A DNA stretch of 63,642 nt, filler included, from Choristocarpus tenellus KU-1152 (lineage: Eukaryota; Protista; Phaeophyceae), in the NCBI GenBank assembly GCA_964200185.2. It is 13 parts of 13 records of this genome, joined end to end, with 100 filler letters (N's around TTAATTAATTAA, not from the genome) between each part and the next. Parts side by side here need not be neighbours in the genome. Positions count along the whole stretch, not along the records: positions 47,155 to 50,495 come from CAXNAD020020696.1; 12 more parts are not named here. The stretch is one strand, 5' to 3'. The position numbers and the translations under genes are program-made. Below are positions 1-63,642 of the stretch, piece by piece. The first letter of the stretch is position 1, and every line of letters begins with the position of its first letter. The notes beneath the pieces were generated by a model, which saw nothing but the letters and a program-made list of their open reading frames with translations, did no database searches and was not told where the DNA came from.

Positions 1-7
1 TCTTTGC

Positions 8-680
8 ATGGATCTGGTGTTTCACACAGGGGCACTAGCGGACGCCGGAACAGCTCCCTACAGGGACGAAGGTCTTCTGCTAGACGTCACCTTCACAGAG
101 GTACAGGCAACCTCTCACCTAGCCCACTCATCCACCAGCAATGGTGTAGCTGCTGCTGCAGCTGAGGCGCGAAAGCGCACCCACTACGAGGGCTCCTTTG
201 ATCCTCATAGTTATAACCTCAACGCCTTGGCGGTGGAAAGTTTTGGGCACCTTGGCAAGCAAGTGGAATGCTTCCTGGATGAGCTGGATATTCACATGGT
301 GGGGGAGAGAGGAAGTGGAGAATTTAGCAGGAAAGGAGCAGTCAAATCCCGACTACACCAAATTGTCTCGGTGACTACGCAAGTGGCACTGTCTAGATGT
401 GTCACGCATTTTAAGCTAGAGTCACCAGGGAGATGGGCACGGAGGGATTATTGGATTCTTGGGATGCCGCCCTAGCTCCTCCCCCCGGGGCACAGGAGTA
501 GGTAGATTAGAGGCATAGGAAGGCAGTAGTACAACACAGATAGTGGTTAAGTAACAAATAGATTAGTGTTTATCACATTTATGATATTTTATTTCTTTAG
601 GGCTCATACTGACATGTGTATAGTTTTCATTTGTTTCCCCTCTGACACATCTGCAAAATGTTAGAGGGCATAATAATATA
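8..680 (+). mobile_element. 3' end of an RLE-type (CRE/NeSL/R2-like) non-LTR retrotransposon: endonuclease domain, 3' UTR and (TAA)n tail
   Basis: ORF 8-475 has the restriction-like endonuclease pattern MDLVF...LLLDVT...AAAAEARKRTHY...LAVESFGHLG. The UTR ends in ctgacacatctgcaaaatgttagagggcataataata, an end that recurs at 6292-6515 (-) and 60990-61032 (-). Confidence 0.8.
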
Positions 681-892
681 TAATATGTACTCTGATATGT
701 TGCTGAGGTGTCAGGGAAAAAGACAATTCAATATGATAAAAATGCCTATAAATGTAACAGTTGTTATAAATGTGAAAGTTATATCTCCAAAATCTAGTAA
801 CCATTTTATGCATATTTTTACGTCGTATTCCAAACATACTGTATGAGTCATACCTTACCACTCACAAAAATGCAAACCTACTTTACACTATA

Positions 893-1806
893 TTTAATAC
901 GGTGACGAAACATTCGTAACAAGATTGAATAAGTCCTTAGTCGTTGTTGTGTGAGGTTTGTCCAACCGCCAGTACATAACTAAAGTTTAATTGAAGCCCT
1001 GGTTCACAAACTATGGAAATGTTTGCAGTCTGAGAGGTATTGTCATGACTAGATTACACTGACCCCTGCGTCAAAATGCCCATATCCTTCAATGATGAAG
1101 AAGATGTGGAGAACGACAACTATTTGCGTGCTCTCAACGCCCTTCATATCATACTGAGAGGGCATGAAGAGGTGGCAGCTATCCTGCTCGGCAAAGTCGA
1201 GATCCCATAACAAAGGTACGACTACCCTGCAGGTGAATCACCAGCAACCGACAATTGGGGTAGGTGATGGATTTGCATCTTCTGCTCCAAAGAACTGACT
1301 CATCAGGAAGTCCGTTTGATATTGGATACCTGTACATTCAATACTGAAGTGCCACATTACAACCCAGTGTCTACTCAACTAACACATCACGGTACTCTGG
1401 AGCAGTAGACGAAAATCCATCACCTACCCCAATTGTCAGTTGCCAGTTGCTCACCTTCGGGGCAGTTTTTCCCTTGTGAGACCTTGACTGTGCCGAGCAG
1501 GATGGCAGCCACCTCTTCATGCCCTCTCAGTATGGTATGGAGGGCGTTGAGAGTGCGTAAATAGTTGTAGTGATTCGCGTCTTCTTCATCATTATAGGAT
1601 CAGTGCATTACGACACAGTGAAAGGGTTAGCGTAATCTAGTTGTGACAATACTTCTCCAACTGCAACTGTCTCCAGAGCTCGTGGACCAGAGCTTCAATT
1701 CAATTCTAGTTAACGGAGTCCCTGCCTATTGGATAAACCTCACAGGAAAACGACTATGGATTCATTCGTTCAATCTTGTTACAAACGTTTCGTCTCCATC
1801 ATTAAA
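893..1806. repeat. Long imperfect inverted repeat (arms ~893-1294 and ~1392-1806, loop ~100 nt)
   Basis: gacgaaacattcgtaacaagattgaa (904) versus ttcaatcttgttacaaacgtttcgtc (~1770-1794); gagggcatgaagaggtggcagctatcctgctcggca versus tgccgagcaggatggcagccacctcttcatgccctc. Roughly 80% identity by eye. Confidence 0.9.
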
Positions 1807-1818
1807 AACGTGAATAGT

Positions 1819-2076
1819 GAGTGAAAGTATCTTGGAGGGTGCGAGTTTTTCCCTATTTGTCCATTTGGGGCTTGGCTTCCCACGGGTTTTTAAGGACATT
1901 TTACCTACTCCAAAATGTTTTGGTGTAGGTAAAACGTTTATGTTATGAAAAGCTGTGTCCGGAACAAGGATAATGACAGTTCCTAACAAACATGATAGCC
2001 AAAATTACATCAAAATTTCAACATTGGATTTTGGTCCCCAAATGGACACGGCTCTACCCTGTAAGATATTTGACTC
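1819..2076. mobile_element. MITE family A copy (TIR GAGT(C/G)AAAGTATCTTAGAGGG)
   Basis: Terminal inverted repeats and a perfect 4-bp TSD tagt/tagt. Homologous copies at 2665, 25526, 36253, 36831, 44864 and 47155. Confidence 0.9.
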
Positions 2077-2664
2077 TAGTAGGCTTGCAGTTTAGTGGAT
2101 AGTACGACATGACTCATACTTCAAATAGGAATGTTGATGGTATACTTGGGATTAGAGAGCAGATAGGTGTTTAGGTTTCTATTCCCTAATAAATCAGTGT
2201 TGGAGAATATTAAATCAGGATCACCTGTTGCAAGAATACGTAAGTACAACATTTGTTAACAGGGAGTTTCAGACTTGTGACCTAGTGTTCAATAGGCCAA
2301 AAGATGTTGAGATATTTGGGCGTATAATAGCTGTAACCACCAACAGAATCAAGGATGTTTTTCTGACAATTCAAAGTACAGAGAGTTGGAGAGTCAGAGT
2401 GGAATACACCAGGAGGGATGGGGAGGAGGGGAGAGAGAGGTGTATTGTAACTGGGCAAGTGAGAAACAGCAAATGAAGGGTAGGTCTCTATCCCCCACTC
2501 AGCAAAGAGTGAGCCCATTCCAAAGGCACGGATAAGATCCCTCTCCGTCACAGCACAGAACTTCTTCCCACCAGTATTTAACTGGAGTCTCACTCTACCA
2601 TGCACCACTGCTGCACACGGAAATACACTCCATCATTAGATGGACCAAAAAGGATAGCTATTGA

Positions 2665-2919
2665 GAGTCAAAATATCTTAGAGGGTAGAGTCGCGTCCAT
2701 TTGGGGTCAAAATCCAATGTTGCTATTTTGATGTAATTTTGACAAAAATGTTTGTTAGGAAGTATCAATATCTAAGTTTCGGACTCACCTTTCATAACGT
2801 ACACATTTTACCTACTCCGAAACATTTTGGAGTAGGAAATGTCATAAAAAAAACGTGGGAAGCCAAGCCCCAAATGGACAAAAAGGACAAAACTCGTACC
2901 CTCTAAGATACTTTCACTC
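2665..2919. mobile_element. MITE family A copy (opposite orientation to the 1819 copy)
   Basis: TIRs gagtcaaaatatcttagaggg...ccctctaagatactttcactc; TSD ttga/ttga. Confidence 0.9.
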
Positions 2920-3088
2920 TTGATACTTCCCTATGTGGCCCTTGTATTGGTGTTACTAATTCATTGATCCCTTCCTTAGAAGTTGGTGTCCCCCCCCCTA
3001 CCTTTCTTGACTTCTTACCCCTTTTTGCAAGTTTTTTCTTCATACCCTCAACAGTCTTGACAGTGGCAGCAGAACAGTCTACTGTAGG

Positions 3089-3420
3089 TTACTTGTCACC
3101 TTCACCCTTCTTTGTAGATGTCTCCCCAGCAACTATCTTCGCCCACTTGGCTCGATCTTCACTCCCTTCCTCTACAGCATCATTCATGGCAAGTGAGGGT
3201 TCGACCTCAATAGATGAAGCTCGCCTTTTCTTCCGATTCTTGGGAGATTTTTTCACACCTCCTTCCACATTTTCCTCCTCTTTCGCAACCTCACTTTTGG
3301 GAGATTTTTCCACCCCCTCATTCACAGCCATGTCTTCAGGGCATTTTTTCACATCCCCCTTCAAATCCATGATGGCGTCGGCAAGTTCATTGCCCATAGC
3401 ATTACACCCGTTGGTGCTTT
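3089..3420 (-). CDS. Possible terminal exon of an unknown Lys/Glu-rich low-complexity protein
   Basis: Open frame ...MGNELADAIMDLKGDVKK...KKGEGDK* behind a candidate cccag acceptor. No recognisable domain. Confidence 0.25.
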
Positions 3421-4899
3421 CTGGGAGGCATGGAGCAACATGTTACACAGAAGGGTAGGTCAAACATGGTGCAAGGGGGTAGGAGGCAGTGAGAGATATG
3501 GAGAGGGGGCGGCAGGGAGGAGGAGAGGGAAATATTGAAGTGAGTCTGTGCTGTTTTTTTTTACTAGTGCTTGAATGGTCTTACAATATATACTGTACAA
3601 GTTGTTTGTGTTTTGCAGATGTGTCAGGGAAAAAGCCATGACCAATGTCACAAAGACCCCTGAAAATCTCAAAAAGGAAGACCCCCTGACCATTGGGGCA
3701 TCCTTCCTTGTGGTAGTCTCCTCCACCCCACCTGCATGGTCAGCTTCTGTGAAGATATAAACCACCTTTTCACATGCCCTCACTGTAGAACACACTCGCC
3801 CATTCCCATCCTCTTCAACCACACCTACACCACCTCCAACAGCCAAACACCCCACCCATTCACTCCTAGCGAGCTCATAGCCCATTTAAATGCCACCACT
3901 GCAGCCCAAATCAACCTTTTCTCACCACACAACATCCCAGCCCAGAGCTTACACCCAACCCACCCTCACTATCCCTCACTCACACCTAGAGTCAGACCTG
4001 GGCTCATTGTCTGACCCACCAATCCTGGGACCCTGGCCCACCCCCCATGTCACATACCACACCATATCCACCTGGATCACACACAACAGCAAGGCCCCCA
4101 TAGCATCCTAGCTCTATGTCCCCCTTTACTTGGACGCCGTTGGCTTCCCACTCAATGCCTTCCTTTATTTCCCACGCCCAGGAGGATGGGGGGACCATGT
4201 GTTTGTGCTCCGCCAAGCCCTCTCAGGGTTGTGGGGGAATAATGCTGGGTTTGACCAAGTTTGCTCCCGTGGGAGTTCACCCCTGAAGGGGCAGCATACA
4301 TACCCCCTCACAATCAAGACTACCTCCAGGACACATACTCCCTCGGAGTGGCTGAAATTGGTGAATGGGCAGTCCATAGGGACAGTCACTACCTTACTGG
4401 CAACCCTCTCCCACCTTTCCCCTTTCCCCCATCCCATTTCCCCTCACCCTACCCTTAGCAGGGGAATCACCGCTTCCCATTCTTTTCCCCCTTCCCTCCA
4501 TCCCCTTCCAGAAAATCTGGGCTACCTACCCCTACAATCACGCCTGCCATGGGGGGTTCATACCCCAAGGAGTGCTGCTGCCCTTCACCAAGTCCAGACG
4601 GAGATACTGGATTGAATAAACATCACCACGGTTAAGGAGCTCCCTGGCAGGCTTTGCACCGCCCATGCCATTACCTTCATGCACACAATAGATCTCCTCA
4701 TGCACAAAGTGACCCCTCCAAGCCCGGAGGGGGGGATCCGGACAGTAGGGGCTGTCAGAGGCTGTCAGCATAAGAAGTATGGAATCATCTTGTCACTTAT
4801 TCTGGGAAATCGAATCGAAGCCTCTCAGAGTAAATTTTACACCTGATGCATATAGGTGGGTTCATTGAAGCCTAACAAGAGAGACGATGAACTTTGCAG

Positions 4900-6290
4900 T
4901 GTCTCGAGGTTCTTCAGGTGTCAGTCTGTGATGTCTCCTTCTCCCCGTATACCATAAACATATACTCGGAGCAGTAGATATCTTCCGATCTAGGAATGTC
5001 GGAGACTATATAAGGGATATTTCCAGGGGACCAGTTGTACCTGCGGGGCACCTCATGGCCATGGCTGTCTTTACCTCGTGTGACATTGATTGCCTGAACG
5101 GTGGGTGGTTCCTGTGGGCTGTTTGCTACTATGGAGCAAGTAATGGTCACCTGTATCATTTGTGTGTGGATACATACTAGTTCCAATGCTAGTAATGCCA
5201 TACAAATGTGCGACTTCATATTATCTACTCACCACGAAGATAGATCAGGTGAAGGCTCTTCCACAATTCCCATGCTATCAAAGGAGAACGGCTCAGTGTC
5301 GTCAAGAGCTGCCAGCGACCACTCTTCCCTCTCGCTGTACATCTTTAATCGAAAGTGAGAAGGAGTTCAGCGTCCAGACTTCTTGGTGAATCAAGGGTGA
5401 TGAAAAACAATCGACAGCCGTCTAAGGTACTCTCCACGTGTGCTCTGGTTCTCTCTTCCATACACACCTAGGTCTCACACTTGAACCACTAACTCTTAGC
5501 AATACTGCTGCGTCTTTGTTGTGGTGTAGGCACGACTTCAGCTGATCAACATCAAAAATTGAGGGTCGTACAGTACAGTTGGTAAAGGTGCGATTTGGTT
5601 TGATGATTCCATTTGCTGCATGATAACGAGCTTCTTTCAATAGCGAACATGCGCTGCCTGTTCGAGAAGGACACATTTCGATACACCATGCACACCTCCC
5701 CTTTCATCTCCACGGGACTCCTACTCCTCCCGTCGACGCCATTGATGAGATCTCCCGACACTTCGACCCCTACAAGAGGAACAGCACACATGATGCGTTA
5801 GTCGAGTAGACACTGGGTTTTAATGTAACACTTCAGTATTGAATGCACAGGTATCCAATATCAAACGGACTTCCTGACGAGTCGGTAGTTTGGAGTAGAA
5901 GACGAAAATCCATAACCTACTCCAGTTGTCGATTGCCAGTCGCTCACCTGCGGGGCAGTCGTACCCTTTTTGCGGGATCTCGACTTTGCCGAGCAGGATG
6001 GCAGCCACCTCTTCATGCCCTCTCAGTATGATATGAAGGGCGTTGAGAGCACGCAAATAGTTGTGGTTCTCCACATCTTCATCGTTGAAGGGTATGGGCA
6101 TTTTGACGCAGGGGTTAGTGTAACCTAGTCGTGACAATACCTCTCCGACTGCAAACGTCTCCAGAGTTCGTGGACCAGAGTTTCAATCCAACTGAAGTTA
6201 ACGGAGTGTCTTTCTATTGGACAAACCTCACACGATAACAACAAAGGATTCGTTCGTTCAATCTTGTTACGAACGTTTCGTCACCATCAT
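4900..6290 (-). pseudogene. Degenerate intron-containing transposase-like element with a hAT-like C-terminus; uninverted longer copy of the 893-1806 arms
   Basis: 5790-6290 matches the fold-back arms and loop. It has a gcag|gtgagc donor and a gactaac...ttgtag acceptor in compatible phase. Downstream W*VDNMKSHICMALLALELVCIH resembles the hAT dimerisation motif WW..N...P.LA.LA..L.IP. Stops and frameshifts are present. Confidence 0.5.
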
Positions 6291-6291
6291 T

Positions 6292-6515
6292 TTATTATTA
6301 TGCCCTCTGACATTTTGTACATGTGCTATCTGGGAAAGGCTAATAAAAACTAGTAACACATCTGAAAAATCCCTAAAAAAGTTACAGTTGTCACAAAAGT
6401 GAAAATGTGTGAAATCTATTTCCCATTTTACTACTACGTATCTATGTTGCACTACTGCCTTCCTGTGTCGCAAACCTATTCCTGCACCCCCCAGGGTGAG
6501 GAGGTAGGGAAGCTT
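6292..6515 (-). mobile_element. 5'-truncated 3' UTR and tail of the RLE non-LTR family
   Basis: The reverse complement matches 470-680 (cctcc...aggaaggcagtagt(g/a)caaca.aga...aaaatgtcagagggcataataata). Confidence 0.75.
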
Positions 6516-7203
6516 GCCACCATAATCAAAATCGTGTAAAGTAGGCTTGGAGTTTAGTGGGTGGTAAGGTATGACTCTTAGTGTATGTTTGGAATTCGAC
6601 GAAACAATACAGTACACGCCTAAAATGGGAAACAGGTTTTGGGGAGATATTTTTCACATTTACGAGGAGAGCTGTTACTTTTGTATATAGGAGTTCTTAT
6701 GATTTTGAATTGTCTCTTCCCCTCACACACAAGCAAAATGGTAGACGCCACAGTAACATAATTTCCAAGCTTGAAGGGAGTGTTTGGAGTATAGATAGGT
6801 GGTATTAAAAAAATTAAGTGATTTTAGAGAGATATCTTACGTTTACGACAACTCTTCTTGCTTTTAGATATTTTGGGAGATCCTTGTGATATTGATTTGG
6901 CCTTTTCCCTGGCACGTCTACATTATAGTTCTACTGATTTTGTCAAAATGGCTGATGGATGAGTGAGGGCACCAGCAATGTACTTGACTACACAAGCGAA
7001 GGCAATGATGAAGTTGAGGTATTGATAAATTTGCCCTGAATACGAAAGGAAAGTCCAGAGTTAGGAAATTTCATAGGTGTAGGTGTTGGCACGTTTGTAA
7101 GACCAGGGGAAAAATGTGTTGTGGAGAAGCGTGGCCTTGAGGGAGGATAGACTTCCACCTCTAACTTTGAGGGTGTGAGGAACCAGCCACTAAGATGATC
7201 AAA

Positions 7204-7630
7204 GAGCAAAAGTAATTGAGAGGTGGGTAGGTTCGGACCCTTTGCCATTCTAAGTAATCTTTCTTACCCTATGCAATACATCCTATTTCATTCCACTATA
7301 TGTGAGCCGTAATAGTGTACGCAAAATCAGTATTCCCCCTTTCGGCCAAGTCATTTGAGAGGTAAGGCAGGTTTTGACCCTTTTGCATTCGAAGTCATCA
7401 CTCTTGCCCTGTGCACTACACTCTATTTCATTGTTGATGTGTACAATAGTGTACACAAAATTAATATTCTTCTTTCCAACAAACACAAAATGATACCACA
7501 ATTCAGGAATACTCTTTTTTGCAATTGTACAAACTGTCGTCTTTTTGCCGTTTCTCGTTATCATTAAAATGCAACCCCTGCCTACCTCTCAATTGGCTTG
7601 GATCAAGCGATGATACCACAATTCAGCAAA
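7204..7630. mobile_element. MITE family D: inner copy 7343-7604 nested in an older copy of the same family
   Basis: Inner TIRs ...tttgagaggtaaggcagg / cctgcctacctctcaattggcttggatc. The outer copy starts gagcaaaagtaattgagagg at 7204, is interrupted near 7342 and resumes with atgataccacaattcag. Homologous to 27247-27511. Confidence 0.75.
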
Positions 7631-7859
7631 ATATATAAAAAAGCGTCATCTTTCTCCTTCACGTCAACACTCTGCTCACAAAATGAATTTGTTCATTTAT
7701 TATCCTGCTTGTCAATAACACGTTCTTCTGACGACATCATTATATTGATAGAGTGATGCCACACTAAACTGTAACATAACATGCTCAAGTGTCCAACGGT
7801 GCCTGCTGACTAGTTCTGTACAACCACATGCTCCACCCTAGAGAGGAGGCGATGTACTT

Positions 7860-8040
7860 GGCTCAAAGTAACTGGGGGGTGGGTGACGGCTGTCCATTCG
7901 GGGCCCATTTTTCCATGTCGCCATTTTCTGGTGATTTGGTTGCATGCATCGGATGGATGATGTAAATTCTCTTCTCCTAGTCAGTACCCGAATGGACACC
8001 CTGATGTAGACCCCCCCACTCCCCCCAAATACTTTGAGCC
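7860..8040. mobile_element. MITE family B copy (TIR GGCTCAAAGTATCTGGGG / GACCCAAAGTATC)
   Basis: ggctcaaagta...atactttgagcc with flanks actt/actc. Full copies at 29572, 29969, 37712 and 41188; partial copies at 8555, 12467, 23501, 32520, 38230, 40875, 47034, 50462 and 55016. Confidence 0.9.
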
Positions 8041-8595
8041 ACTCATTTGAACTCAACCAAGGTCCAAGGCTGCAAAGGAGTTACTGGGGGCTGAGAAAGA
8101 GAAGGGCAAGTGTTATTGGTGAATAAAGATACCTGCACACATCACAGCAGCCCCATTGCACATTATGCCACAAGGAGCTGGAAAAGTGGCAAGAAAGTTG
8201 GGTTCAGGGTTATTTGTCCCTAGACAGGATATGGAATAAAACGGTATATTGGAGGCGTAAGGCAGTTCCAGAGATAAAAAAAAAGAAAGGATGTATGTGT
8301 AGGCTGATACACAAGGAGAGGTGTCGGAACAAGCAAGAGGAGTGTAACTGGATGTCACTCACATGTTTTGAGGTAGAATCCCAGTTAATGACACCGCCTA
8401 CTTCTGGAAAGTTGGAGGCAATTGGATTCACACATCATGAACCTCCCTCTTATGATTACCATCACGGGTGGAGGACAAAAGAGTCCAATCAATGCATTAT
8501 GGACAATTGCACGGGGTCCCAAACATGGTAACCAAAGGTAGCACCAAGGCAAGCGACCCAAAGTATCTGGGAGGGGGGGGGGGGCCTGGACCAGG

Positions 8596-8695
8596 NNNNN
8601 NNNNNNNNNNNNNNNNNNNNNNNNNNNNNNNNNNNNNNNTTAATTAATTAANNNNNNNNNNNNNNNNNNNNNNNNNNNNNNNNNNNNNNNNNNNN
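8596..8695. other. Artificial contig-joining spacer N44-TTAATTAATTAA-N44 (first of 12)
   Basis: Identical 100-nt spacers with a six-frame stop linker also at 12367, 15673, 23401, 32595, 36666, 40775, 47055, 50496, 55039, 57664 and 61033. Confidence 0.98.
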
Positions 8696-8819
8696 CATAG
8701 TGAAAGAGCAGAACAAATGTCAACAGGGGAGGGGGGGTAAATTAGCAGGAGTCACTTGCTCGTGTCCAGTATTTGTGTTGATTGTTACTCTTCGAAGTGC
8801 AGGGATCACATAGCATACT

Positions 8820-9700
8820 ACACATTCTTCACATATGCATCGGAAGCATGGGGAGTCCGTCACATTCCTTCGCTGACTATACCTTGGCTAGGCTCCACCT
8901 GGTCGAATTTCTACTGTGAGCATAGTCGCCTGTCATCCCTACCAAATATCTCAGATCATTGCACCCACACATACTGGAACGTATTCAAACTCCTGATTAA
9001 GCCTCACCCAGCTGATGGCTAGTAGGCTGTGGAAGTTGACCAATCAACACTGTACACAAACATATTCAATGAATCAGAGAGAGCAAACCAGAGATAATCC
9101 TAGCGCGTATACTCAGAACAACCTTTCGGGAAACTAATTCAACCCCTCCCAATCTTGGACACTTCAAACTCAATTGAGATTGAAAGGTCCAACCACCTGT
9201 CAACCTGTCAGTCCTTCGAGCTACCACTACTAATGGGCCGTCCTCACCCTAATTCATACCTTCATTCCCACTGCACTACCCAACTACCTCTACAGAGTAG
9301 ATCCGGTGATAGAATATGTGAAGCCAATAACAACAACACATTGAAAATTGTAGTGTACAAGCATTAAATACTTAGGAAAACCCATTAACACTCTCTGTGT
9401 GTAATTGTAACCGCATAGAAGACATGCCCACCTCCTCTCCTCACGGGATCAATGAACTGGACAGCAAAAAGCTTACCTCCTCTCCTCACGAGCTAGATCA
9501 CTGGCGTACGCCTTGCAATGATCCACAAACTCCTCACAGGTACACGGATCAGCCCCAGTCTGCCCAACCAGGAGACCAAACGCCACCTCCGTGGTGGTAG
9601 GACCAGAAGACTTATTGCTGTGGAGTACAAAGAAGAAAGTACGGAGAGTCAACAAGGTATTGTTCTGAAACGCTTCAAGTGGCATCACTTCACATCACAA
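8820..9700 (+). pseudogene. Possible highly decayed LINE remnant
   Basis: FTYASEAWG resembles the post-RT LTY(G/A)SEAW motif, followed by broken frames. Confidence 0.25.
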
Positions 9701-10740
9701 TCTAAACGAAAAAAAAAAATCCTTGTGATAAAAAAACGATGACCCTTGGCCTGTACAAAATCAAGAGGAAAATAGAAAAAAATTGATTGCACTAAAATGT
9801 CTACCACTACATTATCTCCTGATTTCTATTAACCCGGAAATCCCCGGGTTGTGCGGAGGGTCAAACCATAAAAGAGACCACCCGAACAAAACATGACTCG
9901 TCAAGATCTTACCAGCTGTCAGCACTCATAAGCATCTCACACCAAAATCACCGCCAACAGTTTCTTGAACAGACACGTAAAAGAAAAAACAAAAAAAACA
10001 GAAACGAGCTAACTCAGCTCCCTGGGTTCAACCAATCGCCCCAACTAACTCAATCCAACAACAATTGGTACGTACCACTGACACAGACACACACACACAC
10101 ACACACACATACAAAAAAGATCAAAATTGACACCTTTCAACTCTACTCCACATCACCTCCTCCCTTGCCCATACCTTCTCACGGCCCCTCACTTTCAAAC
10201 ACACCCCGAGCTGCTGATTCAATCGACTACTTTCATCGGAGGCGTTTGTGATTCGATTTTCGGCAATAGACACAAGACATACAGTACGCACTAGTCACCC
10301 CTTCCATTCCCAGCCGTGGGCAGAGTCTTCCTTGCTCTTGATTGAGCATTTGATTACACTGACACCTCTTGCTTGCCCTTGTGCCCTTGCCACGGGTCGT
10401 GCTCATATCCACAAACTATACACAAAGGTGGTTCAAGTAAGAGCCAGCACAGAATGTTGGCGACTACTCTTATCAACACGGTCACACCACTACAACACTG
10501 CATCAATCATGCACACATACTCAACATCAGATCATAAGCACACCCGAGAAAATGGTATTCCAAAAAGTGCACGGCGAGCATAAAAACCAACCATCACTCC
10601 TATGCGATGGAAAGGCGTACACAAAAAAATAAAAAATAATATATATATATATAATGGAAGAACAAAAAAAAACATCTACACTCACACTGTACTCTTTTAT
10701 TAAAAAAAGACAAAAATCTCGACTCAATAACGATGTACAC

Positions 10741-10858
10741 ACACATTTATTTTTACACATTTTTATTCAAAACACAAACATTTATTTTTACATATTTTTA
10801 TTCAAAACACAAACATTTATTTTTACATATTTTTATTCAAAACACAAACATTTATTTA
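10741..10858 (+). repeat. ~35-bp AT-rich tandem repeat, about 3.4 units
   Basis: Repeated unit aaacatttatttttacatatttttattcaaaacac. Confidence 0.85.
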
Positions 10859-10958
10859 TTTTACATCAACATCGAAACATACAAACACACACTTAAATAC
10901 ACAGAGAGAGAGAGAGAGAGAGAGACTAAAGAAAAAAACCAAGTCAAGTACAACTTGC

Positions 10959-11098
10959 CTGATGACTTCAGCGAGCAACACCCTCTTCTCATTCTCCGTC
11001 AGTACCTCCCTGCGAACCATCTTCCTCAGTGCCTCAATGGTCTCCCGTGTGATATCCTTCTCCTCCTCAGCCAGTGCATTACGCATGCCCGAGTTCCC
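10959..11098 (-). CDS. Isolated internal exon of an unknown helical protein
   Basis: caacag acceptor, then GNSGMRNALAEEEKDITRETIEALRKMVRREVLTENEKRVLLAEVI, then a candidate ag|gcaagt donor. It is a GC-rich island in AT-rich flanks. Confidence 0.45.
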
Positions 11099-11401
11099 CT
11101 GTTGTGCACCAACACAAAGAAAAAATAATAAAATGGAAAAAAAACAGATGACAATCATCTATCATTCAACATTTTTTTTTTTACTCTATTTTATTTAGGG
11201 ACTATCCAAGAAAAAAATAAAAGCGTCGCGTGAGCTTCAAAAAAAAAGAAAAAGAAAGAGAATTAGAAGTCAGCGATAGGGAGGGCTCAGAACGCATTTC
11301 AGCATGTATTTAGTTCAGAAGGATCGGGACGCAATCGAGACCAGTACGAAGTGCCATGCGCCTTGAATGGTACTTCATATACACCAGAGTACAGAGAGTG
11401 C

Positions 11402-11444
<43 letters not shown>

Positions 11445-14339
11445 AGAAAATCAACCAATCAAGGTCGATCATCTCTGCCTCAAATGATACTGCCGAAAAT
11501 ACTAGCAAAAAAATGTCTCCAGAGGATCAGTCCAGGGCCGTCACGCACTGTCTGGCCAGACCGGGGCCACAGGTCAGTCAGGCCGCTGCCCTGCACCCAG
11601 GCAGACAGTTCTGTGAAAAGTCCTGGAATGTTCCCACTCCACCAGCAAATCAAATATTTATTTTTTTTAATGCAAAAAAATAGTTTTTAATTGAAAAGAG
11701 TAGAGTACAAGCATTATTATTTTTTCCCACGAAATTAAAAAAATAAAAAATCGAGAAAATTCTTCGACTCACTAAATTAATAATTAATAATTAATGTTAA
11801 AACACTAAACCACTTTGCAACCGACACTATAAAACACACTTTCAATTCATATAAACTTGATCCACAGTGACACCACTCAACACTAACCACAATGTGGAGT
11901 AGTAGTAGACAGTGCCATATGGGTGCACAGAGTATGAAATAAGAAAAAAACACACCCACACCCACACAAATAAAAATATAAACATAAACATTAAAACAAA
12001 ACAGGAATACACAACTCTAGAAATAAATATCTTAAACATTTTCGAACTCCCAATCAACAAAAATTATTGGAAGGGCAAAGATATCGTTCCAGACACAAAA
12101 ACAAAAAACTTTGACCTGTGATAAACCACCCCTCCCCCCCCCCCCCCCGATCCTCTCCCCATTCACTCTACCTTACTTGAGCCACGACCATCCAAACCCC
12201 CTTTACCATCCTCAACATCACTGTCCCCTCCAACAGCAAAGCTGCCCATCAAGCCGCCCAAGTTCCCCAAGAGCCCCCCAGCCCCTTCCCCCCCCCCGAG
12301 GATCCTCATCCCCCCCCCCCCACCCCCTCCGCCCAAGAAAGCCGGCAGGTCTTTCATATCGACTTCNNNNNNNNNNNNNNNNNNNNNNNNNNNNNNNNNN
12401 NNNNNNNNNNTTAATTAATTAANNNNNNNNNNNNNNNNNNNNNNNNNNNNNNNNNNNNNNNNNNNNGATGGTTAATGAAAGTGCACTTTTCCTGGTTAGG
12501 ACCCGAATGCACAACCTGGTGTAGACGCCCCCCCCCCCAGATACTTCGAGCCACTCTCCAACGGAAAATTCATACAATAGTAAGCCATGCCAAAACTTGA
12601 AACTCTACAACTCTAGTGTAGAGAACAAATTATTACCGTTACTTGATGAGTGGTAGGAACATTTTAACAAGATTGTCACCGTGCAGCTTGAGCATCTCAG
12701 ATCTGAGTGGCCTGGTATTTGTAATGGTGCATAACCCGGCATTCCTTGCCTGACATTCCGGTTGGTCCTCCCAATCTCCTTGACTTGGGCTCTGTATCTG
12801 ATGTCCCATAGCGTTCATTGACATGACTACGACTACTCACCTATCCCCCTTGTTACAGTGTGCTTGCCACACGGATAAAATGGGTCATAGCAGTGTCATT
12901 AGAAGGACTGCTCTCTGAGGGCACTTCGACAAAGATGAAGACACTACAAACTACAATGGTGCAATAACACACCATTTTAGGTGGGTAACAGTGTAGCCCA
13001 TGGTGTCCACAGTAAACTTGCAGGTCGGACATTACCGTGTGTGCTGACGAATTTCACAGGACGGCTTCAACATAGTCCCAGTAAATCATCTATACCAACT
13101 GCAGGATACCCAATGGAAACTACTGAACTTCTTAAACCCTTCATTTGAGGACATTGCCCGCAACTTAAGCGTCTTCACAACATTTCGACTGCAATTGTGG
13201 AGAGCTTTTACCTCATCAACAACTCTTCCACATTCTATTTAGTAAGTTGGGGTGTGCATCTGCCCTGCTTGCAAACTCAATCCATCATCACATACCTTCA
13301 GAGTAAGCTCTCCTGTTCCAAGCTCTTCACATAACTCAGTATTCTAGGTCAAAAAGCAAGAACCAACTAACTCGATCTACTCAGCACCACATCCTGTGTT
13401 GAAGCAAAAACAATTTTCCAGTAGACGTCAGAGACCTCAAATTTCAGCTCAAAGAGGTCCTACCCTCTTTTGTCCTCATCTATGGTGGGGTGTGTCTCTC
13501 CCAGTATATTCATGGCGCAAAGTAATGGCACCTGGAGAAGCAGTTTTCTGGTTAAGAAGGTTATCTAATACGCACATAAATCACAGAAAGCTGTACAGCA
13601 AAGCTGCAAAGGGTGACACCTCCTCGGCATTCTCACGTGTGCTCAATCAGTACAAAAAAAAAAGTCGAATACCCAAGCCCTCTCCAGCTCTGTGCCTTGC
13701 TTATACCTCCAGGATGTACAGATATAATGTTAAGGATGATTTTACCATTGGCACCAGATCGAGGCATAGAAAGTCCCTCCCACCTTCCGATAAATTCTCC
13801 CAGAACCATCGGCGCACATACCTGTTCACCTGAACTGAAAGCCAGAGAGGCAGTAGACATATCTCGACAGGTAATTACAGATGTTCCACACTTTATACCC
13901 ATCTTTCGCAAGTATGGACTTGTAGTACAAGCAGACAGATAGGGTATCCATAAGGGGCAAATAAACACTGTCGCGCCAGATACCAGTTACACTAAGGTAG
14001 TAGACTTGTGGATCACAAACTAAAAACTTAAACCAGGCTCGCTACTGAAATAGGTTTGAATTCCTCATAAATTAGGAGCGAAAGGAGAGGACACAGCAGG
14101 GAAACCAGGTACAATCAAAACGAGGTAGAATCGTCATGTAAGCGTGATTTCGAACTCAATATGGATATGTACGGCATTATCTGGAAGCGGTTTGGTTTCA
14201 CAAAAGAAAGCATTCATTACTTCAAAACCTCTTTGCCACTACAGCCCCACAAAACCCCCTCCCCATGAATCCAGCAAGAGCAAATGCAGGTCTTGAACTT
14301 GAGCTAATACTGCCTGGCCCCCTTCAGGATTGCTGATTT

Positions 14340-15619
14340 TCACAAGTTGCCACCATGTGGCTTGATCCCAGCAACAGGCATGTAACGATTGATACTGATG
14401 GTCTTCCACACACCTCCCTGTGAACCAGAACATTGCATCATCATTTGAATGGAATGTATTAGCAGCGATTGAGCACCTATTGCTGTGCTGCACGTGTAAA
14501 CATGGACAAGTATAGCAACATTGTGGTGCCTTCAGACAGGGTTTGGCGTGAGGGTACACAAAACAAATGTTCACGACCAGAATGATTCCTCTATTCAGTT
14601 GTTCTATACAATCCACATAATTTGAACCTGCTTGATACAAGAGCATATGGAGGGGGGAAGAAACTCGGCAATAGACTGCTGGTAGTTCAAATTTTGAAGA
14701 TGCAGAATGGACTTGAATGTTTCTTTAGGACACCATCAAGGTTCGAGGAGCAGTAAACTACACATCAAATTGTGAAAGGACAGTATATGCATTTGAACTG
14801 ATGTTCAAACCGACCGTGGTGATAGTCAAATCTTATTATCATGTATTGAAAGGAGCAGGTATTACAGCAATCGAGAAGGGCTATCATTGAGTCGTATTTT
14901 GCAAAGATGAAGACACACCAGAGGCTATGTATTGCCAGACATCTTGAACAAATTTGATTTATACGGGGGTCAGCAACTGCACCTTTAGTCATACTACACC
15001 TTCTTCCCTAGCTATGCGATAAAACAAACGTAGGCCCCCCTCATATGGAGTAGCTGTAAGAGTGAGACAAGATCAATAACTACTTGTACGCACACACCTT
15101 GCTGAAGGGGTCATTATTGACAAAAGTTTCAGCCTCTGCCCGTGTCGATTCAACCACGAATGCGCTGCCGAGCATGTACTTATCGTCCTCCTCAACCATT
15201 GGTCCTGCACAAATCTTGGTGATGAAGTGGGGACTCTCCTTGTCTGAAGTCATGCGTTGGTATTCCTAATTAAAAAGTAAAACGATGAGTTCAGAGATCA
15301 AGTTTGAGAACATGATCCAAAAACTGAACACATTGAAATAATCAAAAGTACCACATTTTGCCACATAAGGATAGTACGATTGAGGTAATGTAAGTAGCAT
15401 AATATGGGTCAATGGAGGTTAGAAAAACACCTGTAGGCAGAACGGTCACAAGAAATGGATAAAACTGAAGTGCTTCTTTGATGTCAGTGCTCTCGCCGTG
15501 TTGCCTCACCTTGTGTGCGGGATAGGCACTTATACGCTTCACTGAGCCTCCACGAGGTGTGCCCTCCGCCCTTCCACAGGAATCGTCATCTATGCAGTGG
15601 ATCACGTACAATTGTCGAC
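14340..15619 (-). CDS. YciI/YCII-related domain protein, 3' part (exons 15619-15510, 15265-15098, 14417-14340)
   Basis: Spliced product RQLYVIHCIDD...KRISAYPAHK|EYQ...ICAGPMVEEDDKYMLGSAFVVESTRAEAETFVNNDPFSK|GGVWKTISINRY...* shows the YciI motifs (R...PAH, AGP, GS..VVE, DPF.K.GVW). GT-AG junctions are in phase. The 5' end is lost at the spacer. Confidence 0.85.
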
Positions 15620-16727
15620 CTAAGGGCATGTGACGGGGGAGGAAGGGGTCAACACGGCTCACCCTATCACGGNNNNNNNNNNNNNNNNNNNNNNNNNNNN
15701 NNNNNNNNNNNNNNNNTTAATTAATTAANNNNNNNNNNNNNNNNNNNNNNNNNNNNNNNNNNNNNNNNNNNNCCATCCCCCACACTCAAGTCAACACTTT
15801 TCTTGGCATGACATGCAAAGTTGTGTCTACTCAACTTTCACCCAAGTGGTATCATTGTTGTCTGTAATCCATAAAAACGCCTCCTAGCAAGTTAACAGAA
15901 CAGGTAAAAAAAATTTAAGCTCCTTGGACAACAGTCCAATCATCTAATCACCCTCACGCTCCTGCCTCGAAGGGATTGCCACCCTCTCCTTCCCTTGCCT
16001 TCAGATTGATGGGAGGGTGTTGGGAGATAGGGTTATTCCTCCTCTCCCTCAAACCGTCTTCTATCACCCAGATCTGGCTCCAAACGCTAGTGGTTGCAGC
16101 AAGGGGTGCTTGCGAATTGAAATTCTAAAAAACACAAAAGATATCACCACCACAAAAGCTGCTTTAACACACACCATCTCCTCCCTGCCCTATCCTCTCA
16201 TTGGGTGGTCTGCCCAAGTACCTATCTTTTCCCCCCTAATGAACAGCTTTGCTCTAATTGCAGCACCTGACTGGTGCATCCTACATCTTGCCCCTACCCC
16301 TAAGCACAGCATATATAAAACTTCTTGATACTCCCTGCTCCCCTATCTCTCCAATGAATGTCCACCCTTGACTACCTCTCAGAAAGGATATCTGGTCATC
16401 AAGGGGGGTTGAGTGAGCAAAGGTTGCAAAAAAAAATGTGGGAGCAACAAAAGCCGAAGACCAAGACTCACATAATGTGCAGCTTTGCAAATACACCGAA
16501 GCAGCACCACAAAAGCCCAAAATTCCCTCTGACTGAGGTTAAAAGGGTTTAAGAAAATGATAAAGAGACAATATGCAAGTGTGAACCCATTTTACCATGG
16601 GCAATGAAACATTCAGAGCCTTGGGGGGTGGGATGGAGTGGGGGGTGGGGGGGGAGTTGGGGGAAAGGNNNNNNNNNNAGGAGGCAGGGTCGCCCGTGTT
16701 TCCCGGGGGGACAAAGAAAGGTGGGGG

Positions 16728-16767
<40 letters not shown>

Positions 16768-17146
16768 GGGGGGAAAGGGTAAGGCCCTACACCTGCGCTA
16801 CTATATGGAAACAGTGAAAGGCCCCTTTGCATTTGATTCTCCTCCAATTCCAGCCTCTCTTACTTCCACTTCTCAATTGCTTCACAAGAAAGACATAGGA
16901 TGCATTTGCACAGGTCTCGGCAGTGCAAACAATACCGTCTTTTTAACCCCTCTTAGATTACCCTTCCCCCCACACTAAAGACCATGTGTGACGCATTGTA
17001 CTGTAATGTATTGTATTCTTTGAATGAAATGGACAACAAAAAAACATTGTAACCAAAAACCAAGCAGACAATCCCATGGGACTCGAGAATGTACCGATTC
17101 AAAGAAGTCCAAAGGATATTCATGGCATCCCCTACCCCCCCCCCCC

Positions 17147-17187
<41 letters not shown>

Positions 17188-17275
17188 ACACCACCCCACC
17201 CNNNNNNNNNAACCACAGAACCCCACCCCCGGGCCCCGCAGAGCTCCCCCCTCAAAAAAACCCAAAAGAAATTCT

Positions 17276-17310
<35 letters not shown>

Positions 17311-17720
17311 ATACCCCCCTCCTTCATACAAAGTGTGATACGACCAGGATTCTTCCAGAGATAATATAATACCGGCCTTGGTCTCCCCTACCCAACAACT
17401 CACCAATGAAACATTTTAAAACCTGAAACAATGCAACTTTCTCATTCCATCTGATCACCAGTAACTGGCCAAAGGGAAAGACAAAGGGGCGGAAAAATAG
17501 GTGGGTGTGGAGGGAGGGAGAACATGGGTGCCTGACGAGGGGTCCCTAACTATTGTTGAAGCATTGGGTGTCACACATCTTAATGCATACTCCCTTACCG
17601 TAAAAAGAACAAAGCATTTGCACAGAGATGCTCGTTGTCAACAGTTTCTATCATATTTTAGGTACTCTCTTCAAGTTGAAGGGTGGTGGCTAATCATAAA
17701 CACAAAACAGTTGCATCAAG

Positions 17721-20700
17721 TTATGCAAAACGAACCGCTGCTCTCAACCACCTTTGTCTGCAGGCCTCAAGCTTGTAACGGACCCGGTTTGCCACATCAG
17801 CTTTTGCCCCAGATGCTGCCCCTGAAGCAGCATCTGCGATTGTCTCTGCAGCTCCACCCAAACGACAGACGGCATATTGAGTAAATGCCCGCAGGAGTGG
17901 AATTCTCTTCAGGACAGTTTCTCCTGCCCCTCTACCACTGCTATCTCCAAGGTCATCATTGTCACTGCTATCCAAACTGCTCCCCCAAAGGTCACTCCTG
18001 TGGGTGCTATTGTGACCCCGACCACCGCAACCATCTAATACAGCTGCTGCAGCTGGATCCAAAGCCTCCAGGTAGCACCGCATATCCTTCAATGCATCAT
18101 CTTTGCTATCAAGAAAAGTTAGCACCGCCCCCGCAAGACCTTCAGCAGGAGCAGAAGCTGGGTCTACACCAGCTGGGCCAGCGCAGAAGAGGGCCACCTC
18201 ACACAATCCACTGCTGCCTGTATCACAGCCACTGAGGTGATTGGTGCTGCTGAGTGCAGTACTGCCTTGGCAGTGTGAGTCTGATGAGATCGTAGGAGGA
18301 TGTCGAGGGCAGAGTAGGGCACTGATACCCTTAAGGCCTACAAGGGCCTCTGCTTGAACTTCCTCCTCCGCATCTTGACGCGATGGGACAGCTGCACACT
18401 TCTTTGTCTCCAACCACGGCACCTGGATGAATGCATACCCCAAGCAAGGTAAGTTGAAGGTTAGGGGATTTCTATTTTTTGAATTCGTGAGTTTTCACAC
18501 CTGTAGGGCACCACACATTGCAGACGTCTACGAAAAGATACTGGGCACAAACCTTTTCTTCTATTGCATCTATTTCACCACTTGGCTTCTCCAACTGCTC
18601 CACAAAGTCAGCGTCTCTGTGAGATCCAGAGCAGCAGGCAGGGGGGGTCCCACTGCTAACATGGTTCAAGTCTCCCAAAGAGACTGTTGAATCTTCGTGG
18701 GTTGCCCATGCATGATGTTGAATTTGTTCCTCATCTCTCTGGATATTGGAGGAATAGTCGTTCTTTCCACGGTGGGTTGATGGAGGCAGTGCAGGTGAAG
18801 AGGCGATACTGAAGTTGCCATAGGTGCTGTGATGGTGTTGACATATGTCCATCTCCTCGTCCTCATCGTCATCTTCATCACTTCCACTTGTTGTGGCATC
18901 TTCCTATTTTTCAAGTGTGCATACAAAAAAAAGGAGATGAACTTGGCAGATATTTTCGGCAGAGGGCAAATCTGCACACAAAGCATGGTAGTTACATTGG
19001 TGCACTGCTGGAGAAGCAGAGATCAACACTGTAGAAACAAGAACAGCGGGCAAAAAATCTCCATTCACTCTGCACATCTAACAAAAGGCACCGAAAGATT
19101 GTATTGTAATGTGACCCTCTCAAAAACTCACCTCTTCCTCTCCACTTTCAGCGTGCCACTGGTATACTTTATGGACAAGGTCGTCACCACCTTCATCGTT
19201 ACTACTCAAGGCCTCCTCCTCTACCGCCTGATCAAACTGAAAGCCTGGGAGCCGTGGATCAGTCTGGAGTGGGGTGGTTATTTTATGAAGTGGCACAATC
19301 CTTCTGTTGCAAGCACGCTTGCGACTTAGGTGTTGGCGATCACCTCCATCTTCTTCTGTGCCCCAATCATCGTCTGCTATGCCACTGCTGTGTGTAGGGC
19401 TAGTACAGCCCAATGAGGATGACGAGGTTGTTGTCTCACCATCAGAACTACTCTCTGTGCTTGCCACACGGCACAATGCAGAGAGGCCCCACATAGCCAA
19501 TGCCTCAACCTCATTTTCTGCCTGTGAAGCTGTTCTCTTGTGCTGTCTTGATGTCACAGAAGGGGTTGCTGTACCACCACCACTGCCGCCACCGCTACTA
19601 CCCTGGAGCTGAAGGGGGGCACTTCGGGAAACACCACCCCCACTACCAGAGTTGGGTTGGCAGGTACGGGTCCAATGTGAGTGGTCAAAGCTGTTCTCAT
19701 TAGGGGGTGAGACTATGGAGGCATATGCAGGGGCACCACCAGTCTCAGTTGCTGTGGAGGTGCGCTGAGAGGAGCCACGCTGCTGTGCAGACCGTCGGTA
19801 GTTGGACGGGCTGGTGCTGTTCAAAACCTGGGCTCGCGGTCGAGGTCCCTTGCTTTGCGAACGGTGGTTGTTACTGCGGGTGTCAAGAGCAGGAATGATA
19901 ATTGGGCAGATACAGGAACACGATGCAGGCACGGGGAACGGTGGGATGAAATGAAAATTGTCCTTAACCACATGTACTGGTGTTCAATCTCAGCAGCTCT
20001 CGTCATGGACAGGATAAACCACCAGGGTGTACGGGTATCAAAAGGGAAAATGATTATCCTGGAACACACTCCTTCCCTCACTCTGCTTCACTCTCACCTT
20101 GGGAGATGATTGGTATCACCTCGGGAACACCGGTCCAGCGCCTCACTGGCCACGGTAGGGGGGCTTAAGCCTCCTCCATGCTGATTTGTCTTTCGCTTCA
20201 GTGCGTGCAGAAGCTCGGGCTCATCCCGCCGAAAGAGGGCATGCTTATAGATCCACACACTACGTTCCTGAATACAATTGGAGAGAGAGAGAAGTTGGCG
20301 GATATGGCACTAGTTGTTCACCAGACTCCAAAACCAACTTGCTCTTTAGGATTGAACGAAGGGTGCACTTGAGCTCTTACTGCCTACATCACCTGTCTAG
20401 TGTATATAGCCATTGCCGCTTCCATGCACACACCTTACTGATCTTTTTGAAGCTGTAAAAGTTGAGCTGGCGCACTAGGCTCTGGAACCGCGAGTGTCGG
20501 AAGTACTTGGGAAGGATATCCTGCTCCAACTTCCGAGGATCCTTCACCTCAAATGCAGACCCATCTGCAACGTTGAAGATTGAACACAATCGTATTTGGT
20601 GTTAAAGTGTTAAGGTGGGAGTGGGAGTGTATAACGCGCTCGGCAGAGAAAGAAATCGAGCCATCGAGCCGAGGAACGTCTATTGGCTGCGAAGGAGGGC

Positions 20701-21253
20701 GAGAGAGACGAGGGAGAAGGTATGGAGAAAACATAAAAAAGGTTGTCGCGCCAATTGGGGGGTACTTGAAGATGGAGTGTTCGCCAGAAGCGGGAAAGAG
20801 TTTGAACATGTCTCAACCAGTTGTGGTATCCCAATCTTGAAATATCATTGAGGTACTCCAACCACAACGGAAATCTGCCAACAAGACGTATTGCTGACCC
20901 TAGGCACCAAACCAACACTCAGTTTCGGAGAAGTTGGGGTCTGGGGTCCCTTGTCATTGAAGAACACGGGGTGTGGGACCTCGTACATACGTCACCCGTC
21001 AGTTCTACATCAACTGTGCTCAAGAGGTTGAGATAAAATTATAAAGGGAAAGAATGCTAGTGAACTCACTGTTCGCCGCCAACTCACCTGTGATGAAGGC
21101 AACCACGCTGTCATGTTCCCGGTTCACCATCTGGTAGAGCTTTCTTACAAATGAGGTCACAGCGGTGCAGCCACCACCGGAAGCACTAGAAACAAGGTAA
21201 TCCGTATCCACACCAGGGTGATCTTCGGCGAGATCAGCATCCACGACTGGCAT
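17721..21253 (-). CDS. HSF-type DNA-binding transcription factor, ~753 aa (exons 21253-21088, 20564-20434, 20267-20098, 19873-19132, 18903-18553, 18422-17721)
   Basis: HSF domain FVRKLYQMV...DGSAFEVKDPRKLEQDILPKYFRHSRFQSLVRQLNFYSFKKISK|ERSVWIYKHALFRRDEPELLHALKRK. All junctions are GT-AG and phase-consistent. The low-complexity C-terminal exons are less certain. Confidence 0.9.
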
Positions 21254-23046
21254 GGTTCGCCTTCCTTTGGGAAGAAAGAGTGTGTGTGACGAACACAGGA
21301 AAATTGAATGAGCACTGCCAAGCAACCGTCAATCCAGCTCCAGCAAGTCTTCCGTCCCAGACACAAGATATCAGACTTGTACAGACACGATCTAAAAAAC
21401 TTCAGTGTATAGTGTCCGCGAAAGATTGCGACCTTGGTGGTGAGAGTATGGCACGTTTCTCGTCCAGCCAAAGTCAGACAACAAGGTGTTGGCGTGTTCG
21501 TCCTCTCACCAACAGTTGAGAGGAACAAAAAATATAAAAACAACTTTCAAAATCGCTTGAAGTTGCAGTACAGTCTCCTATCCAGTAGTTCATCTCTATT
21601 TTTTTTCGATTTCATTTTCCGATAAAGAGAGTTATCAAAAAAACTTTTTCTCCAAATTTTTTTCTAGATCAAAGTGGAAATAATTTTTGTTTTCCATTAG
21701 ATGGAATCTTAGAACTTTTCTCTTTGCATTGAAGAGGAATGCTAGGGAGGTTCATATGTCTTACTATATAGGACTATCTCATCTCATCAGTTATGTTCCC
21801 TTCAACCTCTCACTAACGTTTAAAGTTAGGGGTGGGTAGATCTAATTAATGTGCAGTGGCAAACCAGTCACTGGCTTAGAATCATGAAACATGAAGAGCT
21901 GGTTTCTAAACATATGACAGGTACTTATATTTTGTTATTTGATGAGGTTGTTCTTCGTGAAAAAAACCCTATGGTAAATGGTGTTATTGTGAACTACAAA
22001 TATATGTTCCCGTAGTATTTCTAGTTGGTTGAGTCTTGTACTGTTCTTCTAACTTGGTATTCTTTAGAATATTGCAGTTGGAAGGAATAGGAGACTTTGT
22101 GTTGAAAATAGTACGAAGTGTTTAGGAACCCTCCCAAAAACTGACGTCTATATACTGCATAAATGTAGATAAGGAGGTTTAAAAAATTCACAAACTCCAA
22201 AATAGAGGAAGATAAATATTCGAACCAAGAAGGAAGGGGTTGTTCTACATATATTATTATGTATTGCAACATTTTTCAGATGTGTGAGGCACTCCTATGC
22301 TATATTCGTTGTATATTATGCCCTAGTATATGTTATATATAGTAGTCTATATATAAGTTATTATGCTTATGGTACAGTAGCATGTTGTAGATGTGGTGAG
22401 GAAAAACCAAACAAGCATATGTGAAATGTGTGTGGTTCTGTGTGAAGGCTTTATATAATATGGGTTTACTCTGTTGTGTAGTATGTTGAAGTCGTATGTT
22501 TACGATATAAGAATATAATTTTGTACCATTTGCAATGGTTCCATAATGTCATACCGCTCCATATAATTTTGGGAAAATATGTAGATTTGAAGGTTTTTGA
22601 CATATCAGAAGCCATAAGAAAAACATATTTCCACGAGGTGATATATTTGTAGGAGACTTCCCAACTAATAACGTTCTGTGTTGAGGTAGCTTACGTACTT
22701 TGGAAGTAGGAATATTTCTACCAGCAAAATGATTTTGTTCCATTATGACAGTACACTGTGTTCCATCATCACTTTCAACACATTGTATACAACTACAATA
22801 CAAAGAAGTTTGGGTGTAGACCCAATATGATATATATATCAATCCATCCTAGAACAAGTTGAGGTCTAAGACCCACATCGAGAACAACGTTACAAGATTT
22901 GGTTACTGATGGAGAACCTATACATGATAGAGGAGAGGAGGTGGAGTGTCGAAAGTTGGGGTGGATAAATCGAAATCCAACGCGCGAGAAACAAGTTATG
23001 AACAGGGCTAATATACAAATTATATACTTACACTTATGTCATAATT

Positions 23047-23400
23047 TCCGCATGGATGTAGTCTTCGATGCAAAGGTAAGCTGGATCAGCTCCCTACCGA
23101 GACAAAGGCCTCCTTCTAGATGCTGCGTTTGTACATTTACAAGCAACTCCCCAACTGGCACACCCATCCACCAGGAGTGGTGTAGCTGCTGCAGCAGCTG
23201 AGGCACGAAAGCGCATCAACTTACGAGGGTTTTGTTGGCCCTCGTAGTGTTAACCTCAACCCCTTCGCGGTAGAAAGTTTTCTGGATGAGTTGGCCACAC
23301 ATGTAGTAGGGAGGAGAGGGCTGGGAGGTTATAGCAGAAAAGGGGCTGTTAAATCCCGCATACGAAAAGTACTGTCTGTCCCTACACATATGACTATCTC
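23047..23400 (+). pseudogene. Second, frameshifted RLE endonuclease fragment of the same non-LTR family
   Basis: Nucleotide match to 8-395 (ggtgtagctgctgcagcagctgaggcacgaaagcgca...gcggtagaaagttt...ctggatgag...aaatcccg). Cut by the spacer. Confidence 0.8.
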
Positions 23401-23634
23401 NNNNNNNNNNNNNNNNNNNNNNNNNNNNNNNNNNNNNNNNNNNNTTAATTAATTAANNNNNNNNNNNNNNNNNNNNNNNNNNNNNNNNNNNNNNNNNNNN
23501 CCAAATGGACAGCTGCCACCCCCCCTAGATACTTTCAGCCTGTAGTACGCATACAGTTGTGAGATTGGAGCTATAGGGTCACAATGTGAGCATTGAATTT
23601 ATTGCCACAAGTACCTTGTCAAACATTTGATCAG

Positions 23635-26600
23635 GTGCTTCTTGTGGCAGATCGTCCTGGGCAAGAGGAGGTCTCAATATTCCGCCTAGAAGGGGACCAA
23701 TTCGTTGTTGAACACTGCCTGAATGGTTTCCATGCCCTAGAGAGGATGGCCACCGAGTGCTACACTGCTGTCCTCATTGACTACGATGCCCTTGTATTAA
23801 ATGCAATTCAGGTAAGCCATACCTAGGTTAGTGTGTCAAGAATGATAGTGAATGGAGCAACAGTGTGTGTGGATATCTTGGGTATGCTAAATGTTGATGA
23901 CACCTGTAGCCACCAGAGACCATGCTTCTTGAAAGAAGAGAGGTAGACTGAATGAACTTCTAGGATGTGACAATGTTTGCTGCTTTGGACATTTCCTTCT
24001 GCAAATATTCATGAGCATTATACTATACTAGCATCACCTGCATGTGTGTGTTTTGCCAAACGGGTTGCTCAGATGTCTGTATCCTGAAGCAAACCATGAA
24101 AATCACTATTGCTGCCACCTCAATACTGTTCAGGTTTTGGCAAGACACAGGGACTGGGAAAAAACCAAGGGGTCTGGTCGAAGTCCAAGTGAAAGGCAGT
24201 TCATATGTGTGATGTTTCCCAGCAATCCTTCGGAGGTATTGAGAATATGTTGAAGAATTTCGAAGCTGTCTGAAACTACAAAGTAACAGTTACGTTCTAT
24301 GCCTTTGTAGATAAAATAAATACACAACAGATGTCCCCAAGGTCAATAGACTTTGTCTTATTGATCCACCTGTGATGTCATCTACTCTGTGTATCAAACA
24401 AAGACATCATGCAGACATAGGAGGACTGTGTCGTCTTTGTGTTCTTTCCCTGATCAGTCCAATAGAATTGAACTGATCGATCAGTGCCAGAGCCCTTGTA
24501 ATGAGTGATCATTGATTGCAGTTCTTGCTTACTGTGCATGTTTTCCTAGGTTCACCATGCAATAGATCTCAAAGAAATAGCTAAATGCTTGGTACTAAAC
24601 ATGCACAAAATGTAGTACTTGTTCTAGATAGTGGTGTTTGGGACCCCATAACCCCACCCATCATCTTAAGAGTCATTATCACGTTGGTGTTGGATCGTCC
24701 CAAACTAAGGTGGAATGCAACACGGTATTCAACCTAGGAGCAGACAGAATTTGGACAGAGCCACGGCTGCCCATGGCTGGGGAAGTAAACCAGTTGTTGC
24801 AGGGGAGTTTTCAGGGCGCAAATCAGTCAAGGTATGTCCATCTCAATGGACATGAATTGTCAAGACTGAGCACTGATCCTACATGTAACAAATCTATCCT
24901 CCAAGGCTTATTTTAACATTCCTCCTCATCCAAGACTTTGCCTGGACACTTGACACAGGGAACACAACCAGTTGAAAGCAAGGACACCAGTGGCACAGCA
25001 ATTGCCACTCCAGAAGAATGGGTGTGTCCTTCTCATTGAAGATGAGGCAAGAAATGCCTGAAATATTGTCTTGAAACAAAACTAGAAAGAACTGCCTCCC
25101 TGATTCATTTCACAGTCTCATAGTAGTAGAGGACATAATATATGGCATAATTTCCACAAGTGGTAATATATGGTATATACGATAAAGAAAAATCTCACTC
25201 AAACTCACCTCTTCACCCGACTATTACTACATGCCACCACTCACCTGTGACACGTGTCAGATCTCAATCCTTAAGTTTGAGAAGCGAATGTTCAAGATGC
25301 ATGGCTACAGAGTTGAAACTGCCACCAATGGGGTGAAAGGTCTAACGCTCATGAAGGTGATCAATTTGTATGTACCCTGGCTAAATTCATTTCATAACTG
25401 TTTACCCCCTCAAATACCCTTTCCTTTGGGTATTCTGAGAGTATACTTTGGGTAGTGCCCCCTTACTTCAAAGGGCACCTGCTGCACAAAAACGTTGCCA
25501 GTGCATAAGGACATGTCACACCTACAAGTCAAAGTATCTTAGGGTTAGGGTAGAGCCGCATCCATTTGGGGGCAAAAATCCAATGTTGTGATTTTGGTGT
25601 AATTTTGGCTATCGTGTTTGCAGGAAGTGTCAGTATCCATATTCTGGACACACCATTTCATGTTGCATATATTTTAGTTAATCCAAAATATTTAGGAGTA
25701 GAAGAGTGCCATTAAAAAAAACATGGGAAGCCAAGCCCCAAATGGACAAACAGGGCAAAACTCGCACCCTTTAAGATACTTTCACTCCTACATTTGTTTA
25801 TTTAACCCCTTTGGGTTGCCTGGCTTCTATAGCAACCTCTTCAGACTAGACACCTTGCAACTGTACATACTACACAAATAATACTGCCATATATTAAGAT
25901 GAGGAATTTGTTGAGAAGATTCCCTTGACTGCAGCCCTCCTCTCCAACATGTCTTTCCAGCACAAGAGTGCAGTAAACCTGTCAAATAACCCCTGATCAA
26001 CCCAAAAATGGAGTCATCCTATCTTTCTAGGGTAGGTTGCCATTGAGCATTTGGTATTTGGACTCCTGTGACTACATTCTGGTATGTGTACTCCCAGCAC
26101 TCTGGAGGGCGATTCCATGCTCATGTGGGCAAGCATTCATCTCCTCTTCTACGACCATGGCCTTGTACAGAGAGTTTGCTGCATTTCAGGAATGGCAAAA
26201 AGCGGTATAAGGCAGAAGATGTACAAGGCCTTGAATGTTCAAAAGGATCTAAATTTACCCCCCTCTAAGAAAGGATGACTCACAGTCACTTATCCCTCAT
26301 TTTGTATCCCCGATCTCCTTCGGTGACATCATGTGGCATCATGAACCCATTTCAGTGCTGAGAATAATGAACAGCCCATATTCTTCCTCACAGTGTGCAT
26401 TCAAAGTGCCCCCCTCCCAACGGTTGGTCACAGCACCCCCTAATCACCTTGAACTTAGAACTTTGTTACTGCACATTTGTCACTCACAGTGGAAAAGAAT
26501 GCCCTTACTGCACATACTATGGTGTGACATGGTAATGATGCCACATGACTGCCGCAGCAAAAGCATTGAAGTGCACAACATTTACCTCTTTTTCAACTCT

Positions 26601-27917
26601 CCCTTGCCATTGGCTTTGCTACATTTGCTCCCGCTGTTTTCATAATCATGGTCAAAAAAGAAGTTCCATCTTCAAACCCTACCCAGTATGATAAAATTTT
26701 CAACTGACCGTCAGAACGCACCTTTTAACATAATGATACGCCAGGGGAAGCATTTCACAGCAGTTTTTACAGATGTATTGATGCCTTTGATGGATGGGTA
26801 CGAGACTGTAAGGCGTTTTCGCTTGTGGGAAAAGGAGCAAATCGTGCTAGGCAAACGATCACATCAGCCTGTATATGCTGTTTCTGCAAGCACCTCCGAA
26901 CAAGATCATGAGATGGCTCGAAGGTGAGAGCAGACCTCAGGTCCTGAAATCCCTTGGATCCAAGATATACCAAGTGGTATCGATTGAGTTGAACATTCAA
27001 GAAACATGTGACTCTCCGGTGTTCAGATCCATTTGTACCATGTACAGAGTGCACACCATTCAGGTATCACTTGGGGGACAATAAAATAGTATAATAGGTG
27101 AAGTATATCATTACCAGTGCAAGACCATGTTGATACGCGTGTCTTGGAGTCTCCTCTTCTTCACCTTAAATGTCGTTGGTTCCAAACTGCAAAAATGATG
27201 TATCAATTTGTCCATGAGTGGGGAGTTAATACTTGTATGGCACCCTGAGTCAAACCAACTGAGAGGTGTAGGTGGGGTCGCATTTTCACGATTTCGAGAA
27301 AAGTCATTTTTTTCCCCCAATTTTTACAATTGCAGGAAGAGCCGTCATTGAATTGTGGCGTCACTTTGTGTGTGGAAAGGGGGGAAATCCGTTTTGTGTA
27401 CACTATTGTGCATATACAGCAATGAAGTATAGTGTATTGCATAGGATAAATACGATGGACTAGAATACAAAAAAGGGTCAAAACCTGCCTACCTCTCAAT
27501 TGGTTTGACTCTCCTATGTTCCTAGTCCCTCTATTAGATGTTTATATTACACCAGTCCTGACTCTGGGCGATGACACTCCCCAGAGTCCATGTTGGGGGA
27601 GCATCAAGGTATTTCATCATGCTCTCAATTTTCTGTTGATGGCTTCTGTGGCACCAGTCAGACCTTACTCATTTCATTGTCAATCTCTACGACCTGTGTA
27701 TGCCTGCAGGGTGGGTATGGATGGTTTTGTCGCCAAGCCCGTTAAAGTGAAGGAGCTAGTCAACCTCCTGACATCAAGCTGTTGCGGAAGTTTGGCAAAT
27801 GCATCGCATCTAGGACCTGTTGACTGCAAAGCAGAACCGCAGTCAACCCATTCTTCAGGAGCAAAACAGAAAGTCCCTGCTTGTGATGATTCTTCTGGGT
27901 GTAGTGGTTCATTGTAG
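23635..27917 (+). CDS. Two-component signalling protein C-terminus with two receiver (REC) domains (exons 23635-23811, 24134-24235, 24710-24831, 24959-25046, 25261-25356, 26745-26923, 27710-27917)
   Basis: REC2 is canonical: VLLIEDE|ISILK...GYRVETATNG...VFTDVLMPLMDGYE...VYAVSAS...GMDGFVAKPV. REC1 is atypical: VLLVAD...NGFHALE...VLIDYD...LGADRIWTEP. Phases are consistent, with one GC donor at 25047. The 5' end is lost at the spacer. Confidence 0.85.
25526..25787. mobile_element. MITE family A copy in an intron of the REC gene
   Basis: TIRs, TSD ctac/ctac, and ttagggttaggg inside the left TIR. Confidence 0.9.
27247..27511. mobile_element. MITE family D copy in an intron
   Basis: TIR gagtcaaaccaactgagaggt / acctctcaattggtttgactc; flanks ccct/tcct. 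Confidence 0.85.
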
Positions 27918-29571
27918 ATTTTTTATACTTAAGAGAGGACTGTGAGGAGAGCAGTCGAGTTGTCTGCTGAATTGGTACATTGCAGCTTCTGAGAAACTGA
28001 ATAGAGCCAAAGTATCCTAGACTGGTTTGATTCTGTGCATTTTGACCATAAGAGGGCTTGTAAAATGTTGTGTCTGACACTAAACTTCCATGGTCCAAAT
28101 GCAGGCAACCTCCATCAAGAGTCTGTGGATGTAGAAGGAGTGTCCTTTCACCTCTACACTATCCTGCACATCATATCACCAAATTCATAAGACAGTCAGT
28201 CACCATAGACCCTTGCGATCAATGAGATCCCCCCTATGGTAGTTTAGCTCAGACTGGATACACAATTCAAAGCACAAGACCACCTTAACATCACACACGG
28301 CACACACTCCGTTCATCTTTTGTAATAGGGTTTGGCAAATCTAAGGCTCAGCATGAAACTTACTTAGCTGTTTCTCTCTCTGCAGCACCATCCTCGTATT
28401 GAAACAGCAGTATCACCTTTTATCTGGGGCTAGCTAGCATTCAACATTGACTATAGGATGTAATATGTACTGGGTATTGTGACATGATTGAGGTGTACCT
28501 GATAACAGACTGATATGCTTGAAGGAGATAAGATGGCATATTGTATTTACCATCATGTGTTGGGCGTCCATGTTGCAGATATACCTATATGGGGATCCTT
28601 CTTGTTGAGGAAATTACACGGGTTTTTATGCAGAAACACCACCTCTACTCTGTGTCAAGGGTCTACACTTTTTAGGATGAGTTTTTCCTTTGCCTAGAAA
28701 CAGGGGACTAAAGAGGTTATAGTCCCCAGTTCTCTCGGGCTATATTGCAAGGAGATAGCAGGCGAAGATGAAGCCAGATAGGAAGAGGATTTGGGATAGT
28801 ACCTCCATCCTCTCTGCAAATACTAAAGTGAAGTGGAAGCCTCAAGAAAGCACATTTGTAATATAAATTAACATCGCTCTCTAGATCTCAAGAATTTGAA
28901 GCATGAATATGATGTAGGAGTGCATTTCATGGGTAAAAGGGTATGCCATGTATCTTGGTTAAAGAAAGAAACAACAAATGGACCTTTTTCAGTCCTATCT
29001 CTCCTGAACTCTATGGTCCTTGTCCCACCACTCTAAGGGATAGATAGGGCTTGCTACCTTGTTGTGTATATTCTTGACTTATCGGTTTCCTCTTGTCTCA
29101 GATTACTTAACTCCTTGTTCTTTCTGTTTCACCTTTTTTTATCAAGAAAATAGGTTAAAAATGTCCGTACCAATGACAAACTTCCACACACACTTGTGCA
29201 GCATGCCAGAAGACAAGCAGAGTAGGTTGGTTGGTGCAGTAACTTTAGGATTTGTTCAAAAGTCCTCACTCATCTCACTCCACAAATCAGACCTCTCCAA
29301 GAAGTTTTTCACCTCAGGCCTGGTTTTGTGCCTCAATGGATGGCTAGGGACTGACTGGCGTCCTGTGTGATAGCCTACTGGTGTGCCATTGAAATGACCA
29401 GGAATAGATGAAAGAAAAGTTTTGGACCCAATCGGTTGTTTTGTCTATGCCTGTGTGTGCACACCTCTGTATGCTACTTTAGCAGCAAGGTTCATGCCAT
29501 TTGTTTTGCCTATTGTTGTACTGGTAAAACGGTCAGTAAAAGATTTTTGAATCTTAACAGCAGTCATTTCT

Positions 29572-29746
29572 GGCTCAAAGTATCTGGGGGGGGGGGGGTC
29601 TACACTAGGGTGTCCATTTGGGCCCTGATCAGGAAAAGTGCACTTACATTATCCATCCGACACATGCAACCAAATCACCCAAAAACTGCGACATGAAAAA
29701 ATGGACCCCAAATGGACAGTCGCCACACCCCCGGACACTTTGAGCC
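29572..29746. mobile_element. MITE family B copy
   Basis: ggctcaaagtatctgggg...cactttgagcc; flanks ttct/ttcc. Confidence 0.9.
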
Positions 29747-29968
29747 TTCCTTGAACACACCTGTGCATACGCACACAGCACCAAAAGAGCACACGATGCA
29801 AACTGTTTTGAGTAGAAAGCAGCATCTACTACTACAGGGAAAAGTGCGTGCAAACAGAGTGATACCTGAGAAAGAGCTGGAAAGGGCAAGAAACGCTGCG
29901 TAGCAAACGATTGTATCATTACATCCCTTACTACTTCTAGTTCAACATGATACTACACATTTATGATT

Positions 29969-30148
29969 GGGACAAAGTATCTTGGGGGTGGGTAGCAGCT
30001 GTCCATTTGGGCCAATTTTTTCATGTCGTGATTTTTGGGTGATTTGGTTGCATACGTCGGATGGATAATGTAAGTGCACTTCTCCTGGTTATGACCCAAA
30101 TGGGTGCCCTGGTATAGACCCTCCCCCCCCCCCCAGATACTTTGGGTC
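29969..30148. mobile_element. MITE family B copy, inverted relative to the 29572 copy
   Basis: Same internal sequence (gtgatttggttgcat...ggatggataatgtaagtgcac) in the opposite orientation. Confidence 0.9.
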
Positions 30149-31071
30149 ATTCTACTGGCCTGGGTGCTCTTCCCGTACCATGTCTACAACAATTTTATCT
30201 CATTTCTTGCTAAAAGAAAAGATAACTGGAATGACCCAACAGGATGATGCGTTACTAATACTGTCCACAATGTTGTTGGCTCAAGAGACTGACAGAGTCA
30301 TTCTTGCTTTGCTTCCTCTCTCACCTGTTCACAACCAACGTTGTGGAATATCTCCTTCTCTGTTGGACATACCTCACCTACTCCTCCGCATACTACATTT
30401 ACCCACTCTCTTTGCCTCTCCAGCGACAGGAGGATTGGATTTAGTTCCTTCCGAAAGTTGTTTATTCTCTCATAACAAGTGTTGCTCCACCTTATAGTTG
30501 ACACCCTCGAGATAACCAACCCCACTCCATCCTCTTCTTCTACTTGAGCCCCTTCTGGACTCGATTCAGCTACCCTGTGCTGCCCATGTTTCCTTTGACC
30601 TCAAGAGTTTTTGTTGTGGTTTGTCACACAAATCACAAATGCATTTCAGTAGCAACAGGATGTGTGAAGTGATATCAGGATCGAGAGAATAAAACACATT
30701 TCAAAATATGAAATACTAGGTTGGTACGTCCCTAGAGAGTCTCTCAGCTGTGCATACAGCTACCTCTTGCTTGGCCCTCTTAGGTTCCTATCATCAAACA
30801 ACTTGTGGGAACAAGGTAGAATAATATTCCCGTTCCTTCAATAAATTTCCAGGTGTATTGAAGTAGTAGTTTGCTATAATTTATGCAGCTAGGCGATGGG
30901 ATGCGGAGGCGAATGTCTCCAAGAGGGAGATAAGGAGGTATATCAAGTAGGCGGGGATCAAACCATATCGAAGAGTCATCAAGTCCTTCCCCTCTAACCA
31001 ACACAAGGTCGATGGGGTGACTTTAGCATGACCACATCCTACAAAAGGATGCGGGACACGTGTTTGACACC

Positions 31072-31334
31072 TAGTTAAAGTAAACGTGAGGTACCCTGGA
31101 TTTATTTCAAAAATGCTGACAAATAGGTGCAAATTTCGGCTTTTTGTTCAAATGTGTGTATAGAGGATTTTCAGAGTTCTGTGTCGATAATTTTCAACGA
31201 CAGAGATATCAACACTTTCAAGTCACTCTTAGGACTTCGTCCATAGAAGTAAGGGTGAATCGTAAAATATGAAAAAAAAGTGTTTTAAACTGCAAAACGC
31301 CCAAAACCTGGGTACCTCTCGTTTACTTTGGTTC
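31072..31334. mobile_element. MITE family C copy
   Basis: TIR aaagtaaacgtgaggtaccctgg / cctgggtacctctcgtttacttt. Homologues at 42663-42956 and 43485-43650. Confidence 0.8.
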
Positions 31335-31438
31335 GCCATGTTTGATCAAGTCCATCTAGACAAAAGTCGGTTTTGGTTTCCGATCGGAAATGGACTTAAC
31401 TCAGGCTCAGGGAGGCGCCACCTAAGTGTCCTCGTACC

Positions 31439-31657
31439 ATAAGCAAGCCACACGAGCTAAAAATAATGTTTCTGACTGCAAACACACGTCCCCATTTTTG
31501 GAGGACGTAAGTTGGTGAGATGAAAAGGGTAGACATTTGGCCACTGATAGAGCAACTTGCAGTTACACGATCATCCTACAATCGAGTCTGAGGTACCATA
31601 AAGACCAAAACTGTCAATATGACAGGTGATCTTTAACAAAAATTGCTTAGGAACAAA
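31439..31657 (+). pseudogene. Tc1/mariner (plant/oomycete DD39D-type) transposase remnant
   Basis: SKPHELKIMFLTANTRPHF...VDIWPLIEQLAVTRSSYNRV*GTIKTKTVNMT matches KVMFL.AVARPRF...IGIWPF.E...A.RSS.NR..GT..TK. In-frame stops are present. Confidence 0.8.
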
Positions 31658-33849
31658 GAGGATATGCAGAGAATAGTGCATAAAGATTGGTCCTTGGTGG
31701 CCAAGAGAATGAACAGCCGATTTCAAAAATTGAGGATGGAGCTTTTCATTGAGGATGGGCTTGACCCAAAATTGACTGGGATAAAGTGTCGATATGTTTT
31801 CTTTTTAAAATCTGATTAGGCTGTTAATGGCGTTACTGTGGACTGGGGAGTGAGAAGAGCCTAGAGCTTGGGGTGCACTATATTGTTTTTCACCAAAATG
31901 TTTAACAGAGCTTATTGATATCATGTACACACATCCTGCATCCTCAGGTTTTCATAAACCTAGGGTGTGGCGAACTAGGCTACAAAAACATATGCGTGTT
32001 TGTTCTACAGAAACAGAGGGAGTAATAATAAAAATACTGAACATAGTGTGTCGAAATATATGCCTCATCAATACGGGGGTATGTACTATATTGAAGTATT
32101 AATGGTGTACACTAAATCACTCAACAAACTATTGAATATTACTCGAGTAAAAATTAATCTGATGCTACATTCTGGAAAAAGGGAAAGAGATAGCGATCGT
32201 TATACAAAAAGAAGTAGGATGGCCACAGCAATGGTTGAAGTCAGTAAGTCAGGTGGAGGTACATAATTTTGCTCTTAAGAAATATACGAGTATGTAAGGT
32301 CCTCCACGAGAGGCCCCTTTCTTTCTGAACAAGAGGGATGTAAGATTAGAACAAAGGGAGGCTCTATGACAGTAGTCGCCACATGGCCAAGAATTGTTTA
32401 TCTTGTCTGATAGTTTTACTGCACTCCTCCCCTCCTCCTCCTGGTGATAGAATATGGATCTATTAATGGTGGACAATCCCAACCCCTGCAGTATACTCCC
32501 AATAATACTATGTAGTACTGGGTCAAAGTATCTGAGGGGGGGGGGGGGGGGTTTGTGAGGGGGCGTCCATTTCGGTCAAACAACTCTTTTTTTTNNNNNN
32601 NNNNNNNNNNNNNNNNNNNNNNNNNNNNNNNNNNNNNNTTAATTAATTAANNNNNNNNNNNNNNNNNNNNNNNNNNNNNNNNNNNNNNNNNNNNATTTTT
32701 TTTTATCATGTTCTGTTAGTTGTACAACAGCCATAGCCATAACCCCCCAGTTGAAGGTCTTGGAGTTGGTCTTGACCCTTAATCGTCACGCCGTTGCTTC
32801 AATCCCAAAAATGAACGTCCTCTAAGGAATTGCAAAAAAAAAAAGAACTTATGGTTAAGCAGTACCAAAAGCATTCTGTTTGTGTGTGATTCTTGAAAAT
32901 AGGAAGCACAGTAATCCTGTCCTAGGCTTGAAAAAATGTGTTGGCATTTTGTGACACTTTTTAGATCAAGCCCCTGTCCCTTCAGGCAGTACCAGAAGAA
33001 GACAAAAAAAAAACACACCCATCTGCAAGAAGGCTACCATACACGCAACTACTGCTATATGCTTCTGTGTCCTCGAGTTGGATGTTTACATGTACGTCCT
33101 CTACAACGCCCTTGAGCTAAATATGTGTATGATCTACACATGTTGTACCCCCCAGATAGGTAATAGAAGGAAACTTTGGTAATGAGACCATGACCCACAG
33201 CCCCAGCACACACACCCCACTTGCCACCATCACATGAAACCACCCATAAGCAACAACGCAAACACTGCCAAGTTCTAGTACCTCTGCACCTACGATGTCA
33301 AATATGAGTAAACCTCTTGTGGGACCAGTCCTACATTTGGTCATTTCACTGCCTTCACTCTACCCTTGGAACCAGCCTGAGCTGTGGTTAGACCCACTAC
33401 ACACTGACCTACTTCTCGTACTAGCTGCTGCACTAGATCAAATAGTGAGATCACTACGACCACCTCCTCCCTCGAACCTTGCAGGGTACTCAACTCGGTG
33501 ACACTCTGCGATGAAGCCCTACCACCTAGTTTCAGTTCCCCGCATTCCTGTGGCATAATTATACCTAGGATAGCACAGGCGTACACCCCACAGTCCTTGT
33601 CGCATTGGACTTTGAAAGATCAAAAACCAGACTTTTCAGAATAAGTGGTACTGAGTTGACTGAGCTAGAACAAGCGCATTTCGATAAGTCATGGTTATCG
33701 TTGTAGTATGACAAGACCTCCTAGTATAGGTGGATCTTCAGGTAAAACCAGCATTATGAACCTCACCAAAGATCATTCCCGATGTTCCCAACAGAGTCAT
33801 GAACTTCTTTATGGCGGTGGCTGTGAGCCCAAGTGGCAAGAACTGCCCA

Positions 33850-35000
33850 AAGAGGTGATGCTCTAAAAGAGATTCTCCACAAGAACCAACAGGTTGCATG
33901 CGAGTTGAGCAGACCGAAGCCGGACAAAGAACCCCTTCCTATACTGGGTAATCCCACGAGGTGATCCAGTAGCAGGGGCGGAGTAGGCAAATACAACATG
34001 AAAACAATTCGCTGCTGATGCATGCCCAGGGCTCAAGATTGCTATCAACCATTGCCCAGTAGTTTCCAACACCCAACACCAAAGCAGAGTAACACATCTG
34101 AATTGGTACCTGCACATCTTGCAGAGCATTGCCAGAACTTGTTCTACACACACCCAAGTGTTCACAGCTACCCGCCTGTGCCCCGCTCTCATCAGGACAA
34201 GCCCTAACCTTTCCTAGAAAAAAAAAGAGCCGCTAAACACGCCACACACACAAGGAGGGGCTGCAGGAAGAGATCCCCGTGGCGCTCAATGTGGTGAAAC
34301 TCATAGGAGGTAGTGGACTCAGGGGCAGTCAATCACCTCCTGGATACCATGCTCCGTGATCCACCACCAGTTCCATCCTTCCTATACCCCGTAGTGGAAG
34401 AGCTCCAAGCACAAACCACGCACAGGCTGTGAGTGCACAAAATGCAACCAAATGCCCACAAGCTGCTCCCACAGAGACTTGTGCTTTCACAAACGAGACC
34501 ATCCCCCATCAACCCCACAGTGCCTTCAGCCCAAGAAGGGTCTAGCTGTACAACTTGGAAATTGGTGCACTCTGGAGTGCAGAGCATTCATTCCTCTACC
34601 CTTAAACAATCCTCAAGGTCTAGACGCTGAAGCTCATGGAAAGCACCTACCTCTCACTAGACACACCACCACTACAGCTGCATCCGACCTTTCAAATGGA
34701 CAACTCGCCCTCCGACTGGCAACGTTTGCCTAGCAGGATAAGATCAACATTGTCACCATTCTCTTAACTACAACCAGATTGGCATCAGGTGAGATACAGT
34801 TTTCTCAATGGCATGCCCCTCTATCCACGATATGTAAGTGTTGGCGTGGCTGGGGGGAAAATGCTGCACACCAACAAAGACTCCCAGAGTTCCGCAATCC
34901 CAATAGAGTGGAACTGGAACACCTTACCGAGAGGCGTAGAGCGCATCAGATTCAACCACACGTCAGACACACAACGTGGTTGTCATCTCAACACAGAAAA
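33850..35000 (+). pseudogene. Possible decayed non-LTR retrotransposon C-terminus
   Basis: Frameshifted LNW(V)PAH (RNase H-like) near 34098, and TRLASG...STICKC...ENAAH...PEF resembling a C-terminal zinc knuckle near 34775-34900. Confidence 0.35.
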
Positions 35001-35360
35001 GACACTCGAGCTCTCCACTCAACCTTGCCCGGCACCAGTACCAAACAGCAAACTCGCCTTAACCGCCTCCCAACCCCCCATGCTCAACTCAAGTCTCCCT
35101 CACTATATACCCCCCACCACAGTGTAAGCACAATGTTAATGAAGTATTTTTTATTATTTATTACTCAAGAATGTGAGACAATCTCTAGACTCGAAACGCC
35201 TCAACCCTACTCACACAGGTGAGACAACAAACTTGAACAAACAGAATTTACACACACACACATATATATAAACCCTAACCCTAACCCCAACCCCAAACAT
35301 GACACTAGGATAACAAACTAGACTAATGCTCAAGCAATATTCATAGGATTTTCCTCTCAC

Positions 35361-35728
35361 CTTTCTCACGGTTTCCCTTCCTCTGCACTTTAATGCTCTA
35401 TTCCTCCCATCCTGTCGCCCGCCTCCCCCTCCCCTCCTAGCCTCACCTTCACCCCCACCCCCCTGCCCCTGCCCCTGCCCCTGCCCCTGCCCCTCCGCCT
35501 CCCTGGCAGTGCTGATGCCCATTCCCTGACCCTCTTCACCCCTCCCATCATCCACACCACCCACATCTATAGGCTGGCTCAACAAGGCCTCTTCAGGCTG
35601 GTGGACAGCCTGGTCCTGCTCCACTGGGTTAATCAGCTCAAGGAGCTCCTTGCCGTTCTCTTGCTCAAGCATATACTTCCGTAGTGGAGAACTTATAGAC
35701 CTCTGTTTTGGCCAGGAAGACACCATTA
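35361..35728 (-). CDS. Isolated exon of an unknown protein with a Gly/Gln-rich tail
   Basis: ttgcag acceptor, open frame ...SPLRKYMLEQENGKELLELINPVEQ...GQGQGQ, and an aag|gtgag donor. Confidence 0.4.
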
Positions 35729-36252
35729 CTGCAACGAGTTCATAGGTGGGGGGGGGAAGCCAGTGAGTCAGGTGAGTTCAGAGGTAGGTGATTTATTGAT
35801 GGGTTAAGACAGTCCACTAGCCTCTTTTCAATTGGGTACATCTATGGTAAACATGCTTGCAAAAGTCACAATATGCCTCAAGAACTTAGAAATCGAATAT
35901 TTTGAAGTCCATTTGCCAGCATACACTGAACATTTACAATAAATCGAATGATATACTCTACACCTTCACAACTCCCCTCAGTCGCATTGCCTACTGAGGT
36001 AAGACCAAACTCACAAAACCTGATCAAACACAAAATGCCTCTCCAACCAAAATCACAACAGTTCACCCAATCTGACAGGTGTTACATCTTGCTTTGTAAG
36101 TGAGTGTCAAGGAAGGTCAATCAGTGCGCAGCATTCTGACTACTTCACAGATTTAGGCATCAATTCAACTCATTTACAGAGTATATCAAAAGTATTCACT
36201 ACTCAGGGAATCACACCAAACTCAAACATGCTGGTCCTCATTACATAAAACC

Positions 36253-36520
36253 CAGTCAAAGCACTTAAGAGGGTATGACTGTGTCCATTCAGGATCATAA
36301 ATCGAATGCTGCAATCTTGATGAATTTTGACTATTGTGTTTGTTAGCAAGTGTCAATATCCTTGCTCTGGATACACCTTTCATAGTTGTATACACTATTA
36401 GGTAACTAACTGTGTTCACACAAAAAAACGAAAAAAAAGGAGAATAAAAACAAATGTGGGAAGCCAAGCCCTGAAAAGACAAACAGAGCAAAACTCCTAC
36501 CCTCTTAAATGCTTTGGGTC
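36253..36520. mobile_element. Degenerate MITE family A copy
   Basis: cagtcaaagcacttaagagggt...gtgggaagccaagccc...accctcttaaatgctttgggtc. Confidence 0.7.
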
Positions 36521-36830
36521 ACTTGGAAAATATTATGGGCACCACAATAGTAGTACAACCCAGGCTAAAGTCTCAGCAAGAAGCAATAAGTGACTCACCC
36601 CCCCCCCCCCAACCCCCCCTCCACAACACATAAAAACCCACCCCCCCCCACCCACCCACACCCCCNNNNNNNNNNNNNNNNNNNNNNNNNNNNNNNNNNN
36701 NNNNNNNNNTTAATTAATTAANNNNNNNNNNNNNNNNNNNNNNNNNNNNNNNNNNNNNNNNNNNNGAAAACACTAATTTTCACTTGCAACGATTATTCTT
36801 TAATGTGATTGATATTTTGATAGATTTGAT

Positions 36831-37073
36831 GAGTGAAAATATCTTAGAGGGCACGAGTTTTGCCCTGTTTGTCCATTTGGGACTTGGCTTCCCGCAGTTT
36901 TTTTTAGTTACATTTTCCTACTCCAAAATGTTTCGGGATAGGCAAAAGGTGTGTCCGGAACAAATATATTTACATTTCCTAACAAACATGATCGCCAATA
37001 CTACATCGAAATCGCAACATTGGATTTTGGCCCCGAAATGGATGCGGTCCTAACCTCTAAGAAACTTTGGCTC
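36831..37073. mobile_element. MITE family A copy
   Basis: TIRs; flanks tgat/taat. Confidence 0.85.
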
Positions 37074-37711
37074 TAATGCTGTTACTAGTGTTGTGAATGG
37101 TGACAGTTTGATTAGTTGGATTATCCATATATAACTGAACTGAAGAAGTTCGGTTATTTGAGGGGTTTATTTGTTGCAATACAAGCAGAAAGGTGACCAC
37201 TGAACGTTTCAGAGGTCAGGAGAACACATTTTCTTGAAAAGGTGGAAGTATCCACAACTCACACACACTTCACTCACTGTTCATGGGTTGGGATCTGCGT
37301 AGTGAAACTTGGCGAGGACTTGGGAGTTTTTTCCTCAGGTCGCCTTGCACGCTGACATTTCAATCCGATAATCGGAACCTTTCTCTATACCAGGTCAAGT
37401 TAAGTTGTAGTCATATTTTTCATGTCATGAACACTAGTTGTTAGTAACAGTGTTTATAATTTTGGTGACACCATAGACTATTTCTAGTATGAGTAATATT
37501 TAATTAACATTTATGGTTCCAATTCTCCCTCCTTGATATTGATGAATCTACCCAAAATCGCCATTTCCGCCTGATCTAAAATGTCTCTAATAAAGTTTGT
37601 CGATTTGAATGTAGGAATAGGACCTTCACCTTGTCACTTACGTATAGTTCCAAATCCGTTGCAACTTTCGTAGATTATGTTCACTAGGATTGCTATAGTT
37701 AGATGTGTAAG

Positions 37712-37885
37712 GGCTCAAAAGTATCTGGGGGGTGGCAGCTGTCCATTTGGTGTCAATTTTTTAATGCCCCAATTTTTGGGTGATTTGGTTGCATATGTCG
37801 GATGGATAATGTAAGTGCACTTTTCCTGATTTTGACCCAAATGGACACCCTGCTATAGACCCCCTGCCCCCAGATACGTTTGGCC
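37712..37885. mobile_element. MITE family B copy
   Basis: ggctcaaaagtatctgggg...cagatacgtttggcc. A partial inverted copy follows at ~38230-38348. Confidence 0.85.
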
Positions 37886-39254
37886 AAACACCTGTAATCC
37901 TTTGTTTCATCTTAACACCCTGTTAATGTACGCTACTCCTACTGTCTGGTGATGTTGCTAGGATTAGCCACAATTGTATAATTGGAATACTGATATTTAG
38001 TGATATTTACCTTGTACGTCTCTGCAAGGTATACACCCACCATGTGACAATCGTTGAAGAATGACAAACAGCCGTGATTGAAGAAACATATTTGAGACCA
38101 GTCATTTTCAAAAGGCCTATTTTGGATAAGGGTGTTTAAAAAACACTATTTGTGGTGATCCGGGTCCAACAGAGGGGCTTAACCAGTCCAACAGCTTGAA
38201 GACGTCCTATTGGATCTTAGCCACCGAAATCAGGAAATGTGCATTTACAGTATCCATCCGACGTATGCCTCCAAATCACCCAAAAATAGCGACATGAAAA
38301 ATCAACCCTAAACGGAGAGCCGCCACCCCCTTACAGATACTTTGAGCCTGAGAAGGATTGATGCAACCCAAGAGGTTGTGTAGGGTGCGGGTGGGGTTCT
38401 GAAGGGTAGTGCAAGTGCATGTAATCGTTGGCACTCTACAGTGTATACTTTTCCTGACCAGCTTAAATAGTTGGGAGATACGTGGTGCCTAAGATATACA
38501 TGGCAAGCCCTGAACCTTGAGTAGTTGCTACAGAAGGTAGGAAGGAATACACTGGCTGAACAGGTTTGATTTGGCAGGAGTCAACGAAATTGAGACAAGT
38601 GTGATTGGAAGGTGCAACATGTATGTAAGTGTTGTCCTGGTTTTGTGTCAGGAGTACAATCTCTCTAGTGCTCTTTGAAGAAGGGTCAAACAGACACTCA
38701 CATGGATGAAAGGAACGTTAGATAATGTTAAGAAATTTGGTATTGTCCACTGACACCCACAGATAGTTAGAGGAGGGATAAAGCTCGGATTTCAAAAACG
38801 TTTGTTTCATGGGGTCACATTTCATAGCCTCATCACATCTATGACACCCACACTCCCCACCATCACCAGCACTTCATGGCATAATATTGTTTTTGTACAT
38901 ATTTTGAGTTGATTTAGCAGGGGAATGTTATGTTTGAGTACTGTGGTCACTTCAAAAGTCTACGTGTTACCCCAAGACCCCACAACTACATCAACTTTAC
39001 TTTTGCATAGTCATGCATGAATGCCCTTCCAGCACACGTCCCTATCCATGGTCTGTGCTACATCTACGAACTTCCCATCCTCCCATAAAGATGACACACG
39101 GGGTTTGAAAGAGCCCCGTTGCAAGTGTGGGGGTAGTTCAGCCTGCTGGTGATGTGGGACAGTGGAACACACGGTCAGAGAGCAGATGGAGGAAGTAGGA
39201 TGTGAAGAGATTGTTACGTTCGAGGTTTCATGAGGGCTCCCAATAACTGGTACG

Positions 39255-39374
39255 GACATTGAAGCTTACATCAAGCCACTTAAGTGGTGACTTGAAATGG
39301 GGTCAAACTTTCCAAGCCTGACTAAACTTGCCTGCTTCATCTTGGGTGTTCTAAGTAGCTCTGGCGATATTGCA
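39255..39374 (+). pseudogene. hAT transposase C-terminal dimerisation domain remnant
   Basis: PLKW*LEMGSNFPSLTKLACFILGVLSSSGDI versus the consensus PL.WW.....FP.L.KLA..IL.VP.SS..IER. Confidence 0.75.
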
Positions 39375-41187
39375 ACCTCATGACGGAACAGGCTGGACCC
39401 AGATAATTCACAGGTCTTTATCTTCCTTCAACACACCTGGATGAAGGTGGGTGTGTGGGAGGCTGCCAAGACTGGGAAGAGAAAGGATATCACCAGGAGA
39501 CCGAGGTAGGAATATGCCGTCACACATACATACATCAACAGAAGTGATGTAACATCTGATGCCATCCTCTTGACAACTCTTTGATCTCTTCTCCCAAACA
39601 AACACACACACATTTATATGATAGATGTGGAAGTCATGACTTTAAATGTGTATGTTGTGGTAGAAAAGTGTAAGCGACTAAAAGTATCTCGGAAATACTT
39701 CATCTCTGACCAGGTCTCTCACCAGTTGAGGAGTCTTTTGCATTGCTGCCCTGCATGCTGGTTGGCAATGCAGCCATGCTAAGCTCGCTTTGCCCCATGT
39801 GCTTTTCACGCAATACAATTCAAATACCTGTGGATTACATGGATGGCACATGTGTCCAAACAACACTAGTAGGGTAAGATATGTTGGTGGCTCTCTAAGA
39901 GCACAATTTTCAAGGTGGCAGAATGTTTGTACTTGAAAAGAAACGAAAGACTTGAAAAGAATGTATATGCTGACACGAAAAACTTTGGAATACGTGACGA
40001 CCCCAATCCAGCATCCATTTGTAAATTCCAGATAATATGTAACCTAGGAGAGAAAATATGATGGGACAGGCTCTCTTTAGTTCCTTGAAATTTTATGAAT
40101 ACTTATGATCATATAAATTAACATATCTTATTTGCTGCTCAAATACAACTTCACTTCTTGAGGGACATTTTATGTACAGACTGGACCTCAGTTGTGAATC
40201 CTCTCGGAGACGATCAACGTTGTCAACGATATCCACGGATAGCAGTAGTATAGACCATGTCTTGAACAAGTCAACGAGAGGTAAGCCGGATTGCATTTCA
40301 AGGACAATACAAATACATGCTCAAAATTCGACATATTTTGTATTAATGTGTGTAGGGACTTTTCTGCATTCTGTTGGAAACTTCCAACCAACAGATAAAC
40401 CAACGCTTTAAGCCATCTTAGTGCTTCATCCATAGAAATCAGGGTGGATTGCAAACGATAAAACACTTCTTTTGGATGTAAAACGCCCCACACCTGACTT
40501 CCTCTTATATTGGGCTTCCAACTATACGTATTTATACACAACACTTTCATATCATCATTCACATCCCCTAGGTCATGCCATTTATCCAGATATCGCAGCA
40601 ATCATCTATCGAGGAAGAATGTGAAGTCCAGCTCCGTGTAATTCAAGTTTGTTCTTGTGTCGAAACTACGCAGAGTATGCCACCTGGGAGATGGGTGCTA
40701 AGAGGTGGATTACGGCGAGTGGTACATGCGAGCACCACCAAACAGGGGATGCTCAATAATAAATGGTAGTTCCTNNNNNNNNNNNNNNNNNNNNNNNNNN
40801 NNNNNNNNNNNNNNNNNNTTAATTAATTAANNNNNNNNNNNNNNNNNNNNNNNNNNNNNNNNNNNNNNNNNNNNCCGATCCAAAAAAAGTAAAAATCGAA
40901 AAAAGGGTGAAAAACGGACGCCAACACCCCCCCCCCCCCATATACTTTGACCGCCACCAGATTTTTCTTTCTGGAATCTTAACTTTTCTCTTCTAGGATT
41001 CAGTTTCAGAATGCCATTACTGTGTATTTCTGTTTCTTTTTTTTCGTTTTTGTTCTTCCTATTGGTGGTTTCGTTTTGTTCTATTTTAAGCATGTGAGAT
41101 ATAGCGACTGCAACAAAGCTGTGTTTAACCGTCATCAGGGACGAAAAAATGTTGTGCTTCCCTTTTTTTGTTAGTAAAAAAGGACAA

Positions 41188-41377
41188 GGCTCAAAGTATC
41201 TGGGGAGGGGGGGGGGTGGCGGCTGTCCATTTGGAGGCAATTTTTTCATGTCGCGTTTTTTGGGTGATTTGGTTGCATATGTCGAATGGATAATGTAAAT
41301 GCACTTTTTCTGATTTTGGCCAAATTGACACCCTAGTGTAGACCCCCCCCACCCCCCACCCCCAGATACTTTGGGTC
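41188..41377. mobile_element. MITE family B copy
   Basis: ggctcaaagtatctgggg...cagatactttgggtc; caa on both flanks. Confidence 0.9.
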
Positions 41378-41637
41378 CAAATGAGATGAAATGCTCTTTA
41401 GCAATGTACCTTAGCAATCTTTCCTCCCACGACTCCACAGGTTAGTAGTGCTCCCCCAGGGAAAAAAAAATGGTAACAGTTTCGCAGGTCAGTGAAAGAC
41501 AAGCGCAAGGGGTGATTTGCATCCAGAAGGAAGGGAACAGCCCTGACTCACACAGCTCAACGAGCCCCACACTAAGCACACCTTAGGATGAACACACGTG
41601 GACACGGGACCACCCTGTTGGTACACAAGCTGTGCAC

Positions 41638-44600
41638 TCACTCTCCGGTTACCTGTTCACGGACGAGGAAGTCATGCTTGATTCTCATCTCATCCAGCTT
41701 GAACTGCATTTTTTTCGCCTCAGTCTTCCCATGCTCAAAGTCCAAAACAAGCAAATCACTGCAGGGAGGATATTGGAGTGTGAAGGGGGGTCAGATACAG
41801 AGATCCTCTGCGGCTCACCAAACTGTAGTTGAGAGTACATTACACCTCAACAAGGGAGAGCATAGCTAGGAGACTTATTATGAAGCTTTTGTTTGTGGGC
41901 ACTGTCTTGTTTCATCACGCTTGACACATCTCGAGCCATCTTACCAGTTGGCAAAACCTTGACTCTGCTTCAGGCTGGTCACTTCTGAATGCAGAGTGTC
42001 CCTGTCCTTCTTGGCTCGAGTGAGGTGGTCACGCTGTTGATTGAGTCTCTCATCGAGCTCTGACAACTGTTGTTTGTGGTGTTAGGGTCAGGGTTATGAC
42101 AGGGGCTGTATGTGTGAATGATATTTTATTCCTGCAAGAGTCTGTGTAGCGTAAGCTCATCTCCTCTGTGAACACAAAGAACGTAGCAAGCACTGCTCGA
42201 CCCCCTGTTTAGCCCTGCACCCAATTAAGGAGATATGAACTAGTGCTCTCTTGAGGGGTGGAAGGTACCTGTCATGTGGTTTCTTCGGTTCAACAATGAA
42301 AAAAATAATCGACAACACTTCTGAGAAAGCTTTTAACATGTTGAAGCTTCATTGCATCTAACTACATCCAACCAGTGCTGCCCCCCACCTGGTCATGGAC
42401 GATGGCGTTCTTGGACGCCACAAACTGAAATTTCTCCCTGGTGTGGGTCAGCACCTTTGTGGTATTAAGATTGCAAAGAGGTTTAGGGGTGGTGCACTGG
42501 TCAATCTACAGACAACGATTCGATCTGGCAACCATGTCTCAAAGAGGTTGATGAAGTGGGGAAACAAACAAAAGCATATGTGGTAGAATTTGAGTTGGCA
42601 TTAGTTTCATGGTTGAAGGAAAGCATGGCGACTTGTCAATGGCACAAACACAGGAGCATAAAGACCCAAAGACTATGAGAGAGAGAGAGAGAGAGAGAGA
42701 GGTACTACCCAGGGTTGAGTTTTAAGGATGCTGACAATAAACCTGCAAGATTCGGCTTGTTGTACCAATGTTTATAGAGGGACTTCTTTAGTCCTGAACC
42801 CTGTAAAAGCACTTTCAAGCAGTGGAGAATTCACCACTCTCGAGTCAATCTTAGCACTTCATCCAAAGAAATGAGAGTGACTTAAATGAGATGCAAAAGA
42901 GCGGCTCAAAAACGAGAAATGGCCAAAACCTGCGTACCTCTCGTTTGCTCTCGCTCAAACATGTGTATCAGAAACTTGTGTAGACAATTTACAGAGAGGC
43001 CAAGTCCCAGAACAACAAAAGTAAACCCCACACCTGACCTGCACCGTAGTAGTGTTCTTCTTCCTCAACTTGAGCAACTCCTCATTTCGCTCCTCAATCT
43101 TCTCATTGAGGGTCTGATTCTCAATCTTGAGTTGCTCGAAGTCGATCAGGTGGAGCCTGGTTTGAGCACAGTCAGTGTAAGAATTTTCAGCGGTTGGAGT
43201 GTTTTCGGGGTTTTTTTCCTCCTCTCTTGTTGACTGGTCTTAGTGGGGTCCTAGAAAACTGAAGTAGATTGATTTCAGTTGCACTTTTCTTACAGTGCAT
43301 GAAGTCAGGAAAGCGAGAAGAGCAACAAGCTGTCCAATAATAATGACTCTCAGTATCAATTTTTTAAGTATAGACTAGTAGTATTTGCAGTAGAGCTCTA
43401 ATGTACCACCCCTGCTTGAGTTCTCACCGTGAGTATATGTCAGGGTTAGGACTAGGGTTAGGAAAGGTCATGCATGCGCACACACAGTCAAAGTAAGTAA
43501 GAGGTAGCCAGAGTTGCAGTTTAGGGATGTTGACAAATATGTGTAAAATTCAACTCCTTTTGCAAGCGCGTATGAGATATTTTCTGAATTGTGTCGAAAG
43601 GTTTTTCAAACAATAGGGGAATCAACTTTCTTGAGTCAAACTTTGGCTCACATCAACAGGCGAGTTGCGCCTTCAAGATGCAATCCTAGAGTCATGAATT
43701 TCAAGCTGGTTGCATCATTTCACGGAAGTGCTACTAGTTGGGTGAGCACACCGTCCAGCACAGGTGAACAAATCATGTACCTCTGAAATTCCTGAGTGAC
43801 AACAGCATTAACACAATTGCTACATTTGCAATACTAATTAGATCAACACAGTAATCCACCCTTATGCTCATATATATATATATATATATATATTAGTGTA
43901 CATTTCACGTTTGAATAAGTCAACAGACTGCATTAACCCTCCAGTCTCCCCCACCCCCCCTCAAACTTAGAAGATTTGAGTTAGGGAAAGGGTTAGAGTT
44001 AGGACTCTGCTGCATCTTTTTTCTTGTCTACCTTACCCTTCTGCAAGCTGCTCCTTGGCTCGAAGATTATTTTCCAGTTTTTTGAGATTCATCCGTAAGT
44101 TGATATTTTTTAGCCTCACCTGTTGCCATGTACATAGATTGTACATTATAGATTGAGCGGAATGCTGGGTTTGAGACAGGAAGGAGGACTGCGGAGATGT
44201 ACCGCATTTTGTCATCATATAGTTATCAGCATCAGCACAGATGCGCAAACCTGTTGAGCATATAGACTTCAATAATAAAATAATAACAAATATTGAAGAC
44301 TGTAAGTAAGTGGTAGAGATTAATACTTACACCAAGGCAAAAATTACTCAGACAAGCCTTTTGCAGCTTTCCATCTGTTCATTCCATACGCGATACTTGC
44401 AAATCTTATCATTTATTATTCAAGTGTGACCGCTCGTATGGTTTTAACTTATAGTTACATAAGGCACAACTAAGTTTCGTACCTTCTCGATATCCTCATC
44501 CTTCTTGGCCTCGGTGGACTCAAATTGTGTGATAACTCCTTTTGGTATTGCTTTACCCGTTCGGCTATTTTCCGCAGTCCTCGCAATCTGCACAATGAGG

Positions 44601-46823
44601 CGGGAGACACAAACATGCCTGCTTAGAAAATTGACATTTCGAAATCGACATCCTGTTAGTATACTCTTTACTTGACCACGAATCAGTTAGTATACTCATT
44701 TCCTGTTTGCTCTGACCAAGTCATTGTTCCTCGATGTTGATCGTGCTGATAGCAGTCATAGTGGCTACGAGAGCGGATTGGCTTCACATTTACACCCCTC
44801 CCTTTCCTTGGAAACATATTAAACTAAAGACGGGCATCTCTCCTTCTTACCCATCCGATGAACGAGTGAAAGTATCTTAGGGTTAGGGTAGAGCCGTGTC
44901 CGTTTGGGGGACAAAATCCAATGTTGCGATTTGGATGTAATTTTGGCTATTGTGTTTGTTAGGAAGTGTCAATATCAATGTTCCAAACACACCATTTCAT
45001 AACGTATACATTTTACCTACTCCAAAACATTTCGGATTAGGAAAGTGTCATAAAAAACCCCATGGGAAGCCCAGCCCCAAATGGACAAACAGGACAAAAC
45101 CCTAACCCTCTAAGTTACTTTCACTCAAACCATTGATTTGTGTGTCTCACCCCTTCACTCCATACCAACCTATTGCTTCCAAAGCAAAGGAAGGTTATGC
45201 CCACGTACTGATACTTCCTATTATCTGACTCAGGTGTACTACCCAAGGATTGAAGAAGTATTTTGGAAGTAGAGGAGGTTTGTGTTAGTCTCTGATTTTG
45301 TGATTCCCCGTGGAGGGTTACCTGTTTATTTTTTTTGTTATCATTTATGAACATGAACAAGCAACGTGGGACTCATCAGAGAGCTAGCTCTACGCACGAG
45401 TATGGTCCTGTCATACTTCACTGCTTTCAACTGCCCTCTGTGGCATGTTGCCAGAGGGATCTCCAGGCATCAAATGCTTTGTCCTTGTAACATTGAGGCG
45501 ATAGGGGGACATGAATGAGAGGAAACGTTTGAACCAATGGGATAGTGTGGATGTTGTTTTTAAGCCAATAGGATGCATTTGCCCTGTGACAGCCCCTAAT
45601 CCTTCATTTTTTTTTTTCTAATACTGTGGACATTAACCGGTCCCTATCTAGACATCACATATAACATTTACAATTGACATCAAATTATAGACCTTAGTTT
45701 ATTCCAAAAACCACGCAAGTGTGGGGGAGTATATATAGCCCCAGTTGGCGCAGGCTGCCAATTTTAAAGCCAGATTGGAGATTACCACTGACAGAAGATA
45801 TCTATCACAGCTTTCCCCCCTGCTGCTGGTCAAAAACGTTGGCACCTAGTACCCCTGCATCCAGGGCCAGCGTCATTCACAAGTTCAAGGGTGAGTGGGG
45901 AGTCAATAGACAACAAACAGGCAATAGGATTGACCCTGCTGCTTGGTTGATGGGTGCCACTATCCATAATCAAAGGGTGGGCCACAATTCTGTAACGGGA
46001 GTAAGAAGAGACTACACAACCTATGCATGGAAAAGCTTAACATATCGGAGGATTCGAGGAACTCTTATGCAGGGTATAACTTCTGTACTGGAAAGGGGAG
46101 GAACCGAGGGGGGAGCCTGGACTTGGGTACTGTGTCCAGGTCACGATTTGCCTCCAGTACAAGTGTCGAGCCCTCCAGGATACATGCTATTGTTGTGGGA
46201 ACGAGTGCTGTACCAGGTAAGAGTCAGTGCACTATTGCGTTTATCAGACACAGTAAAAACAAGAGGTCTACCTCACCCCAGCACATTCCCTTTGAGCAGC
46301 AAATAGCAAGAAAACATAGAAATATCCCGATTAGTCACATATAGAACATACTACCATGGTATGATGCACTGCAAAAGTGTCACCCCAACAGGTAACATTA
46401 TCTTTGATTTGAATTTGTCCGATGCTCTTGTAATTCGATGAAAAAGAGCTTCATCTCATACCCAGCATCCCCTCTTCCACAAGCAAAAGACATGCGAGTA
46501 TGTATATATATACATACTTGAAATAAGTGTCCCCGAAAACTTTTTGCACTTGGCAGGGTCCTTCACCAGCCCGGAGGTCACGAGCAGCGCACACCCCGCA
46601 CAAGCCCTGGTCAAATGGCCACACCACTGTCGACTCCTTTCAAGCAAATCGACTAATTTACTGCAGACCTCAACAGCTCCAAGTATTTTTCTGTTTACTT
46701 CGCTACTCCACCTATGCGTACCTCACGTTTGAAGTCTCGGAAAGAGTTGGTGATTTCTCTAGCCTTGTACTCCTTCTCATCCAGGCGTGTCTGTAGCTCG
46801 ATGGCAATCTTGTCATACTCCAT
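41638..46823 (-). CDS. CCDC96: Cilia/flagella-associated coiled-coil protein CCDC96/CFAP184 (DUF4201), 3' part (exons 46823-46722, 44587-44483, 44119-44037, 43156-43039, 42454-42389, 42066-41945, 41758-41638)
   Basis: Spliced product FRDFKRE|IARTAENSRTGKAIP...|VRLKNINL...KEQLAEG|LHLIDFEQLKIENQTLNEKIEERNEELLKLRKKNTTTVQ|VLTHTREKFQFV. All junctions are GT-AG and in phase. The 5' end is lost at the spacer, and a further 3' exon after 41653 is possible. Confidence 0.9.
42663..42956. mobile_element. MITE family C copy in a CCDC96 intron, with a (GA)n expansion inside the left TIR
   Basis: gacccaaaga...(ga)n gaggtac...ccaaaacctgcgtacctctcgtttgctctcgctc. Confidence 0.75.
44864..45126. mobile_element. 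MITE family A copy in a CCDC96 intron
   Basis: TIRs; flanks gaac/aaac; TTAGGG/CCCTAA units in both ends. Confidence 0.9.
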
Positions 46824-47154
46824 CTGGCAGCCAAGGAACGATGACAACAATAAACAAAAAAAGACCAAATCCAAGGGGAGTTGAGGCACCGAGCATGTGA
46901 GCGACATTCCCTTCTGATGCTGGATGTCCATATATAAAGAAGTTCAATCCGTGGTGGAATACTGAGCACTAGGTGCCTTATTAAATCACCGCCAACTCAT
47001 CTCATCAAAATTCTGGTAAGATCATTGGGCTCAGACCCAAAGTATCTGGGGGGGNNNNNNNNNNNNNNNNNNNNNNNNNNNNNNNNNNNNNNNNNNNNTT
47101 AATTAATTAANNNNNNNNNNNNNNNNNNNNNNNNNNNNNNNNNNNNNNNNNNNN

Positions 47155-47347
47155 GGGTTCTTTTATGACATTTTTCGTACTCAAATGTGTTTAGGACCAG
47201 GTAAAGTGTATATGTTATGAAAAGGTGTCTGGAACATGGATATTGACACTTGCTAACAAACACGATAGTTAAAATTTTATCAAAATCGCAACATTGGATT
47301 TTGGCCCCCAAATGGACGCGACTCTACCCTCTAAGATACTTTGGCTC
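47155..47347. mobile_element. MITE family A partial copy at a contig start
   Basis: Ends in ctctaccctctaagatactttggctc. Confidence 0.85.
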
Positions 47348-48893
47348 TGGATGAAGTGTCTCTGTGTCCTCAATATTTCTGGCCCACCCCCCACAACACA
47401 CGCCATATGCCATATTAATGTACAATCTTTCTTTTGCCGTGGTTTGTCTAGTCTCACACTCCTACCATCCTGCCCTGCCCTCTGTTTGGCGCTTTTGGCC
47501 TTTTGCAAGTTCCTTGCATACTGGTTTGAGTTGTGGTCCAACTATATTGAGGGAAAGGGGAGTGTGTCGGGATCGCCATGGTGGGAGATGAAAGAGTAAG
47601 TCTTGTGAGGGCAAGCAGTTTCTTTCCAGTACTTCAGTAGGGGCATGAGGCAGCCAACGTTCACTGTGTGCGGTTGTGCCTTTATTTATGGTTAGAGACC
47701 CTTTAACTTCTTATTCTGACCTTCCCAGCTGGTGTTTGTGTATTTCGGGTCCTCTGTGTTTGGATTGACCCATAGACAGAGAGTAGGCTGGAGTGTTTTA
47801 AACTTGGTAATATTTGGAAGAAAATGTAATGATCTGTTGTTTGGACTACTTGGCTGAGGGGGGTACATCCTGCAACACAGGATGACGATTATTCCTTTCT
47901 TACACTGTTGTCTGTAGTGTTGAGCCTAGTGTTTGGTAGCTCGGGTGGATTTGCTCTACTAGTTGGAAGTGCACAAAGGGAAGATGATGATTTTGAGTTT
48001 TGTCGTTTGTTCATACACCCGAACTAGAGCCCCATTATTGTGATGCCCTCCATTTTTTTCTGTAATATTCCTCTGTTTTTTAGACTGATGTAGTGATGGT
48101 GAGGGTGGAAGGCATCAGTGATAGAGTAAGACACTATGAGGAAGCGAGTTTTCTCCTCTGTTAGAGAGGGTACCATATATTGTCCATACTAGCCAATTAT
48201 TCATTTTCCCTCTTGGGTGTGTTACGCTGTATAAGTAAGCATAGTTGCCCATTGATTGAGATGAATACCACAATTTGTAGTTTTGGGGATAGTAGTAGTG
48301 CAATAGGCCACGTTTTAGAGCAATCTGGATCTTGTTTGATGAGCAACTACCACCACCTCTATAGTGAATAGGAGCTGGCATATTTACATTCCCTCAAGGA
48401 CACTCACTATTGCTACTGGGTGCAGTGGATAGAATTTTGTTTGTGCTGGAGGATTGGTACAAGTCTGATTTTACGCACTTTCCTACGTATGCACACAAGA
48501 GAAAAAAGTCCTAGCAGGACACCTGATACTGGCTGTTGTGCTACTCACATGCCATCGTTCAGCACTCTCTCCGTTACGTGTGAGTGATGGATTAATACAC
48601 ACCCCCTGATGAAACGGACCATTTCTCCTGCCTGCTTATTGATTTGGACTACAGGCTGTCTCCAGTCAGGATAGCATTTAGCTAAAAGAGCAGAGTCAGG
48701 CACAATCTTTTCTGTTGTTACAGATTGTTAGTTCTTCCTCGAATTTTCACTTCCACCTAGTGGATGCTGTGTACTGTCAAAACGCAGGGCAAGCAGTTAT
48801 TTGTAGACATAAAACCATATGTTCTAACTAAGAAACACGCAGCCAAACACTGACTACTTTCCACGTACCCTTATAATATACTGCATTATGTGT

Positions 48894-49639
48894 ATCGTGT
48901 GATTCTGTGGCGGCGTGGTTCACTCAGGCAAGGGTGGTGAAGAGAATCACAGGGCAAGACGGACCACACGAACAAGGACAAACCGTAACCGAGGGTACGA
49001 GGTTTAAGGTTGGACAAGTGCAAGAACTGAGGAGAGCCATTGTCCAACATGAATCAAGACACAATAGTCACCGGTATTCGTAATGTCCAGGAAGTCTTGC
49101 TCATCTTTGCTAAGGACCAGTCTGTTCATCAACTTTAATGAAAGCTCACGTTGCCACCATAACATAATACAGTAGCAACAGAAGAGGGCGATCGGAATGT
49201 GCTTCAATCCAGAGTTATTCGCAACATTCATACTGAAGTACAGATAGCCATGCTGTGGGTGCAGATCCATACGTGGATAACATCGACTCAGAGTACTTCG
49301 GTATCAGTGCTGCGAATAACTCTGGATTGAAGCACATTCCGATCGCACTCTTCCGTTACTACTGTATTATGTTATGGTGGCAACATGTGCTTTCATTAAA
49401 GTTGATGAACAGACTGGTCCTTACCAAAGATGAGCAAGACTTCGTGGACATTATGAATACTGGTGACTATTGTGTCCCGATTCATGTTGGACAATGGCTC
49501 TCCTCAGTTTTTGCACTTGTTCAACCTTAACCTCGTACCCTCGGTTACGGTTTGTCCTTGTTCGTGTGGTCCGTCTTGCCCTGTGATTCTCTTCACCACC
49601 CTTGCCTGAGTGAACCACGCCGCCACAGAATCACACGAT
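48894..49639. repeat. Long near-perfect inverted repeat (arms 48894-49241 and 49293-49639, 51-nt loop) containing a partiti-like virus capsid fragment
   Basis: The arms are reverse complements (outer ~110 bp identical, inner ~230 bp with about 17 substitutions by eye). ORFs 49004-49270 (-) and 49255-49530 (+) encode nearly the same peptide. The structure is certain; the viral identity is motif recognition only. Confidence 0.9.
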
Positions 49640-50134
49640 TCACAATTGTGATGTTATTAATTAAATCTGATATATATTTTATATCGGAACATTTGGAATT
49701 AAATGCAGTGTAAGTTTTGTTACCTCTATTCTCGACCAGGAATGACCCACAAGATAATCCCTCTCCACCAGGCTTAGTTCTCATATAGACTAGGAGGCGT
49801 GCAAAGTTTGAGATGGTGGACTGTCGTGACTGTGGAGGACACTGGTATAAAGTCGGCCAAATTACACTTGACTGGGTTCAAAAACCTCGGGAAACCGTCA
49901 AAGTGGGTGTGTATGGGGATGCCTACTATGAAGACCCCCTGCCGTTTGAGTGGCTCACTCATCCTGTCGTTGCCTGTAGGTCCTAATTCTTTGGCCCAGA
50001 AGTCTGTCCAGAGTCCAGACTCAAACATTCCAACGAAAAACAGCTTTTGGTGGTGCGATCCCATTGTTACACAACACATCTTTCTGTAGATGGGCGGTGA
50101 AAGCTGGGGTCTCCCTTGCCTTGTCGTCGGATCT

Positions 50135-50425
50135 GTGCAAGCGAGAGAAGGTGAAGGTCAATCAGTGGATTAAGTCAGTCCTCTCACACCAGCAGAAAGT
50201 CAACAGGGTGGGTTTCGTCATCAGCCAAACACACAGGAGGGGGGGAAGTGGGGTATTAGTGGACGATCTGTATGACTGGGTGTATGTGGACGAGAAGTGG
50301 TTTTACATGCTCATAGATGGGCAAGGTGTGTACCTGCACCCCACCGAGGACCCCCCCAACCCCCCACAGGCATATGATTAGTGTTATAATACGAAGGTGG
50401 TGTTTCTGCAGCTGTAGCCTACTGT
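50135..50425 (+). pseudogene. Tc1/mariner (DD39D-type) transposase remnant
   Basis: IKSVLSHQQKVNRVGF...DDLYDWVYVDEKWFYM....GVYLHPTEDPP...TKVVFL matches VHIDEKWFY...YL...E..P...KVMFL. Confidence 0.85.
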
Positions 50426-53400
50426 AGGAAGGTCTCCAATGAGGTGTGGTGTTATAGGAAAGACCCAAAGTATCTGGGAGGGGGGGGGGGGGTCTNNNNN
50501 NNNNNNNNNNNNNNNNNNNNNNNNNNNNNNNNNNNNNNNTTAATTAATTAANNNNNNNNNNNNNNNNNNNNNNNNNNNNNNNNNNNNNNNNNNNNGTGAA
50601 AAACGGACGTCGACACCCCCCCCAGAAACAATAGCATATGCTATTGTTAGCACCAGCATACAACATTATAGCTACAACTCTATAAAAATTCCAAAATCCA
50701 CATCACCCCCTTCCACAAAAAAATATTATCAGCATGATGATAATTACCACAGTTGCAAACTTAACAAATACACATTAGCATCTTCACGCGATCATTTAAA
50801 CTCAGCTTGTTCAATCTTCACACCCTCACTCCATGCCTCTCGGATAATTCTGGATTTGTGATTCGTATCCGATTTTGTGATCCCTCAGAGATGAACCCAC
50901 TTCTTCAATTTGTATGAACAATTTCTAGGTCTGTTCTTCGCTCATGGAGATAATAGGAACCCTGCTACACCTCACCACCACCACCACATGCCCACATGCC
51001 CACATTTCGTTAGTCTCTGGATTTGTGTTCGTTTCTGATTTTGTGACTCCTCAAGGATGAAGAAACCACTTCAATGTGGGCTAATAACAGCGATTTTCGA
51101 GGTTTTGTTTTTCATCTATATATTGCCCCGGAGAACAAAAAAAGGGGTGTGCTACAATTTACATGAATAAACGGATATCACTGTTTGAGGGGTCCTATAT
51201 TCATACGTCTGAATAATGTGAGCGAAAAACTCAAACGGAACTCCATCTCACCCAAGAAAAGCTGTGCGCGATTTTCAAAACTTCCTCACGAGCTGTCCGT
51301 TCTGCGACCATATATACAAATCAATACAAAACCCTCAAGGCAAGATAATTGTTGCAAGGGTTACAAAGGTTTCGAAATGTAATCAAGTATCATCGGCCTA
51401 AATTTGAGATCCTCCATTTTCAACTCTTCTTCTGTTGGAAGTTGGAATATGTTGGAATCGGTTCCCATTGCGTAGGGATTAATATAAGTCCTTCATCACG
51501 TATGGTATCCGCAAACCTTTAGAGTTCTATATTACTTCCTTATTTCCAAGTGAATCAAACATGAACAATAGAACCTAGGAAATCCTATTATGAGATATGC
51601 GACATCATTCAACCCCAACAGGCAAACTGCTGTACTTTGGTGTTGTGCGAACCATTCAATTACGGCCCGTGGACTTTGTGTGAACTATTCGAGGAAGCAC
51701 CGATATCATTAAACTTTTTTCATTCCTTCAAACGGAAGTTAGGGTTATCTTTTACAAACAGGTCAGAGTTGGGGTTAGGTTTAGGTTTTAGAAAAATTGT
51801 GCGAAAAAATGAAAAGAAGATGATAGTGAGTGGTGGTAGATCGTTGAGAGGTGATAGTTCCGTAGTGCACACTGTACTGCTGCACCACAGTGTAAAAGTT
51901 CTCCCATAATGTTTCCTTGGCTAGTTAGATATATTATTCACACATACGTTGGAGTTAGGGTTAGGTTTCCAAAATGAGTGCGAAAAAGTTAAAATACGTA
52001 TATTATAGTGGTGGTTCCTGAAGAAGGGGGGGTTGCCCTGTGCACTGTACTGGTTCACTCGGATGGTCTGGGCATACCCCATACGGGCTTCCCTCACGTT
52101 GGTGTACCTGACAGCTTCATCCCCTGCTCTGCAGCTGTTTGACGGAACATGGACACACCAACATAGTTCAAAATGAGGAAAACGTGCTAGTGTGCATGTT
52201 GGTGGATGAGGAATTAGCAACTGGGGGCCAATCGTCAGGGGGTTCCAGCTTTGTGACTTCGACTGAATACAAAGATCCGTCCCGCTCAAAAAAAGAGCAA
52301 GCGGCAGACCTTCCCTATCAGAAATGCATTATGCGCCTCCTGTGCAAGTAATAGACCCCATCAGCCATGGTGGCAAAGTGAGAGAGAAAAGGATATTATA
52401 GGCGAGGCCAGGGGAGAGAGCAACTGATTCCAACATGACATGAACATGCTCATCCTGGCCTACTTTGAAGTTTAGGTCCAGCATGCCATTACCCTCTATT
52501 GGTGATAAGAGTGCATTTTAGTAGTCATAAGAAGGCTATGATGACAGTGTTCTTAATTGTACATGTGGTATGTTAGTTGGGACGTTGGTCGCACTCTTGG
52601 GTGCGTGAGTAAGAGATGACATCCCTTGATCGTGTTGTACTGATCCACCTTGGTGTGATGTAGGCCTGTGTCCTTAATTCCCCCTTGTCAAAATGCTATT
52701 CCTTGGCTCTTTTCTTCCGAACTGGAGTTCCCCCCTCTTCCCCCCTAATTGATGTCTGCCCCCCCCCTCCTTGAAATAGTCAAAGCGGTAGTAGCCATTG
52801 CACTTCAAGAAAGTACAATCCCGTCCCGTGAGATACGCAACACACGGAAAATAACTCCTTGTCTCCCCGGAAGAAACCCCCTCTCCCCCTTTTTCATCCC
52901 GTCTTAGGGATTTGGATTCTGACCGGTCTGAGCCCCAGGTACGTTCACATTTGGGGTCCATGATCAAGAGTTCTGGGAGTAGAGTGTTAGCAGCAAGTTC
53001 TTTCCCTGCTAGGGGTCATATCCAATTTCTAAAACGATGGGACTGGGGCGAGAGTTATCCGCACATATATATTATGGTGCTGTAAAAATCTGATAAAAAA
53101 TATTACTATTAGTAACAGCGTTTTCTCTCGATTGGTCGTAGGGGTCGTAGGAAATAGGTGGTAAGATTGATTAACTAAGACCTTGATTTGGAGATATTCA
53201 AACCCTGCTTTTCAAATCACTGTTGTGAAGTATATACTGCTATGAATCATGATCCAATAAAACTCTCCGATATACTTTTTCCTTTTTCTTATGATCAAGA
53301 TGTCCTAAAACATCAGATATAGATATTCTTTTTGTGGGATTTCTTAGAAATACTATTGTTTAGAAATAAAATATATACTACGTGCAAATATATTTTTCAT

Positions 53401-54455
53401 TATTTATATATTTTATTTCAATTGTATTGTTGTAGAGTGTAAAATCAATCAATAACGAAATCCATATAATGAAAAGGTTGTGTAATAAAACAGTCAACTT
53501 CAAATCACTATGAAAATAGACACAGTTGAAGGTTGTAGGTTGGTATTCTTGGAAATAGAACTATTAGAATTATTATGATATGTCTTCCTTTTCAAGTCCT
53601 CTTTTCGTTGAAAAGTGGAATATGTTGGAATCAGTTGCAATTCTCTTTGATGTTACACTGATCTTTGTAACTGACTCCCCATCCAACTTATGCCATATTT
53701 TTTATTGAAATATTCAACGTATTGTAGAACCCTTTCGAACCATAATGTGATATTTTGTGATATTAATTGAGCTTCACAAACAACATACTACATACTATTA
53801 CTAGTAATAGACTGATCTGATCCACTATTGTTTGCAACATCCAGTCCATCAACACACCCAGATTGTCTGTAAAATGGAGAGAACCGAAAGTTCTACATCT
53901 ACATATCTACATTATTGTTGGCAGACCTGTCACATACTATCAGGTATCTTACATACTCAGGTCCCACTATAAAGTCCTCCCTTCACCACGACCAGGACAA
54001 TCTCATCATACATGGATCGTTTCACCCATCCCCACACGACCCTACACAGCGACCAGGAGTTCTTCATGTACGACATCCTCGCATGAACACGCACTACTAC
54101 GTAGTACCAAGTCAATCCCACACCCGTGACAAGTTGATCTCAATCCATCCCATACCTGGCCCCTCCTGTTCCTTCCGCCCAACTCAGCCCTCTGCAACAA
54201 CTCAATATACACCAGGGTTCAATGCAGTTCCTGATACAATAATTTGCCTTGATTTACATTTGGAAACGAAGAGTCAGGTCAAGGCAGGAGAGAAGAAACG
54301 ATCACATATTGATTTTGCATTCAATTTGTTGGGTGTCTGTTGTATTGAGTACTCGTTAGCAGCAATTGAGGAGAAAGGTTAACTTCATAAGGCACGAGTA
54401 GGAACTCGCTTCTGCTGCGGAAACTTCGGCTGAGGGTGCATGCCACGTGATTATC

Positions 54456-54687
54456 ATGCGAAAGGAAGACATCGAGGATAATGCCTCAAATATTCCAAAC
54501 AATGGACCTACAAATCGAAAGGCTGCTCCGGTCGATGGTGCGCAGGAAAGTGGAGGACATGGAAGCCCAGTAGCACCTCGTACCCTGAGGTCGCCATTCA
54601 ATCTCGCGGAGAACCGAACAGACTTGATCCAGGAAATCACGGCAGGGGTGTTGGGCTGGCTCTCTGTAGCATCTAATCTTCCTATCT
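54456..54687 (+). CDS. First exon of an AzgA/NCS2-like nucleobase permease
   Basis: FNLAENRTDLIQEITAGVLGWLSVASNLPI parallels the AzgA N-terminus F.L.ENGT....EI.AG.TTFLTMAYI. It ends at a gtgagt donor, and the rest is lost at the spacer. Confidence 0.6.
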
Positions 54688-57600
54688 GTGAGTGGGTAGT
54701 GATTAACAAACTTGTCTTCTCGTCCAGGAAGCGTCGTGAAGCAAACTGAAAGTTGGTACATAGTTCAAATGTGTACACGTTGCTTGGAATCACGAGGGAT
54801 GGTGAAAACAGGACTGGGTTGTATGCAAGACAGTAGAGCCCTGAACTGGAAAACTTTAATTGTAGGGGAAATATTGCTTTTCATGTTCCAAGTAATCCCT
54901 GTACTGAGCTACCATTGCTTAACCTCAGATCAAACATCTTTCTTAAAACTGAAGGAAGTCATAAAATAGATTGATACACCCCACCTCAAGTGATTCCATG
55001 CTCCATGAGCTTACTGGGTCAAAGTATCTGTGGGGGGGNNNNNNNNNNNNNNNNNNNNNNNNNNNNNNNNNNNNNNNNNNNNTTAATTAATTAANNNNNN
55101 NNNNNNNNNNNNNNNNNNNNNNNNNNNNNNNNNNNNNNTTTTGCAATGCCTTTCTAAGGTTTGAAACCCCCCCACGTCCCCCCCCCCCAGTAATTCTGTA
55201 ATTTTTCTAGTTTGGTAGGCACAGGGAGTTGACACAAGAAGAAAAGAGTGCAGTGCTCTATGTGTTTCAAGTGGAGTGGTGAAGCTGGGGGTGATATCCA
55301 ATCTCTGGGTTTACTATTATTGGAGAAATCAACTTGAAAAATTAGCATATTGGTATATTCTGGATATATGGCGAGCTGGAAATGGGAGGGGGAAGGTTCT
55401 TTTTTTGGAATTGTTTCTCCACTATGAATACACCATTCGTGATGACCTATAATGGTCAAGGTGGAACTTCTATGTCAAGACATCAATCGAAACTGCTGAA
55501 TCCGAGAGAGACTGATACTATGTATCACATGAGAGTTCATGTACAACGCATATGATCTATCAGCTTTAGTGAAAAACTGATAAATACACTGTAACCCCAT
55601 ATATGGATATGTCACAAATTGCAGTTGGTTCTACCTAAGAAAGAATTTTGACAAGAGATACGTGAATTCTCTTTATTTGGACTTGGGGTGCCATACTATG
55701 AACTCTGGGGTGGAGTACAGTACTGTGGGACTGCTCCAGGAGTAGACCTGTATGCTCACCTCTCTAACGAAGTCAGTGCTGCTAAAATACCATGCAACAA
55801 AGTGCTCTATGTTGTTTGTGAAGGATGCTGACATAGTGGTATTGCTGCCGTCAATGGAAATAGTACAGCTTCCAGATGTGTTCTACATATATATATTCAT
55901 ATCATTATGCCTCCGCAAGAATGGTGTATTGTCATCTGCCTATCAGGCCCTAACCTTGATAAAGAAAACAATATTGTTGGTAATTTCCCGTTGATAAGCG
56001 CTCTTCATCCTGGACATCATGCAGTACACGCATTACATTTGATAGAAGTAGCCTTTATGTGGCATTCAGCTGAGTAAGTGCACTCACCCCTCAATGACCC
56101 CATCCAGTCCCATCCCACCCCCTATCTCCACTTTTAGCAGATGTTTACGATGGTCAACACTGCCTTCAGAGAACGTCTGTTACCCTATCTTGCACTACGC
56201 TATGCAGGGCAGGCCGTTGTAAACAATCTTGCAGTTGTCCGCTTGAATCCACTGAGCCTCTCTGATGCGGTGAGGTCTTGTGGGGGCCCACAAATGTTTG
56301 AAGGTTGAAGTTTTGAGAGTGTTTTTGGCTGGTGTTTATCCTTCATATATTTGATGTGTATGGGGACTGGTCCCAAAAATGTGAATATATTTTTGAGGCC
56401 AAACATAATGCAAAGTTGGTACTACAACACTGCACTTACATGCTATCATATGCAAGCTATCTATTTGATACTTAACTTTTCATCTGTTGTCGGTGCTTGA
56501 GAAGTAGACCAAGAATTGATTTTGCTCCCATCTTTAAGGCTTTCTGTCCCTGATACTCTATCCACTCCACCTGACACAACCTATTACTTCCCAAGCTATT
56601 AACAGGGGCTATGTACCGTTCATATCTCCATCCAAAGTGGTTGTAGCGGCCATACCTAACGCTAACCCTAACTATATTGACAAGGGACCACTGTTACGTA
56701 TTTTCACTAGACCGTTTGGCACTGGAACATCCTTCATTTTGATTCCCTCTTCTCCGACTGCTCGACAAAGGATGATGCAGATCACATTGTTCCTGGGCAT
56801 CTAGCACTAACTGTGGAGCTCAGTCCACCGGAGGAATTTATTGGGGGGGGGATTTGGCTGAGAGTGCTGGGGAAGTCGCTCTCGATTGCCCACGGCTCAG
56901 TGTTAATTTTCCCATCTAGACTGTGGTGAGGCTTATGGAGGGACTGAGGGAAGGGGGGGGGCAGGGAAAGAGTAGATGGATGGGACCATTTTATACTAGA
57001 TAAGAATGCCTAAAGTGTCAATTTTGATAATAAAAAAATTGAGCTGGTGGGTGTTGGTGGTGTTGGAAAGAAGGATGCCATATTGTGTTTTGTGTGGTGG
57101 TATGAGGTGACTGTTTTGTCTGCCTTGGGTGAAATACTTCTGAGACAAATTGGTTGATATTGGGCTTCCCAGGCAGACCTGTGGAAAAGGGTTGTGGAGT
57201 AGTGAAACCTGGCTATTTTTTTCTGCCTTACAATCTTTTGGTAGGTGGAAATAAACCTCTTGAAGACACTTTTGAATAAGAATACAATGGTTGGAAATAT
57301 CCGTCCATAGGTGTTGCCATCAGGGTTATATTGATGATTGAGAGCGAGCTGTGTAGGGGTTAAGGTTTATGGTGTGGTTGAGCAATTCTTCGTTGGGGGC
57401 AGAAGGCATAGAGTTCTGGTATGTGCACCAAGCATGCTCGTCTATTTTCTGCTGGGAGACACATGGTTTTGTGAATTAATTACCTTACCTGTCAAGGAAT
57501 TCCCTATGACAGCATGGTTTTTTCCATTTAGGCAGTTATCTCTACCTATGATGGAGGTTTCGGGACACCTCTTTGTCCATCAGCAAACCCCCTTCCCCCC

Positions 57601-60600
57601 CCCCCCCCCCCCCCCCCCCCCTTCCCCTCTTTTTTTCCCCCCTCCCCCTCCGCACTCGGGGGGNNNNNNNNNNNNNNNNNNNNNNNNNNNNNNNNNNNNN
57701 NNNNNNNTTAATTAATTAANNNNNNNNNNNNNNNNNNNNNNNNNNNNNNNNNNNNNNNNNNNNCCCATAGTAGATCCAAGGGGGGGATGGGGAGGGGCAA
57801 GCATCTTTTTGGTGCCTACATTTCTCTGTGGTGATTTAATGTCAACTCAGTGCAAGGGTCAGATGTAAGGGCAATTCCTTAATCTGAACGCACCTTTCAT
57901 TTACACCCCCCAACCCTAACCCTAGGTCAACTCTGACGAAAAATTAGCCACAAAACGAGCATCAAACTGGGGTATCTTACAGCACCCCATCAAACTCCAA
58001 GTAAACCACTTGGTTTAAACACCCCCCCGCCCTTTAGGATACTATAAGCCAAATGTAGTTGAGAAGAAGAGTGTAGACTCTCCAATTTACTGTGTGCATT
58101 CTTTGTTGTATGAGAAATGTCCTCTGAGCAAGAGATAATTTTTTTTTTGGTATAACATAGGGACTTCGTGCTGGCACATGCCACCGTTTATAGGAACCTG
58201 CCGAGATACTTGACACTGCCACTGACACAAAACGAAAGGAATCAAACCATCAACCGATTGTGGTGTTTTGAAGGAGACGAAATCTTACGCAGCTTGCACT
58301 CTTTCGGTATCCAGCGTTTAAATTTTTTCCTCATTCTCAAATGACTGCAGTTTGACAGGAAAGAAATGGATATTCTTGGCTTGGTATGGCTTCACGACCA
58401 AGACAAATCGCGGGGATGCTAGGGTACTACCATCTCGGTGGAGTTAGGACAACGACCAACATACATAGAGAGGAATGACACATTTTTTTTTCTGTACAAA
58501 GTCCAGTATAACGTGACGGAGTGTGCAGAGAAGGGGGGCTGAGAGAGGCGACAGACCCCCTTTTCCAAAAAAAAATAGAGTGTACGTAAATAGAGTGTAC
58601 GTGTCTGCAGCAAGAGGTTCGGCGTGCACACTTCTTTCTTCGTGACTAGGAAGTTTGGCAGGGTCCATGAGATATACTAGGTAACGATATATCTACAGCC
58701 TTGATCATGTGCTGCTTGTTAGTACACTGTTCAACTCCCAATAGTGCAGTGTTGTATAAGGAAACTGGTTCTAAATCGCGATATCCTTGCCAGGGAAGCA
58801 CAGGTGATAGGACATAGAAATATTAGGAACGGAATTTCCCAGTGAACGACAGCTTAGGATACGAACCATCTAGAATGTACCCAAACAAGAGTGAGTAATA
58901 GTGGATACGAAACGACACGAGGATCGGTTCCAATGCTCCGTCTTTTTGTTAAACGAGAATTATCGTAATTTAATTGAACCCTGTTTTATATCAGCATTAC
59001 CTGCCCTAACCCAATGTTGAGAGACCGGTCACTTATAGTCCTACTGTGTGAAGTAGTACAACTTTGTGTGAACTTCGACAAGCAACAATATCTGAGGGAA
59101 TGGATAAGTGCAGTATTAATAGTATAATACATAGTGCAGCGATACACATACTTTGGAGTATAATGTTTTTAGAGCATCACTCAATTGTTTATGCCAGGGT
59201 GTCTGGGATCCGTCACAGAGAGAACATACATGGTAAGGGCTGCTTGGGAAAAGTCGAACAGGTGAAAATGTGAATATATTAAAAAATTGAACAAATCAAT
59301 AGGTGTTTTGAAGGATAATTGCAAAGTATAAGTGTTGGCAGTTTTGGACACCAAGGGTGTGTGTTCGTACATGACCACTCCCCCCCAGATTGTTTCTGTT
59401 CCAATATTTAAGTAGTCATTTAATCTTACTTAGATGGGTCTGTGTGGGCCCAGTTGAGAGTCGAGCCCCTTTTTTTCTCCTGCCTGGTATCCCACTCACA
59501 AGCCTGGAATGTATCTGACCTCGCTTAGAATTATGTGGTTATACACGAGAAGACAGTAGGGCGTCATAGAGGCCCCAAATACTCAACGACAACCCTACCT
59601 GAGATAGAAAAGAAGTGGGGTGAGAACTGACAGGTTGTTGCCGGAACGCCATTTAGTCCAAAGAGGATGAATTGATACCTCGCACATGTCCCACCAATCA
59701 TGAGTCAACTAATCTGAACATTACACAACTTAATTGTTCAGGGTCAGGAGGACATAATCAAGGGTTAGGGTTAACATTGCACAACTTGATTGTTCAGGAT
59801 CATGTGCACATAATCGATTCTAGTATGAAAGCAGGAACGACAAAAGTGTGCAAATAAACACTTACACCGAGCAATCTGTCGATACTGGAGTCACACCACT
59901 AAATGCCACTGTACCTGGAGTTGTGGTTTTCTCTGCTTCTTATCTTTTTATTTTTGTGGACGTGATTGATGGATCAACCTCTTTTGACGGTGGAGTGCTA
60001 ATTATTTTTTGCTCTCTTGTGCATCCCCCTTTTGACTACAGGTTGGAGTATGTTATGTGTTCCTTCCTTGTCCTTGACAGTATTTACCGCATATTATTTC
60101 TTTCGAGCATGTTCGGAGCATACTTTGAACTAATGTGTGAAAATCAATCAATATAGTAAAGGCACGTTCAACTATAGTACTGAAAAAAATGATGCATGAA
60201 ATTTATATTTCGGTGAGTAATATGAGTAGTAATGAAATTCCATGGAGGTTGTGATAGCCGACACACGTCATACCAAAGCAGGAGGTAAGGGAGTCCAACC
60301 AGATCAGGAGATATGCACACTACTCATCATTATCGGGTGAATGATGCTTTGCTTATTTCTTATTTTGGGGTTTATCATTATTTTGTCCCTATCTCCTTTG
60401 TTATGATGATATGTGGTGAGTAGTGTTTCGGACTTTGGAAACTCCCGTTGTGACATCGATTTTTCCCCATCCCCTCTCTTTCCTATAGAACTCCACAACG
60501 TGTTTTACCCTGACTTGCTTATCTCCTACCCCGAGTATTTCAAAGTTTGTTTACACCATTCGGAACGATATTGACGATTTGTGCACACGCTTAAAATTTT

Positions 60601-60989
60601 ATCCTTTGTTGAACGAGAGTAGGGGGTGGTCACCATCAGATTCTTTGTGCAGAGTAGGCGCTGTTTTGGACATTCAATGGCAACAAATCCGTCAAGTACA
60701 ATCTTACAGTAGGTCAAATGGCAGGGCCTCCATACGGTAGTTGAGACAATCTGCCTGATAGGCGAACACGATCTTCCTACAAGGTATTCACGCCCATGTC
60801 CCCCTATATCCAACTTCATTCCTCCTCCATTTGCTACGCAACTGAAAAGAAAATGTACACGTCATGACATTCATTATAAAAACTTTAGTATTTTTTGGTG
60901 AACATGACAATCTATCATAATAATGACAATCTATCATACTCCCTAAGATTACAGAGTAACGTTTTAAAATACCTGGTTGATAAATATTT

Positions 60990-61032
60990 TATTATTATGC
61001 CCTCTGACATTTTGCAGATGTGTCAGGGGGAA
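60990..61032 (-). mobile_element. 3' terminus of the RLE non-LTR family at a contig end
   Basis: Reverse complement ttccccctgacacatctgcaaaatgtcagagggcataataata. Confidence 0.75.
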
Positions 61033-61223
61033 NNNNNNNNNNNNNNNNNNNNNNNNNNNNNNNNNNNNNNNNNNNNTTAATTAATTAANNNNNNNNNNNN
61101 NNNNNNNNNNNNNNNNNNNNNNNNNNNNNNNNTTGCCGTTGGTCAATGGTTACTTGGCGGACGGGGGGGGCCGCCCACCTCTCCCCCCCCCCCTCCTTCC
61201 AACCCCCCATCCCGATTCTCTTC

Positions 61224-63527
61224 TTACTCCTCTTCGCCATCCCCTTCATCCTCCTCTCTATCATCCTCTTCTTCCTCCTCGTCCTCCTCTGCGTCGCTGA
61301 CATACTCCGGGTCTTCTTCCATGGCAGAATCACCGGCGCCCCTCCATACCTTGTGACCTTTCCCCTTTCCACCCGTGCCGGAAGAGGGACACTTGCACTT
61401 TCTAGTGGTCATTGGCGTCAAGTCCGAGTTCGAATCCAGCACTTCGAACCCACGAGAACGCACTACCGTAAGACCCGGGAGCACGTTGAATGGTGATCTC
61501 GTGTCATTCTTTGCCCGGGGTTTGCACACCCTCCCAACTACGGGTGTGACGAACATCTGCCCAGGGCCAACCTGGGAGAAGGGGAGGAGGACCTGGTGAT
61601 GGCTTCCACTCTGTGGAACTTTTGACGTGAATTCAATGTTGGCGTCGTCTGCCTTCTCGGTCCAAAGCATGTAGTAGAGAGGGCAAGTGGCTGCCATGCG
61701 CAAGTAGAGCTCTGCGCGCGGCCCACACACCTCCATTCCAGGCGAAAGCATGCGCTTGAGCTGTCTATTGTTGGCCACATGAAGCAGCTGAATGCACTGT
61801 TCTTCTTGGTCTTCAAGAGAGATCGAACGGAAGGCCTCTGATCGAGAGTTGCACACTTCGAGATCACCCCACGCAGGGAAGTCATTTCCGCCGACTTTGT
61901 AGTCTTTCCCTTCAAGTGGGAATAAGGCCATTTCTGTGGGATTCGAGGATGAGCTTGCACGCGGCTGAGCATTGCGGAAGGCAAAGACGGCGGTGGGGTT
62001 GGGGGGGGGTCGAGGGGTGTTGGGGGGTGGGCCAGAGTTCGGTCATTCATGAATGTTTGTGATTTGGAGGTAATCTCGTCCGAAGGTGGTGCAAAAACGG
62101 CAACCTTATTGTGGCAAACGTTGAACACAAGACGGATCCAATACTTACCCGCAAGTCCCATAGTTTTCTACGCGACGTATTTGGGTGCCGCATTAGATAG
62201 GTTCGGACTCGGGAATGAAAAAAATGTTTTTTCTGCGTGCCAAGAGCTTGACTCTGCCGTTCGTTCTTCACAAAATATGCAACGAAGTGCATTCTATACC
62301 ATATTCACCTCGATCTGGTAGCCGAAGTCCGTTGCCACCGTCTTCGCAACGAAAACGGTCGCCTCATCGCGTCCCATTGTCTTTCCCTGAGGATTGACTG
62401 CCTCATGAGGCTGTGTCTCCGTTGGGACGAGGGTTTGCCCCAAGGCTTCCGGCAGGCAGGAAGGGCCTATCACGCATTCTTGAACGGGAGACGTGGATAC
62501 CTGCAACATCATGTGCGTACATGTGACAGCCCAACCATGTAGCATTGAAGTGTTTGCCATGCGATAAGGTTTCGTCACGTATGTAGGGGTTATTCGGGCG
62601 TTAGTTAAAGATCTTGTGGTGTACCGCAGCACGTTTGTTTTTTCGTGTGGGGAAGGAGGACATTACGACGTACCGACGCTCACACACACAAAAAAAAGTC
62701 TTGGGGTCTCGCGATTTCCGTTTGTGGTGTGGGTAACCGCTTGCACCGTGTTAGCAACGTGTAAACATCGATAAGGAAACATCACTACAACAATCGCACG
62801 CCCGAGACCTATCCATAGGGAACCAAGACAGACAACAAGTTGGAAAGCAATGGAAAAAAAGTCAGCACACCCTTCTTACCTTCCACTTGCCGTCCTTGTA
62901 GGCTTGGCCGAAGGAGGTGTCCATTTTCTCTTTCACCTCGTCCTTTGACGCCTCATTGGACACGAACACCTCCACCCTCCTGCTCTGTTCAAGGGCCGCT
63001 TCCACCACGTTGTGCCTCTCTGCGCTGAAGGAGACGACAGTGTCCCCAGCATTCGTGTACCTATCATAGGAGGGAAGTTCGTCAATTATCGCGAGGAGTA
63101 CATTGTATTGCGCACGGATTCATCATATCGCAATGTATGAGTAACGTAATGACACAGGGCAACACACTCTTGGTGCGGTTTGATGCTTAACGTACTGATT
63201 AAGGGAAACACACTCGTGGTATGGTTTGACGCCCCTTAACCGTCACCCAGCTTGTTGTGTTACTGTTTAACGATGTTCTACACTTATACGAAGAAAGTCG
63301 CTGCTCCCGTGAAGAAGGGTGTGTGTGACGTTATTAACGAACCTGTTAACGAGGAAGTGGAGGGCCCTCATGGGGATGTCCGTTGCAGCACCTTGGTACT
63401 CGATGTCACACATGGTTTTAAGTACCGGAGGAGATGCATCACTCCCGTCGCCAAAGATGTCGTCGACGGTGACTCACTTGTTGCATGTGAACTCTGTCCC
63501 ATCGTTGTGCGCGAGAAGAATCATGTC
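61224..63527 (-). CDS. Multi-exon gene: degenerate N6A/N4C DNA-methyltransferase-like region, SET-like region and acidic tail (exons 63527-63343, 63060-62880, 62500-62309, 62167-62149, 61933-61224); 5' part outside the window
   Basis: GT-AG junctions are phase-consistent. DIPMRALHFLVNR|YTNAGDTVVSF...VEAALEQSRR resembles beta-class MTase motif X/I. GYQIE|KTMGLA|EMALFP...AWG...CPLYYM...ANIEF resembles a SET domain. There is an in-frame TGA at 63476-63474. Confidence 0.6.
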
Positions 63528-63642
63528 CTGACAACATCTGAGATGGTTATCAGTGCCTGCGAGAGGGCGCCCCCCCCCCCTTGTCTTGTATATTATAAGC
63601 AGGGGATGATCCTCCGCAACCAAGCCCACCTTGGACGCCTTA

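Follow-up and report, generated by a model that had tools for sequence, protein, structure and literature searches.

How did a fragment of an RNA-virus coat protein come to stand in the genome of the brown alga Choristocarpus tenellus KU-1152 as two inverted copies around a short loop? The DNA analysed here, hereafter the window, is 63,642 nucleotides long and consists of short contigs joined by N-linkers; the hairpin lies on the contig at 47155-50495, which is bounded by such spacers. The answer that we favour as reasonably probable is that the viral fragment and the end of a long terminal repeat (LTR) were captured together by a template switch of a reverse transcriptase, duplicated by fold-back and inserted, and that the product is now decaying neutrally.

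The HMMER search of the peptide against 1.84 billion representatives gave 25 matches (best E 3.8e-13, 40% identity), 24 of which form one family; 23 of these were aligned, the long fungal protein P0010 being left out, and a bacterial adhesin with repeats (P0009) was dropped from the matches as spurious. A profile of 16 homologues, built from the peptide's own HMMER matches and not independent of that search, collected 63 proteins, including seven named partitivirus or partiti-like coat proteins and five proteins of fungal genomes. Over the six frames of the window, the profile matched at the two hairpin arms only, with no other coat-protein piece. The + strand match (49249..49506, E 3.9e-27) is an epsilonpartitivirus-like coat-protein fragment corresponding to about residues 95-183 of 500, and the - strand match (49025..49241, E 1.3e-16) is an inverted second copy without the loop part. 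Most full-length family members have about 500 residues and lie on contigs of 1.55-1.8 kb. Additionally, the window peptide shares 39-43% identity over 84-90 residues with virus proteins from Metarhizium, Beauveria, Colletotrichum and Penicillium, and its closest relative is an unnamed protein with 46% identity.

The model of one homologue, P0003 (pLDDT 72.6), had 48 viral structure matches at E<=0.001, and partiti-like coat proteins lead among the named ones. Against the PDB, the top four matches of this model were partitivirus capsids (E 0.12-1.2), with none at E<=0.001. Judged from the P0003 model, and not from the window peptide itself, the family is predicted to have the partitivirus capsid fold. 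Several other searches with the peptide were negative: Pfam returned nothing beyond DUF6686 at E 0.03, the PDB sequence search gave 0 matches, the word-indexed homologue search accepted 0 of 41 candidates, the protein atlas gave no usable match, and the scan of viral contigs found no relative; across the searches, no virus closer than 46% amino-acid identity appeared. In a coat-protein tree of 89 columns and 76 homologue fragments, from which rows with fewer than 70 aligned residues, with E above 1e-8 or duplicated were excluded, the window peptide formed a long unplaced branch outside the named fungal viruses, and its pairing with P0011 brings long branches together.

The partiti-like coat-protein origin put forward in the preliminary description is borne out by the HMMER family, the profile, its named partitivirus members and the matches of the homologue model. 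With its coat-protein similarity, its DNA in host context and its decay, the locus is an endogenous partitivirus-like element. A protein product is unlikely because no start codon precedes the conserved part: the + strand coat-protein fragment starts inside the loop, and the first Met is not found before residue 44 of the open frame. Three sets of unnamed members of the same family (P0008/P0031, P0083 and P0001) lie on contigs of 18-458 kb, and more endogenous copies are therefore present in other hosts. Moreover, P0013 (CAM9579742.1), a 251-residue 'unnamed protein' on a 4864-bp contig of Hapterophycus canaliculatus, belongs to this family and shares 33% identity with the window peptide. By its similarity, P0013 is a further candidate for a partiti-like insertion, in the assembly of another brown alga; it is probably independent of the first, and contamination is possible.

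The inverted repeat consists of arms at 48889-49241 (353 bp) and 49293-49644 (352 bp) that are 95% identical, with 334 of 352 aligned bases in common, 18 substitutions and one 1-bp indel. Contig evidence came from three coded runs (X1, X2 and X3) of one study, of which X1 is possibly the window's own source. Between the arms, with the fold-back point at 49241/49242, is an unduplicated loop of 51 nt (49242-49292) that is viral coding sequence on the + strand and is spanned by X1 and X2 contigs. The arrangement of two reverse-complementary arms around a 51-nt loop, as originally described, is thus confirmed by the arm alignment and by contigs of two runs. The + strand frame is present as well, open from 49237 to a stop at 49528-49530, and the 80 residues quoted for it lie inside the open frame. 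Meanwhile, the in silico fold proposed as a check gave a near-perfect duplex of about -660 kcal/mol on either strand; specifically, 48880-49655 folded at -664.5 kcal/mol (+ strand) and -659.3 kcal/mol (- strand), with z-scores of -58 and -65, respectively, against 20 shuffles each. According to this prediction, a long self-complementary transcript is possible from the hairpin.

The preliminary description regarded the arms as a viral capsid fragment, which holds for the inner part of each (about 215 bp) but not for the outer 135-145 bp, about 40% of the arm, which is host repeat. Summed contig depth was approximately 17-30 in the viral part and 1e4-5e5 over the outer 135-145 bp, compared with 17 in unique DNA. 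The outer part of the right arm (49500..49644, + strand) is the terminal portion of this high-copy repeat and ends in CACA; its mirror copy (48889..49034, - strand) faces outwards, and X2 record 9 aligns there at 48975-49054 with 0 differences. After the CACA at 49644, 66 X1 and 42 X2 contigs depart into unrelated flanks, so that the repeat shows two features expected of an LTR end: it terminates in CA, and many of its copies stop at a single point beyond which the flanks are unrelated. In X3, nine loose ends at 49644 have, one spacer nucleotide further on, a consensus led by TGG (agreement 0.45), the same motif stands at the mirror end in one contig, and a 1639-nt contig of depth 1308 continues from the repeat end. 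Sequence of this kind is what is typically seen where the 3' end of an LTR gives way to a primer-binding site. The outer repeat is likely to be the LTR 3' end (U5, perhaps R-U5), a reading drawn from 30-letter loose ends and from one contig known by its length and depth.

The TGG-led motif is complementary to the tRNA 3' end (ARAGORN) in 4 of 10 metagenome loci that are foreign to the host, and these represent two distinct sequences, Ser and Asp. The window itself contains no tRNA genes, no further copies of the repeat, and five near matches to the primer-site motif against 3.85 expected. Metagenome contigs yielded 0 matches to the repeat motif, and the two Rfam matches were both at chance level. 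The primer-site-like sequence occurs in two variants, at 48888 (X3) and 49651 (X2), which are distinguished by the inversion of 2 nt within a short palindrome.

The junction between virus and LTR falls at 49500..49509 (+ strand): other repeat copies diverge from the window at 49510, where loose ends occur, or at 49500, from which X2 record 14 aligns, and the coat-protein similarity stops there. The 7 nt at 49500-49506 fit the coat-protein frame and the upstream repeat sequence alike and may represent microhomology, which would be provable only with the donor virus. Virus-LTR joins in mosquitoes are reported as not homology-driven (PMC6797480, available text). Both arms hold one identical junction, which indicates that the virus/LTR join preceded the inversion. 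A viral copy-back RNA was also considered as the source of the hairpin and is unlikely, because the inversion takes in the LTR piece with the same junction.

These features suggest the following course of events. Minus-strand synthesis primed at the tRNA site would have copied the last 135-145 nt of the LTR, after which the strand would have switched to plus-sense coat-protein RNA for a further 260 nt or so. The observed order, sense coat protein followed by the sense LTR end, is the orientation predicted by a strong-stop jump to the viral plus strand, and the LTR piece matches the size of a strong-stop product. Copy-choice is the mechanism to which insect virus-LTR chimeras have been attributed (PMC5857290 and PMC6797480, available text). 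After the join, the new strand would have folded back at 49241/49242 and copied itself, the loop staying single. By analogy with yeast fold-back inversions, whose loops have a reported median of 36 nt (PMC7467729, available text), a single unduplicated loop of 51 nt appears typical of such events.

Insertion might then have been performed by an integrase, to which the product would be suited because the LTR CA end stands on both sides, and a DNA break that captured the product is about equally likely. The sequences ATTA at 48885..48888 and ATTG, within 49645..49651 (both + strand), could be a 4-bp target-site duplication with one mismatch; 5.6% of flank 4-mer pairs match as well, and none was found at 5 or 6 bp. 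The right half may alternatively be a remnant of the LTR/primer-site junction, and four X2 contigs track the window to 49651 and then enter primer-site-like sequence. Integrase and break capture are therefore not separable, given the 5.6% background and the possible primer-site remnant at the right flank.

We consider it unlikely that virus and repeat are chance neighbours, that is, that the virus entered otherwise, an LTR piece adjoined it later by insertion or deletion, and a chromosomal fold-back doubled both. The inverted segment stops at the repeat's natural terminus on both sides, the LTR piece has both the orientation and the size of a strong-stop product, and the window contains no further piece of coat protein, all of which argue against independent arrivals. 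On the other hand, the repeat is extremely abundant, so its adjacency is not rare, and the target-site duplication is weak. Additionally, partitivirus insertions are widespread, and the viral polymerase itself has been proposed to make DNA (PMC12027680, available text).

Since the duplication, the arms have diverged by 5%, mostly through non-synonymous and CpG changes; this distance gives no date without a host rate. The viral part shows about 7% divergence, with identical runs of 31, 35, 26 and 36 bases remaining. Fourteen codons of the viral part differ between the arms, 12 of them non-synonymously, and 12 of the arm differences are transitions, six at CpG. At the 12 differing residues, the right arm is nearer to the family at six and the left at three, and three are ambiguous, which suggests that both arms are eroded, likely by neutral decay after duplication. 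An origin of the arms from two different viral variants was rejected because only 2 of the 14 changed codons are synonymous. Substitutions amount to 3/135 in the repeat part vs 15/217 in the viral part (p 0.08). No difference separates the arms over their outer 109 bp, and CpG had decayed at 0/8 sites there vs 6/9 in the viral part (p 0.009, post hoc). Because a single duplication alone does not explain the outer identity, it suggests gene conversion or assembler collapse.

The capture reading is compatible with a present function, in which the locus is transcribed, diced to ~21-nt RNAs and kept since it restrains a persistent partiti-like virus. Read-through from a neighbouring promoter is predicted to yield a 350-bp duplex, from which Dicer would produce ~21-nt RNAs against the virus and the LTR family. 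Either strand folds to a near-perfect duplex with identical viral runs of 26-36 bases, but the viral part of the arms is diverging by 7%, with mismatches and CpG loss, and the nearest virus found, at 46% amino-acid identity, would be too distant for small-RNA pairing. Since the outer 40% of the arms is the end of a high-copy repeat, the hairpin RNA, if made, would partly match a transposon instead of a virus.

The left flank has some bearing on transcription. The unique DNA at 47508..48632, which has no long frame, is covered by one X3 contig with 0 differences (depth 203) whose match stops 257 bp short of the hairpin, at an AG after a pyrimidine-rich tract, beyond which the contig has 378 further letters that differ from the window. 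This hints, weakly, that 47508-48632 is possibly a spliced exon, non-coding or 3', pointing towards the hairpin. The X3/X1 depth ratio varies from 0.07 to 11.8 across the contig, as that of an RNA library might, and that of X2 from 0.28 to 0.59, but the X3 run type is unrecorded and summed depth does not measure expression. In Fucus, also a brown alga, 21-nt virus-derived small RNAs are made, and one Dicer and one Argonaute are reported (PMC6085071, available text). Intact Ectocarpus transposons are associated with small RNAs (PMC12477816, available text), and an inverted repeat of an RNA virus in soybean gives small RNAs, as summarised in the accessible part of a review (PMC6256188). An antiviral role of the hairpin is possible on the basis of the predicted fold, and we regard a working antiviral locus of this kind as doubtful. 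A bolder version would have the strong-stop jump onto viral RNA and the fold-back create, in one step, a mini-element with two outward LTR ends, integrase-inserted and Dicer-ready against virus and transposon alike; such one-step heritable RNA immunity in brown algae, as hosts of an unrecognised partiti-like lineage, seems to us quite improbable.

The outer repeat could alternatively be the terminal inverted repeat of a non-autonomous DNA transposon, of Pack type or a fold-back element, that had captured the virus. Inverted copies of one repeat end stand at both sides, many copies of the repeat end in random flanks, and the region is rich in MITE-like repeats. This explanation is nevertheless very unlikely: some copies run past the end into the TGG-led sequence and the 1639-nt contig of high depth, as expected where an LTR meets internal sequence and not at a transposon terminus. 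Moreover, the captured part is itself inverted, an outcome that capture between two termini would not produce.

That the hairpin contig belongs to the host genome, as described from the outset, is upheld by end repeats that it has in common with other contigs, including one with a brown-algal gene. The high-copy short, MITE-like repeat at 47155..47348 is common to other window contigs, and the neighbouring contig at 40875-47054 has repeats in common with both ends of the hairpin contig. An exon from this neighbouring contig is 100% identical to a C. tenellus protein and 78-80% identical to Ectocarpus proteins; specifically, protein P0091 of C. tenellus maps in seven pieces on the contig, as a multi-exon gene of the CCDC113/CCDC96 family (PF13870) at 41641-46823 on the - strand. 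The window is CpG-poor (observed/expected 0.48), and Choristocarpus is presumably a member of Discosporangiales. A brown-algal genome preprint states that DNMT1 was lost after Discosporangiales diverged (10.1101/2024.02.19.579948).

Several side observations were made in the flanks and elsewhere in the window. The right flank at 49708-50455 is moderately repeated and contains a decayed frame with a VDEKWFY motif, which we take to be a motif of Mariner/Tc1-type transposases; the frame had no Pfam match, and the protein atlas led to Tc1/mariner clusters at 0.80-0.87 only. At 26646-26924 (+ strand), an exon-like piece weakly matches the response-regulator receiver (E 5e-4, short of the Pfam cut-off). 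Most window contigs start or end in repeats with the common terminal motif CAAAGTATCT beside G or C runs, and these repeats are the likely cause of the assembly breaks.

The assembly of the hairpin itself was assessed with contigs of the three runs. A 147-nt contig that reaches 48 letters beyond the loop at either end is identical to the window in two of the three runs (X1 and X2), at depths of 15.2 and 8.9, respectively, vs 17.3 and 8.6 for the unique left flank. X1 and X2 are samples from a single study, and their arm-specific contigs likewise agree with the window at every position. Among the contigs listed, none bridges the outer joins with at least 31 letters on both sides (the left join reaches 28), and no single contig of the three runs crosses the whole element. 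The viral part lacks contigs in X3, and at 92% likeness none of the three runs covers 49671-49760, such contig holes not being evidence of absence. We take the hairpin structure to be genomic, because a chimera formed during amplification should have two identical arms and be missing from a second sample. An artefact of this kind, or DNA of a fungus or other passenger, is extremely unlikely: the assembly is fragmented, with no contig listed across the whole element, and most named relatives are fungal viruses or fungal genes, but the arms differ at 19 places that a chimera would have copied exactly, two samples contain the loop and each arm variant at a depth close to that of the flank, the flanking repeats are common to a contig with a brown-algal gene, and the CpG decay fits a methylating host.

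The locus stands as fossil evidence of infection of brown algae by partiti-like RNA viruses; counting the Hapterophycus gene, assemblies of two species now each offer a candidate case. In mainly open-access literature, covered by titles and abstract starts, no report was found of an RNA-virus insertion in brown algae or of an LTR-bounded viral palindrome. The term 'RNA virus' is absent from the main text of the brown-algal genome preprint (10.1101/2024.02.19.579948), whose supplements might list viral insertions. The junctions keep the likely order of capture, from the LTR-to-virus switch to the fold-back, a step mostly inferred from insect cell DNA. Given the 21-nt virus-derived RNAs of brown algae, it is directly testable whether fossil insertions of this type serve as heritable antiviral guides beyond plants and insects; if unexpressed, the hairpin would be an informative yet inert relic.

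Among known systems, chimeric virus-LTR DNA and endogenous viral elements in flies and mosquitoes likewise join viral RNA to LTR sequence and feed siRNA and piRNA pathways; no palindrome between two LTR ends is described in the available text, and in four cloned fly chimeras the virus is opposite in orientation to the element, unlike here (PMC5857290, PMC6797480). Endogenous partitivirus coat-protein-like genes also place coat-protein sequence in a cellular genome (PMC12027680, available text), and our matches include such fungal-genome proteins (P0002, P0010, P0080, P0084, P0085 and P0089). Unlike those genes, the present fragment is short, duplicated, non-coding and of the proposed Epsilonpartitivirus type; the words 'alga', 'oomycete' and 'stramenopile' are absent from the main text of that article. 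Colletotrichum liriopes partitivirus 1 has been placed in the proposed genus Epsilonpartitivirus (PMC8262616, available text), and the reported hosts of this genus, which includes Metarhizium brunneum partitivirus 1, are fungi and insects (PMC13761136, available text). With coat-protein identity of 39-43% to named members, the window branch is long and not nested among them.

Two further parallels are plant systems. Like the pararetrovirus hairpin loci of Solanum, the present locus involves a small-scale inversion of an integrated virus, for which heritable RNA immunity has been proposed, although the Solanum loci derive from reverse-transcribing DNA viruses and have mapped small RNAs (PMC9868043, available text). 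The soybean inverted repeat of cucumber mosaic virus RNA1 (Da Fonseca et al. 2016, as presented in the accessible part of the review PMC6256188) is likewise a non-retroviral RNA-virus inverted repeat beside LTR sequence and a proposed small-RNA hairpin. It has arms of 3.4 kb, a 0.5-kb host spacer, a position downstream of a Copia promoter and sequenced small RNAs, whereas the locus in C. tenellus, for which small RNAs are only predicted, has arms of 350 bp, a viral loop and an LTR end within each arm, in a brown-algal host. If transcribed, the hairpin would, by analogy, work like the soybean and Solanum loci.
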